Program-made: the position numbers and the translations under genes
NCBI GenBank assembly: GCA_027001995.1
Contig: JALTLO010000088.1
Coordinates: 1 to 61,266 of the forward strand
DNA from: Planctomycetota bacterium
GTDB lineage: Bacteria > Planctomycetota > GCA-002687715 > DRQF01
DNA: 61,266 bases
Reading direction: 5' to 3'
Part shown: positions 1-61,266 of the stretch, in pieces
How positions within the stretch are numbered: the first letter of the stretch is position 1
Layout of the letters: every line of letters begins with the position of its first letter
The notes under the pieces: generated by a model
The model's input: the letters and a program-made list of their open reading frames with translations, nothing else
What the model was told of the DNA's origin: nothing
Databases searched by the model: none

Positions 1-125
1 CCAGGCATCACTCTTGGCCCGGCACCTGGGGCAAAGACGATCCATGCGGTGACGAGCCAGGTGAGCAAGCAGCCGACGATGATATAACGTCGGATCTTAG
101 TCTGTTGAGTTTGGGCGATACTCAT
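1..125 (-). CDS. Partial CDS (5' end only; runs off the left edge), N-terminal membrane anchor/signal; next gene of the cytochrome operon
   Basis: Read by hand: ATG at 125-123 overlaps the TGA of 122..667 (ATGA coupling); translation MSIAQTQQTKIRRYIIVGCLLTWLVTAWIVFAPGAGPRVMP... is open to the edge. Not in the ORF track. Confidence 0.7.
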   Translation of the reverse strand, partial: MSIAQTQQTKIRRYIIVGCLLTWLVTAWIVFAPGAGPRVMP

Positions 126-667
126 GGTGTCCCCTTGCTGATCAAAGTGGACAAGGCACCGTGGCCGTGGCTTAGGACACCATGAAGAATGGTCACTGGA
201 ATGGTGGCAAGAAGAATGCCGCAATGAATTTGCCGCAGGTCGGCATAGCGTTGCCGGCCATAGGCGATGATGCTGTCTTCGATTCCTTGTTCTTTGGCAA
301 GGAGTAGGCAATGGCCCCGTGACACAAGCGTAAAGCTGCTTATGACACTGGCTGCCAAGAGGAGGAAGAGAAGGACTTCGAAGGCACTATCTGGGGTGGA
401 GTAGTTGATATGAATCAGACTCAAAGTGGTGGTCACCACAGACAGAGACAGCCGCATTCGATTCCGATTTCTCAGCCCAGAAATTGGGTCATCATCCAAG
501 ATCTTTGCCAGGGCCCCCAACAAGACTAAGCAAGTCAGGAGCATCCATCCACTGACGAGAAAGAAGTGTCGTTGCGACAGGGCCCCCACGTAGTCAAATG
601 CGACAACCGTAGTGGCAACGACGAAAGCGATAACAAAAGGGATTGGGCAACCCCGGAAGTTAGACAT
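122..667 (-). CDS. Integral membrane protein, possibly cytochrome b/ferric-reductase-like transmembrane domain
   Basis: About 5 hydrophobic segments; His in membrane helices (LIH, QIHCG-x-LHG 14 residues apart); tightly coupled to neighbouring genes. Confidence 0.6.
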   Translation of the reverse strand: MSNFRGCPIPFVIAFVVATTVVAFDYVGALSQRHFFLVSGWMLLTCLVLLGALAKILDDDPISGLRNRNRMRLSLSVVTTTLSLIHINYSTPDSAFEVLLFLLLAASVISSFTLVSRGHCLLLAKEQGIEDSIIAYGRQRYADLRQIHCGILLATIPVTILHGVLSHGHGALSTLISKGTP

Positions 668-668
668 T

Positions 669-1763
669 TTACTTGTGTGCTTTGCCGCAGTAGGCGTCTG
701 GCTTTGGCATCATGCCGTCGAGACCTCCCAGGGCTTCTCCTGTTCTCTTGGCGAAAAGTCGAGCTGTCTTTTGGGCCGAAGTCAGTAGTTTTCCCAAGAG
801 CTCTTTCTTAGAAGCATCGAAAGTCGAGAGATCTTGCGACAAGGTGGCGAGCTCTCCCACATTTGGCAGAGCTTGCGCCATGACAGCGATGCGCTTGATG
901 GCCCGGTTAAGGCGCTTTACGAGATCATTAGAGAAGGGGCCCGCTGCTGTGTCCTTGAGTACGCTCAAAGTGACTTCGGCTTCGAGTAGACGTCCTAAGC
1001 CGAAGATAACCCGCCGACGATTGGGGCTGGCTTCCAAATTGGATTTGCCTTTGCTGCGAACAAAATTGTGCCGCACTTCTCCTTGGGACCAAGATAGGAG
1101 CTCGAAGGCGTCACCACTTGGGTGCTCGGCTACTTCAAAGAGTTTTGCATCATCCAAAACATGGCAAGAGAAGCATCTCTTCGCCAGATAGTAGATCTGG
1201 TCCGGGCGGTTCATTCCACCTTTGATCGATCTCACGATACGTTGACGCCGATGAACCTTTGACTCGGATTCACGGGTGGCCCCGTCTTTGCCAAAATCGT
1301 CATGGACTTCTAACCAGTCCTTGGCCGGGCCGTGGCAACTTTCACAGCTCACTCCATGTTTGGTTTTCGCTTTGCCTCTCACTTCGAGTTGAGTGTAGTG
1401 GCAACGGACGCAGTCAGGAGATTTCTTGACCCGGCGAAGCTCCAATTTCTTGGCCATCGCTTTGCCAGCTGCCGATTTGTGCATGGCCTTATAGCTGGTC
1501 TGATGAGCACTTGACTTCCACGATTGTAATTCTGCCTCATGGCATTCCCCACACTGAGATGGGCCCACTGTGTGGCGCAGGGCTTCCTCGGCAGAGTATT
1601 GAGTTGGCGCAGGATTCTCTTCTTCATTGAGGGCAACCGACTGCGATAGTGGCCACAACAAAAGAGAAAACAAAGCAGCGCTCAACATGAGGAGTTTCGC
1701 GGGTATACGGTCGGTCATGGCTCGTCTGTTCTTATACGTCGACATCGGTGAGGGGTCCTTCAT
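669..1763 (-). CDS. Periplasmic tetraheme cytochrome c (c554-like N-terminal domain)
   Basis: Signal peptide; four CxxCH motifs (CGECH, CVRCH, CESCH, CFSCH); c554-type CxxCH-x5-W-x2-S-x-H pattern. Confidence 0.9.
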   Translation of the reverse strand: MKDPSPMSTYKNRRAMTDRIPAKLLMLSAALFSLLLWPLSQSVALNEEENPAPTQYSAEEALRHTVGPSQCGECHEAELQSWKSSAHQTSYKAMHKSAAGKAMAKKLELRRVKKSPDCVRCHYTQLEVRGKAKTKHGVSCESCHGPAKDWLEVHDDFGKDGATRESESKVHRRQRIVRSIKGGMNRPDQIYYLAKRCFSCHVLDDAKLFEVAEHPSGDAFELLSWSQGEVRHNFVRSKGKSNLEASPNRRRVIFGLGRLLEAEVTLSVLKDTAAGPFSNDLVKRLNRAIKRIAVMAQALPNVGELATLSQDLSTFDASKKELLGKLLTSAQKTARLFAKRTGEALGGLDGMMPKPDAYCGKAHK

Positions 1764-1782
1764 TTGAATCGGCGCGATTGCT

Positions 1783-3279
1783 TTAGAACTTGATTGTTAG
1801 CTCCATGCGAATGCCGTATCCAGGCTCCCGACGCTCTTGAAGCGCAGCATGAAAATCCGTTTGCAAGATTAGGTTTTCACCCAATGCCCTTTGATAGCGT
1901 AAACCAATTGCCGCAGCTCCACGATTGCTGCCGTCAGTGTCTATACGGCCGCCGATCTCGACGATGATTTGGCTGCGGAATTCGTCCCAAAAGAATTGCC
2001 GTCCGGCTGATAAACCGACAGATTCAGCAGGTTCTGAGTCGAGGGCTGAACCGAAGCGTCCTAAACCTTGGGCCGTGTATAAGATGCCAGTTCGCGCCAA
2101 GGGCCCGCCCACATCTGGTGCCCGTGCTGCCGAAGAATATTCATCAATGCCCAAGAAACCATTGATGTAGTAGAGGTCGTCCGTTCCTGTAGGGGTCCAA
2201 GAAATTTCTGCGAGTAATAAGAACCCACCTTGGGTGAAAGGTGTGTCTCCTTCTAAAGGAACGGACCCCAAAAATCTGAATGTGCTGTTGAAGTGACCCA
2301 ATCGTTGGGTCGCGCTGACGGCGAAGTAAAAGGCATCGCCGCTGTCCGCGGGGGCGGACACGTAGACCAAGTCCACATCAATGGAACTCTCGCCAAAGTC
2401 GGCCTCCGTGAATAAGGCATAGAGCTCAGCGCCGCTATCCGCTGCCCTGTTGGCCCGATGAATATTGTTCCATGCGTAGAAAAACGTGAGTCGGAGATTG
2501 GCGAATCCAGAGGGCAGGAGAGTGTTGCGGACCAAGCCGAAACCGTCAACCGTGTCGTCGATCAGGATTCCGTTCTGGATAACCAGAGGTTGCCTTCCCA
2601 AGGCGAATCCGAAATCAAGAATCCCGGAATCATCGGTATCCAAGTTGGGGAAGATCTCGCCAAAGTCGCCTTCGAAGAACAAAGTTGTGAGGCGACCATT
2701 GAATCCCTGCTCCCAACCGTCAATGGAATCGGGCCCAATGGCGTACCCGGAAAACTGTTGGCCCCGAAAATCGATGGGGCGAAAACCAATCAAGATTCGT
2801 TCCGTTTGCGTGAGCTGCACATTGCCGAACAGGTCGAGGCGGTTGGCCCACTCAGTGATGAAATCTTGGCCGTTGTCGTAACCTTGTATAGCACTGCGAA
2901 AGGTGCCGAAGACGTAGAAGCTCGGATTCCAAATGGCGCCTGTGCCAATATCAAATCCTTCGCTGATTGCTCCAGACCCCAAGAAGGGGTCACCAAGTCC
3001 AATGATGGGTCCGTTCGCCTCGGGCATCGATGAGATTTGAAGTGGGATTGCCACATCGGAAAGGCGGCTTTTAGAGTCGAGCAAATGGACTTTCGAAGAA
3101 TCCTGAAGTTGATCGATTGCGTCGTCAATTTCCTGTTGCCTATTTTCTGTGTCTTGCTTGCCTTCCTCTTGGGAGGACAATAGTGGCATGAAAGAGAAGA
3201 AAATCACAACTGCCAAGGCAAACCGCTGCCACAAAAGGGCTTCCTCATGGGGAGAACCTGGGTGAAGACTATTGTACAT
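1783..3279 (-). CDS. Putative outer-membrane beta-barrel (porin-like) protein
   Basis: Signal-like hydrophobic stretch (FALAVVIFFSFMPLLSS), amphipathic Gly/aromatic-rich strands, C-terminal ...YGIRMELTIKF. Start moved from 3369 to the ATG at 3279, which overlaps the upstream stop. Confidence 0.7.
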   Translation of the reverse strand: MYNSLHPGSPHEEALLWQRFALAVVIFFSFMPLLSSQEEGKQDTENRQQEIDDAIDQLQDSSKVHLLDSKSRLSDVAIPLQISSMPEANGPIIGLGDPFLGSGAISEGFDIGTGAIWNPSFYVFGTFRSAIQGYDNGQDFITEWANRLDLFGNVQLTQTERILIGFRPIDFRGQQFSGYAIGPDSIDGWEQGFNGRLTTLFFEGDFGEIFPNLDTDDSGILDFGFALGRQPLVIQNGILIDDTVDGFGLVRNTLLPSGFANLRLTFFYAWNNIHRANRAADSGAELYALFTEADFGESSIDVDLVYVSAPADSGDAFYFAVSATQRLGHFNSTFRFLGSVPLEGDTPFTQGGFLLLAEISWTPTGTDDLYYINGFLGIDEYSSAARAPDVGGPLARTGILYTAQGLGRFGSALDSEPAESVGLSAGRQFFWDEFRSQIIVEIGGRIDTDGSNRGAAAIGLRYQRALGENLILQTDFHAALQERREPGYGIRMELTIKF

Positions 3280-5074
3280 GAATCTTGGTGTTCCTTTCCC
3301 AGAGGAGCACATGGCCTTCGACCACGCGGTCGGCCACGGCACGGGGACTGAGGCCATAATCGAATCCAACCCCGGCGACGGCTGCGACCAAATTGACGGG
3401 TACCATGGCCGACTTCAAGCGAACGCGAACTGTGTAGTCCCCAGGCCCTCGCATTTGGTCGGATGTCAATTTGTAGTGGGCTTGTTTCACGCCGCCGGGC
3501 TCGATGGAACGTTTGTGAATACGTGCGCTCAATGGTCGCCCTGTTAGGGTTGTGGGCATGGTTGAGGTGCGAAGGAAAGGCAAAGAATCGACGGATTCGT
3601 TCACGGCCAAGACCTGCTCTCTTTCGCCGCCTCGGACGTTGAGGGTGATGAATTTCGACTGAAGCGAGAACAGTTGCTCGTCCACAGGGAGTTCGCCATT
3701 GTGGACATAGATGGAATGGGCGTCTCTTACGTCACCATTGGGATCAAGGTCGCCGGAACGAAAGACAACGTTGCCTTGCGGGTCGAGCACCGTGACCTCA
3801 AGGAATACCAATCGCTCCGCTGTGAAACCCGTCGGTACGTTATGGCCATCGGTGCCGTTCTTGATCTCAAGATGAAAGGCCAAACCAGTTTGGTTTTTTC
3901 GGTCCACCAAGATCTCAGAGAGGAGATAGCCTCGTTTGAGCAGGGCAAGTCTGCGTTGATTGACCTCTTCTAAAAGAAGGAGCTGCTCGTCGATGATCTC
4001 CCGAGCCTCATAGCGATCGTCAGCCGATTCCCATTTTTCTGGGAAGGTGGCGTCGTCAGAAACTGCGTCTTCGAATTCGTCTGTTCCCCAGCCAGCCTTG
4101 TGGTCGAACTGGAGCCATTCGGCCATGCTCGCCATCTCTTGAGCCACGGGATTGTGAGGGAAGATGCCGGGATGAACGATGGAGTAGTCGGGGCCGGAGA
4201 ATGTATGGTTGGTGAGCTTACGATCTCTTGTTTTCTTGCCACCGACGATGGCAGCAGGGCCGAAATCGTAGCCACTGCTGATTCCCGGCTCCTTGCCCAT
4301 GTGACAGTCTTGGCATGTCTCGCCGCGACGGGCAGCTGGAGAAGCTTTGAATTCGCTGAAAGCTTCTTCAAGTCTGAAGCCGTTGGGCAGGTTTACGTCG
4401 TGGCAGGAACCGCAGAATCCAGGTTGCGACAACTGCGTCATTTGATGAGCATCACGGTGAATGGCACGGCCAGGTTTGCCGCTTTCCGTGACGACACCGA
4501 AATCGCCGTCGGCGATGACTTTCTTGACCTCTGATCCACCGCTGGGCCCATAGACAGGCTCCAGAATACTGGCTTGAACCAAGGGGCGTCGACCACTCAC
4601 TTTGCCAACTTCTTTGTTCATGCGGTGGCAGGCTATGCAGGTTATACCTTCGACGGAAAGCGGATGACGGTTGATATTTGAAGTGAAAAGAGGCTCTTTG
4701 ATTGTCATCCCTACCGGCGTGTGGCAACGAATGCAAAAGTCTCCCAAAGTGCCATGCATCTTCTTGTTGATCGTACCTTGCATGGCATTAAAAACCGGAG
4801 ACAACTGAGCATAGGCGTGAGCCGATGACGACCATTGTCGGTAGTGATTGGGGTGACAAGCCCGGCATGTTGATGCTGAAGGAAATCGTTCTTTCATCAG
4901 GCTGGCGTGGGGATCTTCTTGGTCCTCCAGCCCTTCAGATTTTGCTTGACTCGCGCTAAGATCTGGGTTCATGGGCGTCTCTTGATTCGCACAAGCCCAG
5001 ATCGGAAGAACAACCAACAGAATACTCAATAAAGAAACGATGGGGTTTCTTTTTGCTATTCCCAATCGACTCAT
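3269..5074 (-). CDS. Pentaheme cytochrome c (c554 family) lipoprotein with C-terminal beta-sandwich domain
   Basis: Lipobox-like PIWA-C; five CxxCH motifs (CRACH, CIRCH, CIACH, CGSCH, CQDCH); GHNVPTG motif in the C-terminal domain. Confidence 0.9.
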   Translation of the reverse strand: MSRLGIAKRNPIVSLLSILLVVLPIWACANQETPMNPDLSASQAKSEGLEDQEDPHASLMKERFPSASTCRACHPNHYRQWSSSAHAYAQLSPVFNAMQGTINKKMHGTLGDFCIRCHTPVGMTIKEPLFTSNINRHPLSVEGITCIACHRMNKEVGKVSGRRPLVQASILEPVYGPSGGSEVKKVIADGDFGVVTESGKPGRAIHRDAHQMTQLSQPGFCGSCHDVNLPNGFRLEEAFSEFKASPAARRGETCQDCHMGKEPGISSGYDFGPAAIVGGKKTRDRKLTNHTFSGPDYSIVHPGIFPHNPVAQEMASMAEWLQFDHKAGWGTDEFEDAVSDDATFPEKWESADDRYEAREIIDEQLLLLEEVNQRRLALLKRGYLLSEILVDRKNQTGLAFHLEIKNGTDGHNVPTGFTAERLVFLEVTVLDPQGNVVFRSGDLDPNGDVRDAHSIYVHNGELPVDEQLFSLQSKFITLNVRGGEREQVLAVNESVDSLPFLRTSTMPTTLTGRPLSARIHKRSIEPGGVKQAHYKLTSDQMRGPGDYTVRVRLKSAMVPVNLVAAVAGVGFDYGLSPRAVADRVVEGHVLLWERNTKIHVQ

Positions 5075-5200
5075 GAACAGTCTCCAACTTGGCGCGGATC
5101 TGACTCAGTCTTTGCAACGGCGGCTCGCACCATAGCGGAATAGAACTGACAATCAAGTAGCTTTCTTGGTCTTCTGTTCTGTTCGTGCGCAACTAGAATG

Positions 5201-5239
5201 AAAACGAAAAACGGCTAACATGGGAAACATGTTAGCCGT
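5201..5239 (-). terminator. Rho-independent terminator of the ArsR-sulfur operon
   Basis: Perfect 12-bp inverted repeat ACGGCTAACATG-ggaaa-CATGTTAGCCGT (5211-5239), followed on the minus strand by TTTTCGTTTT. Confidence 0.85.
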
Positions 5240-5264
5240 CTGTTCTGAAAATGAGTGGGGCGTG

Positions 5265-5900
5265 TTAGTCGTCGTGGCGTGACAACATCCAAGCTCCGGC
5301 GAACATAATGAAGGCAGCGAGAAGCATGACGCCACTGCGCTTCTCAGCGGAGAAGATAGCCATCTGTCGAGCTTCACCACCCACGGCAGCAAGCCTCGCT
5401 TTGGCCCTTAGAACAGCGATCTCGCGCTTCGCTTCTTTACGATCCTCTTTCGAAATGCTGTCGTCAACCTTTGCGATCTTGTCTTTGATGACCTGCTGGC
5501 CATCTTCGTCGTCTGAATTTAATTCTGCCAGTTCGATGGCAAGCTCTAACTTTTCACGTCCGCCTAAATCGTCGGCTTCAATGGCCTCGGCTTTTGCTTT
5601 CAAGCTGTCCACTGCAGGGAATGTTCGAGAACTGCCGCTTGGGACCCCCAAGGCACCGGAAACTGAAAGGGCGACGGTTAAGGCCAAAAGCCATTTGACA
5701 TAGCTGACCGTTGGAATTTTCATGCGTCCGAGTAGAGCAGCAACGACGGGAAGAGCCACGGCAATTTGAAGAGCAATCCCCAAAGTCACGAAACTAAAGA
5801 ACTCGACGTTCCACATATAAGTCATCAGTGCCAAAACACCCATGGCCACATAGAGTGCGGTTCCGCCGACGAGCACCATGCGGCCCATTGCTTTATCCAT
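5265..5900 (-). CDS. Hypothetical membrane protein (3 N-terminal TM, charged helical loop, 1 C-terminal TM); last gene of the sulfur operon
   Basis: ORF with GAGGAG RBS, 41 bp after the rhodanese gene and before the terminator. Confidence 0.75.
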   Translation of the reverse strand: MDKAMGRMVLVGGTALYVAMGVLALMTYMWNVEFFSFVTLGIALQIAVALPVVAALLGRMKIPTVSYVKWLLALTVALSVSGALGVPSGSSRTFPAVDSLKAKAEAIEADDLGGREKLELAIELAELNSDDEDGQQVIKDKIAKVDDSISKEDRKEAKREIAVLRAKARLAAVGGEARQMAIFSAEKRSGVMLLAAFIMFAGAWMLSRHDD

Positions 5901-5941
5901 AACTTGAACTCCTCATCTTTCTTTGAATGACTCGCTGAATC

Positions 5942-6475
5942 TTACCTTAAGCTGCAAGTCTCGGTCTTGATGCGATTGAAGGGGAGTCGCCCCAGGACCA
6001 TCGCCATTCCGCAGGTATCGGTAATGCCAGCAAAGATAAGTCCTGCTCCGACGAAAGCGGACAGGGCAATAAAAGCCGGGTTAACGAAATAGCCCAGAAC
6101 AGCGCCAATGACGACGAGACCTCCGGCACAAATACGGACTTGTCGTTCGATGCTCATACCTTTCTTGCCACGGACGACATTCTTGCCTTCTTCGAGCCAA
6201 CGGGTCATGCCACCTGGGACGATGGCGGTGGCAGTGATGCCCATTTCTTTCAGGGTTTCTTTGGCTATGGTAGCTCGCCGTTCCGTCCGGCACATCAAGT
6301 GGATCGTTTTATTCTTGGCGATGTCCTTGAAGTCCTCTGCGAACTCTTTGAGATCAGCTAGAGGGATATTGACAGCGCCGTCGGCATGCACTTCGGCGAA
6401 TTCACCGGGGGTTCTGACATCAACCAAAGTGATGGCTTCGGATGTTGCTTCAGATTGTGTTTGTGTTGCTTTCAT
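5942..6475 (-). CDS. ygaP: Rhodanese + DUF2892 membrane sulfurtransferase (YgaP-like)
   Basis: DVRTPGEF..H..GA.NIP; active-site loop CRTERR; C-terminal ERQVRI..G...FAGITDTCGM. Confidence 0.9.
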   Translation of the reverse strand: MKATQTQSEATSEAITLVDVRTPGEFAEVHADGAVNIPLADLKEFAEDFKDIAKNKTIHLMCRTERRATIAKETLKEMGITATAIVPGGMTRWLEEGKNVVRGKKGMSIERQVRICAGGLVVIGAVLGYFVNPAFIALSAFVGAGLIFAGITDTCGMAMVLGRLPFNRIKTETCSLR

Positions 6476-6493
6476 GATTTTTCCTTTGTTCTC

Positions 6494-7909
6494 CTATGAG
6501 CCGCAGGTGGATTCACATTTCTCTATGGCTCTGCTGCCATTGTTCCAGTTGACGAATCCTCCTCGTTGGTCACCAACGTTGGTGAATCCTTGCATTCTCA
6601 GGATGCTCACTGCCGTGCAAGAACGAGATCCAGTGCGGCAGGTGGCTACGACTTCCTGGTCGTGGGGTAATTCACCAGCTCTTTCCCTGATTGCGTTAAG
6701 GGGAATGTTGATGGCACCGGGAATGTGCCCGCTGGCGTATTCGCCGGGGGTGCGGACATCGACTACAAGAGGTGCCTTAGATTCAGAAATGCGGCGTTCC
6801 AATTCCCCAGATGAAAGGCGTTCGAAATTGCCGACGAATTCCGGGGCTTCGGCCAAGGCCCGCATGCCACCTTCCAGATATCCAGCGACCAAGTCGAATC
6901 CGATACGCCCGAGGCGAAGGCCCGCTTCAACTTCCGTACCTGCGTCAGCAATGATGACGATGGGCTTAAGTGGATCTAAGAAAGTTCCAGCCCATGTGGC
7001 AAACTTCCCTTCTAATTCGACACTGAGGCTCTTATTCATGTGTGCATCGGCGTAGTCGCTTGGAAGTCTGGCATCGACCAACTGAGCTTCTTTTTCATCT
7101 ACGAGGCTGAGGACGGTTTTCAGGTCAAGAGGCTTGAGGTTTGCCATCGAGTCCGAAAGTGTTGTGTGCTCCTTGCGATTGAGCATGGCGTCATAGGAGA
7201 AGTAGTTGGGTGCTACCGGCTGGTTGGCTGTGACGATAGCAATGAACTCTTCCTTGCTCATAGATTGGAGAGCATAGTTGTTAGCTCTTTGGGCACCGAT
7301 GGTCGAAACAGTGTCGCTACTGAGATTTTTGCCGCACATGGATCCAGCACCGTGGGCGGGGTAGAGCAAAGTGGCGTCAGGAAGAGTCAAGAGTTTGTTG
7401 TGCAGCGAGTCGTAGAGGCTTCCTGCAAGTTCTTCCGCTGTCACGCCGATGGAAGCCATGAGGTCTGGACGACCGACATCGCCGATAAAGAGGGTGTCTC
7501 CAGTGAGGACTGCTTTGGGCGTGTCGGCATCATGCTCCAGGTCGTAAACAACGATGGAGATGCCTTCGGGGGTATGTCCTGGTGTTTCCAGAATCTCTAA
7601 TTTGACGGTTTCAAGCTCTAAGGTGGAACCATCAGCCATGGCTTCGAATTCGAACTCCGCTTGAGCTTGGGCACCCAAGTGAATTGTTGCCTTGGTTTTC
7701 TTCCTGAGTTCGAGATGGCCGGCAACAAAATCAGCATGGAAATGACTTAGGAAGACGTGTTTGATGGTGAAACCAGCGGCATCAGCGTCGGTGATGTATT
7801 GAGCGATGTCCCGTTGAGGATCGATCACAATGGCTGTCTTGCTTTTGTCGCAACCGATCATGTAGGAAGCATGGGCCAAGCAACCTAAGTAGTATTGTTT
7901 GAGGTGCAT
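6494..7909 (-). CDS. MBL-fold persulfide dioxygenase fused to two rhodanese domains (CstB-like)
   Basis: SHFHADF, TPGHTPE, TGDTLFIGDVGRPDL, HGAGSMCG; Cys-less middle rhodanese and C-terminal rhodanese with CRTGSRS. Confidence 0.92.
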   Translation of the reverse strand: MHLKQYYLGCLAHASYMIGCDKSKTAIVIDPQRDIAQYITDADAAGFTIKHVFLSHFHADFVAGHLELRKKTKATIHLGAQAQAEFEFEAMADGSTLELETVKLEILETPGHTPEGISIVVYDLEHDADTPKAVLTGDTLFIGDVGRPDLMASIGVTAEELAGSLYDSLHNKLLTLPDATLLYPAHGAGSMCGKNLSSDTVSTIGAQRANNYALQSMSKEEFIAIVTANQPVAPNYFSYDAMLNRKEHTTLSDSMANLKPLDLKTVLSLVDEKEAQLVDARLPSDYADAHMNKSLSVELEGKFATWAGTFLDPLKPIVIIADAGTEVEAGLRLGRIGFDLVAGYLEGGMRALAEAPEFVGNFERLSSGELERRISESKAPLVVDVRTPGEYASGHIPGAINIPLNAIRERAGELPHDQEVVATCRTGSRSCTAVSILRMQGFTNVGDQRGGFVNWNNGSRAIEKCESTCGS

Positions 7910-8712
7910 TATTTGGTCTCTCCTTTTGAAAGTGATTGTGGTTCAACAGGTTTGTCTTGATGACTCAGTTGGGTAATCAAGACAAAGCCAGCCATGAAAA
8001 TGAGTAGAACGCCGAAGGCCCGGCGTAGAGTTTGTTGGGGAAGACGAGTGCCGAATGTCATGCCAGCGATGGATCCGATGATGCCGACGCTGGCGAAACA
8101 GATCATGAGGTTCCAGTCGAGTGCAAGATTGTGCGCTGCTAGAACATCCATGTGTTTGATGAAACCCGCGAAAGAGTTAAGGGCAATGATGACCAGACTT
8201 GTTCCTACGGCTCGGTTCATTTCTAAACCCCCCAGAAGAACCAAGGCAGGGATGATGAGGAATCCGCCGCCAACGCCCACAATGCCTGTGATGATGCCTG
8301 CCCCGGTAGCCCCCAAGGAGACTTTCAAATTCCATTTCTTCTTGGTTGGGCTGGTTGAGTTTTGCCTTGGGCGGATCATGAGTACAGAAACCAAGAGCAT
8401 GATAAGCGCAAAGAGGACGAGCTGGGCGGTGCCAGTGATGTGCCCAGAGATGGCGGCACCTAACCACGTGCCTGCCATACCCGGAGGGGCGAATAAGAGG
8501 ACAGACCGCTGATCAACAAGCTTCTTCTTGGAAGAGAAAATAGCGCCTCCAACGCTGATGCATCCGACGACAAAGAGAGAGGAGGCAATGGCGAGTTTTT
8601 CTTCTTGGCCGACCAAGTAGATCAGAGTGGGCACTGTGAGGATGGAACCACCTGCACCAAGTAGCCCAAGGCTGAGGCCGACGACCATGGCTCCAATCAT
8701 AGGAAGGATCAT
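7909..8712 (-). CDS. Sulfite exporter TauE/SafE family
   Basis: Duplicated GLLGAGGSIL.VP / GIVGVGGGFLIIP motifs, AVGTSL, about 8 TM. Confidence 0.92.
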   Translation of the reverse strand: MILPMIGAMVVGLSLGLLGAGGSILTVPTLIYLVGQEEKLAIASSLFVVGCISVGGAIFSSKKKLVDQRSVLLFAPPGMAGTWLGAAISGHITGTAQLVLFALIMLLVSVLMIRPRQNSTSPTKKKWNLKVSLGATGAGIITGIVGVGGGFLIIPALVLLGGLEMNRAVGTSLVIIALNSFAGFIKHMDVLAAHNLALDWNLMICFASVGIIGSIAGMTFGTRLPQQTLRRAFGVLLIFMAGFVLITQLSHQDKPVEPQSLSKGETK

Positions 8713-9026
8713 GATTCACTGCCTCCGAAGCGCTTTTGGATGCAGTCGATGATCCCGGCCAAACCGGCTTCAGCTACCATGTAGTAGACGCTCCGGCCTC
8801 GGCGTTCTGATTTGAGAAGTCCCCTATCTCGCATGACTCCCAGGTGTTCAGAGGCCATGTGACTGGGGATAGCACAGGCTTTGGCTAATTCCCCAACGGT
8901 GTGCTCCCCAATCAAGAGCATTTCGACCATCCGAATACGGCAGGGATGTGCCATCGTCTTCAGGCAACCCGCAGCTTGGCTGAGAGCTTTCATGCTCAGG
9001 AGGTCTGTGTCTTTCGATGTTGTCAT
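8709..9026 (-). CDS. ArsR/SmtB family repressor (probable persulfide sensor, BigR/SqrR-like)
   Basis: AHP.R..., HTH TVGELA...SEHL, ERRGRSVYY wing; four Cys, including one in the C-terminal helix (IIDC); heads the sulfur operon. Confidence 0.9.
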   Translation of the reverse strand: MTTSKDTDLLSMKALSQAAGCLKTMAHPCRIRMVEMLLIGEHTVGELAKACAIPSHMASEHLGVMRDRGLLKSERRGRSVYYMVAEAGLAGIIDCIQKRFGGSES

Positions 9027-9060
9027 ATCGAAATATTACGATATGACGACATGAATGCAA
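9017..9060 (-). promoter_or_regulatory. Palindromic operator overlapping a sigma70-like promoter and the ArsR start codon
   Basis: 36-bp inverted repeat at 9017-9052 (16 of 18 pairs match); minus-strand TTGCAT-N16-TAATAT ends 6 nt before the ATG. Confidence 0.75.
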
Positions 9061-9203
9061 GCTTTCTTTGATTTCTTGGCACTTGCTTCTCCGATATTGA
9101 AGAATTTTGGCTTTCTCCGTGACACGGTGGGGGGGATTTCGCTGCGCTTGAGGACCCGAAATTTCCCGGAACGTGATGAGCTCAACTCATCAAGGAGACA
9201 GCT

Positions 9204-12200
9204 ATGAGACGAACCCCCTTGTCTTTACTGGTCATTATTTGTGCTTTTGCACTGACCACCTTCGCCCAGATTCAACCTGGACAAAGATCGACGCCAACCC
9301 CCATGCAGAATCTGGCCAGCCAGAACATTCTTCCAGGAGCGATTAGCACTGCTGATGCCGCTGGCCCTTTCGTGGACGGCATGATTCCCAGGGACAACAT
9401 CGCTGGGACTTACATCTTGCAGGAAGTTGGGCACCTCCGTCCCGTTGCCTCTGCTGGAAATATTATCTACGCAGTGAACCAAGAGGGCTGTACCCTGGTG
9501 GCCTATACAACAAATCCATTTCAGAAAGTCTTGGAAGTCCCCCTCGGCTTGGGAGCCAATTCCGTCTATGAACACCCCACGCGACCTCTGGAGATCTGGA
9601 TCACAGATTCGATTAGTAATTGTGTGTCAGTCTTTGATCCGACGACGTTGACCTTAGGGCAAACGATTCGCACCAATGGTGCTCCCCACGGATTGGCATT
9701 CAGTGCCGATGGCTCTCGGGCTTACGTGACTTGCTCTTCTGGGCGTACCGTCGACGTTATTGACACGAACACTTTTACCGTGGTTAACTCCATTGCTATT
9801 CCTGCACGACGGCCCCGTGGAATCGCCGTAGTCGGGGACAACATTCATGTGGCTCCTTTGATTTCCGGCAACAATACCACGGCATTGGGAGCTGGCGGAT
9901 CTGGATTCCGTCTTGTCCTGGACATTCCGACGCTCTCTGGGCTTGGAGCTTTCCCTCTCCCGGATATTGATCTGCGCACCATCGGAATTTCGCCCACGGG
10001 AAGTTCTTTCGAAACCTTGAATCCAACTTTGGAGTGGGCTGCCCTTGGCACGTCCATATTCAATGTGCAGAACCGCCCTGGAACCACAGAGCTTTGGATA
10101 TGCAACACCGATGCCCTCAATGCGGAGGTTATCGCGGAACCGAATTTCGTCAACGGAAAGGTCGTCCGTAATCGGGTGACCATCGTTGATATAGCCGGAG
10201 GTCCTGGAGGCTCAGTGAACCATGTTGATCTGGACCAAATTGGTGGTGTGGGTTGCTCTCAGCCCCGTGGTGTCGCTTTCGATTCCCTGCGGGGGAGAGT
10301 GTATGTCATGTGCGAGGGAAGTGATCGTGTTGTCGCTCTGGACTTGAATGGGAACTGGTTGGGTTCTTGGAAATTAAAAGGCCAAGGTCGGATCCGTTGT
10401 TTACCCCATGGCGGAACAGTTTTGGGCGAGAACCTCTATGTTTGGAACAAGGGTACCAATTCGATCACTAAGATTAACGTTGTGACCACCCCTCTGGACT
10501 CTACCGTCAACAACCACAAATCTCTGGGTTTGACACCCTTGACCGATGCTGTTCGTCGTGGGCGTTCCATTGTCAACAACGCCGATCTTTCTGCTGGGGG
10601 ATCTTCTTCTTGCGCTTCTTGCCACATCGATGGCGACCAAGACGGTGTCGTTTGGGATTTGTCGAACGTCTTGGACCCAGAAGGAACCCCGAACAACCAG
10701 CTGTCTTTGTTCATTGATCGAAAAGGCCCCATGGTCACCCAGAGTTTGAATGGGCTACCAGAAGGCGCACCATATCACTGGCGTGGGGAACGTGGAGACA
10801 TCGAAGCCTTCAATGGGGCTTTTGAGGGCCTTTTGGATGGCAATGAACTTGTGCCCGCCGAACTCGCAAGCATGGTGTCCTACATCAATGAGCTGCACTA
10901 TCCAGCGAATCATGTTCAGCAAGACGATCGTGTCACGACGCCCAATGAACTCGAGGGTGCTCGCATCTTCATGCAAGAAACTGCCACGGCTAGCGCCCGG
11001 TGCGTGGATTGCCATTCCTTGCCAACGGGAAGTAACAATGAAACCATGCGGGAAGATTCAGGTTGGGCTCCTTCTCTTGTGGTGACTCAATTGCGAGGTG
11101 TTGCCGACAAGGTTCTTGGACAGCATGATCTCGGTATCGTCAATATCGGTGGCAACATGCTTGATTTGGGTGATTGCACAGAATTTGGCCCCGGTCTTAT
11201 TCACGACGGTCGCATTGCAACTTTGTTCGACTTTTCCAATTCCTTCGTCAATATCGACCCAACTGAAGCGATGCGCCTTGAAGATTTCATGCGCGCCTTT
11301 GACACCGGTTTAGCTCCTGCCACCGCTATCCAGGCGACGATGACTCCGGCCAATGTTTTCACACTTCCTGAGTTTAACCTGCTGCTAAATGAAGCAGCCC
11401 AGGGGGAATGTGATTTGGTGGCCACTGGCAGTGTGACCGTTGGTACTGCCCAACCTATTCCCATTCGGGCTTACTACAATCCTCAAACTGCCCTCTTCGA
11501 ATTCGACTCTAAGGCCCAGGGCTTGGCTAGCCCTAGCTTCTTGCAACTTCTTGTGAATGGAAACTACGGGTCATGGACGTTCCGTGGTGTTCCTGTGGGA
11601 ATGGGCCGGCGGACCATCGATAGCGACATGGACGGCATAGCGAACTTGGACGAAGCCGCTTTTAATACGACCGCTGACAATCCTGATGCGGATGGGGACG
11701 GCTTCCCGGATGGTTACGAACAACTCTGGGGTATGGATCCCAATGTCGTGGATACCTCTTCTCCTGACTCCCAGGCTCCTGGAATTATCAGTGCAACTCC
11801 TCTTTATGCAACGACCAATACGGTCAAGTTGGATGTGAAAACTGATGAACTCTGTGTCGTCACAGCCTCGTGGATGGGGAAACGTGGCTCTGAAGTGCGG
11901 GTGAGCTCGAAATTCGCTCCTTATGCCAAGGACCACCAATTTGTCATCAATTTCCTGCCCCAAAATGCAACGACCATGGTGACATTGACGGCGGTTGATC
12001 CCAATAACCTTTCCAGCACCATGACCGTGGGGGTCGTGGCGAATGCCGAGATTATTGGAGATATCCACATCGATGCCATGGCACTTTCCACTGGGCCCAT
12101 CGCTATCAACATGACGACGGGAATGGCTACCACCAACTTCACGGCGGTTGTTGATGTGAAAGATCATTTGGGATCACCCGTGGCTGCCGGTTATGACGCC

Positions 12201-12446
12201 ACAGCGTTTGTCTACTTCGAATCGACTCCAGGCCAAATCAATGTGGTCCAGTCAGCGATTGTCGCCACCACGAACGCCGCAGGGCAAGTGACCTTCTCAC
12301 TGCCACTCACTTGGCCTGTCAGTGGGGGGGGCGTACGCAACGTTTATTTTGGTGTCATCGACATCGTTCCATCGACGGGTTCCGGTCTGGCGAATGCTTA
12401 CACTGAAGCGAACGACACCCTGAACTTCATGTCATTGACCTTCTGA
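9204..12446 (+). CDS. Secreted YVTN/YncE-type beta-propeller + di-heme cytochrome c peroxidase/MauG-like domain + Ca-binding repeats + C-terminal beta domains
   Basis: Signal peptide; PHGLAFSADG..AYV and PRG(I/V)A propeller blades; CASCH (10611) and CVDCH (11001); YHWRGER, QLRGV, IHDG; DSDMDG/DADGDG. Confidence 0.85.
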   Translation: MRRTPLSLLVIICAFALTTFAQIQPGQRSTPTPMQNLASQNILPGAISTADAAGPFVDGMIPRDNIAGTYILQEVGHLRPVASAGNIIYAVNQEGCTLVAYTTNPFQKVLEVPLGLGANSVYEHPTRPLEIWITDSISNCVSVFDPTTLTLGQTIRTNGAPHGLAFSADGSRAYVTCSSGRTVDVIDTNTFTVVNSIAIPARRPRGIAVVGDNIHVAPLISGNNTTALGAGGSGFRLVLDIPTLSGLGAFPLPDIDLRTIGISPTGSSFETLNPTLEWAALGTSIFNVQNRPGTTELWICNTDALNAEVIAEPNFVNGKVVRNRVTIVDIAGGPGGSVNHVDLDQIGGVGCSQPRGVAFDSLRGRVYVMCEGSDRVVALDLNGNWLGSWKLKGQGRIRCLPHGGTVLGENLYVWNKGTNSITKINVVTTPLDSTVNNHKSLGLTPLTDAVRRGRSIVNNADLSAGGSSSCASCHIDGDQDGVVWDLSNVLDPEGTPNNQLSLFIDRKGPMVTQSLNGLPEGAPYHWRGERGDIEAFNGAFEGLLDGNELVPAELASMVSYINELHYPANHVQQDDRVTTPNELEGARIFMQETATASARCVDCHSLPTGSNNETMREDSGWAPSLVVTQLRGVADKVLGQHDLGIVNIGGNMLDLGDCTEFGPGLIHDGRIATLFDFSNSFVNIDPTEAMRLEDFMRAFDTGLAPATAIQATMTPANVFTLPEFNLLLNEAAQGECDLVATGSVTVGTAQPIPIRAYYNPQTALFEFDSKAQGLASPSFLQLLVNGNYGSWTFRGVPVGMGRRTIDSDMDGIANLDEAAFNTTADNPDADGDGFPDGYEQLWGMDPNVVDTSSPDSQAPGIISATPLYATTNTVKLDVKTDELCVVTASWMGKRGSEVRVSSKFAPYAKDHQFVINFLPQNATTMVTLTAVDPNNLSSTMTVGVVANAEIIGDIHIDAMALSTGPIAINMTTGMATTNFTAVVDVKDHLGSPVAAGYDATAFVYFESTPGQINVVQSAIVATTNAAGQVTFSLPLTWPVSGGGVRNVYFGVIDIVPSTGSGLANAYTEANDTLNFMSLTF

Positions 12447-12529
12447 TTGTTGTGGGTGGGCAATGAGGCCCCAGCAGTCCGTTGTTCGGTTCTTCATGAC
12501 CAGCTGTCTTCTGGCAGATAAGCGGCACT

Positions 12530-12560
12530 AAGAGCCGGGTTTTTACCCGGCTCTTTTTAT
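12530..12560 (+). terminator. Rho-independent terminator
   Basis: AAGAGCCGGGT-tttt-ACCCGGCTCTT followed by a T-run. Confidence 0.85.
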
Positions 12561-12760
12561 CTTTTATTGAGGAAAGACGGGAATTGCTGGGGAAACTCTT
12601 GCTTTCGTGGGTTGTGCGGGGTTTTACTGATCGTATTTGCACCCACAGTTGGAACAGGCTATCCTCCGGTCCGAAATTGACGCAATCGTCTTAGGCCGCT
12701 TTATTCATGGGATCGAAGTCATGAATGTAGGCTTTGGACTCTGAAGAGGATGACCGACCC

Positions 12761-13357
12761 ATGGAATTCGGATCGCAATACACCACCGCCTTGATTCGTT
12801 GGAGCCACATTTTTCTTGGCATCATGTGGATTGGCTTCTTCCTATTTATGCACCTCTTAGTTCGTCCTTATGTCGCAACATTGAGTGGGAATGCTAAAGC
12901 TAAGGCTTATCGTGCTTTGATTGCCCGTGGGCTACGTTGGTGCCGGGGTACGTCCTTGGCCACGGTTCTCTTGGGCGTGGGTGTCCTGGGGCATTTGTGG
13001 TTTCAAGGTGTCTACCTCAATGACGTCGTCGGCCTCCTTGGCAGAGGCAAATTCATCATGTGGGGGATGACCTTTGCCGTGGCCATGTGGGCTAATCTTT
13101 GGTTTCTGATTTCACCGATTCAGAAGCGTATCACCGCATCCTTTGAAGCTGAGATTGGTCCCAGTGAGGCCGATGTGAAGAAGGCCAAGAAGTTGGCTGA
13201 TATCAATGCTTACCTGGCTGCGCCCATGCTGATGTTGATGGTCTTTGCCAACAATTTTGGCACTCACTTCCACTATGGGCACATGGCCCTCGCCTTTGTT
13301 GTGGGCTTAGCTGTCACCCATCTCTTGGTCACCTTGGCCAACAAGGGCAATCGTTAA
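12761..13357 (+). CDS. Membrane protein resembling the N-terminal membrane domain of urate hydroxylase PuuD (no cytochrome c domain)
   Basis: RWSHIFLGIMWIG, LRW.R, M.ANLWFLISP.QK, INAYL..PML..M motifs. Confidence 0.7.
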   Translation: MEFGSQYTTALIRWSHIFLGIMWIGFFLFMHLLVRPYVATLSGNAKAKAYRALIARGLRWCRGTSLATVLLGVGVLGHLWFQGVYLNDVVGLLGRGKFIMWGMTFAVAMWANLWFLISPIQKRITASFEAEIGPSEADVKKAKKLADINAYLAAPMLMLMVFANNFGTHFHYGHMALAFVVGLAVTHLLVTLANKGNR

Positions 13358-13378
13358 CAGAACCAGCTCGAGTCATGG

Positions 13379-14110
13379 CTAACGTTGAAACTCGAAGATC
13401 AAAGGTTTCGGCGTCTCATCGTCGATTGTGATCATCTTCGACTGCTTCCCTAATTGTGGGTGAATCGCTTCAATTGCATAGTTTCCCTTCGGCAAATTCT
13501 CGATAGAGAAAGTGCCGTCCGAACCAGTGGTGGCAAAGAAGGGGTGGGGGATGGCGTGGACATACATCAGCATGTAGGCGTGCACGTCACAGGTGACGCT
13601 GATGTTTGTTTCACTTTGACGGACTTGATGGACGATCGATCCTTGACTTGGGGTGATGGTGGTCACAAAGGCTTGTCCTGGAAGCTTGGAGCCAAAGTTG
13701 ACGTTGTGGATGACGGTGTCGCTATTCTTGATCCGAATGGGCTGGTACGTTTGCACCGCCAGGACATGGGGCTTGAAGACACACCCTTTTTGGTCGATGA
13801 CAGCCTCTTCCTTGTTGTAAGGAAAGGTGAACTTCTCCAGCCCTTGTTTCACGTAGATGAGCACATCTTGGAGTTGTCCGTCTTGCACCCGGATCGATTG
13901 ATCCGCGACTGGGGTCCCTGTTCCTTGGCACATGCCGATATCCCGTGGTGGAGGCGGTGTGCCGATGAACTTGCAGCTCCCAGAAATTGTCTGGGTTTTG
14001 CCATTTGAGGGAAGACTTACCGCGCGATCTGGATAAACTGGCGTCTCATCCTTGGCGCCGCATGCGCTCAAGACAGAAAGAACGATAAGAGTCGGTATCA
14101 ATCGGTTCAT
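13379..14110 (-). CDS. Lipoprotein with cupredoxin-like domain and carboxypeptidase-regulatory-like domain
   Basis: Lipobox LSA-C; DQKGCVFKPHV; HNV...CDVHAYM (type-1 Cu ligand pattern); DGTFSIENLPKGNY. Confidence 0.8.
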   Translation of the reverse strand: MNRLIPTLIVLSVLSACGAKDETPVYPDRAVSLPSNGKTQTISGSCKFIGTPPPPRDIGMCQGTGTPVADQSIRVQDGQLQDVLIYVKQGLEKFTFPYNKEEAVIDQKGCVFKPHVLAVQTYQPIRIKNSDTVIHNVNFGSKLPGQAFVTTITPSQGSIVHQVRQSETNISVTCDVHAYMLMYVHAIPHPFFATTGSDGTFSIENLPKGNYAIEAIHPQLGKQSKMITIDDETPKPLIFEFQR

Positions 14111-14157
14111 GGTTGGATTTCCAGTTTGTTTCATAGATTGTCACGGTAGGAGCTTTG

Positions 14158-15423
14158 ATGAAAGACGCAAGAGAAGAAGCGCGGGGGGCCCTGCGTTGTT
14201 TGCCATATATGGGTGTCATTGCCGTTGTGGCGGAGGCTGAGAAACTTGGATTTTCCAACGGCGATCCAGATTGGATCAACCTGGGACAGGGTCAACCAGA
14301 AGTGGGGGAGATCGCTGGAGCCCCTGATCGGGTGAAGCGTGTTGATTTTGAGCCCATCGATCATGCCTATGGGCCAGTCCATGGTACCGTGGAACTGCGT
14401 CAAAGAGTCGCAGATCACTACAACCGTCTTTTTCGCCAAGGAAAAGAGAGCCAGTACGGTCCAGACAATGTGGCCATCGCTTCTGGGGGGCGGCTTGCTC
14501 TGTCTCGGGCGGCCTTTGCCTTGTCTCCTGCCCGGGTCGGCTATCAGGTGCCGGATTACAGTGCTTATGAAGACATGCTCGGCGGTCAGATGCCAAGAAT
14601 CGAACCCATCGCCATGCATGCTGATGAGGCAGATGGATTCGCTCTGCCCGGTGATCGTCTTGTAGAAGAAATCAAAGAGAAAAAGTTAGACGCCGTCATT
14701 ATTAGCAATCCTTGCAACCCCACGGGTGTGGTGGTGCAAGGTGACGACTTGGTGGGTTGGGTTGATGGAGCTCGGGAGAACGACTGTGTCCTGCTTTCAG
14801 ACGAGTTCTATTCTCATTTTGTCTATCAACCAGATGGTTCCCCTGGTGCCGGGCCTATCAGTGCGGCAGCCGCCATCCAGGACATCGAAGAAGATCCTGT
14901 GTTGATTTTTGACGGTTTGACCAAGTGCTACCGTTATCCAGGGTGGCGCATTGGCTGGGTTCTTGGACCCAAGAAACTGATCGAGTGTTTCATTACTGCT
15001 GGCAGCGCCCTTGATGGCGGACCGGCCCGCATCCTTCAGCGAGCCGCTGTGGACGTTCTGGAGCCTGCCATGGCCGACCAAGAAACTGATGCTTTGCGCC
15101 AAGCTTTTGCCAAGAAGCGAAACCTGATGCTGGATCGTCTCAAAGCCATGGGGATTCGTTTCGCCCATGAATCGGAAGGGACGTTCTATCTTTGGGGTTG
15201 CCTAGAAAATCTCCCGGCTCCCTACAATGATGCTGAGCATTTCTTTCACGCAGCCCTCAAAGAGAAGGTCCTGACAGTTCCGGGATTCTTCTTCGACGTG
15301 AATCCGGGAAAAACTCGGGAGGTGGGGAGCAAATTTGACCAATGGATGCGATTCTCCTTCGGCCCACCCATTGAGGCTGTGGCCGCTGGGTTGGATCGAC
15401 TAGAAGCCATGCTGAAGGGGTGA
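14158..15423 (+). CDS. PLP-dependent aminotransferase class I/II
   Basis: NLGQGQP, SNPCNPTG, SDEFY, GLTK..YPGWRIGW (PLP lysine), MRFSF. Confidence 0.92.
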   Translation: MKDAREEARGALRCLPYMGVIAVVAEAEKLGFSNGDPDWINLGQGQPEVGEIAGAPDRVKRVDFEPIDHAYGPVHGTVELRQRVADHYNRLFRQGKESQYGPDNVAIASGGRLALSRAAFALSPARVGYQVPDYSAYEDMLGGQMPRIEPIAMHADEADGFALPGDRLVEEIKEKKLDAVIISNPCNPTGVVVQGDDLVGWVDGARENDCVLLSDEFYSHFVYQPDGSPGAGPISAAAAIQDIEEDPVLIFDGLTKCYRYPGWRIGWVLGPKKLIECFITAGSALDGGPARILQRAAVDVLEPAMADQETDALRQAFAKKRNLMLDRLKAMGIRFAHESEGTFYLWGCLENLPAPYNDAEHFFHAALKEKVLTVPGFFFDVNPGKTREVGSKFDQWMRFSFGPPIEAVAAGLDRLEAMLKG

Positions 15424-15574
15424 CGAACTCTCAAGGCTTAACAAGAGCCCTGGGGCGTTGCCTTTTTGTGACGATGTTACGAATAGGTGACGCTTCTTCT
15501 TTGTTCGAATCGCCGCGAATCGAGGATTCAGCCCGGAAGTCCAGTAATTCTCCCGTTTCATGGCAGAAATCCCG

Positions 15575-15591
15575 TTGGCACGGCGCTTGCG
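15575..15591 (+). promoter_or_regulatory. Sigma54 (-24/-12) promoter
   Basis: TTGGCACGGCGCTTGC matches TGGCAC-N5-TTGC exactly; predicted +1 near 15602. Confidence 0.75.
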
Positions 15592-15601
15592 GTTCCCCTG
15601 C

Positions 15602-15738
15602 CATGCCACGCGGCTTTGGTCTCTTCGAGGTTGAAATGTGTATTTCAATCTCTCATCTTTCTTGTTCTTGGTACGCACATCAAGAGGGATACCCAGGCAC
15701 GGGTTCCCGAGGCCCAAAGACGCGTGGCTTGTTTTTTT
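15602..15738 (+). ncRNA. Candidate structured small RNA (four-way junction), family not recognised
   Basis: Closing helix 15605-15623/15709-15728; three internal hairpins (15627-15652, 15666-15685, 15686-15708); T7 run at 15732-15738; begins at the sigma54 +1. Confidence 0.55.
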
Positions 15739-15863
15739 CTTCTTGGCAGCTCGTCCGACCTCAGCCAAACCCCCTCCTAGATCCCCCATATCGACGAGAA
15801 CAGCCAGTGAGAGTAGACTCATCGGTCCACCGACATGAATAGTTTACCCCAGGGATCGATTTG

Positions 15864-18497
15864 ATGAAACAACTTCTCGCCACTTGCTTCTTCCTTGTGA
15901 CTCTCACAGTCTCCGGATTTGGGCAGAGTAAGCTAAGCTACTATCTGCCCCAGGACATTCACTACGATTCTGCTGTACCAACACCGAGGCAATTCTTGGG
16001 TTTTGAAGTGGGTGAGTGGCATGTTCGACCGGATCAGATCGTGCGTTACTTCGAGCTTTTGGCTGAGTCTTCTCCTCGATGCCGATTGCAAGTCTACGGA
16101 CGAACGCACGAGGCTCGCCCTTTGATTGCCCTCACTGTCAGTGCACCGGGAAACATCGGGCGCTTGGATGCCATTCAGACGATGCGTCGTGCACTGGTTG
16201 AACCATCGTTGGAGAAACCCAATACAGCTCACATGCCTGTGGTGCTGTGGATGGGATATAGCGTCCACGGTGATGAACCCAGTGGAGCGAATGCGGCTTT
16301 GCTCTATGCTTACTATTTGGCCGCGGCCAAGGGCCAAGAAATTGATGACCTCTTGAACAATTCGATTGTCTTGCTTGATCCCTGTCTCAATCCAGATGGG
16401 TTGGGTCGCTTCGCCCATTGGGCCAACACCCACCGGGGTAAGAATGCTATCTCGGATCCGAATCATCGAGAGCACCGCCAGCCCTGGCCTTCGGGGCGGA
16501 CAAACCACTATTGGTTCGATCTCAATCGGGACTGGCTTTTAGCTCAGCACCCCGAAAGTCAGGGACGTTTGAAGCTCTTTCACCAATGGCGCCCCAATGT
16601 TGTGACGGACTTTCATGAGATGGGCACCAATTCCTCCTACTTCTTTCAACCGGGGGTTTTGAGTCGTCACAATCCTCTGATTCCTCAGAAGAATTATGAC
16701 CTCACCGCCGAGATCGCTGACTTCCACGGCAAGGCACTCGACCGCTTAGGATCTCTTTATTACACCCGAGAGTCCTACGACGATTTCTATTTTGGTAAAG
16801 GCTCAACATACCCGGATGGGCAGGGTTCTGTGGGCATTCTCTTTGAACAGGCCAGCTCTCGAGGTCATGCCCAAATGAGTCGTTTTGGTTTGCTCACCTT
16901 TCCCTTCACCATTCGCAACCAGTTGACCACGTCGATTTCGAGTCATCGAGCAGCGGTGGCCAAGCGTGTGGAACTTTTGGACTATCAGCGGGAGTTCTGT
17001 GAATCGGCTTTGGATGCGGCAGTGGCCGACCCCATCAAGGCATGGGTGTTTGCATCTGGAAAGTCTGACCGCCGGGCGCGGAAGTTGGTGCACTTACTTC
17101 ACCGCCATCAAATCGAGGTGCACAGTTTGGCCAAGGACATCCAGGTGGGCCCCATCACTTTCAAAGCTGGAAACTCCTTCTTGGTCCGTGGAAGCCAATC
17201 TCAGTATCGCTTGCTTAAGTCCTTGTTCGAGTTTCGCACCACCTTCAATGATCCGGTATTCTACGATGTCTCTGCCTGGAACATACTCGCAGCTTACGAC
17301 TTGGATTATGGCGAATTGGACGCCGCGGCTTTTGAACCTGGGCTTGTGGCCCCCTTGTCTTTGAAGGCTCAACCTGGAGGCATCCAGAATGTGGCCCTAG
17401 ACAAGAACCAACCATTCTCATGGATGTTCGATTGGGATTCCTTTGAATCAGCCCGCCTTCTCAATCGCTTGCTCGACCGCGGTGTCCGCCTTCTTGTTTG
17501 CGGCACTCCCGTCACTGTTCAACTCAACGGAAGCCCTTCAGATCGTTCCTTCGATCGGGGCAGCGTTGTGATCCCCCGGGGACTGCAAGACCTCCCCTTC
17601 GAGAAAATTGTCAGCATTATTGAAGAAGAAGCCCGTTTGGCGCAAGTACAGGTCTTTGCCATTCAAAGTGGCATGACAACAAAAGGTGCAGACTTAGGCA
17701 GTCCATCCATGGGGTCCATGCGCCCCGGCAATGCCCTCATTCTTGTGGGGGGAGAGGTGTCCACCTATGAGGCTGGAGAAGTTTGGCACCTTTTGGACGC
17801 TCGCTTGGGAATGCGCGCTTCACTCGTTGAAACGAAGCATCTCGCCGCTGTTGATTTGAACGCTTATACCCATGTGTTGGCGGTGTCTGGGGCAGAGAAA
17901 GCCCTGGCTGAGAAAGGGGATGCTCTTAAGTCTTGGCTCAAGAAGGGCGGTATCCTCATTGCCCAAAGGAGCGCAGCTCAGTGGGCAGGGCCGAATCTCT
18001 TGGGACTCAAAGCAGCCAAGCCATCCCTGAGTAAGAAAGGTAGGAAGGCAAAGGAATCGAAGAAAATTGCTTATGCCGACAGGAACAAGATGAGGGCTCT
18101 CAAGCGTTTGAGTGGGGCGATTTTTCGTTCAACTCTGGACGTGACTCATCCCTTGGGGTGGGGAATCTCTCATGGCGAGATTTCTGTGTGGCGCAAAGGA
18201 AGCACCGCTCTTCTGCCTTCGCGAGGGGAACACAAAAACCCCATGCGCTACTTGAAGAAGCCTCTGGTGGCTGGTTTCGCCAGCCTTGCCGCCCAAGAGA
18301 AGTTGGCCAACACCGTTGCTGCCAATGTTGAACCGCTGGGAGCTGGGGTGGTTGTCCTTTTTGCTGATGACATGAATTTTCGCGGCTACTGGCGGGGTAC
18401 GGAGAGGCTCTACTTGAATGCGATTTTTCATGCACGTTTCGTCGCCGGAAGTGGCCGCCCTGTGCAGGAAAGAGATACCAAGTTTCAAGACCATTGA
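15864..18497 (+). CDS. Secreted M14 zinc carboxypeptidase with C-terminal glutamine-amidotransferase-like domain
   Basis: Signal peptide; SVHGDE (HxxE), NPDG, DLNRDW, DFHEM. Confidence 0.92.
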   Translation: MKQLLATCFFLVTLTVSGFGQSKLSYYLPQDIHYDSAVPTPRQFLGFEVGEWHVRPDQIVRYFELLAESSPRCRLQVYGRTHEARPLIALTVSAPGNIGRLDAIQTMRRALVEPSLEKPNTAHMPVVLWMGYSVHGDEPSGANAALLYAYYLAAAKGQEIDDLLNNSIVLLDPCLNPDGLGRFAHWANTHRGKNAISDPNHREHRQPWPSGRTNHYWFDLNRDWLLAQHPESQGRLKLFHQWRPNVVTDFHEMGTNSSYFFQPGVLSRHNPLIPQKNYDLTAEIADFHGKALDRLGSLYYTRESYDDFYFGKGSTYPDGQGSVGILFEQASSRGHAQMSRFGLLTFPFTIRNQLTTSISSHRAAVAKRVELLDYQREFCESALDAAVADPIKAWVFASGKSDRRARKLVHLLHRHQIEVHSLAKDIQVGPITFKAGNSFLVRGSQSQYRLLKSLFEFRTTFNDPVFYDVSAWNILAAYDLDYGELDAAAFEPGLVAPLSLKAQPGGIQNVALDKNQPFSWMFDWDSFESARLLNRLLDRGVRLLVCGTPVTVQLNGSPSDRSFDRGSVVIPRGLQDLPFEKIVSIIEEEARLAQVQVFAIQSGMTTKGADLGSPSMGSMRPGNALILVGGEVSTYEAGEVWHLLDARLGMRASLVETKHLAAVDLNAYTHVLAVSGAEKALAEKGDALKSWLKKGGILIAQRSAAQWAGPNLLGLKAAKPSLSKKGRKAKESKKIAYADRNKMRALKRLSGAIFRSTLDVTHPLGWGISHGEISVWRKGSTALLPSRGEHKNPMRYLKKPLVAGFASLAAQEKLANTVAANVEPLGAGVVVLFADDMNFRGYWRGTERLYLNAIFHARFVAGSGRPVQERDTKFQDH

Positions 18498-18567
18498 GTC
18501 TGTCCTTTGGTTCGGCATAAGATGAAGCCGATATAGGATTTGCCTTGACATCATTGAGGAAAAAACC

Positions 18568-19662
18568 ATGACGGATTCCAAGAGACAAAGACGATCGGCA
18601 GTTGAGTTTATCGTCAAGACCGAGAAACCCTTGGCCGAATTGGAGACGCCCCTCGGCACAGTAAAGATCGGTCCCTACGTTGAAGGGGATGAGCATAGCA
18701 TTCTCGATCTTTTTCGGACTGTGTTTAAGGTGGAACGATCCCTTGACCAGTGGAATTGGGAGTTTCGCGACAACCCGAATGGGATGCACATCTACGTCGG
18801 CAAGTTGGCGGATGGTACTGTGGTCAGTCAGTACACCGGGCTTCTGACCAAGGGGAAGATTTTTGATCGCGATGTCCTCTTCTCGCAGATCGTCGATTCC
18901 ATGGTGCACCCCAAGTGCCGCGCTGGCCTGAAAAAAAAGGGACTCTTCGCCCTGACCCTCTTGAATCATAGCTACAAGCATGGCCATCTGGATGACGAGT
19001 GTATTCAAATGGGTCTGCCTAACCCTTTGGCATATCGCCTGGGGTCTCAGACTTGCTATTACGTGCCCATGACTAAAGCGTATGTGCACAACAAGGTGGT
19101 CAAACCAGAGGACGCTTCTGAAGAAATCGCCACCCAAGTGAAGGGTCTTGGCGTTCGCTACAATGTAGCGATGACGGATGCATTCTCCGGGGACCACGAT
19201 GACTTGTGGGGCCGAGTCAAAGACAAACACCGTATTATTACTTGGCGCAACCGCGATTTCTGGACTTGGCGTTACCGTGAAAATCCTTATTGGGACTATC
19301 TCACTTTCGAGTTGCGCGACCCCAGTGATAATGTCTTGGTGGCCTCTGCGGTTTGCCGCGTGGGTTGGTTAGACCAGCCTCATTTTGTCATCGCCGATTG
19401 GTTGGTGGACAGTGATCGTGTCGGTGCCCCAGAAGCGATGATCAAGGTCTGCGAAGAAGCGGCTCGACGTAGCGGTATGACAAGCGTGAAGTGCTTTCTC
19501 AATCACAATGTGCCTGAGTCGCGGGTCTTTGAAGATGTGGGTTACGACTTAGAAAAGACTCAGTTTCGTTTGGTTTCCCACACCTACGCCCCAGAATTCG
19601 TTACCGAACGTGACTTGATGAACGAGTGGTACTACACCCTCGGCGACTTCGACATCATTTGA
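18568..19662 (+). CDS. GNAT-family acyltransferase (tandem GNAT fold)
   Basis: W.WEF..NP, DSMVHP..R...GLF, GLPN, WRY..NP, WY.T.GD.D. Confidence 0.8.
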   Translation: MTDSKRQRRSAVEFIVKTEKPLAELETPLGTVKIGPYVEGDEHSILDLFRTVFKVERSLDQWNWEFRDNPNGMHIYVGKLADGTVVSQYTGLLTKGKIFDRDVLFSQIVDSMVHPKCRAGLKKKGLFALTLLNHSYKHGHLDDECIQMGLPNPLAYRLGSQTCYYVPMTKAYVHNKVVKPEDASEEIATQVKGLGVRYNVAMTDAFSGDHDDLWGRVKDKHRIITWRNRDFWTWRYRENPYWDYLTFELRDPSDNVLVASAVCRVGWLDQPHFVIADWLVDSDRVGAPEAMIKVCEEAARRSGMTSVKCFLNHNVPESRVFEDVGYDLEKTQFRLVSHTYAPEFVTERDLMNEWYYTLGDFDII

Positions 19663-19675
19663 GAGAAACTGAAAT

Positions 19676-19710
19676 AGCGTGAACCATCAGGGTTCACGCT
19701 CGTTTCTTTT
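19676..19710 (+). terminator. Probable terminator
   Basis: AGCGTGAACC-atcag-GGTTCACGCT followed by a T-rich tail. Confidence 0.65.
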
Positions 19711-19813
19711 GTTGTCAACATGATCCCGGGGTTGGCAAGAATTCTCGATGGTCGACGACGCCTAAGTGGTCTCTTCGGCAGGCAAATTCCAACAACATTG
19801 TGAGGAGGTTCCC

Positions 19814-21340
19814 ATGTCAGCAGACATCGTGCGCTACCCGTCCGTACATCAAGATTTTAATGAGGTTCTGATTGAGCAAATACATCGCACGCCGTGGATC
19901 CTCATTTCAGGGGCTATTCATGTCTTGGTGGTGATTGTTTTGATGCTCTTTATGCCCACCGATGTCGCCGTGGCAAGCAATGAGCTTACTGAAGTCACCA
20001 TTGAGGAAGACTTGCCCGACGTCGAAGAGATCGAAATTGAAGAGCCTCCAGAGGTGGAACCGGAGGTGCCAACTGAAGACCTGGAGACTGATATTGTTCC
20101 TGACTCCAATGACGATGCTAACGAGAGCGATGACAATGAGGACTACGAAGAAACCACAGGCGACTCTGATCTAGACAATCTCTCGAAACTAACCAGCGAC
20201 AGTAATAATGACGCGATTGGGCTGGGTGGGGGGATCGGTGGCGGAGGAGGAAAGGGAGGACGCAGAAGACGCTTGCGTGGCCGTGGCACGAAGAAACTAC
20301 GGGTGGTTATGAAAGGACTCGATTGGTTAGCAAGACATCAAGCCCCCAATGGATCATGGGATGCGGATGGTTTTTCCTGTCAGGACGGTGGCTGCCATTG
20401 TCTTGAGGAAAGCCGAGGTGGAGCGCTCTATGATGTCGGAGTGACAGGTTTGTCGTTGCTGGCTTTTTTGGGGGCCGGGGAATCTCCCCGCAATGGTGTC
20501 TACAAAGATAACTTGCGAAAAGGGCTTAGGTGGTTGATGACCCAGCAAGATGCGGAAGGCTGTTTTGCAGCCCGCACCACAGGGAATTACTCCTACAACC
20601 AAGCCATCGCGACTTTAGCCATGATTGAAGCCTACGACATGGTAAGGATGCCATCACTGAAGAGCTCTGCTGAGAAGGGATTTAACTTCTGTATGAGCAT
20701 GCAGAATCCCTATAAAGCGTGGCGCTACAAATCAGGAGATGGTCAGAATGATATGAGTGTGACGGGGTGGATGGCGATGGTGATGAAAGCGGCCAAGGGT
20801 GCTGGGTTCACTGTAGACCAAAGGCGGGTCGGCTGGGCCCAAGATTTTGTCGCGGAGATGACCAGTGAAGAAACGGGCCGCGTAGGCTATCGTCGTGCTG
20901 GTGAGACCACTGTGCGGGAGCGGGGCAAGGTCGAAGAATTTCCAGGCACTGAGTCTGAGGCTATGACAGCAGCAGGAGTTTGTTGCCGCATTTTTCTGGG
21001 GGAAGACCCGGCCAATAGTCGCGAAATCAAATTAGGTGTGGACAACATCTTAGTGAAGAAGCTTCCTCTGTGGGATATCGCTCGTGGCTCGATTGACATG
21101 TACTATTGGTATTATGGGACTCTTGCCCTATTCCAAGTTGGAGGGGACGCCTACCGCCAATGGAATCGCGCCATGACTGAAGCCATTCTTGAGCACCAAA
21201 GAACCGACGGCAATTTCTCTGGATCTTGGGATCCGAAGGGTGCCTGGGGTGAGTCAGGGGGCCGTGTTTACTCCACTGCTTTGATGACTATGTGCTTGGA
21301 AGTCTACTATCGCTATGGTCGGGTCTTCGGCACGAAGTAA
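19814..21340 (+). CDS. Membrane-anchored prenyltransferase/squalene-oxidase-repeat (terpene cyclase-fold) protein
   Basis: GAGGAGG RBS; single TM, acidic linker, QW-like repeats (WL..HQ..NGSW, WL..QQ..EG.F, HQ..DG...GSW), GGRVYSTA..CLEVYYRY. Confidence 0.85.
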   Translation: MSADIVRYPSVHQDFNEVLIEQIHRTPWILISGAIHVLVVIVLMLFMPTDVAVASNELTEVTIEEDLPDVEEIEIEEPPEVEPEVPTEDLETDIVPDSNDDANESDDNEDYEETTGDSDLDNLSKLTSDSNNDAIGLGGGIGGGGGKGGRRRRLRGRGTKKLRVVMKGLDWLARHQAPNGSWDADGFSCQDGGCHCLEESRGGALYDVGVTGLSLLAFLGAGESPRNGVYKDNLRKGLRWLMTQQDAEGCFAARTTGNYSYNQAIATLAMIEAYDMVRMPSLKSSAEKGFNFCMSMQNPYKAWRYKSGDGQNDMSVTGWMAMVMKAAKGAGFTVDQRRVGWAQDFVAEMTSEETGRVGYRRAGETTVRERGKVEEFPGTESEAMTAAGVCCRIFLGEDPANSREIKLGVDNILVKKLPLWDIARGSIDMYYWYYGTLALFQVGGDAYRQWNRAMTEAILEHQRTDGNFSGSWDPKGAWGESGGRVYSTALMTMCLEVYYRYGRVFGTK

Positions 21341-21372
21341 GAACACTCCTTCGCCTTGGGCTGTCGGTCAAC

Positions 21373-22635
21373 TTACTCCAGTGTACCCCTCAGATCGGCA
21401 GCCCATTGTAAGGCGGATAGGTATGAGTCCCGGATGGTGCCGGGGTCCAGGTCTCCGAATGTGATATCGTCCCAGGCGGAGCGTTCATACTTGAGGGTGC
21501 AGTTGAGTGCTTTACCCAATTGCCCCTCTTGTTCCAGCAAGGCGTCCTTAAGTTCGTCCGCAACCGGCAGCTCTCCTAAGATTTCTTCCATTGAACGATC
21601 TAAGAGACAAGGGAGCGTTGACAGGAGGCCAACGGTGAAGAAAACTTCCGGTTGGTCGTGGTCGATCTCTCGCGATAATAGCTCGCACATTTTGCCGCGA
21701 ATGACCGCCGTATTGAAAATCTCTTCTGGTTTGTCGGTGACCCCAGAGAGGATGACCAAGTTGGCCCAGGTACGAACCCAACGCATGCCAAGAATCATGA
21801 CAGCATGTTGAATCGACTCAACATCTGTGCGGAAGGCGAACATGGCTGAATTGACGTAGCGCAGCAATTTGTAGCTCAAGCCCACATCTTGTGAGATGGC
21901 TTCTTGCATTTTTTCGATGCCGGTTTCAGAGTCGTTGACTGCAGCGAGAAGTCGCATGCGGGCCAAGCCATCGGCGGGAAGTCGCCCCCCCATGACTATT
22001 TGTGGTTTCGCCAAAAAATGGCCTTGGAATATACTGAAACCAGCCCGGCGGCATTCTTCGAAACAATCGAATGTTTCGATACACTTGGCGATGGTAGTGA
22101 TTCCCGCTTTGTTTGCGGTCGCGACAATCGATGCACTCTTTTCTGGGGAACCACCCACGGCGACATCGATCTTGATCTCGTCGACTAAGTCAAAGAGGTC
22201 GGTGTCAATCGTCTCTGGCCCTTGCCCGTCCAAGACAATTCGGTAGCCATCATTTCGCAGTTGTTGGATAGCGTGGCGGACGTCTGCGTCCACAAGGTCT
22301 TGAGGGCGCAGCTCCAAGGCTAACTTGTTTTTGGGGAAGATCTCGATGCAGTTAGATCGCAAGAAAGTGGGGGTTACGTTGATGTAGGCCCGTTGACTTT
22401 CTGCCACATGAGCTTGGCCCAATTCGATAAAGGTATTCCAGAATGTCTGGCCTGTTGCCAAGTCACTGTCACCAATGTCCGCCCAGTTCTCAATACTGCT
22501 GCGATAGAGCAATTCATACGCACGGGTCTCGAGGTTGGCGTTAAACATGGGCTGGCGGCCAACGTAAGTTGGTAACAAGCTCGGATTTCCGGTGCTTTGG
22601 TCTTCTGCGCTTTGACTGCTCACTTGGCTACTCAT
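21373..22635 (-). CDS. EAL-like + HDOD domain signalling protein
   Basis: GRQP.F...AYELLYR, FQGHF.AKP; HDOD D.GLSYKLLRYVNS, F.VGLLS. Confidence 0.9.
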   Translation of the reverse strand: MSSQVSSQSAEDQSTGNPSLLPTYVGRQPMFNANLETRAYELLYRSSIENWADIGDSDLATGQTFWNTFIELGQAHVAESQRAYINVTPTFLRSNCIEIFPKNKLALELRPQDLVDADVRHAIQQLRNDGYRIVLDGQGPETIDTDLFDLVDEIKIDVAVGGSPEKSASIVATANKAGITTIAKCIETFDCFEECRRAGFSIFQGHFLAKPQIVMGGRLPADGLARMRLLAAVNDSETGIEKMQEAISQDVGLSYKLLRYVNSAMFAFRTDVESIQHAVMILGMRWVRTWANLVILSGVTDKPEEIFNTAVIRGKMCELLSREIDHDQPEVFFTVGLLSTLPCLLDRSMEEILGELPVADELKDALLEQEGQLGKALNCTLKYERSAWDDITFGDLDPGTIRDSYLSALQWAADLRGTLE

Positions 22636-22724
22636 ATCGGACCTCTCCCGTTCATCTTTGTGCAAGCGTACTTATCGGTCAAAGGAGAACGTGGCTGGAG
22701 CTCTGCATGGAAACCCAGGAGAAG

Positions 22725-25052
22725 TTATTGGATGGTGAGCTCAATTGCGGCAGTGAGCTGGAAATTGGGCGATGTGAGGGCTTGGAAGGCTAAGACATCA
22801 CCAGACTGGAAAATAGGTGGCAGAAACGCTGAGAAGAACTGGGTCCCTGATGCAGAAAGGAATCCGTAGAAATCGTTGGAAGTAATACCGTTGATTAAGA
22901 TCCCGATATCGCTGAAGTTGTTAGTTCCCAGTAGCCCTAGGTCTAGTTGCCCGTTGCCGGGAAAAAATGCATTTCCCCGGTTGAGCGGACCATAGAATAT
23001 GGTCATGGCTCCATTGGCTGGGCCTTGAACATCCAAGCGGAAGAACCCTTGGGTTGGGAGGCTAATAAAGAACGGGCCGTTCTGGTCGGCGCTGGGAATG
23101 AGACCATCTTTGTCGACCATGCCTGGGGAGGTCAGAGCTGCGGACGCCTGATTTTTTTGGCCGGTGTCGGGGAAGGGAGCTGCAACCACGGAGATGTCGT
23201 CAATGAGATGTCCATCTCCATTGATTGCGTAGTTATCTCGTTGGCGGAAGATGAGCTGCATATTGTTGGTGAGGGTTATCCCAGCAGCAGACGCTGCGGC
23301 TCCTATGTCTATGGTGATTTCGGTCCAAACGAGGTTTGCTAGGTTGCCATGGTCCTGAAGCAAGATCTCGGTTGTTCCGTCAGAAAGAAAAAGGCCGTCT
23401 TCCGGATGGGGCTCATCATTTACGTCTTTGAACCAATAGGTGATGGTGGCGGTCTCGGGAACGGTGAGATCGAGGAAGAGGCTGGAGGAATTTGTCGCGA
23501 AAGTCTGATTGACGGATGAGTCCATAGCCAATGATGGACTTCCGGAGATAGGGGCGTCGCTGCCAAAATTAGAACCAGAGATGCGTCCCGTGGCTCCGAT
23601 GGACGCAAAGAGCCATTCAGCGGAAGTCGGCAGACCTTGAGTGAAGTCTTCGTTGTAGGGGAGGCTTGCCGGGACAATGTTGATCACATTGACCGAAGCC
23701 GTCATCGTGACGGAGTCTGTGCCCAGGGGGTTGCTCACAGTGAGCTTGACGTCGTAGGTGCCAGGGGTTGTATAACTAAAACTTGCAATGGCCGTGGTGG
23801 CGTCGGTGATGTTGTCGCCGTCGAAGTCCCAATCCCAAGAAGAAGGTTGGCCAGAAGAGATGTCAGTAAAAGTGATGACTTGGCCTACTGCGACTGTTGT
23901 GGCGGACTGTGTAAACCCGGCGGCAGGAGCTTGAGCGAATTGATTGCAGAGAGTTGTTAATGCAGTTTGGAAGCCGATTAAACTGGTGGATGTCCCGGAA
24001 TTACTGCCCGTGCCGGACGTTGTGCAACCACCATTGGTGTGGATACCCACCACATTGCCAGATGCCTCGTCAATGATCGGAGCCCCAGAATTGCCTCCAT
24101 TGGTGTCGATATTGTATTGGAGGCTTGTTCCGAGAACGCCCACCAAAGCCCCCGCGTGGGTCTGATTCGTTTGATTGTCAACATTGTCGTCGACTCCGAA
24201 TCCCGTGATGCGCAAGATGTCATTGAGGTTGGGGATTGATGGAATCACGTTGAAGAAGCCATAAAGGCTGACCGCTGATTGACCCAGATTGTTGGGGAGC
24301 AACTTGCAGATTCCCCAGTCGTCGCCGGGACCGATGTTTGAGTAAGTAATAGAACCAACGTCTATAGGGAATTGATCTGAGATGGGTGGGTGCTGTAAGT
24401 CGCCATTGGGCAAAGAAGGTGGGCAATTGAATTCCGCTAACAGCAAGGAGCCAACAGCAAAGCAATGTCCAGCGGAGATGGCACAACCATCTGGGCTGGC
24501 TAAGAAAAGCGTGCAACCCCCACTGACAACACTCCCATTGGCCACGAAGCGAGCGACACGGTTGTCATTGGAAGAGACCCTATCATCGGAACCACAGATG
24601 GTTTGGTAACCCACGTGGGTGGCTCCAGAGGGAATGCCTCCCAATCCAACAAAATAGCTGATGATGTCAAAGCTGCCGCTGGATCCAGGTGCCAAGATGA
24701 GGTCGATCCAAAGGGTGTTGCCATTGAAGAAGGCTGATGTCCCTTGCCATTTAGTCATTTCGGCCGGGGTGAGTTTGTGACGTTCTCCTGTGCCGGGTGC
24801 GTAGACTTCAATCCAATCGTTGGGCCCCAAAGTGTAGGCTCCAAAAACAACACGCAAAGCTGAGGCATTGGGATAGTGATAGATCTTGCGGTGGACTGAT
24901 CCTGCTTCCGCCGTCGTTTGGGTGAAGGTGCCGGAGGTATAGTAGTCCTGAATCTCAACGGAGCCAGTGGTGGAGACTTGTCCTGGGCTCAAGGCACAGA
25001 ACATGACCACGAGTAGAGGGCTCAACATGGATGAAAGACGACATAGCATCAT
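22725..25052 (-). CDS. Secreted trypsin-like (S1) serine protease with PKD domain and C-terminal beta domains
   Basis: SAGHC, DDWG, GNSGAP triad; PKD WDWDFDGD...YTTPGTYDVKLTVSN. Confidence 0.88.
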   Translation of the reverse strand: MMLCRLSSMLSPLLVVMFCALSPGQVSTTGSVEIQDYYTSGTFTQTTAEAGSVHRKIYHYPNASALRVVFGAYTLGPNDWIEVYAPGTGERHKLTPAEMTKWQGTSAFFNGNTLWIDLILAPGSSGSFDIISYFVGLGGIPSGATHVGYQTICGSDDRVSSNDNRVARFVANGSVVSGGCTLFLASPDGCAISAGHCFAVGSLLLAEFNCPPSLPNGDLQHPPISDQFPIDVGSITYSNIGPGDDWGICKLLPNNLGQSAVSLYGFFNVIPSIPNLNDILRITGFGVDDNVDNQTNQTHAGALVGVLGTSLQYNIDTNGGNSGAPIIDEASGNVVGIHTNGGCTTSGTGSNSGTSTSLIGFQTALTTLCNQFAQAPAAGFTQSATTVAVGQVITFTDISSGQPSSWDWDFDGDNITDATTAIASFSYTTPGTYDVKLTVSNPLGTDSVTMTASVNVINIVPASLPYNEDFTQGLPTSAEWLFASIGATGRISGSNFGSDAPISGSPSLAMDSSVNQTFATNSSSLFLDLTVPETATITYWFKDVNDEPHPEDGLFLSDGTTEILLQDHGNLANLVWTEITIDIGAAASAAGITLTNNMQLIFRQRDNYAINGDGHLIDDISVVAAPFPDTGQKNQASAALTSPGMVDKDGLIPSADQNGPFFISLPTQGFFRLDVQGPANGAMTIFYGPLNRGNAFFPGNGQLDLGLLGTNNFSDIGILINGITSNDFYGFLSASGTQFFSAFLPPIFQSGDVLAFQALTSPNFQLTAAIELTIQ

Positions 25053-25232
25053 CAGCTACCTTAAGTTCTGAGAGTCCTGGGGGCACAGCAAACGAAACCC
25101 ACAGTGTTCCCATCATAAGGAGTCCGGGCGGTTGTTGGCAACTCTTGTGTATTTCTCGAATAAGGTGGTCTAAGTCCTTGTGCTTGAGCTGTTTGTCGAC
25201 ATATTGAGGGGGCCAGAAAGGGCTTTATTACC

Positions 25233-26174
25233 ATGCGGTCAAAACACCGAGCCAAGAAACAGAATGACTGGGACGCCTCACGATTCGAGTGGGTATTGAT
25301 TCCCCGCTCCGTTTTGGGAGTTCCTCGGACATTTGGCGTTTACTTGCCTGAGGGTTATGGCGACAGCACCCGTGCTTATCCCACTCTCTATTTGTTTCGT
25401 GGGGCTGAGCGGGAATGGGCTGGATCCCAAGATCGTCGAGAAGGCCTGAAGAAGTTACTTGATCGCTTGATTGCTGCTGGGGTGATTGAACCCATGATTG
25501 TGGTTTTGCCAGGATTCATGGAACCCTCCGGCAAGTCTCAAGGCGTTCCCCTGAATTGGTTGGCAGATGGACGCTCTCGGGGGGTGGGCAACGGCAGATT
25601 CGAGAAGCACTTCTTTGAAATCAAAGCGATCGTTGAAAACCGTTTTTCTGTACGCATTGGCCGTAGGCACACGGCTGTTGATGGTTTCAGCATGGGCGGT
25701 TTTAGCGCGATGTACTTGGCTCTGAAATATCCATCTCTCTTCGCCTCAGTCGGGGCTTATGATGGCAGTTTCATGTGGCCTGGGCAGATTGACCCCAGAC
25801 GTGGGCCCCATGGGCGTGGTTGTCAACTATGGCTTTCCTCCGCCTGCGCTCCTTATTTCCTTGATGACCGGGGATGGGATTTAAGGAGGATGGAGCGAGC
25901 GAATCCTATTTCTTGGATTCATCTAGCCGAAGGTAAACGCCTTTTTGATCTGCGGGATCTTCATGTTCACATGCACGCTGCAGGCTCGGAGACCTTGGGG
26001 AATGTGGATCGATGCATGGAGTTGGACAGCCATCTGGCCCATGTTGGTGTGGTGAATAGTTTTCGCAAGCAGATCATTTTTGATCGGCGAGCAGCCCATG
26101 ATTGGTCTTGGGCTGATCGACACCTGGAAGAAACACTACCCCTTCATGACCGAGTATTCAGATCGATTCGTTGA
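25233..26174 (+). CDS. Alpha/beta-hydrolase esterase (CE1/Fes-like)
   Basis: VYLP.GY, YPTLYL, PMIVVLP, GFSMGG nucleophile elbow, HDW. Confidence 0.85.
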   Translation: MRSKHRAKKQNDWDASRFEWVLIPRSVLGVPRTFGVYLPEGYGDSTRAYPTLYLFRGAEREWAGSQDRREGLKKLLDRLIAAGVIEPMIVVLPGFMEPSGKSQGVPLNWLADGRSRGVGNGRFEKHFFEIKAIVENRFSVRIGRRHTAVDGFSMGGFSAMYLALKYPSLFASVGAYDGSFMWPGQIDPRRGPHGRGCQLWLSSACAPYFLDDRGWDLRRMERANPISWIHLAEGKRLFDLRDLHVHMHAAGSETLGNVDRCMELDSHLAHVGVVNSFRKQIIFDRRAAHDWSWADRHLEETLPLHDRVFRSIR

Positions 26175-26889
26175 GCCGGAGCAAGATGTCACGGGCTTCA
26201 AGAAATGAGGCTGCAACCATGTCCAGGTCGTCGGCTTGGTCAATGACCACTTGGCTGGGGGTATAGCCGCAGAGGAGAGCGATGCATGGGATGCCTCCTT
26301 TTCTCGCGATTTCGAAGTCTGGCAAGCCGTCGCCCACCAGGACAGTTTCTTCTCTGGGGGCACCAGTTTGGTCCACAACGAAGTCGAGAACCGCTGTATC
26401 CGGTTTTCGCGGCAAGGTCTCACCGTCATCGTCTTTGGCCCCAGCCCCGACCACGAGATCGAAGTATCCCAGGAGTCCCATGCCTTCTAGAACGCTGAGG
26501 CTGAGTTGGTGTGGTTTGTTCGTTAAGCACACCTGAGCGACTCCAAGATCTTGCCAATGTTTGAGTGTTCTCTCGACCCCTTTGGCCATGGTTGTTTCAA
26601 TGACGGGGTCTTCGCTGTAGATATCGCGAAACAGACTTGTCACCTGGTCAATATCAGCGGCGGACTTGGGAAGCCGCTTTTCTGGCCGCTGGCTGGGGTC
26701 GTCGACTAAACCGAATACGGCTCTTTCGATGAGTCGGCGGGCGCCATCTCCGATGAAGTCGCGCACATCCATTTCCGTGAGCTCGTCCAAATAGTAGTGG
26801 CGACGAACTCGGTTGACGGCAATGGCAATATCGGGGGCTGAATCAATCAGCGTACCGTCCAAATCGTAGATGATACATGACAGAGGCAA
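26158..26889 (-). CDS. gph: HAD-family phosphoglycolate phosphatase-like
   Basis: YDLDGTLIDS, TNKP, KPD, VGDG..D; TTG start chosen (ORF track start 26940). Confidence 0.8.
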   Translation of the reverse strand: MPLSCIIYDLDGTLIDSAPDIAIAVNRVRRHYYLDELTEMDVRDFIGDGARRLIERAVFGLVDDPSQRPEKRLPKSAADIDQVTSLFRDIYSEDPVIETTMAKGVERTLKHWQDLGVAQVCLTNKPHQLSLSVLEGMGLLGYFDLVVGAGAKDDDGETLPRKPDTAVLDFVVDQTGAPREETVLVGDGLPDFEIARKGGIPCIALLCGYTPSQVVIDQADDLDMVAASFLEARDILLRLNESI

Positions 26890-27017
26890 GGCATATCCCC
26901 CCAATGAAAACTCGAACTTGTGTGGCTGGGCTAATCCCATACTGTTCTGTTTGGCATGACAGTTAAATATCCAAATCTGGATTACAAGAAAAATTGACGA
27001 GGCAAAGGAGAAGTACC

Positions 27018-27665
27018 ATGGGAATTGAGGATCACCTACCGGAGGGCTTTGCCATGCCGAATGAGTCGAGTGCCTTCCCGTCTTTTTGGAATCATTTCTG
27101 GCAGAATTCCGTTTCTCCTTGGGATCTTGGTCAGCCTCACCCGGAACTTGTGGCTCAGATTTCTTCTTTGGGTAGGCCCAAGAGAGCTTATGTTCCAGGC
27201 TGCGGCCGGGGGCACGATGCCGTCTTTTTGTCGCAGGCCGGGTGGCAAGTCACTGCGGTTGATATGGCGGAACATGTGTCTCCCCATCTTAATCCCCAAC
27301 TCGGCGAGGATGGTTCTATATTTCTGCTCCGCGATGCCTTTGAGGTGGAGGAAAACGAGGTTTATGAGCTCTGGTGGGACCACACGTTTTTCTGTGCCAT
27401 CCCCCCTGAGAAACGGCCCCTCTGGGGCCGAACGGTACGACGAGTTTTAAGGGAAGGTGGGGTCCTCGGTGCCTTGGTTTTTCCCGTGGGGAAAGACATA
27501 GCTGAAGGAGGGCCCCCTTTCGGAATGTCAGTAGACAATTTGCTGGAAGTGTTGGGCCCGGGGGCTCACCTCGTTTCAGATGACCCCTTAAGTAAACCAG
27601 CTCGGGACGGCGGTGAAAGATTCGCGATTATTCGCATCGACCCTCTTGCCGAAGAAGCTAAATAA
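27018..27665 (+). CDS. TPMT/thiol-halide class I SAM methyltransferase
   Basis: PWDLG..HP, VPGCGRGHD, DHTFFCAIPP..R, GPPF. Confidence 0.88.
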   Translation: MGIEDHLPEGFAMPNESSAFPSFWNHFWQNSVSPWDLGQPHPELVAQISSLGRPKRAYVPGCGRGHDAVFLSQAGWQVTAVDMAEHVSPHLNPQLGEDGSIFLLRDAFEVEENEVYELWWDHTFFCAIPPEKRPLWGRTVRRVLREGGVLGALVFPVGKDIAEGGPPFGMSVDNLLEVLGPGAHLVSDDPLSKPARDGGERFAIIRIDPLAEEAK

Positions 27666-28749
27666 GACCTTCGTCTCGCATAGCTTGGTAACCGGCTTTG
27701 ACCTTGTCATAGATTAAGGCAAGCCTCGTGTCGAAATCAACGAATGCACTTTTCATGGCATTCACGGTGATTTTCTCCAAGTCTGCGGCATCGAGGCCAT
27801 AGAGGCTGTTGGCAACGCTGAACTCATCCGTCATGGTGGTGTTCGACATCAGGCAATTGTCGGTGTTGAGGGTGACCCGGAAGTGGGCATCGAAGTAGGG
27901 TTTGAATGGATGCTCTTCTAAGGACGCAACGGCTCCCGTGTGGACATTGCTCTGCAAACAGATTTCCAAAGGAATGCGACGATCACGGACGTAGGCGGCC
28001 AATGTTCCCATGTGAGTGACTTGACCGTCTTGAATGGTCATGTCTTCGACCAGCCGCGTGCAATGGCCAATGCGATGGGCGCCACAATATTGAAGTGCCT
28101 GCCAAATGCTGGCGGCGCCAAAGGCTTCACCTGCATGGATTGTAATGTTGAAGTTTTGCCGTGAGCAATAGTGGAACGCTTCCAAGTGGGCTTTGGGTGG
28201 GTGCCCGTTTTCGTCACCGGCGAGATCAAAACCAACCACACCATGCTCGCGAAATGCGACTGCTAGCTCGGCCATCTCCAATGAGATGGATGGATCCATG
28301 TTACGCAATGAGCAAACGATGATACCCCAGCTTACGCCGGTGGCCTCTTCGCCATCCTTGAGACCGCGAATGACTGCATTCATGATTTGCTCATAGTTGA
28401 GGCCTTGATTGGTATGCAGGACTGGTGCGAAGCGGACTTCTGTGTAGACAACGCCATCAGCGTGGAGGTCTTCCAAGAGTTCTTTGGCTACTCTCACCAA
28501 AGATTCTTCTGTTTGCATCACGCCACAGGTGACACCGAATCCTTCCAAATACTCACCTAAATTGCCCTTGTTCGCTCCTCGAAAGAACCACTCACGCAAC
28601 TCAGTGGCATCTTCTGTTGGGAGTTCGAAGTCGTCCACGTCTTGGGCCAAATCAATGATCGTGTCTGGTCTCAGACAGCCATCGAGGTGGTTGTGCAACA
28701 AGACTTTTGGCATTTTTCTCAGGGTAGCTTTGTCGATGATCTTTGTCAT
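27658..28749 (-). CDS. add: Adenosine deaminase
   Basis: LHNHLDG, EVRFAP, GFDLAG.E, IHAGE, RIGH, NTDN. Confidence 0.92.
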   Translation of the reverse strand: MTKIIDKATLRKMPKVLLHNHLDGCLRPDTIIDLAQDVDDFELPTEDATELREWFFRGANKGNLGEYLEGFGVTCGVMQTEESLVRVAKELLEDLHADGVVYTEVRFAPVLHTNQGLNYEQIMNAVIRGLKDGEEATGVSWGIIVCSLRNMDPSISLEMAELAVAFREHGVVGFDLAGDENGHPPKAHLEAFHYCSRQNFNITIHAGEAFGAASIWQALQYCGAHRIGHCTRLVEDMTIQDGQVTHMGTLAAYVRDRRIPLEICLQSNVHTGAVASLEEHPFKPYFDAHFRVTLNTDNCLMSNTTMTDEFSVANSLYGLDAADLEKITVNAMKSAFVDFDTRLALIYDKVKAGYQAMRDEGLI

Positions 28750-28751
28750 GG

Positions 28752-30032
28752 TCAATTTGTTCTTTCCAATAACACGGCAGATCCTTGTCCACCGCCAATA
28801 CAAAGTGCGGCGATTCCTCGTTTGAGTCCCCGGCGTTTGAGTTCTTTTAGGAGTGTCAGAATAATCCTGGCACCGCTGGCACCTAGGGGATGCCCCAGGG
28901 CGATGGCACCCCCGTTTACGTTGAGCTGCTCCTGGTGGATTTCACCGAGAGCTTGTTGGAGACCCAACTCACGTGTGCAGAAGTCTCGCGATTTTGCCGC
29001 CTCAAGACAAGCCAAGACTTGGGCCGAAAATGCTTCGTTGATTTCGAAGAGGTCAATGTCGCCCAAAAGGAGGTTGTTTCTTTGAAGCAAGGCGGCAATC
29101 GCGAAGACTGGGCCCAATCCCATACGAGAGGGCGCCAAACCGATGGTGGCGCAGTCTTTGACCACCCCCAATGAGTCCATCTCTCGTCCCTGGTGTGAAG
29201 TCGTCAACAACAGGGCTACTGCACCATCGGAAACGGCGCAAGCATTCCCTGCGGTCACGGTGCCATAGTTCTTGGTGAACACGGGTCTGAGGCGGCCAAG
29301 TGCTTCCATGTCCTGCTGTGGACGAACTGAAGAATCGTCTCGCAAGGCACCTTTGTCGGTAACACAAACCATTGTTTCTTCTTGGATGAGTTCCCGGGCC
29401 GCCGCCGCACGTTGATGACTTTGAAGGGCGAAAGCATCTTGAGATTCCCGACTGATACCAAACTCTCGGGCTAGGTTCTCTGCTGTTCTTCCCATGCTCA
29501 AGCCACAAGTTGGATCAGTGAGCCCTTCCAGGAGGGCAATGCGAGGAGATAGGTGCCCCAAGCGAAAACTCATCATAGCTTTCATAGTTGCCATGGGACT
29601 CTTGGCACGATTGAGTTGGGTGAAGAGAGACTTCATCTTGTCAGAAAAGTAGAATGGGTAGCTACTCATGGACTCTGTGCCGCCCACCAAGAAAGAGGAT
29701 CCAACCTCTCGACCTTGGCGATGAAACACTTGAGCTAAGGATTCCATCCCTGACCCGCAATTCCTTTGAACCGTAAGAGCGGGGATTCTCTCCGGTAACC
29801 CACTTCGTAGGGCGATGACTCGCGCTATATTGCTCAGGGAGGCCCCAGGGCCCACACAGCCAAAAATGACTTCTTCGATCTGGCTCACGTATTGGGGGTG
29901 ACGTCCTAGGAGATGGGTGGATGCCAAACGCCCCAATTCATCGGCATCTACTTGTGAGAATTCTCTATTGGCCAAAGCGAATGGTGTTCTGAGCCCATCA
30001 ATGACTCTGAGCTCTGTTGCTGCCTTGTTCAT
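28752..30032 (-). CDS. fadI: Acetyl-CoA C-acyltransferase (3-ketoacyl-CoA thiolase)
   Basis: RNCGSG, NEAF, GHPLGASG, LCIGGGQG. Confidence 0.9.
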   Translation of the reverse strand: MNKAATELRVIDGLRTPFALANREFSQVDADELGRLASTHLLGRHPQYVSQIEEVIFGCVGPGASLSNIARVIALRSGLPERIPALTVQRNCGSGMESLAQVFHRQGREVGSSFLVGGTESMSSYPFYFSDKMKSLFTQLNRAKSPMATMKAMMSFRLGHLSPRIALLEGLTDPTCGLSMGRTAENLAREFGISRESQDAFALQSHQRAAAARELIQEETMVCVTDKGALRDDSSVRPQQDMEALGRLRPVFTKNYGTVTAGNACAVSDGAVALLLTTSHQGREMDSLGVVKDCATIGLAPSRMGLGPVFAIAALLQRNNLLLGDIDLFEINEAFSAQVLACLEAAKSRDFCTRELGLQQALGEIHQEQLNVNGGAIALGHPLGASGARIILTLLKELKRRGLKRGIAALCIGGGQGSAVLLERTN

Positions 30033-32101
30033 GATGCCACCTCACTCTTCTCAGCGGCCCAAGAAGCGATTCCTCCGGTGAAGGGAGGGAAACCCATGCC
30101 GAATATGGATGCCAAGTCCAAATCAGTCTCGTTCTGCACAATTCCCTCTTCCATGATGCGCGCCGCTTCTTGGTAAAGAGCTTTTTCTAGGCGCAGCAGA
30201 ATATCGGACTCTGGCCAGTCCCGGAGATTGGGGGAGACCTGAGCTATGCCATGGAGCTCTCGGTCAGTTCGTGGTTTTTTCTTTCGGCCACGCCAACGGT
30301 AAAAGCCAATTTTCGTTTTCCGGCCCAGCTGCTTGTTGGCAACGAGGGCATGAATGAGCTCTGGGGTCTTCATGTTCAATTCGGGGAAGGTGGCCAGGTA
30401 GTCACAAACATGCTGGATGATGTCCAAGCCAACGGAGTCCATCAATTCGAATGGTCCCATGGGGAAGCCGAACGATTTGGCTGCCTTTTCGATTGAAGCC
30501 AAAGGGGCTCCTTCCAACAGGAGGTTTTGAGCCTCAAGCAGATAGGGGGCCAGAAGACGATTCACAACGAAGGCTGGGCGGTCCGCGACGACTACGGGGG
30601 TCTTGCTAATATTGCGGCAGAATCGGGATAATCGAGCCAGAGTTTCTTCTTGGGCGTTCTTGCCTCGGACGATTTCGACCAGGGGCATCTTGGGGGCAGG
30701 ATTGAAGAAGTGAAGGCCGTAGAGTGGTTTTTTGCTGGCCAACGCTTGCTCCAAATCGTCAATGCTGAGACTGGAAGTGTTAGTGCAAATGATGGCATTC
30801 GCCCCTGCCTGGGCGTCAATCTCTTTGAGGACGGTCTTCTTTAACTCAGCGATCTCGGGTACTGATTCGATGACAAGGTCCGCTGAGACTAAATCACTAT
30901 AGTTATCGGTGAGAATCAAGCGATCCAGTATTTGGCGCACGCTACACTTATCCAGCCGACGCCTCTTTACCTGTTTATCGAATTCGGCAGTAATAGCGCG
31001 TTTTGCCTTGATCAGTGCTTGGGGCCATAGATCAAGGAGGGTGACTTGCAAGCCCGATCGCAAAAGGGCAGTGGCGATGCCTGAACCCATGATGCCCCCA
31101 CCGACGACGGCAATTCTCTTGGGTTTTGGTTGACCTTTGAGGTCCCATGAATAGGGAGCTCCACGTTCTTTATCCCGATTCCGCCTGAAGATCGAAATGA
31201 GGTTCTTTGCTACTCGGCTTTGGGCTAACTTGACGGCACCATCGTGCTCCAAGTCCAGACGAGTTTCTAAATCTTTGCCGTCAGATTCTCTGAGCAGGGA
31301 GATCAATTGCAGGGGAGCTGGATAGTGGCCCCCAGTTTGTTGGCGCACATTTTTTTCTGCGGCTTTGAGAATGAACTGACGAACCAGGGGGATCTCATGA
31401 ATGAGATAGTCTGATAATCCCACGTCGCGAAAACTTGGATTTCCATGATGACCATGGGCCCTAGCTGCGGCCAATTTCTTTAACCAATGATGGGCTCTTT
31501 CGAGCAACATCTCCTGGGGGCAGCAGTCAGCTACCAAGCCCAGAGATCGGGCTCGACGCCCGGATACCAGGCGTCCGGTTAGGAGCAAGGGCAATGCTTG
31601 CTTGAGGCCGATGGTATCCACCAAACGAGTGGAACCGCCCCAGGCAGGCAAGATGCCCAAGCGGACTTCTGGCAGACCCAATTTTGTCTTCTTGTGGTCA
31701 CTCGTTATGCGTAGGTCACAAGCCAAGGCCAGCTCTAAGCCACCGCCCACGCAGGTGCCACTGATGGCTGCGACGGTAGGGATTTTAAGGGCGGCTAACT
31801 TGGAGAAGAGATCTTGTCCTCGACAAATGAGCTGTGAAATTTCGTCTTCTGTGTCGAGGCTTGCGAGGACATCCAAATCGGCACCTGCGCAGAAAATTCC
31901 CGCGCCAGCACCGCGAATGATGAGGCCCTTTGTTTGGCCTTGATGGCAATCGATGTGGGCTATGGCATGCTCAAGTTCCGTCATGGATGCGGGGCTGAGA
32001 ATGAATGGCTTCTTTTGGTCTCCAACCAGGGTCAACAGGTTGACACCGTCTTCGCAAGTGAGATTGATTGACTCGTAGTTGTTTGAATCTTCTTGTGGCA
32101 T
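30029..32101 (-). CDS. fadJ: Fatty-acid oxidation complex alpha subunit (enoyl-CoA hydratase / 3-hydroxyacyl-CoA dehydrogenase)
   Basis: FCAGADL, GGGLELAL, LPEVRLG; GGGIMGSGIA, NTSSL, HFFNP. Confidence 0.92.
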   Translation of the reverse strand: MPQEDSNNYESINLTCEDGVNLLTLVGDQKKPFILSPASMTELEHAIAHIDCHQGQTKGLIIRGAGAGIFCAGADLDVLASLDTEDEISQLICRGQDLFSKLAALKIPTVAAISGTCVGGGLELALACDLRITSDHKKTKLGLPEVRLGILPAWGGSTRLVDTIGLKQALPLLLTGRLVSGRRARSLGLVADCCPQEMLLERAHHWLKKLAAARAHGHHGNPSFRDVGLSDYLIHEIPLVRQFILKAAEKNVRQQTGGHYPAPLQLISLLRESDGKDLETRLDLEHDGAVKLAQSRVAKNLISIFRRNRDKERGAPYSWDLKGQPKPKRIAVVGGGIMGSGIATALLRSGLQVTLLDLWPQALIKAKRAITAEFDKQVKRRRLDKCSVRQILDRLILTDNYSDLVSADLVIESVPEIAELKKTVLKEIDAQAGANAIICTNTSSLSIDDLEQALASKKPLYGLHFFNPAPKMPLVEIVRGKNAQEETLARLSRFCRNISKTPVVVADRPAFVVNRLLAPYLLEAQNLLLEGAPLASIEKAAKSFGFPMGPFELMDSVGLDIIQHVCDYLATFPELNMKTPELIHALVANKQLGRKTKIGFYRWRGRKKKPRTDRELHGIAQVSPNLRDWPESDILLRLEKALYQEAARIMEEGIVQNETDLDLASIFGMGFPPFTGGIASWAAEKSEVAS

Positions 32102-32248
32102 TCCTCTGCCTTATTCTATTTCAGGCCACAACCGACCCATTACGGTTCTGGTGGATCCGCAAGATACGAAAAATGACCGATCTCTGAGTCCTCAACCGAA
32201 CGAATTCATGAAAAAAAATCTCCAGGCGTCAGAAAGGCTTCTTCTGAC

Positions 32249-33211
32249 TCAAGAATCGTGGGGTTGGATCATCGGAAGGGAAACCAACGACTCAAGATGG
32301 GGCAGGGCATCGAGAGCAGCTTGGCGTCCAGCTTCAACGATCTCCTCCATGTTCAGAAAGTCGGCCCAGCTCGTTTGACCAAGATCCGGGCGAATCACCA
32401 AGTCAGCCGCAGTTGATGCCTGGTTGTTGAAGAGCTGGCAGCCAATGGAGTCCATGCGGTTAATGACATCTAAACCAGAGTCAAATTTGTCCTTTGTTTC
32501 GATCTTCGGTGACAGATCGACGGCGACTACCAGATCTGGACGGTGTCTTTGGGCACTTTCCATGGGTATTGAGCAGAGAACACCATAGTCAGACAAGAGG
32601 TGATCGCCTCTTTCCACTGGGGGGAAAATGCCAGGTAGAGCTGTGCTGCCGATGATGGCGGAGAACAGATCACCGACTTCCATGTCCAGACGTTCCCCGA
32701 TTTTGAGATCGGTGGCGACGATGGTGAGGGGCACTTTGAGGTCAGCAATATCTGAGTTTTCCAACAAGGATTCCAAGCAATCTTCCATGGGGCGGTTGCT
32801 CAAGATTCCTGGACGGGAAACGAAGCGGTGAAAGGCAACTGTGGCTCTCAGATAACCACGGACGCGGCCGACGATGCGGCCCCAGGCTTTGGCCGAATCG
32901 TTGGTCTCCCCGTCCCGATCATCGGGTGTATGACCAGCCCCCTGAGAAGCTCTCAGCATCCGGTTGTAGTAACGCAGAAATTTTTCATTGTGGACGTAGT
33001 CATGGACGCGCTCAGTAATGGCATGGGCATTCGGAGTTTCACAGTAGAGTGCCCCAATGAATGCCCCAATGGAGACGCCCACAACCCGGTCAATTTCGAA
33101 ACCGGATTCCTGGAGTACTTGCAAGACGCCAAAGTGGGCGTAACCCCTGGCACCTCCACCTCCGAGAATGAGCGTTGTTCCCCCGGAAAACGTCGATGCT
33201 CTGAGGTTCAT
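32249..33211 (-). CDS. Patatin-like phospholipase
   Basis: GGGGARG, GVSIG, D-Y-G in place of DGG. Confidence 0.88.
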
Positions 33212-34713
33212 TTGACAGCTTCCGCATCGGCATCAGTTTGAGACGGGCGTAGGTCTAAGATGCGTTGCTCTTTGGTTTCGGTTTCCATACCCACGCGGTT
33301 GAGCATCTCGTCTAAGTTGTGCACGTGAATTCCGTTGAATTGGATCTCCGCAGCGGTTTTGGCCCGCCGTTGAATGCGATCATGAAGCCCGGCGAATTCT
33401 GCTCCCTTGGACATGGCCAGGTGGAGGTTCAGTTCGTCCACTTCAAAGGGGTCATTGTCGGCTTTACTGATGGCTATCTGCCATTCTTCAATGCCAGTCT
33501 CATTGTCGAGGATCTCGATCAGGGTATTGAAGTTGACGTAGGTGCCTTTGATTTTCGAAAGCTCAAGGTTCTTGACGTTTGACACCCGCCTGACGATGCT
33601 GGACATCCTCGGTAGACGTCTGCTGCATCCGGGGCAACGATCCCAGGTGATGCCACCTTCGATGAGGTCACCGGTCCGATAGCGAATCAACGCGGAACCT
33701 CGGCCATCCAAAGTCGTATAGACGAGTTCACCGCTTTCGCCGTCTGGCAAAATTTCGCCGCTCTCTGGGTCGACAATCTCCATGATGCTGAGATCGGGGG
33801 ATAGATGGAATCCTGTGTTATCTGCCCCGGTACATTCTGCCCAACATTGTCTCGCTTCCGTGAAGCCGAAGACGCTGGCGACCTTGGGATTCTCGGCGCC
33901 CATCTCTTCCAAGAGGCCAATGATTTTGCTCTTCAGGTGGGGGGAAACAGCTTCGCCTCCCAGGGCAACCTTCTTGATCGAATGGAGTTTTGCACCCCGT
34001 GCATGGGCGCTGCGCAACAGATGATAGGCGTACCCTGGCATCCCGACGATGGCCGTGGGTTGCATTCTCTGCATGAGGTCCAAAATCCGTGAGCCCCCCA
34101 TGGCCCGACCGCCGCCGGTGTTGAGGGTGAGAACGCCCCCGGCCTCCGCACAACTTGCTACTTGCCAGAATGCCAAATGAGGAGCGTAGGGAAAGAAACT
34201 CAGGACTTTGTCTTCTTGGGGAGTGAGTCCCAAGACCCGCACGATACGCCTGCCGGTCTCCCGCAGGAGAGCTTGGTCGTAGGGTGTCAAGAAAAAGGGA
34301 ATCGACGAGGCACTTCTGCCCGTGGTGAAAAAAATCTGGGAGGGATTGTACTCCCGCAACAACTCTTGTTGCAGTTGTTCTTGGCCCCGTAGAAGTTTTC
34401 GAGTTAAGAATTTGAGCTTAGTACTCAGGGCTAACCGTTGTTGAATGAGCTCTTTGGATGGTTGTAAAATAAAGTCTCGGGGGCCCGTGTCCCGGTCTAT
34501 TGATGGCAAGAGATCTTCTTTGGTGGTGAAAGGCAGGCGGGTCAGATCACTGGGGTCTTTGAGGTCTTGCCAATCTGGGATTTTTCCGGCATCAAAAAGT
34601 CTACGGTAGTGGGGGCTGAATGGGAGGACCTGATCTCGCAAGAATCGCTTCAAGAGGCGGAGTTGATAACGCTTAGTCTCTTTGGGTTCACATTCGTCCC
34701 ATCGAGATCTCAT
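33208..34713 (-). CDS. Phenylacetate-CoA ligase (PaaK)-like adenylate-forming enzyme
   Basis: [45 protein letters not shown] before ATG 34713. Confidence 0.85.
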
Positions 34714-34874
34714 AGCATTCTCCTCGTTTCTTGCGGGTCGCCCATGGGTCAATGACTGACCGTTGGCATAGCCATTGTGGCAGACGACAACTCCCCTTTT
34801 CTTTATCGCCCAGATTTCTCCATGACCTTAATACGCTTTTCGCCAACAAATGTTGGATTGGCCGTTCTGTGGTT

Positions 34875-35405
34875 CTATTTCCGCAGGGATGGACGCATGA
34901 GCAAGACGGATGCAGCGATGAGTAAGACCATCTTGAGCCCTTCGGATTTCGTCGACAATTGGTGGAGGTTGTCGAAGGTCTCTCTTGCTGCTGTGAGGGG
35001 CTCTTTCGGTGTGAAGTCAATCTCTCGGCCTAATACTGTGGCTTCAGGGATCAAATAGAATGCAAAAAACGCTGCCAAAGCGAGGGCTAGGAAGGTCAAA
35101 ACGAGAGCAGCACGATGGTTTGTCTTGAAGACGAAGAAAACCCCCAAGACAGCCAGCACAAGTTGTAAGTAGCCATAATGCCGGAAGAACTTACGATTGA
35201 GCTCGGAGGCTACATAGCGCAATGCTTGAGGACGTTCGTCCTTGGCACTGAGTTTAGCGAACACTTCGTTGGCCGATCGCAGCCGATCTGGTTTGAGGGT
35301 GCCAAATGTGGCGCCTGCGGAATAGGCCATGGCCACACTTAAGAAGAGCCACCCTCCTAAGACCCAAGTTGCAGGGGCGACAAATCGTTTTTCTACTGTG
35401 GTCAT
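34875..35405 (-). CDS. Membrane protein (DUF4149/TMEM205-like)
   Basis: 4 TM, F..Y, F..LH..S motif. Confidence 0.65.
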   Translation of the reverse strand: MTTVEKRFVAPATWVLGGWLFLSVAMAYSAGATFGTLKPDRLRSANEVFAKLSAKDERPQALRYVASELNRKFFRHYGYLQLVLAVLGVFFVFKTNHRAALVLTFLALALAAFFAFYLIPEATVLGREIDFTPKEPLTAARETFDNLHQLSTKSEGLKMVLLIAASVLLMRPSLRK

Positions 35406-35644
35406 GTTGGGCTCCCTTGGTGGTCGAGACTAATATAAGGCACTTTGTCCCAGTCCTTTGAGCTGGAAGACGTTGGTGATAGTGTGACCTATGTTTCGTA
35501 TCTCGCAAGAGAGATAAGGAATTTCAAGCTTGCTCTATTCTTTGGCCCGTGGAAGGTGGCGTGGTCATGAATGACGACGCGAGTGCTCGTTAATTGAAGG
35601 GCGCGTTTCGACCTGAACGTGGTCGAAGAACGCAGGAGGATGCC

Positions 35645-38053
35645 ATGTCTTGGACTGCGATGGGAATTATTCTCGCCATTTTGGCCTTGGGTTATACTGG
35701 GGCGCCTTTGCTGATATGGGTGATTTCTGCTAGTGCTGCCCTCTACTTGATGGGAGCGCCAACATGGCTCATCATCTTAGCCGCCGCCCCATTCCTCTTG
35801 TTCAGCATTCCGCCGATTCGATCGCGAATTTTTGCTAAACGAATTGCGACCATCCTTAAGAGAGCCGGCTTACTTCCGATCATATCTGAGACAGAAAGGG
35901 TGGCTCTCGAAGCAGGCACCGTGTGGATGGACGGGGAGCTGTTTTCTGGGAAACCAGATGTGAAGAAACTCCTCGATCAGCCGGAGAAACCTTTGCGCCA
36001 AGATGAGCAAGACTTCTTGGACGGGCCGGTCGAAGAAGTTTGCCGGTTGATCGATGACCAGCGTTGCTGGAAAGAAAAGGATTTGCCCCCTGAAGTCTGG
36101 GCCTACCTTAAGCAGAACAAGTTCTTTGGTTTGATCGTTCCCATTGAACATGGGGGCCTCAACTTGAGTGCCAGTGGCTTGAGTGCAGTGATTCATAAGT
36201 TGGCGTCACGTTCCTTTGCTCTTAGTGTCACGGTCATGATTCCCAATTCTCTTGGGCCCGCAGAGCTGCTGCATCTTTACGGAACCGAGGAACAGAAGAA
36301 CGAATTCTTGCCTAAATTGGCTTCTGGTGAGCACATGCCCTGTTTTGCTCTCACTGAACCAGGTGCGGGTAGCGATGCCGGGGCGATCCAGGCTGAGGGA
36401 ATTGTCTTCAAAGATGAATCCGGTGCCTTGATGCTCAAGCTCAACTGGAACAAACGTTACACCAGCTTGGCAACAGTGAGCACCATCATTGGTTTGGCAT
36501 TCAAGCTGAAAGACCCAGAGAATTTACTTGGCCAGGGTGTCTCCCCGGGGATCACTTGTGCCCTCATTCCAACGGACTCGCCGGGGGTACGTGCCGACGA
36601 GCGCCACGACCCCTTGGGTGTACCATTTCACAACTGCGCGATTTACGGCAAGGACGTTGTTGTGCCTGTGGATGCTATCATCGGAGGCCCGACATTCGCA
36701 GGTAAAGGTTGGGGTATGTTGATGGAATGTTTGGCGGCGGGGCGGGGCATCGCTTTGCCGGCAGCTATGGTTGCCAATGCTAAACTCGTCTCACGAACTG
36801 CTGGCGCCTACAGCATGTTGCGTTATCAGTTCGGCATGCCGATCGGAAAATTTGAGGGTATCGAAGAACCTCTCTCTCGCATTGGCTCGATGACATATTT
36901 GATGGAAGCTGGGCGTCGTTATACCACCACAGCCCTTGATTCTGGTCATAAGCCCAGTGTGGTCTCGGCCATCGTAAAATGCCACTTCACCGAACTTTCA
37001 AGGCGATTGACAAACGATGGCATGGATATTGTCGCCGGCGCGGGTATCTCCCGGGGGCCTCGGAATCTCTTGGCCAATAGCCATATTGCTACACCGATTG
37101 CGATCACTGTTGAAGGCGCGAACATCCTAACGCGGTCTATGATCATTTTTGGTCAGGGTGCTATGCGCTGTCACCCATGGGCTCGGGCGCAAGTGGAAGC
37201 CATTGAGAAAGACGACTATGGAGCGTTCGATCGAGCCTTCTTTGGACACGTCCGTCATTTCGTGCGCAATTTGCATCGCAGTGTCCTCCTCAGTCTGACC
37301 CGAGGCCTATTCGCCCGGAGCCCAGTGACTGGGCCTACGGCCCGTTATTGGCGCAAGTTGAAATGGGCCTCAGCGAGTTTTGCTTTGGTAGCAGATTTCG
37401 CCATGGTTTCTTTGGGTGGCAAATTGAAACGACATGAAAGGCTCTCTGCTCGTTTGGGCGACGTTTTGTCTTGGATGTATTTTCTCACAGCTGTACTTCG
37501 TCGGTTCGAAGCTGATGGACGCAAGCTCGAAGATTTGCCCATGGTGAAACTGGCAGCAGAAGAGTGCTTGGCTGAGATCCAGAGTGCCTTTGACGCTATT
37601 TTTTCTAACTTTCCCGTGCCTTATTTGGGGGGTATCCTCAAGGGGCCAGTTCGTCTTTGGTCGCGACTGAATGCCATCGGTGGTAAGCATCATGACAAGC
37701 TTGGCAGCCAGGTGGCAGATGTGTTGCGCCAACCTGGGGTGCAGAGGGAGCGCCTCTTCGACTTGATGTATTTGCCTGCTTCAGCGGACCAAGCACTCGG
37801 TCGATTGGAGCAAGCGCTGGTGACGGCGAGTCAAGGTCAAGCGATTGCGGGCAAGATCAAAGCAGCCATGAAGGACGGCCGCTTAAAGCGTGGACGGCCC
37901 GAGTCCCATTTGGCAGAAGCTGTTGAACTCGGGGTGATTGAAGAAGCGGAATTGAAACTCTTCCAGGATGCCATGGCCGCTCGTGATGATGCTATTCAAG
38001 TGGATAGCTTTCATGTTGATGACTTTGACGGTGCTACACCTTCGCCTGTTTAG
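35645..38053 (+). CDS. fadE: Acyl-CoA dehydrogenase FadE (membrane-anchored, DUF1974 C-terminus)
   Basis: [43 protein letters not shown]. Confidence 0.95.
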
Positions 38054-38057
38054 AGGG

Positions 38058-39533
38058 CTAACCCAGAGGTTGGCCGATGCAAGTGGCGTAGAGAACGCTT
38101 TCGCTTGCAGGGCGATGAAAGAGCTCATTGACTTGATCATCAAAGTAGCCGCCGATGCCACTGACGCCTAAGTTGAGCTTGAGTGCCGCCAAGTTCAATC
38201 GCTGGCCGATGTGTCCGCAGTCTAGGTTGAGGTAGCGATAGCCTCGTTCTCCAAGTGCTGCTGTTGTATCCTCGATGTTGGCAAAGTGGTAGATGATAAC
38301 GCAAGCGTCTCGCATTAGCTCTTGGCCTAAACCGATTTCATGATTTTCGCGGGCAAAGTAGCCTCGTCTTTGGAGCAACAAACGGGAGCTGCAAGGGTCG
38401 TATTGGTAGAGGCCTTGCTCTAAGTCTTCGACTCGATGAACGGCCAGGAATGTGTCGATTCTTGCTGGGTCTAAGAAGTGGTTCTTGTCGCTGGTTTGAG
38501 TACCCAAGTAACCATATCCCAGAATCATTCCCAAGGATTCCATCGACATGGGGGCCCCGGAGAATGACCGGGTGGATCGGCGCAAGAGAATTGTTGGGCC
38601 CAAAGATCCTTCCCAGGGTATCTGTTTGCGGCTCAGTGCAAAAGTGAGCTGTGATTTCTTTCCCGCCAAGAGTTCTACAGGTTTTGGGCTGCTAGTCTCG
38701 ATGGGGAGTGAAGTGATCTGGCTGGCTTGGTGGGTTCTTAGGATGAGGTTTTCTTCGACACTTTGCCCTGAACCTTGGCTGACCCCAAGAGGTTGCCGAG
38801 GATGAGGCTCCTCTTCCAATGCCACCAAGATGAGTGTCGACTCCTTAGCTCCGTCGAAGAACATAAAGTCGTTCAAACCCTGATCATGAAAAGCTGTAAT
38901 CGCCTTGGGGCAGTAAGACATTTCAGGTGAGAAAACCATGAGGTTTCCCAAGACGTGACCTGAATCCAGAAGGATACGACGATAGGAACGGTCATGGTAG
39001 CGCCAACTTGACCGGAGAAAGACGATGCTCAAGAGAAACACGATGTTGGCGTTTTCAATAGTAGAATCACCCTCGATGCAGGCCCCTAAGTCTGGCCAAA
39101 AGTTGCCTTCGAGCACGGGAGCCAAGGTGTGGTCTCGTACTTGGTAGTTGTAGATGCCGTCTTCGACTCCGGGTGTATCGCGAATAGCCAAGTAGATTTC
39201 TGTGGGGTAGAGAGCTCCTGCGGAAGGGGCAGACCGATAGAAAATGGGATCTCCATTGGTTCGCTGCTGAGCGGTGACGCCATTGATGTGAAGCAGGAGG
39301 GTTGAAAGTCGCGATAGGTGGTAATGTGGGGAGGTTGGGTCGGCTTCCTTGAGGATGGGCTCGTCGCTGTCCTCCTCTTGAGTCAGCAAAAGGAATTCGC
39401 CCAATTCAATGCGGGATTTGGAATGGAAGTCTTTGTAGGGAGTTGGCTGGGCATCCCAATCAGCCGGTGGAATATCACCGATAGATTCGGGGGCGTACTT
39501 CGTTGCATTGTGATATTCGTTAGAAATAGACAC
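38058..39533 (-). CDS. SagB/ThcOx-family FMN oxidoreductase (tandem nitroreductase domains)
   Basis: YH..TKY, RSAPSAGALYP.E.Y, WRY..R.YR...LD.GH, second RRSTRSF...GIGG.FD; GTG start after AAGGAG. Confidence 0.88.
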   Translation of the reverse strand: MSISNEYHNATKYAPESIGDIPPADWDAQPTPYKDFHSKSRIELGEFLLLTQEEDSDEPILKEADPTSPHYHLSRLSTLLLHINGVTAQQRTNGDPIFYRSAPSAGALYPTEIYLAIRDTPGVEDGIYNYQVRDHTLAPVLEGNFWPDLGACIEGDSTIENANIVFLLSIVFLRSSWRYHDRSYRRILLDSGHVLGNLMVFSPEMSYCPKAITAFHDQGLNDFMFFDGAKESTLILVALEEEPHPRQPLGVSQGSGQSVEENLILRTHQASQITSLPIETSSPKPVELLAGKKSQLTFALSRKQIPWEGSLGPTILLRRSTRSFSGAPMSMESLGMILGYGYLGTQTSDKNHFLDPARIDTFLAVHRVEDLEQGLYQYDPCSSRLLLQRRGYFARENHEIGLGQELMRDACVIIYHFANIEDTTAALGERGYRYLNLDCGHIGQRLNLAALKLNLGVSGIGGYFDDQVNELFHRPASESVLYATCIGQPLG

Positions 39534-39608
39534 GTCAGCTCCTTGCTGCCAACGGTTTAACATCGTTCGACTGGCAAGGAAAAGGGGCGTGGGCAGTCCC
39601 TATCGCGA

Positions 39609-41957
39609 CTATTCTCCGAAGAACTTGCCAATAACAGACTTCAAAACGTCTGGTTTGATGGGTTTGGGGACGTATTCGTCCATTCCCGCATCGATGCAAA
39701 TCTCCCGGTCGCCCTTCATGGCATTGGCGGTGACAGCCACGATGGGGGTCTCAATGCCCTTTTCCCGCAAAGCGTGGGTGGCATCCAGTCCCCCCATGAC
39801 GGGCATCTGCAAGTCCATGAGGATCATGTCGAAATCATCATCACTGTTTGCCATTTCCAATGCGATGGCGCCGTTTTCTGCCAGGGCGGTTTCGAATCCC
39901 CATTTCTTCAGCATACTGAGAATGAGCTTTTGGTTGATCGCGTTGTCTTCCACGACCAAGACTCTTCCATGTGTAGCACCAGAGGAATCAGATTGAGAAA
40001 CTTCGACTTCTACCACAGGTTCGTCCTTTCCATTCTTTTGATTGAATGACTGCAAGAGCAGATTGTAGAGTTCAGAGGCTTTAAAGGGCCTGAGCAGGTG
40101 CATGTCGGCACGGTCAACGGAACGTCCGCCACCCAATTGTCCGCCGATGGTGATGATGTCAATCGCCAAAGATTTCAATTGTCTGAGAGCTTCCAGCATG
40201 GATGCAACAATGTCTTCGTCCATGTCCAAGTCGATGATGACCGTTCGGCACTTTATGCTTGAAGACGAACTGGTTTGAAGAATGTCAGTGAGTTCCTCTG
40301 CCGTGGTGATGATCTGAGGTGTCAAATCCCAAGATTTGAGGAGCTCTTGGAGGTTGTTTGCCTCGGTTTGGTCTGTGATGGCTGCCAGGATTGGCATGCC
40401 AGAAATTTCCATCGACTTCGTACCGTTGGCACCATCGGACTCACTGGCCCTTTCTAACTTGGCTGTGAAGTGGAATGTGCTTCCCTTTCCCGGGGTGCTT
40501 TCGGCCCAAATGCGGCCATCCATCAGATTGACCAGTTGTTTTGAAATCGCCAGCCCCAACCCGGTTCCGCCGTATTGTCTTGTTGTTGAACCGTCGGCCT
40601 GAATGAAAGGAGAGAAGATCGTTTCCAACTGGTCTTGAGCGATGCCAATACCGCTGTCGTGGACCTTGAAATGAAGCTCCACTTCACCCTTATTCTCCGA
40701 CACCAAGTCTACTTCGGTGTTGACGGATCCTTCGTCTGTAAACTTAATTGCGTTGCCGATCAAGTTGATGAGGATTTGTCGTAGTTTGGCCGAGTCTCCC
40801 CGAACGATTGAAGGGATTCTGGGATCTGATCGGCAGATCATACGCACATCTTTGGCGTTGGCGGAATGAGCCAAGACGCGGGCCGTATCGCAGACATGGT
40901 CGTGCACGCTAAACTCGTGAATATCGAGTTCCATACGGCCAGCTTCGATTTTCGAGAAGTCAAGAATGTCATTGATGATGACAAGGAGAGCTTCTGCCGA
41001 AGAGTCGACAATGTTCAAAAACTCCTTCTGCTCCTCATCCAAATCCGTATCGAGAGCCAACTCTGTCATGCCAATGATACCATTGAGTGGTGTGCGGATT
41101 TCGTGGCTCATGTTGGCCAGAAATTCGGATTTCGCTCGGGTGCCTTCTTCTGCACGCTCTTTGGCACGAATCAGATTCTTGTTGAGATTGACCAACTCGT
41201 GAGTCCGATCTTTGACCTCGTTCTCTAGGTTGTCACGGTGGGTTGCAAGTTCTTCGTCGCGCTGTTGTACCCGGGCAAGCATGACGTTGAATAGTTCAAC
41301 CAAGCGCCCAATTTCGTCATTGCTCAGTTTCTTTGCCCGAAGAGAATAATCTTTCCCTTCGGATATTTTGCTCGCAACGTTCGAGAGGCTGGCAATCGGA
41401 TCAGTAATGATCCTTTGGATCCTCATGGCCAGCAGATAGGTCAATCCAAGGATGGTCGCGATCAGGAGCAGGGCCATTTGAATGAGCCGAGCGCGTAATT
41501 CCATTTCGTCGGTGCGATCGCTTCGAAGCACGACACTTCCAATACGTTCCCCATCCAGAGCGATATGTTGCAGAACTACAACGGTCTTCTTTTCGACAGT
41601 GTAGTCGGGGACTTGGTCGAGAGCCGGAATCCAGGGGGATTTGGTTGGTGTCCGTGAATAGCGAGCAAAGATCTTGCCGTCTAAATCGTAGATGATGCAG
41701 TCGGTTACATGATCCTGGTTATGAAGCAATTCTAAGCTATTTGTTGCATCTTGTTGGCTGTCGAATTGAAGGGGTGCTTTGACGTTGGCAGCTATGATTT
41801 TAGCAATGGTCTTGACTTGATCGATCTTGTTGGACCGCAACATGCGTGTGTTTGCCAAGAATAGCCCACCGCAGGCGAGCACCAGAACGAGTGCACTGGA
41901 GGACATGATGACCCAAGTCATCTTGGCGCGGATTGACATGTCGCGGAATTTGGTCAC
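39609..41957 (-). CDS. Hybrid sensor histidine kinase (periplasmic CHASE-like sensor, HAMP, HisKA, HATPase, degenerate REC, REC)
   Basis: [37 protein letters not shown]...MDLQMP...KP. Confidence 0.95.
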
Positions 41958-41958
41958 T

Positions 41959-42582
41959 CTACTTCTTCTTGCTCTTCTTCACTACACGAGAAGCCATCTT
42001 GAGGATTTGGCTTGACACTTTGAGCTTGGCCTTTTTGATCGATTCTGTGTTCACTTCGAACTTCAATTTGTTCTTTCGGATCAGGAGACTGATCATCCCA
42101 GATTGATCAACGAACTTGTCTTTTTCTCCAACAATGAGGATAGAGTCCCTGTGACCTCGCCTGATCACTTGCTCTACCTCTGCTTGGGTGAGAGAACGAC
42201 TCACGAAGAGCACTTGTGTTTTCTTGATATCGACAACTTTGCTGAATCGTTTGATGACAATTTTTCGACCTTTTATTGGTTTGAGCTTGGTCAGTGCGTC
42301 GATCTCCCGCCCGAATGGATCTTTACCCACGATGCCGATGGTTAATGTCTTGGATTTCTTAGGCAGATTGGATGTGGGCCAATTCACCCAGCGGACTAGG
42401 CGATAAAGGAACACTGCTTTGAATCGATATTCCGAGCTTGATGACGTTGAATCTTCGGGGGCAGTTTCTGGTGCCTTAAAGTCCCCACGCCCGGTTGCAT
42501 GGCCGCCAACAGTGAGCACGAAGGTGCACAGGAGGATCAATCCTCCAACCTTCATCCTTGTTGTTAGCGGATTGTTAATCAT
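41959..42582 (-). CDS. YfiR/HmsC (DUF4154) family periplasmic protein
   Basis: EY..KA.FLY....WV.WP, IGIVG.DPF, FEVN......LKVSS.IL. Confidence 0.88.
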
Positions 42583-44663
42583 TAGAAAGTGAAGTCCATC
42601 CAGAAGTAGGCGGTCCGTTCGACTTCGCTACCTCGGCGACCAAAGGTGTCGCTGAATTCGGGGTGACGGTCATCTAAGAGGTTGCGTACACCGATGGCAA
42701 GCTCTAGGTTGTCTAGAACACGCCAACGCAACTGTAGGTCGAGCCGCAAGTAATTGGGGATATCAAAGCGGCGAATTTTGTCAGTCCAGTAGACGGTGGT
42801 GTTAAATTCTAGGTCGGAAGTGATATCCCAGTTGGCTCTGAAGACAATGCGATGACTTGGGGAAGAATCTTCCGCTCCGTCGAAATTCGGATCGGTGGAG
42901 CCAACGCTCTTTATGTCGATGGCGATGAAGCTATAGCTAGCTGAAACACGGAGGTCTTTGAGTGGGCGCCATTCAGACGACAGTTCGAGACCGTAGGACC
43001 TCCCTTTGGCTTTGTTATCACGAATCGATTCAAGGAAGGGCAGTCCTCCGGAAATGTTGAGGCCCCGTAGGTCCGTGGTGGCGATGCGTTCGTAGTCGTT
43101 ATAAAACAGGGCCAAATCGAAGGACAAATTGTCAGCGGGCCTTATTCGGTAGCCCAACTCAAAGGCTAAGAGTTCTGTTGATTTCGTGAATCTGCTGGGG
43201 ATGACTGCGGGGATGACCGGACTACCTCCAATATTCACTGGGGATAGGTTGATGGTCAAGTCTTGGAGCGCTCTCGAAGGGGTTTCCACTGCACGGGAGG
43301 CTGAGACCCAGACGGTGTGCTCAGGTGCGGGGGTCCAGATCATTTTGATACTGGGCTGGACCTCAAAGCCACTGAAGTCATTGTGGGACACTTTGCTGCC
43401 AATGATCAGCTTGAGTTCGTCGTCGACCAGAGTGATTTCATCCTGGAGAAAAGCATTGAAGATCTGGTATCTACGAGCATCAGGACTGGCGAAGAGTTGG
43501 GCTCCGCCCTCAAGATCATCGCTAATGTAGCGGTAGCCAACACCCCAGATGAAGTTGTGAGAGTCACCCAATTGGAAACGATGCTGAAATTCGAGATCGT
43601 AGGTGTTGCGAACATCTTTGAAGAGCCCATCGGTTCGTTCAGTGCGGTCAACGTAGATCTGTAAGGTGAAGTCTTGCTCTTCTGAGATCTTGCGATTCCA
43701 GCGGGCGATCATGTTGGCACCAGCGATGTCAATGGTGTCATTGAGGACAGAGGCAAGTGTTGGGGAGTTGGGGTTAAATATGTCGATTGTCTGTTCGGCT
43801 CGCCCATCGTAGGCATCGCCTTGAACAGTCAGTGTGTCGCGGCTTGAGAGATCCACGTCGAGGCGAAATCCGATTTGCCCCAAATCCCAGTCGGCGTTGG
43901 TATCGTTATTCTGAGCGTTGACGAAATCGTCACGGTCAAACCATTGCCCATAGACCCGTAGGTGGGCATCTTCGCCTAAGGCAGTTCCGTAACTCGAATA
44001 CCCTTCAATATTGTTGCTGCCGAGAACGACTTTGGCTCGTCCCCCAAGGGCATCTTTTGCTTTCTTGGTGATGATATTGATGATGCCGTTCACGGCGTTG
44101 GCACCCCAAAGAGTGGCCCCAGGTCCGCGAATAACCTCGATGCGTTCGATGTTTTCTACTGGAGTCGATTGTTGGTTCCAAAAAGTACCTGAGAACAAAG
44201 GGGTATACATGGTGCGGCCGTCCATGAGGACGAGCATTTTGCTGGCAAAGACACTATTGAACCCACGGGAGGTGATGGCCCAACGGTGGCGGTTGATTTG
44301 GGCAACTTCGATGCCTGGGACGAGCCTGAGGGCTTCTGGGATGGAACGAGCTCCAGCTCTTTGAATGTCATCTTGGGTGACAACAAAGATAGCCGATGCA
44401 GCTTTCGAAAGGGGTTGGGCCGACTTAGAAACTGAGGTGACTTCCATATCGAGGAGGTCTTCCAAGCTGAAATCACTCAGCTCTTCTACGTCTTCCTGGG
44501 TTGCTTCGTCCACTTCATCTGTTTCTTCTTGAGCGTGGCTCGGGGAAGAAAACAACAAAAGGATGAGCGCGGCGGAGAGGCAGGTCCAGATAAGGCCTTG
44601 CAACGGCTGTTGCCCGGTGGCAAGCTCGTGCTCTTTGTGCATGATATGTTTCCTTAGGATCAT
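42582..44663 (-). CDS. TonB-dependent receptor
   Basis: LEDLLDMEVTSVSK plug, IERIEVIRGPGATLWGANAVNGIINIITK, NLLD, C-terminal F. Confidence 0.93.
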   Translation of the reverse strand: MILRKHIMHKEHELATGQQPLQGLIWTCLSAALILLLFSSPSHAQEETDEVDEATQEDVEELSDFSLEDLLDMEVTSVSKSAQPLSKAASAIFVVTQDDIQRAGARSIPEALRLVPGIEVAQINRHRWAITSRGFNSVFASKMLVLMDGRTMYTPLFSGTFWNQQSTPVENIERIEVIRGPGATLWGANAVNGIINIITKKAKDALGGRAKVVLGSNNIEGYSSYGTALGEDAHLRVYGQWFDRDDFVNAQNNDTNADWDLGQIGFRLDVDLSSRDTLTVQGDAYDGRAEQTIDIFNPNSPTLASVLNDTIDIAGANMIARWNRKISEEQDFTLQIYVDRTERTDGLFKDVRNTYDLEFQHRFQLGDSHNFIWGVGYRYISDDLEGGAQLFASPDARRYQIFNAFLQDEITLVDDELKLIIGSKVSHNDFSGFEVQPSIKMIWTPAPEHTVWVSASRAVETPSRALQDLTINLSPVNIGGSPVIPAVIPSRFTKSTELLAFELGYRIRPADNLSFDLALFYNDYERIATTDLRGLNISGGLPFLESIRDNKAKGRSYGLELSSEWRPLKDLRVSASYSFIAIDIKSVGSTDPNFDGAEDSSPSHRIVFRANWDITSDLEFNTTVYWTDKIRRFDIPNYLRLDLQLRWRVLDNLELAIGVRNLLDDRHPEFSDTFGRRGSEVERTAYFWMDFTF

Positions 44664-44867
44664 ACCCTGGAGCGATTGCGACTAGCAATCAACCCATGAG
44701 AGGGTAGGCAGACCCATGTTCTTCTTTTTTTCTTCTTCTTCTGTTCCACTTCTGGCTTCGACTATGTGAGAGGGAGAAGTTAATAAATTCCCTTACTTAT
44801 TCTCGGTTTGAGACTTCCGGCAGTTTTCCTTTTCCTGACAAAAGGGGGTTTCATGAAGTCCGAAACG

Positions 44868-44897
44868 AACAAAAGAAGCCTCAGCACTTGCTGAGGC
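44868..44897 (-). terminator. Terminator downstream of pyrC
   Basis: GCCTCAGC-actt-GCTGAGGC, followed by TTCTTTTGTT on the minus strand. Confidence 0.75.
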
Positions 44898-44935
44898 CTC
44901 TTTCTCGCGTCTGAGTTCTTGTTTGCTCTGATGAC

Positions 44936-46267
44936 CTAAGAGGCGCCCCCGAAGCTAAGTGGGCGACCGGTATCTTTGAGCAGGATCTCTCCGTCTTGCA
45001 TCACCACACGGCCCCGAACGATGGTTGCCATAGCCCAACCGGTCACTTTCATGCCGTCATAGGGTGTCCAACCACACCGTGATTCGATCCAAGAGTTCTC
45101 GATCATTTTTTCTTCTTTAAGATCAACAATGGTGAAGTCGGCGTCATAGCCCGGGCTCACCTCACCTTTTTTCTCCATTTTATAGAGTTTCGCGGGATTC
45201 CGGCTGACCATAGTTACAAAGCGCTCCAAACTCAGGTGTCCTTGGTGCACATGATTCAGCATGATTGGAACTAAAGTTTGAACTCCTGGCATTCCTGCTG
45301 GGGTGTTGGGATAGCCCCTATCTTTTTCTTCTTTCGTATGGGGAGCGTGATCAGAGCCAATGACATCAACGACACCATCAGCCACGCCTTGCCAAAGGGC
45401 TTGCTGTTCCGCCAATCCTCGGATCGGTGGATTCATTTGTGCATATGTTCCGAGCCTCTCATAGCACTCTGGACCGTGCAGGGTGAGGTGCTGGGGTGTG
45501 CATTCGACACTTGCCCAACGCTTTTTGGTGGACAAGAACTCGATTTCTTCCCCCGTCGTGATGTGGAGTACGTGGGCGATACGATTTGTTCTCTCCAAGA
45601 CAGCTAAGAGCCTCTTGGTGGCTAAGATCGCCGATTCTTTGTCTCGCCATACTGGGTGTTGAGTGGGAGAGCAAGAGTCACCCAGCATACCTCGTCTTTC
45701 GATGAGACGATTTTCATCTTCGCAATGGACAGCGATGCGGCGTTTGGTGGCCCGAAAGATCCTCTCTAACGTGGGATCGTCTGCTACTAAGAGGCTGCCG
45801 GTGGAGCTGCCCATGAAAATCTTGACACCAACGCATCCAGGGAGTGTTTCCAAAGAGCCTAACTGGTCAGCATTGTCAGCGGCCGCCCCGATGAAGAAGC
45901 CGAAATCACAGCCTGCTCGCCCTAAGCCCCTTTCTATCTTGTCGGCAAGGGCGGCGGCGTCTTTGGTCGCCGGTGACGTATTGGGCATTTCGCAGACGGC
46001 TGTGATGCCGCCAGCGATGGCACCGCGCATGCCTGTTTCCAAGTCCTCTTTGTGCTCGTTTCCAGGTTCACGCATGTGAACCTGGGAATCAATGACCCCA
46101 GGAAGAACATGGAGGTTCTTGGCATCGAAGATTTGAGCTGCTTTCGCTCCAGACAAATCGCCGATTGCCGCTATTTTTCCGTCTCGGATGCCAATGTCAG
46201 TGATTGTCTGACCTTCGGGGCGTACCAAGGTGCCACCCTTGATGACTTGATCGTATGTTTCGCTCAT
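44936..46267 (-). CDS. pyrC: Dihydroorotase
   Basis: DSQVHMREPG, EMPNT.P, K.FMGSSTG, VHCED, HVLH, MNPPIR, SDHAPH, GMPG. Confidence 0.92.
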   Translation of the reverse strand: MSETYDQVIKGGTLVRPEGQTITDIGIRDGKIAAIGDLSGAKAAQIFDAKNLHVLPGVIDSQVHMREPGNEHKEDLETGMRGAIAGGITAVCEMPNTSPATKDAAALADKIERGLGRAGCDFGFFIGAAADNADQLGSLETLPGCVGVKIFMGSSTGSLLVADDPTLERIFRATKRRIAVHCEDENRLIERRGMLGDSCSPTQHPVWRDKESAILATKRLLAVLERTNRIAHVLHITTGEEIEFLSTKKRWASVECTPQHLTLHGPECYERLGTYAQMNPPIRGLAEQQALWQGVADGVVDVIGSDHAPHTKEEKDRGYPNTPAGMPGVQTLVPIMLNHVHQGHLSLERFVTMVSRNPAKLYKMEKKGEVSPGYDADFTIVDLKEEKMIENSWIESRCGWTPYDGMKVTGWAMATIVRGRVVMQDGEILLKDTGRPLSFGGAS

Positions 46268-46347
46268 GCCCGATTATGATGCCCCGGTTGATAGAGCGCA
46301 ACAGATTTGACGGACCTTTCAGCTTGGCCGATGAATCCTCGAAGAGC

Positions 46348-47172
46348 TTACCTTTGGCATTGAGGGCAGTAGAATGTCGACCGATTGCTTTGAATTGAGC
46401 GACGAATGGCCCCGTTGCAGGAGGGGCATGGCTTTCCTTCGCGATCGTAGACTGTCAGTTCAATAGCGAAATAACCTGCTTCTTCCCGAGGATCGCGGAA
46501 ATCCTTGAGTGTGGTGCCCCCGACTTCGATGGCCCGGGCAAGGATCGTCTTGATCGATTGGACCAGTTTCTCCAAACGAGGAGCGCTGATACGACCAGCG
46601 GGGCGGTGTGGGTGGATTCCACAATGAAAAAGCGCTTCGCTGGCGTAGATGTTGCCCACTCCCACGACGATTTTCGAATCCATGATGAAGTTTTTGATGG
46701 GCCGCTTGCGATTTCTGCATTTGACCTTGAGGTAGTCCTCGCTGAAATCTTTCAAAAGGGGTTCTGGGCCTAAATCTCGCAACAAGCGGTGAGTGTTCAG
46801 TTCGCTTGTCTTGACGGATTCCAAAACACCGAACCGCCTGGGATCAAGAAAACGAAGCTCCTTTTTGCCGCTGAGGGAGAAAACAGCATGGGCGTGTTTT
46901 TCTTGAGGATGGTTTGGGTTGCAGAACTGAAATCGACCGGTCATTCCCAGGTGGGCCATGAGATTCCAACCGTTCTGACATGCCAAGAGGAGGTACTTGC
47001 CCCGGCGATAGATGGCGGTGATTTCTTGCTGGCCCAGTGTTGAGATGAGTAAATCGGTGTTGACCGGGTAGCGCAGACGAGGCTCAAAAATATGGACCTC
47101 GTTGATTCTGCGCCCAACCACAAGAGGCGTGAGACCACGTCTGACAGTCTCAACTTCCGGCAGCTCAGGCAT
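46348..47172 (-). CDS. mutM: Formamidopyrimidine-DNA glycosylase
   Basis: MPELPEVET, RRGKY, HLGMTG, DPRRFG, GVGNIYA.E, C-terminal Zn finger. Confidence 0.97.
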   Translation of the reverse strand: MPELPEVETVRRGLTPLVVGRRINEVHIFEPRLRYPVNTDLLISTLGQQEITAIYRRGKYLLLACQNGWNLMAHLGMTGRFQFCNPNHPQEKHAHAVFSLSGKKELRFLDPRRFGVLESVKTSELNTHRLLRDLGPEPLLKDFSEDYLKVKCRNRKRPIKNFIMDSKIVVGVGNIYASEALFHCGIHPHRPAGRISAPRLEKLVQSIKTILARAIEVGGTTLKDFRDPREEAGYFAIELTVYDREGKPCPSCNGAIRRSIQSNRSTFYCPQCQR

Positions 47173-47181
47173 TCTTGCTGC

Positions 47182-47829
47182 CTATCGGTTTTCGAGGCGG
47201 TCGAATAGGGCTTGGGCTCTTGTCCAATCTTCTTGGAAGCTCCCTGGAGAGGGAGAGAGTCTGCGCCAATTGGCCACGTCGGTCCATGAGGTGTTCGAAA
47301 TGGTAGCGAGATCTTCTCGATCTTGGTTGAGAACGTGTTCTTCAAGCCAAGGCGTGAAAGTTGTGTTGTTTGCAGTGAGCTCTTCCAAGGTTTCGATCCG
47401 TTGGAGGATTCGGTGGTAGGCCTGCTCTTGGGCAGCGGCGCGCAGCTGCACTTCTGATCTCTCCAGGTGTGTGCCTCCCACAGGTGGTAATGATTCTTGG
47501 TCGATACGGGCTCGCTTTTTCGTCTGAGCTTCAATGAGTTGGATTTCAGAATCGGAGATGAGGGATTGGGCCACAAAGGTCCTGAGTTTCTCGGCCCGAT
47601 GAATCGCTAAGTCAGCAAGTCCCCGAACACGAATTGCCATGGTCGGTTGTTTCTCCCAATCGGGAGTGGCACGAATGGCTTGGTCCAATTCCGTGTAGGC
47701 ACTTTCAAAGTGTGCCAAGGTTGCCGAAAAGGCCTCTGGGTCAGGAGTCGGTGGGGCGACAGGTTCACTTGCACATGCGCCCAAAAGAGCAAGAGCGAAA
47801 GCTACTGTGAGAACGTTCAGGCGATTCAT
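47182..47829 (-). CDS. Hypothetical helical lipoprotein
   Basis: Lipobox LLGA-C; tightly packed between mog and mutM. Confidence 0.7.
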   Translation of the reverse strand: MNRLNVLTVAFALALLGACASEPVAPPTPDPEAFSATLAHFESAYTELDQAIRATPDWEKQPTMAIRVRGLADLAIHRAEKLRTFVAQSLISDSEIQLIEAQTKKRARIDQESLPPVGGTHLERSEVQLRAAAQEQAYHRILQRIETLEELTANNTTFTPWLEEHVLNQDREDLATISNTSWTDVANWRRLSPSPGSFQEDWTRAQALFDRLENR

Positions 47830-47838
47830 ATCGATTCC

Positions 47839-48375
47839 CTATTTCTTCTTAGGCCTAAAAACCTTCACCACATCGTCTCTACCTTCAAGGAATGGTCCTT
47901 CAGCAAGATCAATGCAGTAAGGGATTGCTGGAAACACGGCATCCAAACAAACCCGAATTGAAGCTGGTTTGCCAGGCAAGTTGACAATTAAACTCTTGCC
48001 GACAATGCCAGCGGTCTGACGAGATAGGATAGCCGTTGGCACGTAGTCCAAGGAAACTTTTCTCATCAATTCTCCGAAACCAGGGAGAAGTTTGTCGCAA
48101 ACTTCCTCCATCGCTTCTGGCATAACGTCCCGTGGTGATGGGCCCGTACTGCCGGTACTACAGATGAGTCCACAGCCCTGGGCCGCGAAGTCACGGACCG
48201 CCTCGATGATCGTCGGGATTTCATCGGGTACGACTTTAATTTCATAATCACATGGAGTTGCGATGTAGTCCCGCAGGCAGGATTCAATCGCTGGGCCAGA
48301 TAGATCTTCATAGATCCCTTGGCTTGCCCGGTCGGACACGGTCAGGATACCGATTTTGGGTTTTATCTCAGTCAT
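47839..48375 (-). CDS. mog: Molybdopterin adenylyltransferase
   Basis: LTVSDRAS.G.YEDLSG, VPDE, RDV.PEA, PGFGE.MR, LSRQ.AG, NLPGKP. Confidence 0.93.
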   Translation of the reverse strand: MTEIKPKIGILTVSDRASQGIYEDLSGPAIESCLRDYIATPCDYEIKVVPDEIPTIIEAVRDFAAQGCGLICSTGSTGPSPRDVMPEAMEEVCDKLLPGFGELMRKVSLDYVPTAILSRQTAGIVGKSLIVNLPGKPASIRVCLDAVFPAIPYCIDLAEGPFLEGRDDVVKVFRPKKK

Positions 48376-48376
48376 T

Positions 48377-50611
48377 TCAGTTCTTTAGGTTGCGGTTCCA
48401 GAAATCGAGCATGGTGGTAAACAGGTGGATTTGGGCTGGTCGATCGGAGATTCCGTGTTTGCGGTTAGGATAAATCATCATCTCAAAAACCTTTTGGGCC
48501 CGAATGAGGCCGTCCACAAAGGCATAGGTGTTTTGCACCTGCACATTGTCATCTGCGGTGCCATGGACGATCAAGAGTTTGCCATTGAGTTGAGGGGCCT
48601 TAGCCACTAAGTCGCAGGCGCGATAGCCTCCTGGATTTGACTGAGGTGTCTTGATGGATGATTCGGCCCACAAGGTGTCATAGTACTGCCAACGGGAAAC
48701 CCCAGCGACAGCGATGCCCGCTTTGAATTCCTCTGACCCTGTCATGCCTAACATGGTGAGACTGCCGCCGCCGCTCCAACCCCACAATCCGACTCGGTCT
48801 GGATCGACGAAATCCTGGTTTTTCAGCCATGCAATACCTTCCAAGAGGTCACGCAGAACGCTGGGGCCGTACATTTCGCCGATGAGTGAATTCTCAGCGA
48901 TTTTCGAGACAGCCGCAGCACTGCGGTTATCTACACAGAAAACCAAAAAGCCATTCTGAAGAAGTAGGTTGTTCCAGAAAATGTCACGGCCCATCCAACT
49001 GTCACTCACTTTTGGAGCAGATGGACCACCGTAGCCATAAGTGACGACGGGGTATTTCTTCTTCGGGTCGAAGTCCTTGGGTTTCATGATGTAGGCTGGC
49101 ATCTCGAAACCATCTTCGGTCTTGATGTGGAAGAACGTTGGGTATTGGAGTTTCATGGCCTCCGCACCAGACATTTTCGACTTGCTCAAGATCTTGGTGA
49201 TCGACCCATCAGGACTGTGGAGGTTCTTTGCCGGCGCTAAATCGGCCCGGGAATATTCGTCGGTGTAGGCTGTGCCGCTTTTGTTGAAAATGACGGTGTG
49301 GGTGCCATCTCCCTGCGAGATGCGTGACATGGCACCGGTCTTGAGGTCAACGCGGTAGAGTTGATTTTCAATGCTCGACTTCTTGAGGGAGGAAACGTAG
49401 GCAACCCCCTTTTGCCAATCTACTGCTTTCACGGCTTGTCTCAGCCAGTAGACAGCACCTGAATCTCTGAGGGCAAAGTCTCCCTTTGTGACCTGACGAA
49501 TGAGGTTGCCTTCTATGTCATAAAGATAGAGGTGAGCAAATCCACTGCGCTCGGAGACCCAGAGAATCTGCTTTTCATTTGGGGAGATGATGAGGTCGTC
49601 ATGGGGATGAACCCAACCGGGGTCAGTCTCAGTAAACAGAACGTGGGAGGTGTAGCGTCCGTCGATTCCTGCGGTTTTCAAGTCAACGCGATGAATCGTG
49701 ATCTTGTCTTGAGCGCGATTCATCGTTTGGATGATGAGCCCTGTACCCGACGGTAGCCAAGAAACACGGACAACGTATTCCTTGGAGTCGGCGTCACCAA
49801 CTAACTTAATGATTTTTGGCAAGGCCCCCTGCGTGGCTCCGACAACGCGGATTTCTACTGTTGGATTTTTTGTTCCAGTCCTGGGATAGCGCTGCTCCTT
49901 GACTGTTGGGTATGGGTCCTTCCACTCAATGTAGGGAATGACACCGACTTCTGATTCATCACTGTGAAAGTAGGCCAATTGAGAGCTGTCTGGTGACCAC
50001 CAATATCCCAAGTCTCTTCGTCCGAAGATTTCTTCCCAATACACCCAGGGAAGGGTGCCGTTCAAGATGACTTCGGAGCCCCCTTCTGTAAGACGAACCT
50101 CCTCGCCAGATTTTAGATCTGAGAAATAGAGGTCAGCACCACGAATGAAAGCGAGCTTCTTGCCATCTGGCGAAAACCGCGCTGATTTTTCAGCCTCTTC
50201 AGATTTCGTCAACCGACTCACTTTGCCCGAGGGCATGGAACAGGCCCATAGGTCGCCATTGATGTTCCATAAAGCCCACTTGCCTGTGTCGTCAAAGTCG
50301 TCAGGAAACCAAGTGATTCCAGCTTGTTTGTCGATTTGTTGCATGGACATGGCAGCAGACCTCAGGGACAAGGACGTGACCGTTTCCCCGGTGGATAGGT
50401 TAACTCTCATGACGCCCTTCTGGAGTCCTTCCCGGGTGGGCAGGTAGTAGAGCAAGTCACCATTGCTGAGCCACTTGGTTTCCGCTGAAGCGCGAATCAT
50501 GTAGGCGTCGTAGCTGTACATCCAAGGAACATCCAGCTTGGCCGCTTCTTGGCCGTGGGAAGAAATTGAGAGGAAGGCTATTGCCAGGGCGAAGGCTGCG
50601 ATTCTGTTCAT
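48377..50611 (-). CDS. Dipeptidyl-peptidase IV (S9B)
   Basis: Signal peptide, WVYWEE, YGGP, GWSGGG, HGTADDNV, HGI. Confidence 0.93.
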   Translation of the reverse strand: MNRIAAFALAIAFLSISSHGQEAAKLDVPWMYSYDAYMIRASAETKWLSNGDLLYYLPTREGLQKGVMRVNLSTGETVTSLSLRSAAMSMQQIDKQAGITWFPDDFDDTGKWALWNINGDLWACSMPSGKVSRLTKSEEAEKSARFSPDGKKLAFIRGADLYFSDLKSGEEVRLTEGGSEVILNGTLPWVYWEEIFGRRDLGYWWSPDSSQLAYFHSDESEVGVIPYIEWKDPYPTVKEQRYPRTGTKNPTVEIRVVGATQGALPKIIKLVGDADSKEYVVRVSWLPSGTGLIIQTMNRAQDKITIHRVDLKTAGIDGRYTSHVLFTETDPGWVHPHDDLIISPNEKQILWVSERSGFAHLYLYDIEGNLIRQVTKGDFALRDSGAVYWLRQAVKAVDWQKGVAYVSSLKKSSIENQLYRVDLKTGAMSRISQGDGTHTVIFNKSGTAYTDEYSRADLAPAKNLHSPDGSITKILSKSKMSGAEAMKLQYPTFFHIKTEDGFEMPAYIMKPKDFDPKKKYPVVTYGYGGPSAPKVSDSWMGRDIFWNNLLLQNGFLVFCVDNRSAAAVSKIAENSLIGEMYGPSVLRDLLEGIAWLKNQDFVDPDRVGLWGWSGGGSLTMLGMTGSEEFKAGIAVAGVSRWQYYDTLWAESSIKTPQSNPGGYRACDLVAKAPQLNGKLLIVHGTADDNVQVQNTYAFVDGLIRAQKVFEMMIYPNRKHGISDRPAQIHLFTTMLDFWNRNLKN

Positions 50612-50723
50612 GGTTTTCCCATTCAATGGACTGATTGTCACGACTCACCGACCAGGGATATCCTATGGCTGAGGCCATGGACTGTCCATGCATCTTGGAC
50701 CATGATAAGGAATAGCTGAGGCC

Positions 50724-50757
50724 AAAAAAAACCCCCGGACGATGAAGTCCGAGGGTT
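50724..50757 (-). terminator. Rho-independent terminator
   Basis: Minus strand AACCCTCGGAC-ttcatc-GTCCGGGGGTT followed by a T-run. Confidence 0.85.
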
Positions 50758-50787
50758 CGAATTGCTCAACGCGCTTACGTCAGTTTC

Positions 50788-52629
50788 TTAGAAGTTGATG
50801 AAAGTCGGGTTGGAAATGTAGTAATTGCCGATTCCGAGTTCGTTGGTGTAATAGCCATACATCTGGAAGACTGCGGTAAAGCCAGCGCCAGCGAGGCCTT
50901 GATTGCCACCGAATGTAATGATGTTGATGCCGGTGGAATTGGTAACCAAGGCTGGGACATAGTCGCCAATGAGTCCGGTGCTGGAAACCGCGCCGAAGTC
51001 GATGCCTGGATTCAAGATGCTTGTATGGATCGAGCCCCAAGGAGTTGGAATAGGAGTCTGGGGAGCATCGTAAGCCAAAGTTAGCAGCATGCCTGGTCGC
51101 TCTGTTTCTGTGAAGAACAAGAGGTTGCCAGTTGATGGGGTCCAGAATGTGCGGAATCGACGGGTGAATACAGTGAACTCGGCCTTTTCACCAGAGCCCA
51201 AGAGTTCAGCCTGGAAAATCGTTTCTCCAGGGGTGGTTGCGCCTCGGGCTAAGTGGCTTGCGAAACCATTGGAATCGGTCAAGACTACGCTACTTCCAGG
51301 AAGAAATGCGTTGCCTGAGAGTTTGGTGAATGCAACCGCACCACCTGAAACCGGGGCTCCTGAACCGTCAAGAACTCGCACTTGCAGGAGTTGAGGGAAG
51401 TCTTCATTTGTGTTGGCACCCTGGTAGTTACCAGCGGTGACTGCCATGCTACCTTTTGGTGCCAAGTTGAATGTTACATCCGTTGGCGTTCCAGGCTTGA
51501 AGAGAATGAGTTTGGCAGCCAGAGCTCCGCTAGCGGCTATGTCACTTTCGAAATGGAAGCTAAACATGTTGCCCCAACGAATCGCGTTGGCATTGGTGTC
51601 TGTGGCAAAGTCAACTCCAGACCAAATGATCTTGTTGTTGACGTTGTCGACGGTAGAAGTCCAGTCGGTGCCATCAAATGGTTCACCACTGTGGTAGTCC
51701 ACATCATGGAATTGAACGTTGGTGATGTTCGCCCCGGCAGGGAATTCGATTTCGAATCCGTTGGCTGAACGATCTGAGTTGATGTTCTGGATGGAAACAT
51801 CAAAACGATAACCGCCTCCAACCATGGAAGCAGAACGAATGCCAGCCCAGAAACGTCCTTCGCCGGGGACGTCGACAGGAATGACGTTAACGGCGGAGTC
51901 TAAGGCCTCCCAAGCCTCCAGTGCTGCTTGCTGCCGGTGGGTAGGCTCACCGCTGATGAGCGACATGTTATAGTCGCCACCAGAAGCCGAAACGGAAACG
52001 CGCCGCCAGGAAACACTGTCGGCGCCATTGCCACCTTGAGCTTCGTCCTGGGAAACGTACTGACCTTCAACAATATAAATGGCGCCGCCGTTTTGTGCTG
52101 GATCCAAATCTGAGGTCTTAACTTGAAGACGCTTGTAGATGCTGTTTCCCGTCATACCTTGTCCGGTGAAAGGATAAGGATAGACACCATTGAAGGCGTT
52201 CACCTCAAACTTAGGACCGAGGCCAGATTGTTGTCCGTTCAGTCCGGAGCTGTATGGGTCTGAGCAACCAACGGCCAGGTAGGTTCCGTCAGAAGGAGTG
52301 GGGCAGTTATCGCAGAGGGTTTGGCTCAAAGCGAAGAATCCATGCTTCAGCCATGATTGGCCGATTTGCTCGAAACGGCCATCCTTCATGCGAAAAGCAT
52401 GTTGACCAATAACCGGATGAAGATTGTTTCCGGCGATCCAAGAGAGGTTTGCGTCGCCGACATTACATGAGGTCGTCCCGACAGAGAAGGCGTCAATACC
52501 ACCGCTGACAGTGAAGTTAGAGATGCCGTTGAGATCGCCAACGATCACATTTGGACTTTGGGCATTGAGGTCGGCGGCAAGCAGACCAAAAAAGATACAG
52601 CAAATGGCTGCGATGGAAACAAATTTCAT
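50788..52629 (-). CDS. Secreted multidomain hypothetical protein (Cys-containing N-domain, Ig-like Big_1 domain, C-terminal beta domain)
   Basis: Signal peptide; V.D.SG.PV.G..V.F...TD.NG.A Ig-like motif; GAGGAG RBS. Confidence 0.8.
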   Translation of the reverse strand: MKFVSIAAICCIFFGLLAADLNAQSPNVIVGDLNGISNFTVSGGIDAFSVGTTSCNVGDANLSWIAGNNLHPVIGQHAFRMKDGRFEQIGQSWLKHGFFALSQTLCDNCPTPSDGTYLAVGCSDPYSSGLNGQQSGLGPKFEVNAFNGVYPYPFTGQGMTGNSIYKRLQVKTSDLDPAQNGGAIYIVEGQYVSQDEAQGGNGADSVSWRRVSVSASGGDYNMSLISGEPTHRQQAALEAWEALDSAVNVIPVDVPGEGRFWAGIRSASMVGGGYRFDVSIQNINSDRSANGFEIEFPAGANITNVQFHDVDYHSGEPFDGTDWTSTVDNVNNKIIWSGVDFATDTNANAIRWGNMFSFHFESDIAASGALAAKLILFKPGTPTDVTFNLAPKGSMAVTAGNYQGANTNEDFPQLLQVRVLDGSGAPVSGGAVAFTKLSGNAFLPGSSVVLTDSNGFASHLARGATTPGETIFQAELLGSGEKAEFTVFTRRFRTFWTPSTGNLLFFTETERPGMLLTLAYDAPQTPIPTPWGSIHTSILNPGIDFGAVSSTGLIGDYVPALVTNSTGINIITFGGNQGLAGAGFTAVFQMYGYYTNELGIGNYYISNPTFINF

Positions 52630-52820
52630 AGGTAACTCCTCGGTCGGGACAAACGTTTGTATGTAGCGCTTCAGGCAAGTCGAGTGACATTCGAAGCGCT
52701 ATTAGAAATAAACAGGGCTCAAGAAACAAACATCCAGAAATTCTTCTTTGGGCGAATTCCCCCAGATCTTTGTAAGTTGCAGCTAACCATTGAGTTATGG
52801 TCAAGAAATGCCTGTCTTAT

Positions 52821-53687
52821 TTACTCATCAGATGTGTGCTTGTTTCGGCAAATTTTGGAGAAAAGGCCGATGCCAGTCCAAACTTGGAACCAAGGCCCAA
52901 CCCTTTGGACCAAAACTTCAAAGTCAACCTGGGGTAGGTCCGCTGCTTTTTCGATGGCTTCCAGCAGGGTGCCGCCGGAATTCAAGGTTTTCAGGATGAG
53001 GTATTGGGCTTCGGAAAGGGGGGCGCGCCAGATCATGTGATCGTTGCGATAGACAAGTAACCAACTTTTCTTGGGAGGAGAGATGTCATGGTGACGATCC
53101 TCGAACTGGGCTTGAATGTATTCGTCTACTTCATGGTCCAAGGCCAAGAGTCTATGAGCCGCGATGAGATCAAGGCTCAGGTCTCCCCAGGCGTCTGGGG
53201 CAATACTTTGGAATTCCGCTGCGGAGATACTTTCCGAGTGAGTTTCGTCGAAGCAGACTTCGGATGCGCGTTCTACCCGGGCAACGTCGATCAGAAACTC
53301 CTGGTGTTTCGTTGGCGGATCCATGGATCGCAGGAACTTCACGAAGTGCTGTCCCAAAGAAGCTAAGTTTGGCGAGGTGGAAGGATACTGGTGAATGTAA
53401 CTTTTCGCGACTTGATAGAATTCGTCCTGTCCTAAGATAAATTGGCAGCAGGGAAAATCACCAGCCAATACATCGATGAGTCGCCAAAAATACATGTCGG
53501 CATAAACCCGGAGTCGATCAGTTGCGTCTAACTCGGGGCCATCCTCTACGATTTCTTGGACGGAATCTGTTGGCCAGATTTTATCGGCCTCTGGGCTGTC
53601 TACTCCGGCTTCGATTCCTTCTGGGTGGGAAACGACTTGAAGCATCCACCGTTCCAATCGCTCGAGGTCTTTGGGCTTGGTGTTCAT
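52821..53687 (-). CDS. DUF2063 family MNIO partner / peptide-recognition protein (BufC/HvfC-like)
   Basis: RL.VY..MY..RL...L..DFP, Y...YPS, G..F..FL, DVAR.E; start overlaps the DUF692 stop (ATGA). Confidence 0.88.
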   Translation of the reverse strand: MNTKPKDLERLERWMLQVVSHPEGIEAGVDSPEADKIWPTDSVQEIVEDGPELDATDRLRVYADMYFWRLIDVLAGDFPCCQFILGQDEFYQVAKSYIHQYPSTSPNLASLGQHFVKFLRSMDPPTKHQEFLIDVARVERASEVCFDETHSESISAAEFQSIAPDAWGDLSLDLIAAHRLLALDHEVDEYIQAQFEDRHHDISPPKKSWLLVYRNDHMIWRAPLSEAQYLILKTLNSGGTLLEAIEKAADLPQVDFEVLVQRVGPWFQVWTGIGLFSKICRNKHTSDE

Positions 53688-54529
53688 TTGTGAGCTGGGT
53701 CCTTGCGAAAACGACGGGCCCTCAAGACCTCTTGGTGGACTTCATCAAAACTCGGGATTTCGTCATCCCACTCCAAGAGTGTTGCGCGGTTGCCCGCCCG
53801 GTCCATGACCCACTTATAGAGCTGCCAGACCTCGTCAATCACGATGCCGTCGTGAGTATCGATGCAGTGGGTGCCTTTGTCTGTATGACCTGCCAAGTGA
53901 ATCTGCACGACCCGATCGAGAGGAATCTTGCTGAGATAATCTTCAGGTTCGAAACCGTGGTTGCGGGCGCTGACGTAGACGTTGTTGACGTCCAGCAAGA
54001 GGGCGCAATCGCTTTCCTCTGCCATCCCTGCGATGAATTCTTCTTCGCTGATGGTATTGCTGGTGAAACTCACATAGGTGGAAGGATTCTCGATGACGAG
54101 GGGCCGCTCTAGGAAGTCTTGCACTTCTTTGATTCGGCTGATGACCCATTTGAGGCTTTCCTCATTGGTTGGCACAGGGTAGAGATCATGACCATTCTTA
54201 CCGGCAACCCCGGTCCAGCATAAGTGGTCACCCATCCACTTCACTTGAAGGTCGTCAGCCAGGGCCTTGAGTTTCTTGAGGTAGTCCCAGTTGAGTGGGT
54301 CTGTGCTTCCAATGGACAAAGAGACACCATGCATCACGATGGGGTAACGCTCGGCGATTTGATCTAAGACGTAGCGGGGCCGCCCCCCGGTTTCCATGAA
54401 ATTCTCTGAGATGATTTCGAACCAGTCGATCTCTGGCCAGGTGTCTAAGATGTGTGGGAAGTGGGTTGTTCTAAGGCCGATCCCTAAGCCTAGGTCAGGA
54501 AGACCCCATTTATTTGGGATGTGCGTCAT
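53684..54529 (-). CDS. DUF692 multinuclear non-heme iron oxidative enzyme (MNIO; BufB/HvfB/MbnB family)
   Basis: G.GLR..H, EIISENFM, HGVSLSIG, DHLCW, ENPSTY, DVNNVYVS, HLAGH, IDTH, LEWD. Confidence 0.95.
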   Translation of the reverse strand: MTHIPNKWGLPDLGLGIGLRTTHFPHILDTWPEIDWFEIISENFMETGGRPRYVLDQIAERYPIVMHGVSLSIGSTDPLNWDYLKKLKALADDLQVKWMGDHLCWTGVAGKNGHDLYPVPTNEESLKWVISRIKEVQDFLERPLVIENPSTYVSFTSNTISEEEFIAGMAEESDCALLLDVNNVYVSARNHGFEPEDYLSKIPLDRVVQIHLAGHTDKGTHCIDTHDGIVIDEVWQLYKWVMDRAGNRATLLEWDDEIPSFDEVHQEVLRARRFRKDPAHK

Positions 54530-54551
54530 GATGGAGTACCGCAAGAGACAA

Positions 54552-54589
54552 CTGTGTCAGTGCCCCCATCCAGGGAGGCACGGACACAG
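54552..54589. other. Intergenic stem-loop between precursor 2 and the MNIO gene
   Basis: CTGTGTC..GTGCC...GGCAC.GACACAG imperfect inverted repeat; no clean U-tract. Confidence 0.6.
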
Positions 54590-54603
54590 CTTACTGTTTC
54601 AGA

Positions 54604-55023
54604 TCAGTGAGTGATAGGGACGCCGCAGCCACCCTTGCCTTTGCAGGAGTTTTTCCCTTTGCAACCGTTGTCGCCAGATCCGCAACCGCCTAAGCCTTTG
54701 CAGGTGTTTTGGCCTTTGCATGAGTGGGGCTTGACCGTGGCGCAGCCGCCTTTACCTTTACAGGTGTTTTTTCCGGCACAACCGGCATCACCGGCTTTGC
54801 ACCCACCCTTGCCCTTGCACGAGTTTCTTGTCTTACAGGCATGTTTCTCTAAGCCCATTTCCCATGGGCTTTTCTTGGCGGCACCACCGGCGCTTGGCTT
54901 GCTGCTTGGGGAATTTTCCGCGCCAGCTTCTTCTTTACCTTTGCAGCCCAGGGTTGCACCCGCAAGAATTCCACCAGTTGCAGCCAAAAGAGCGCGGTTA
55001 AAGTCCCGTCGTTTCATGCCCAT
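54604..55023 (-). CDS. Cys-rich RiPP precursor 2 (bufferin BufA2-like repeats) with Tat + lipoprotein signal
   Basis: MKRRDFN, hydrophobic stretch, TLG-C; four C-x3-N-x-CKG-x-GGC repeats (12 core Cys). Confidence 0.85.
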   Translation of the reverse strand: MGMKRRDFNRALLAATGGILAGATLGCKGKEEAGAENSPSSKPSAGGAAKKSPWEMGLEKHACKTRNSCKGKGGCKAGDAGCAGKNTCKGKGGCATVKPHSCKGQNTCKGLGGCGSGDNGCKGKNSCKGKGGCGVPITH

Positions 55024-55125
55024 CAGATTTCTCCAGAATTAAAAATGACTCCATGGCATCACCAAGATTTGGCAATCCCCTTGAGTCAGGATATTGGTCA
55101 GTTTCGAATTGTTTTACTTCGAATC

Positions 55126-55159
55126 AAAATAAAAGCCCCGACCGTGGGTGATCGGGGCT
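55126..55159 (-). terminator. Rho-independent terminator after precursor 1
   Basis: Minus strand AGCCCCGA...TCGGGGCT followed by TTTATTTT. Confidence 0.8.
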
Positions 55160-55170
55160 CTCAGGCAGAA

Positions 55171-55485
55171 CTACTTGCTCTTGCAGGAGCCGTTAGCCTT
55201 GCAGGAACCCTTGGCTTTGCAGCTTCCGTTGCTCTTGCAGGATGCCTTGCCCCCGACGACTTTGCAGCCCCCTTGGCCTTTGCAGGCATTCTTGCCGGCG
55301 CAGCTGTTGGCGTCGGTCTTGCAGCCGCCTTGACCCTTGCATGCGTTCTTGCCCTTGCAAGCATGGGAAGCACCACTGGCTGATCCACCGTTATCGCTAG
55401 AGCTGCAGCCCATTGTTGTCCCTGCGACGATGCCACCAACGGCGGCCAAAAGTGCTTTATTAAAATCGCGACGTTTCAAACTCAT
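55171..55485 (-). CDS. Cys-rich RiPP precursor 1 with Tat + lipoprotein signal
   Basis: LKRRDFNK, TMG-C; two C-x-GKNACKGQGGC repeats, then CKSNGS-CKAKGS-CKANGS-CKSK (10 core Cys); AGAGGA RBS. Confidence 0.85.
   Translation of the reverse strand: MSLKRRDFNKALLAAVGGIVAGTTMGCSSSDNGGSASGASHACKGKNACKGQGGCKTDANSCAGKNACKGQGGCKVVGGKASCKSNGSCKAKGSCKANGSCKSK
55181..55246 (-). repeat. Imperfect 18-bp tandem repeat encoding the CKxxGS hexapeptides
   Basis: TTGCAG recurs every 18 nt (55181, 55199, 55217, 55235). Confidence 0.7.
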
Positions 55486-55726
55486 ATCAATCCTCTAATT
55501 CTCTAACTCTCTGTAATCGACCTGGTTGGGGAGACGGAGCGCTCCTCACCAAGACCGGCAAATCCAAGTTTTGCCTTTTTACAACTAAAAGCTAAGAAAA
55601 GTAAGTCTATGATTTTTGCCAATTTTCTAAGAAAGCTTAAAAAAGTGAGTTGCTGCGACTCTCGAGACACGTTTCATTCTCTTGAAGCGTGGCCCTTCTT
55701 GCCAATTCCGGTTTGACAATCCCCAT

Positions 55727-58132
55727 TTAGACGGCGGCATTCCCTTCTAAGAGTGGTTTTCGCCGGCGATTCGACTTTCTTGGGCTCAAGGCCAAGTCGA
55801 TGACTTGGTGTACGTGTTTGACGAAGTGAAATTTCAAACCCTCACGGATGTGCTCAGCCATTTCATCCACGTCGGCCTTGTTGGCATCTGGCAAGATGAT
55901 CTCTTTGATGCCGGCCCGTTTTGCTGCCAGCACCTTTTCGTTGATACCCCCCACAGGCATGACTAAACCTCGGAGACTGATTTCTCCGGTCATGGCGATG
56001 TTCTTATTGACCGGGCGACCGGTCAACATGGAGACCAAGGCGCTCAAGATGGAGACACCAGCGGAAGGGCCGTCTTTGGGAACGGCGGCCGCAGGAAAAT
56101 GGATATGAATGTCGATCTTCTCTAAGAATCCATCCTCTAATCCTAGGACTTTCGCGTCGGCCTTAATGATGCTCATGGCAGCCTGAGCCGACTCCTGCAT
56201 GACATCCCCCAAGCGCCCAGTCAACTTCAGTCGTCCTTTGCCCGGCATTTGAGTTGCTTCGATGAACAAAATCTCACCACCAAAAGGGGTCCATGCTAAG
56301 CCAGTGGCAACACCAGGAACAGAAACACGGTTGGCCACCTCTGAGGTGAATCTCTTCTTACCCAAGAAGGTGTTGAGATCCTTTTGCTTGACAACTTGCT
56401 TTTTCGTTTCGCCCTCAACGATTCTGCGAGCAGCGATGCGTAAAATGGCTGCGATCCTCCGCCCAAGTTCTCGGACACCGGCTTCTAAGGTGTAGTTCTC
56501 AATGATGGCTTTGAGGGTGGCTGTCCCCATGCCGATTTGGGACTTCTTCAACCCGTGGTCTTTGAGGAGTTGAGGCAAGAGGTGTTTCTCGGCGATTTTT
56601 ACTTTGTCGTGGGTGGCGTAGCCAGGGATTCGGATGACTTCCATGCGGTCCTTGAGGGGGCCGGGGATGCGATCGTCCCAGTTTGCCGTGGCGATGAACA
56701 TGACCTTGGAAAGATCAAAATCTTGTTCCAAGTAGTTGTCAGAGAAGGCGGAATTCTGTTCTGGGTCCAAGACTTCTAGAAGTGCAGAGCTGGGATCGCC
56801 TCCGTGGTCTTTGCCCAATTTGTCGATTTCGTCGAGCATAAACACAGGGTTGTTGGTTCCTGCCTTCTTGAGGGCCTGCATGATACGCCCAGGAAGGGCA
56901 CCGACGTAAGTACGTCTGTGCCCACGAATCTCAGCTTCATCCCGCACGCCCCCTAAGGACATGCGAATGAACTTCCGCCCCATGGCCTCAGCGATGGATT
57001 TTCCGAGGGAGGTCTTGCCAACTCCTGGGGGGCCAACAAAACAAAGGATAGGACCACGCATGTCTTGTTTGAGCTGCCGAACAGCCAAGAACTCCAGAAT
57101 CCTGTCTTTCACCTTGTCCAAGCTGTGATGGTCCCGATCAAGAATGTCCCGAGACTTCTTGAGGTCCAAGATGTCTTCACTGGTCTTGTTCCATGGCAGA
57201 TCGAGAATCCAATCGATCCAGGTTCGCGTGACATTCCAATCAGGAGAGGAAGGGTTGATTCGACCCAAGCGCTTAAGCTCTTTCTTAGCGGCCTTGTCCA
57301 CAGCTTCTGGAAGCTGGGCTTCTTCGATTTTGGCAGCTAATTCGCCGAGGTCGTTGTCATCCGAAGACTCTCCTAACTCTTCCCGAATGGCCTCCATTTG
57401 TTGGCGCAAATAGAATTCTTTTTGGTTGCGCGTGATCTCGCTTTGAACTTGATCTTGGATTTTGGAGGAGAGTTTCATGACCTCAAGCTCTCGGACCAGA
57501 ATCTTATGGGTTTCCGTGAGCCTCTCTGTGACGTCAGCGGTGTTCAGGAGATCTTGCCGTTCTTCCAAGTCGATGGACAGGGAGGCTCCGATGAGGTCGG
57601 CCAACCCCCCAGGGGACTCGGCGTTGTGGGCCATCACCAAGTGCTCTTCTGTGAGATGCGGGACGAGTTCTGCCAACTCAGAAAACGACATCTCCAAATT
57701 CTTATTGAGAGCTTCGATCTCGACGGAACTTTCTTCAGCTTCCGGAAGAACCCGGCCTTCCGCTATCAGGGGCTTTTCCGGCTCATCGATGAAAGAATCG
57801 ACCTGAAAGCGGCTGAGACCCTGGACAATGACCGTCATGGAGCCATCTGGGACCCGCAATGTCTTGAGGATTTCGACCTCGCAGCCCACCCTGTAGAGAG
57901 CATCTGCGTCAGGGGATTCCACAGAAGGATCGATTTGGGCAATGACCAAGAGCTTGCCACTCTTTTCTTGGGCTTTTCGCACACCTTGGAGTGAGCGTTC
58001 TCGCCCCACGGTCAGGGGCATTACTTGCCCTGGAAACACCACCAAGTTGCGTAAAGGCAGGACGAAGTGCTCGGTTTGGACCGGAGTGACTTCAACTTCG
58101 GGACTGGTTTTTTCTTCGGTCTCATGACTCAT
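55727..58132 (-). CDS. lon: ATP-dependent protease La
   Basis: LPLRN.V.FP N-domain, GPPGVGKTS, DEIDK, KDGPSAG, EK.LAA. Confidence 0.97.
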   Translation of the reverse strand: MSHETEEKTSPEVEVTPVQTEHFVLPLRNLVVFPGQVMPLTVGRERSLQGVRKAQEKSGKLLVIAQIDPSVESPDADALYRVGCEVEILKTLRVPDGSMTVIVQGLSRFQVDSFIDEPEKPLIAEGRVLPEAEESSVEIEALNKNLEMSFSELAELVPHLTEEHLVMAHNAESPGGLADLIGASLSIDLEERQDLLNTADVTERLTETHKILVRELEVMKLSSKIQDQVQSEITRNQKEFYLRQQMEAIREELGESSDDNDLGELAAKIEEAQLPEAVDKAAKKELKRLGRINPSSPDWNVTRTWIDWILDLPWNKTSEDILDLKKSRDILDRDHHSLDKVKDRILEFLAVRQLKQDMRGPILCFVGPPGVGKTSLGKSIAEAMGRKFIRMSLGGVRDEAEIRGHRRTYVGALPGRIMQALKKAGTNNPVFMLDEIDKLGKDHGGDPSSALLEVLDPEQNSAFSDNYLEQDFDLSKVMFIATANWDDRIPGPLKDRMEVIRIPGYATHDKVKIAEKHLLPQLLKDHGLKKSQIGMGTATLKAIIENYTLEAGVRELGRRIAAILRIAARRIVEGETKKQVVKQKDLNTFLGKKRFTSEVANRVSVPGVATGLAWTPFGGEILFIEATQMPGKGRLKLTGRLGDVMQESAQAAMSIIKADAKVLGLEDGFLEKIDIHIHFPAAAVPKDGPSAGVSILSALVSMLTGRPVNKNIAMTGEISLRGLVMPVGGINEKVLAAKRAGIKEIILPDANKADVDEMAEHIREGLKFHFVKHVHQVIDLALSPRKSNRRRKPLLEGNAAV

Positions 58133-58153
58133 AGTTTTCTCCGCCCCAAGGAG

Positions 58154-58170
58154 CGCAAGTCATGTGCCAG
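58154..58170 (-). promoter_or_regulatory. Sigma54 (-24/-12) promoter of lon
   Basis: Minus strand CTGGCAC-ATGAC-TTGC; predicted +1 near 58143, just before the GGAG RBS. Confidence 0.72.
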
Positions 58171-58526
58171 TGGACCAAGAAAGTTAAGAGAGGAAATCGG
58201 TCTCAGTCTGGCCAGAATCTGATGTGTCAGGGTTTTTCTTCACCTCCGTGTCCCCTTGACTCAGGGACGATGCTATTGAGTTAACATTCTTTATATCAAT
58301 GCTTTGTGTCAATGATCTATCCTCATTTCCGCCACCTGGAGAGGAGGAAGCGGGGCTTGGGAGTGGGGGGCTTTCATTTAAGTTGTTGCCCATGCCCCAT
58401 CTGCCACCTGACCTTTTGACAGAGAGGAGATTTTTCCCTGTGCATTTGGCAGGAGACCGCTTGTCAGAGAGAGCCCTACGGCATACTATGGCCGAACGAC
58501 TGTAAGTTCTTTAGGTTTATGTCTTT

Positions 58527-61266
58527 ATGATTAAAAAGATGCAGTTTGTCCAACGAGCGACCTCTGGCGGCATTTTGGCTTTCTTGCTCCTTTGGTTTGT
58601 TGATCTATGCCGCTTGCAACCGGTGGAGCCTGAGGAATTTGAGGCTTTGGCTGTGTTGCTGCGTCGCCTCTTCCTGCTGGGGGCGGGCGTGGGGGGAGCC
58701 CTTGGCCTTCTCGGACTCTTCATCTTGGGGTTGGAAGCCCTGGGGGGAAAGCTGGGCAAGCGTCCCCAGTTGCTTCCGGCCTTCTTTCTGGCAGTCGGAT
58801 TCCTACCTTACCTTTTCTATTTGAGCAGCCATCTTCTTTCTGGGGCTCGCATGGCCAAGATGGGCTGGATCGATTTGGCTCGCCTCTTTTTGCCTTGGGT
58901 CATGGGAGCCTTGGTCTTTCTCGGGCTCTATTGGGCCCTTAAGGTCTCGGCCTGGGCCAGAAGCAAAGGACTGGGTCCTCTTCGCTGGCTTGGCGGGTTC
59001 TTGGTGACTGTGGCGGTTCTCTTCCAACTCTTTGATTTTCGGTTTTATCCTGGTCTTTACCTTTACCTTCATGACCTTCTTTTTGTTGGCGGAGCTGTTG
59101 TCGGGACCTATGGTCTTCTTTGCTTCATACCCAGGAAGGGAAAGGCTGTTCGTTGGTCCGCGCTCATTCTCATTGCTTTACCCCTGGCATTTTTTGGGGA
59201 TCGCCGAGAGAGTCCAACGATCCACCAACGTTCGATTTTGTTTCGTCAAACCACCCAGGGACGTCGGGTTTTGGGCCTATGGAAACGTGCAGGGGCAGAT
59301 CATGTGGGACTTTTCAACGACCTGAGTTTGAGCGCCGATTTTCAAGCCAATCGCCGCCAGGTCAAAATGCGTCTTGATGGTGCACGTTTGGAATTGGCCC
59401 TACGCTTGGGGGACCAACCAGTGAAAAACATCCTTTGGATCACCATCGACACCTTGCGGGCCGATCATTTGTCGGCCTATGGTTACAAGCAGCAAACATC
59501 GCCGAACTTGGACGCCCTTGCTAAGTCGTCGGCTTTGTTCTTGACTCACTACGCGCAATTTCCGATCACCAGTTTCTCCTTTCAGTCGATGTTCTTTAGT
59601 CGCTATCCTTCTGCCACACCGCTGTTTCGCTTGGCCAAGAATCTCCCTGACGATAAGTCGCAAAACATTTCTTTCGCTCAACAATTGACTGACCAGGGTT
59701 TCAAGACGGTTTCTTTTCCGGCCATTGGCGAAGACGGTTTGACTCATCCCCACTATGAAGCTCTGGCTCTTGGTTTTCAGGAGCTTAACCCGGGGGCACC
59801 GACCAAGAGAGGATTGTCTGCTGAAGACCAAAGTCGCTACGCCACTCAACGGCTTCGTGAACTGCAAAACGATCGCTTTTTCATGTGGGTTCATTTCATG
59901 GACCCTCATGCACCCTATGTGCGGCATGAAGTGGGGCAGTCAGGTGGGCGCGGTTTGAATAACTACGATTCGGAGATCGCCTATGTCGATCAAGCTATTG
60001 GCACACTTTTGGAAACATTGAAAACGCTTGGCCTTGATCAAACAACGGCAGTTGTCATAAACGCTGACCACGGCGAAGCCTTTGGAGAACATAGTTCCCA
60101 GTTTCACGGGACGACCCTCTACGACGAACAGTTACGCATCCCCTGTTTGATTCATGTGCCCAAGTTAGGCCAACAGTCGATTAAGGCGGCCACCAATAAT
60201 GTTGACTTGATGCCAACTCTCTTGGACTTGGTGGGCGTGAAACCACGGACTCCCATGCAAGGGCAGTCTCTTGTAGGTTACCTCATGGACGGAGACGCCA
60301 CACCGCTTGGGCCTTTGCCCTTTGCTTACGCTGAGATTCCTGCAGCGATTCCGGAGATGTCGCCAGCGAACACCAATAAACAGATGATTGTTGAAGGTCG
60401 ATTCAAACTATTGGCGAATCAACGCAATAGCTTTGTTGAACTCTATGATTTGGAAGCGGACCCCCTTGAGCTGAAGAATATCGCCGATCGAGAGCCGGAG
60501 ATAAGGGACCGCCTTCTGTCCGTAATTAAGAGCCTTCAGCATGAAGGCAAGAATCTTAACTTGCCCCCAGGGTCCAAGAGCGAAGAAGACATCTTGGCGG
60601 ATTTGCGGGTGTCCTTAATGGGCGGAACTGTGCCGTCTCGAATTCAGCTCCTTAAAGAACACCTTCGTCGGAATCATCCTGAGATGGTCAAGATTGCTCT
60701 CGAAAGGTTGGAAGCGCCAGAGGAGCATGACTTAGTTAAACTTACGATTCTGGAGTACGGGGCGGATCTTTTGGGTGATCTCCTCTTGCCCTACATGAGG
60801 CAAGTCTTGACATCGCCACCGAATCTGGGAGCTGCAGCGTTGGTCCTCGACTTGTGGAAGGAGAGGAAACTTCCATTGCTGGGCTCGGACATTGAGTTGG
60901 TCGCCGCCAATATGAAGCGTCATCCCCATGTCGGTTGGCGCGCAGCTATTCTCTTGGCCGAGCACGGCGACCTGAGAGCTAAGATGCACCTGATTCCAGC
61001 TCTCGCTCTTGGCGACAGAGAAACTCGTTTTGCTTCAGCTTGCGGCTTGGGCCTGATCGAGGACGGTGAAGGTCTGTCGGTTCTTGGTCGAGATTTCGTC
61101 TTTTTCTCTCATGACACCCGCCGTTGCGCGGAAGCGATTGTGGCTTTGACCAAGTTGGAAGATCGCAGTTGCCTTCCTTCGATCGTTGAGGTGGTTAAGA
61201 ATCGCTATCTTCACTATCAAGTTAAGCTGGCGGCTATGGATTACTTCTTGTCTTTGGATGGCGATG
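58527..61266 (+). CDS. Partial CDS (runs off the right edge): multi-TM N-terminus + alkaline-phosphatase/sulfatase-fold domain + HEAT-like repeats
   Basis: Read by hand, open from ATG 58527 to the end (>913 aa): NILWITIDTLRADHLSAYGY, WVHFMDPHAPY, YDSEIAYVD, ADHGEAFGEH...HG..LY.EQ..IP, ELYDL..DP.E..N. Absent from the ORF track because there is no stop in the window. Confidence 0.88.
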   Translation, partial: MIKKMQFVQRATSGGILAFLLLWFVDLCRLQPVEPEEFEALAVLLRRLFLLGAGVGGALGLLGLFILGLEALGGKLGKRPQLLPAFFLAVGFLPYLFYLSSHLLSGARMAKMGWIDLARLFLPWVMGALVFLGLYWALKVSAWARSKGLGPLRWLGGFLVTVAVLFQLFDFRFYPGLYLYLHDLLFVGGAVVGTYGLLCFIPRKGKAVRWSALILIALPLAFFGDRRESPTIHQRSILFRQTTQGRRVLGLWKRAGADHVGLFNDLSLSADFQANRRQVKMRLDGARLELALRLGDQPVKNILWITIDTLRADHLSAYGYKQQTSPNLDALAKSSALFLTHYAQFPITSFSFQSMFFSRYPSATPLFRLAKNLPDDKSQNISFAQQLTDQGFKTVSFPAIGEDGLTHPHYEALALGFQELNPGAPTKRGLSAEDQSRYATQRLRELQNDRFFMWVHFMDPHAPYVRHEVGQSGGRGLNNYDSEIAYVDQAIGTLLETLKTLGLDQTTAVVINADHGEAFGEHSSQFHGTTLYDEQLRIPCLIHVPKLGQQSIKAATNNVDLMPTLLDLVGVKPRTPMQGQSLVGYLMDGDATPLGPLPFAYAEIPAAIPEMSPANTNKQMIVEGRFKLLANQRNSFVELYDLEADPLELKNIADREPEIRDRLLSVIKSLQHEGKNLNLPPGSKSEEDILADLRVSLMGGTVPSRIQLLKEHLRRNHPEMVKIALERLEAPEEHDLVKLTILEYGADLLGDLLLPYMRQVLTSPPNLGAAALVLDLWKERKLPLLGSDIELVAANMKRHPHVGWRAAILLAEHGDLRAKMHLIPALALGDRETRFASACGLGLIEDGEGLSVLGRDFVFFSHDTRRCAEAIVALTKLEDRSCLPSIVEVVKNRYLHYQVKLAAMDYFLSLDGD

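Follow-up and report, generated by a model that had tools for sequence, protein, structure and literature searches.

The locus described here poses one principal question: do the two small, Cys-rich precursors of a four-gene MNIO (DUF692) cluster in a Planctomycetota genome leave the cytoplasm by the Tat instead of the Sec route, and are they anchored to the membrane by lipid? The cluster lies on the minus strand of the window, by which we mean the whole 61,266-nucleotide stretch of DNA that was analysed (assembly GCA_027001995.1, contig JALTLO010000088.1, positions 1 to 61,266). Its one unusual trait is a leader combining a lipid-anchor site with a twin-arginine motif; tethering of the peptides to the membrane is therefore likely, and export by Tat instead of Sec possible. 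Overall, this is an ordinary cluster with a modestly interesting export signal. A sequence-only reading had described an MNIO/DUF2063 RiPP cluster with two tandem precursors and a common leader. Gene content, gene order and profile matches bear this out, with two paralogous precursors, the MNIO and its DUF2063 partner all found where that reading had placed them:

55171..55485, minus strand: bufA-a, precursor 1, an open reading frame of 104 aa (BufA2 model NF050166, 32.5 bits, E 7e-8)
54604..55023, minus strand: bufA-b, precursor 2, an open reading frame of 139 aa (NF050166, 35.6 bits, E 8e-9)
53684..54544, minus strand: bufB, MNIO (DUF692) (NF050167 MNIO_BufB, 353.5 bits against a cut-off of 310; PF05114, 356.6 bits)
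52821..53687, minus strand: bufC, DUF2063 partner (PF09836, 66.5 bits against a cut-off of 27.2)

The cluster is very probably a Buf2-type bufferin (BUF_6/12Cys, Cys-Lys captophorin). In the profile comparison that the earlier reading had proposed, BufA2 matches both precursors with significant E values, though their scores lie below its 60-bit cut-off; the same model matches all 46 RRxF-bearing (RR-type) relatives discussed below, 10 of which attain that cut-off. EGKCG-type repeats are absent from both precursors. The order precursor-MNIO-DUF2063, found here from the open reading frame list and profile searches, recurs in most of the 80 related loci from public genomes that made up the proposed neighbourhood survey, where an MNIO match lies downstream of the precursor in 75 and a DUF2063 match in 70. 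Bufferins/captophorins rank high in number among RiPP classes. Of 8000 scored candidates, 7012 are related to precursor 2 at E<=1e-3. The suggestion of an undescribed subclass has to be withdrawn: the precursors belong to the described Buf2/BUF_6/12Cys family and, judged by its sequence, the cluster is of the known "bufferin 2" kind and not a new subclass. The accompanying premise, that such precursors yield soluble periplasmic binders only, is dated, as a survey of Buf2 reports predicted lipoprotein signals in ~16% of members, 12-Cys forms in ~10%, and tandem precursor genes (PMC12452194). Tandem precursors, 12-Cys forms and lipoprotein signals are already known in the literature (PMC12452194, PMC13056109); the new details are a conserved GxxxG motif in the leader, a conserved predicted terminator between the precursors and a 462-base deletion in a sister strain that fuses leader 1 to core 2.

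The intact DUF692 enzyme and DUF2063 partner reported downstream of the precursors are confirmed by their PF05114 and PF09836 matches. The bufB frame starts at TTG 54544 or ATG 54529, and the bufC start overlaps the bufB stop by 4 bases. While bufB passes the BufB cut-off, it falls under those of the HvfB (260.4 bits, cut-off 360), ApyH, ChrH and MbnB models; bufC likewise scores under cut-off for NF050145 HvfC (56.9 bits, cut-off 142) and PF22106 NGO1945_C (18.5 bits). The bufB product matches PDB 3BWW (E 5e-46) and reads E-W-D-D where 3BWW reads E-R-D-F, with D at this site in 54 of 70 loci. Cys-Lys MNIOs are described as marked by Asp where Lys-Cys enzymes carry Phe, as in BufB2-Asp251 (PMC12668002), and the bufB Asp column probably corresponds to the Asp251/Phe250 site of that work. 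In this comparison bufB carries the Asp marker of Cys-Lys MNIOs, supporting the Buf2 assignment. It is the only MNIO gene in the genome, so one enzyme acting on two scaffolds, as originally proposed, is the simplest reading.

The two precursors align end to end (BLASTP E 8e-28), each with an SD-like AGGA/GGAG ahead of its ATG, and differ in how their cores are built. In precursor 1, a 27-residue leader and a short Ser/Gly linker precede one 6-Cys Buf2 module and four S-C-K-x-x-G tail repeats, giving 11 Cys (lipobox Cys27 plus 10 in the core, six in the module and four in the tail); in the orthologue alignment these tail repeats number none in locus L002, two in locus L003 and four in the window. 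Precursor 2 comprises a 27-residue leader, an unconserved linker of 31 residues and two 6-Cys Buf2 modules, giving 13 Cys (Cys27 plus 12 in the core); among 98 aligned sequences, eight of its core Cys never vary, and another three are present in 90% or more. The earlier counts of 10 and 12 core Cys in repeats agree with ours, as does the C-x3-N-x-CKG-x-GGC pattern (two copies in precursor 1, four in precursor 2). The claim that the peptides are exported folded is without support; for the unmodified core, no fold was predicted with confidence by AlphaFold2, which is weak evidence.

The leaders are near-identical, as first described, with a twin-arginine motif, an h-region and a lipobox Cys:

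55456..55476, minus strand: K4-R5-R6-D7-F8-N9-K10, twin-arginine-like motif in the sequence of precursor 1
54994..55014, minus strand: K4-R5-R6-D7-F8-N9-R10, twin-arginine-like motif in the sequence of precursor 2
55405..55407, minus strand: Cys27 of precursor 1, predicted lipobox/lipidation site (T-M-G-C)
54943..54945, minus strand: Cys27 of precursor 2, predicted lipobox cysteine (T-L-G-C)

Both read K-R-R-D-F-N-[KR], 14 uncharged residues and [ML]-G-C, and they share 20 of 27 residues yet only 57 of 81 bases (~70% DNA identity; 12 synonymous and 7 non-synonymous codon differences), which argues that their likeness is kept at the protein level and does not reflect a recent DNA copy. R5, R6, D7, F8, N9 and Cys27 do not vary among the six precursors aligned from the window, L002 and L003. 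The lipobox spans residues 24-27, and its -3 position is Thr, not Leu/Val/Ile, which is atypical and counts against a canonical lipobox. A crude scan of the 5.2-Mb genome found 53 RRxF-plus-hydrophobic N-termini, only six of which carry a lipobox-like Cys; two of the six are these precursors, and the leader pattern is not due to chance. We consider lipid anchoring at Cys27 likely.

The RRxF motif itself is real, conserved and non-canonical. It is present in 46 of the 120 best relatives, beyond residue 50 in only one of the 120, and it occurs in 22 of 31 precursor ORFs from the 30 best Planctomycetota loci, 19 of these with a lipobox. In the RR-type relatives RR, F and the K/R two residues past F are conserved as one block. 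Their h-regions are also slightly less hydrophobic than those of the non-RR type (2.03 vs 2.17, Mann-Whitney p 1.4e-5), which counts in favour of Tat. The Tat consensus is S/T-R-R-x-F-L-K, with a hydrophobic residue after F. Both present leaders show the consecutive RR followed by x-F, the short n-region and the uncharged h-region of a Tat signal, and the motif fits four of five defined consensus positions; the position after F is occupied by Asn in both, and is hydrophobic in none of the 46 RR-type relatives (N 23, T 9, G 7, S 4, A 2, H 1).

We lean slightly towards Tat instead of Sec export of the precursors. The competing explanation, possible but carrying appreciably less of our confidence, is that this is the same Buf2 cluster with ordinary Sec/SPII lipoproteins, in which the arginines provide a positive n-region and RRxF[N/T/G/S]K is inherited without Tat function. 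One argument for it comes from the Tat-signal models TIGR01409 and PF10518, neither of which lists either precursor leader at E<=10 (whole proteins, 33- and 60-residue N-termini), while each lists nine of ten other RRxF leaders from the same genome (four attain the TIGR01409 cut-off, two that of PF10518); these ten were hand-picked as canonical-looking, and so show only that the models work on this genome. TIGR01409 is listed for five of the 46 RR-type relatives, and none attains its cut-off. The residue after F, polar in 44 of the 46 and Ala in the other two, points the same way, as does the h-region, which is homologous between RR-type and non-RR relatives. Moreover, 74 of the 120 relatives have the same core behind a non-RR leader, so the core does not need Tat, and the core without a predicted fold adds weak evidence for Sec/SPII. 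In the literature, Sec export of BufA1 is the only route described as shown experimentally in the bufferin family (PMC11626156), and bufferin papers name the signals Sec, using SignalP 6 (PMC12452194). The searched literature yielded no mention of a twin-arginine motif in bufferins and no report of a RiPP with a Tat/SPII-type signal; "Tat" and "twin-arginine" have no occurrences in the text of PMC12452194 or in two of its supplement files, one only partly covered. Against Sec/SPII, the RR, F and K/R positions hold together as a unit in Planctomycetota, Acidobacteriota and Pseudomonadota alike, whereas K or a lone R would do if only a positively charged n-region were required, and the RR state is held through an 8-row clade of the MNIO phylogeny that covers two phyla. 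The genome encodes Tat and lipoprotein-processing machinery (one TatC at 226 bits, two TatA, three Lgt, one LspA); as TatC is found in 25 of 27 related genomes whatever their leader type, its presence does not discriminate.

It is rather unlikely that the conserved leader (RRDFN plus A-x-G-G-I-x-A-G/GxxxG) is first a RiPP leader recognised by BufC and only second an export signal. This reading is compatible with a Tat or a Sec route. It draws on the GxxxG motif, which occurs in 95 of the 120 relatives (63 of 74 non-RR, 32 of 46 RR) compared with 18 of the 566 signal-like N-termini in this genome; on G18 and G22, which at least 90% of the 98 aligned relatives retain ahead of a linker without consensus; and on the protein-level likeness of the two leaders noted above. 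The Caulobacter study leaves open a possible overlap of leader and signal peptide, yet describes the BufA1 signal peptide as dispensable for modification on co-expression (PMC11626156). Two further points weigh against BufC recognition as the leader's first role: RR and non-RR loci are intermixed in the MNIO phylogeny (67 rows, at least four state changes needed), so the RR block and the enzyme do not vary together, and the relatives are not independent, so part of the leader conservation is shared ancestry.

Three features concern the integrity and expression of the cluster:

55130..55163, minus strand: hairpin plus T-run, predicted intrinsic terminator/attenuator between the precursors (14-pair stem, then TTTTATTTTG)
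55574..55634, minus strand: conserved block upstream of precursor 1, candidate promoter/operator (aligned with L003, partly with L002)
54942..55403, no strand assigned: 462-base segment lost in a sister strain (10,176-base contig, run X3, ~95.6% identical)

The hairpin directly follows the precursor 1 stop, and a hairpin with a T-run lies at the equivalent place in L002 and L003, with two pairs changed on both sides. The only sigma-70-like match upstream, at 55705..55676, is no better than those in shuffled sequence. The X3 contig joins 54941 to 55404, with nine letters common at the joint, and the loss fuses leader 1 in frame to mature precursor 2 at the lipobox Cys; a protein, P0001, has exactly this leader 1 plus core 2 make-up. 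This natural fusion shows that leader and core are exchangeable modules. That the cluster is a relic, or precursor 1 a decaying duplicate and not a substrate, is very improbable: the sister strain lacks the precursor 1 core, the precursor 1 tail varies among relatives and no RNA run turned up, but all four frames are intact, synonymous changes in the leader exceed non-synonymous ones, and the precursor 1 leader and all six module Cys are kept in three lineages whose MNIOs are 81-83% identical.

Taken as a whole, a Buf2 cluster with BufBC modification, probable Tat export and a lipid anchor is the account we narrowly prefer. In the cytoplasm, BufB and BufC are predicted to turn Cys of the two precursors into 5-thiooxazoles that bind copper; export of the modified peptides, probably through Tat, would follow, with a likely lipid anchor at Cys27. 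By extension from the Caulobacter Buf1/Buf2 work (PMC11626156), one BufBC pair may serve both precursors, and each 6-Cys module would carry thiooxazoles at its four central Cys and a disulfide joining the outer pair, giving about four thiooxazole sites in precursor 1, plus any in its CK-repeat tail, and about eight in precursor 2. The same work suggests that binding of Cu(I)/Cu(II) would let the products act as copper buffers outside the cytoplasm; no copper-resistance gene or DoxX was found in the 30-61 kb part of the window, which counts against a copper role here, and the two DoxX genes of the genome lie on other contigs. Judging by the leader, the peptide would be directed to Tat by its twin-arginine motif and processed at Cys27 by Lgt/LspA into a membrane-tethered product. 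A possible rationale is that Tat routing holds the precursor in the cytoplasm until its many Cys are modified, while the terminator would give more transcript of precursor 1 than of the downstream genes. A more ambitious extension, which we regard as improbable, holds that these bufferins are true Tat/SPII substrates, the first RiPP family to travel via Tat, with a leader that presents the precursor to BufBC. The leader and its GxxxG h-region would then hold the precursor until all four to eight Cys are converted, perhaps with Cu(I) bound before export; only the finished, compact peptide would pass Tat proofreading and be lipid-anchored, and the system would serve for copper export from the cytoplasm as well as for copper buffering at the membrane surface.

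Bufferins and captophorins are described as Sec-exported in the searched literature. RR-type leaders account for about one in three of the sampled relatives, and for most of the relatives sampled from Planctomycetota. If RR leaders are real Tat signals, a sizeable 12-Cys Buf2 branch exits after modification by the route for folded or cofactor-loaded proteins. That would bear on how export is kept from outrunning modification and on the question of metal export by these peptides. If the leaders act as Sec/SPII signals, the locus simply adds another lipoprotein-type cluster to Buf2. By either export route, the family assignment provides a usable annotation for four "hypothetical" genes.

Among known systems, Tat-dependent lipoproteins with Tat/SPII signals are familiar from actinobacteria and haloarchaea. 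They share with the present leaders a twin-arginine n-region followed by an h-region ending in a lipobox Cys, and differ in that the present leaders have a polar residue after F and no match to Tat-signal models. A lipidated MNIO RiPP has been reported and a subset of bufferins predicted to be lipidated (PMC13056109); the DybA-type precursors of that work resemble ours in bearing a lipobox signal on an MNIO-modified precursor, and are described as acquiring their modification in the cytoplasm before the general lipoprotein pathway lipidates them. Their signals are SPII, with no occurrence of Tat in the available text, and their enzyme is of the ChrH subfamily, forming a macrocycle/hydantoin, whereas thiooxazoles are predicted here. 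Oxazolin/HvfA, fontiphorin and other "Lys-Cys" captophorins (PMC11252979, PMC12668002) likewise pair an MNIO and a DUF2063 protein with Cys-rich, exported, copper-binding peptides, all now assigned 5-thiooxazoles (PMC12668002), and differ in their EGKCG-type 5-mer repeats and in an MNIO Phe where the present enzyme has Asp; for oxazolin/HvfABC, the HvfB and HvfC models stay below cut-off on the present enzymes. Also close are the 12-Cys, lipoprotein-signal and tandem-precursor subsets of Buf2 (PMC12452194), whose signals are called Sec in that survey, unlike the RRxF-bearing leaders here.

The closest described system is bufferin 2 of Caulobacter vibrioides (bufA2-bufB2-bufC2, PMC11626156). 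The present cluster departs from it in having two tandem precursors, one with a single module and a CK-repeat tail and one with a double module; in carrying RRxF and a lipobox Cys instead of a Sec/SPI signal; in precursor scores below the BufA2 cut-off; and in having no known SigF/NrsF link or copper induction. In common are the order precursor, MNIO, DUF2063 with no DoxX in the operon, a precursor that bears an export signal at its N-terminus and a 6-Cys module rich in Cys and Lys, an MNIO that passes the BufB equivalog cut-off, and a predicted chemistry in which the central Cys become 5-thiooxazoles and the outer ones pair in a disulfide.

The cluster comprises four same-direction genes on the minus strand, flanked by a Lon protease gene and a gene for a secreted protein. 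Its features, with two related loci from Planctomycetota MAGs (L002 and L003) for comparison, are as follows:

55727..58132, Lon protease gene flanking the four-gene cluster
55574..55634, minus strand, upstream block (…GACTTAC…TAGTTGTAAAAA…), conserved in L003 and, in part, in L002
55171..55485, minus strand, precursor 1 (bufA-a), 104 aa
55405..55485 and 54943..55023, minus strand, precursor leaders with a GxxxG motif in the h-region
55171..55245, minus strand, C-terminal tail of precursor 1
55130..55163, minus strand, 14-pair hairpin and T-run, predicted from sequence, after the precursor 1 stop and between the precursor genes
54604..55023, minus strand, precursor 2 (bufA-b), 139 aa
53684..54544, minus strand, MNIO (DUF692, bufB), alternative ATG at 54529
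52821..53687, minus strand, DUF2063 protein (bufC), its start overlapping the MNIO stop
50788..52629, minus strand, 613-aa secreted protein with a weak Big_1 domain match

Both precursor ATGs are preceded by Shine-Dalgarno-like sequences (AGGA and GGAG). The whole arrangement, from Lon through both precursors and the MNIO to the DUF2063 gene, is common to L002 and L003. The secreted protein gene lies 192 bases from bufC and has a syntenic 615-aa counterpart downstream of the L002 cluster.

The MNIO scores 353.5 bits against the BufB equivalog model NF050167 (cut-off 310) and falls below the cut-offs of the HvfB, ApyH, ChrH and MbnB models, while its DUF2063 partner matches PF09836 at 66.5 bits. 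Comparison of the precursors with the BufA2 model NF050166 gave significant matches of 32.5 and 35.6 bits, under the cut-off of 60. A neighborhood survey limited to one genome per species yielded at least 549 encoding stretches, with 80 loci kept; downstream of the precursor, an MNIO match is found in 75/80 and a DUF2063 match in 70/80. Moreover, the MNIO reads E-W-D-D where the Haemophilus-type MNIO structure 3BWW reads E-R-D-F, and the Asp in place of Phe is shared by 54 of 70 related loci. PMC12668002 describes a Phe-to-Asp change at such a site as a mark of MNIOs acting on Cys-Lys substrates, e.g. BufA2, and we infer that the Asp column in the window is this site. A PDB search with BufC returned no relevant match. 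The BufB-level MNIO score, the DUF2063 partner, the BufA2 matches, the gene order, the conserved Cys residues and the MNIO Asp together assign the locus to the bufferin 2 class (Buf2; BUF_6/12Cys, "Cys-Lys captophorin"), as an ordinary member. An HvfA/oxazolin type was rejected because EGKCG repeats are absent and the corresponding models stay below cut-off. The methanobactin, TglA and chryseobasin types were rejected on MNIO models that fall far under theirs, and chance ORFs on the more than 7000 relatives of precursor 2 (7012 of 8000 scored candidates at E≤1e-3).

The sequence-only reading described the genes, leaders, Cys-rich cores and repeats correctly. Its proposal of an undescribed subclass does not hold: the locus lies within Buf2, and PMC12452194 already reports both 12-Cys precursors (6 Cys in 90% of Buf2 precursors, 12 in the remainder) and tandem precursor genes. 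Its premise that such products are soluble only is contradicted by PMC13056109, where a RiPP made by an MNIO is shown experimentally to be lipid-modified and lipid-modified bufferins and oxazolins are predicted; the lipoprotein-type leader is a prediction already published for the Buf2 family. The terms "Tat" and "twin-arginine" have 0 occurrences in the texts of PMC12452194, PMC13056109, PMC11626156 and PMC12668002, and are absent from two supplement files of PMC12452194. A literature search linking bufferins, MNIO, DUF692 or DUF2063 with Tat or twin-arginine found nothing relevant; the matches for bufferins with Tat concern a copper outer-membrane channel, and among those for DUF692 or DUF2063 with twin-arginine only PMC10304878 pairs an MNIO term with twin-arginine. 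As far as searched, the twin-arginine motif, which is conserved and non-canonical, is not in print.

The leaders of precursors 1 and 2, MSLKRRDFNKALLAAVGGIVAGTTMGC and MGMKRRDFNRALLAATGGILAGATLGC, are identical at 20/27 residues and 57/81 bases; of the codons that differ, 12 are synonymous and 7 change the amino acid. Their cores hold 10 and 12 Cys, with two copies of C-x3-N-x-CKG-x-GGC in precursor 1 and four in precursor 2. Precursor 1 consists of a single 6-Cys module followed by a tail of S-C-K-x-x-G hexapeptide repeats, which number 0 in L002, 2 in L003 and 4 in the window among these close relatives; the tail looks like a fast-evolving run of additional Cys-Lys sites. An alignment of 98 sequences related to precursor 2 shows eight invariant core Cys and three more kept in at least 90%, with the surrounding Gly, Asn and Lys also kept, and a linker after the lipobox without consensus. 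With this alignment, AlphaFold2 gave no confident fold for unmodified precursor 2 (mean pLDDT 49.2, pTM 0.21).

Among the best 120 relatives of precursor 2, 46 have an RRxF leader, 44 a lipobox without RR and 30 neither; about 20 of the 46 RRxF relatives also have a lipobox, one of them (P0076) a false flag. In the Planctomycetota sample, 64/401 genomes hold a relative at E≤1e-5, and in the 30 best loci, a ranking that favors query-like leaders, 22/31 precursor ORFs are RR-type, 19 of the 22 with a lipobox. Across the best 120 relatives, RR and F occur together with a K/R at the second position past F, and only one has RRxF past residue 50. A crude scan of the 5.2-Mb genome found only 53 N-termini that combine RRxF with a hydrophobic stretch. 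These patterns show that the twin-arginine motif is real, as a conserved motif.

What the motif means for export is a matter of Tat against Sec/SPII. The genome has the genes for both export and lipidation (one TatC, two TatA, three Lgt, one LspA). We lean slightly towards export of the precursors by Tat; that they are instead Sec/SPII lipoproteins is somewhat less likely. Tat signals are expected to have slightly lower h-region hydrophobicity, and the RR-type relatives do differ in this direction (2.03 vs 2.17 for the others, p 1.4e-5, from relatives that are not independent). The Tat models TIGR01409 and PF10518 list neither precursor leader at E≤10, as whole proteins or as 33- and 60-residue N-termini. 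Each of them picks up 9 of 10 further RRxF leaders from the same genome, including a NapA-like one, with the cut-off reached by four (TIGR01409) and two (PF10518); these ten were hand-picked as canonical-looking, and are a positive control rather than an unbiased sample. TIGR01409 is listed for 5 of the 46 RR-type relatives and reaches cut-off in 0/46. The Tat consensus, S/T-R-R-x-F-L-K, has Leu or another hydrophobic residue after F. The models miss the RR-type leaders because this residue is systematically non-hydrophobic, being N, T, G, S, A or H in 46/46. The signal-peptide part of the BufA2 model aligns to the h-region of several RR-type relatives, and the h-region glycines G18 and G22 are retained by at least 90% of sequences in the 98-member alignment; judged by alignment, the h-region is not Tat-specific. 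TatC was found in 17/18 genomes with RR-type leaders vs 8/9 without, the two misses being 85% and 66% complete, and so does not discriminate between leader types. Elsewhere in the genome of the window (contig C19, locus L082), a NapA-like molybdopterin oxidoreductase has the canonical Tat leader TRRDFMK; a crude scan of the genome turned up only about a dozen leaders that are convincing as Tat signals, this one included.

The leader may have a further function. When the 14-residue stretch of highest hydrophobicity is taken from each sequence, GxxxG falls within it in 95/120 relatives vs only 18/566 signal-like N-termini of the same genome, and the motif is conserved in Buf2 precursors both with and without RR. 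This enrichment, set beside a linker without consensus, suggests a constraint on the h-region in addition to hydrophobicity, consistent with its also serving as a RiPP leader. PMC11626156 leaves open a possible RiPP leader overlapping the signal peptide.

To place the leader types, a quick IQ-TREE phylogeny was built from 67 MNIOs, comprising the window and 66/80 loci; the other 14 were dropped because they lacked a recognised precursor or a long MNIO match. A single well-supported clade of 19 rows contains all 12 RR-type loci, alongside seven non-RR 12-Cys loci, and the RR state requires at least four changes on the tree, two of them forced by well-supported branches. The window MNIO groups with L002 and L003 (support 99), and these then join RR-type Pseudomonadota loci (support 98). 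Within a well-supported 8-row clade of Planctomycetota and Pseudomonadota MAGs (including the window, L002, L003, L008, L020, L021 and L022), 7/8 rows have RR-type leaders. The grouping of the window with RR-type Pseudomonadota loci suggests that the cluster has crossed from one phylum to another, taking its leader type with it. An apparent link of the RR leader to at least 10 Cys (raw table 12/15/0/40, Fisher p 3e-6) was rejected as evidence: it is clade-confounded, because all RR leaders sit in a single MNIO clade, which leaves only 2–4 independent pairs.

L002 and L003 have the hairpin and T-run in the corresponding position, and two of the pairs show compensatory changes on both sides. The element is likely a terminator or attenuator controlling precursor stoichiometry, in which case transcript of precursor 1 should exceed that of the downstream genes. 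The upstream block may be a promoter or operator; it contains no fit to the sigma-70 consensus, and a promoter scan gave 1 match vs 1.9 expected. A sister-strain contig from sequencing run X3 (10,176 bases, ~95.6% identical), which belongs to another study than the possible source run of the window, joins 54941 to 55404, lacking 54942..55403 (462 bases), with 9 letters shared at the joint. Its product carries leader 1 in frame with the mature part of precursor 2, joined at the lipobox Cys, and protein P0001 (from a 69,616-base contig) has exactly the same make-up. Since L002 and L003 keep both precursor genes, the X3 fusion is most simply read as a deletion. The fusion shows that one leader can stand in for the other and that the sister strain can do without precursor 1.

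About 8 kb downstream of the cluster, 39609..44663 on the minus strand holds adjacent genes for a TonB-dependent receptor, a YfiR/HmsC-like protein (DUF4154) and a CHASE8-sensor hybrid histidine kinase. No copper-resistance, DoxX, sigma or anti-sigma genes were found in the part of the window surveyed, 30–61 kb.

In the proposed mechanism, BufB and BufC would modify both precursors in the cytoplasm, a single pair being assumed because the genome has only one MNIO gene. The leader would then carry each peptide over the membrane, probably via Tat, and Lgt and LspA would process it at Cys27, giving a predicted lipid-anchored, Lys-rich, multivalent copper binder. In Caulobacter Buf2, according to PMC11626156, the outer Cys are unmodified and the central Cys lose 4 Da each; by analogy, each 6-Cys module here would come to hold four thiooxazoles and one disulfide. 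The Caulobacter buf2 operon contains no DoxX gene (PMC11626156), and neither does the cluster described here; both DoxX genes of this genome are on other contigs.
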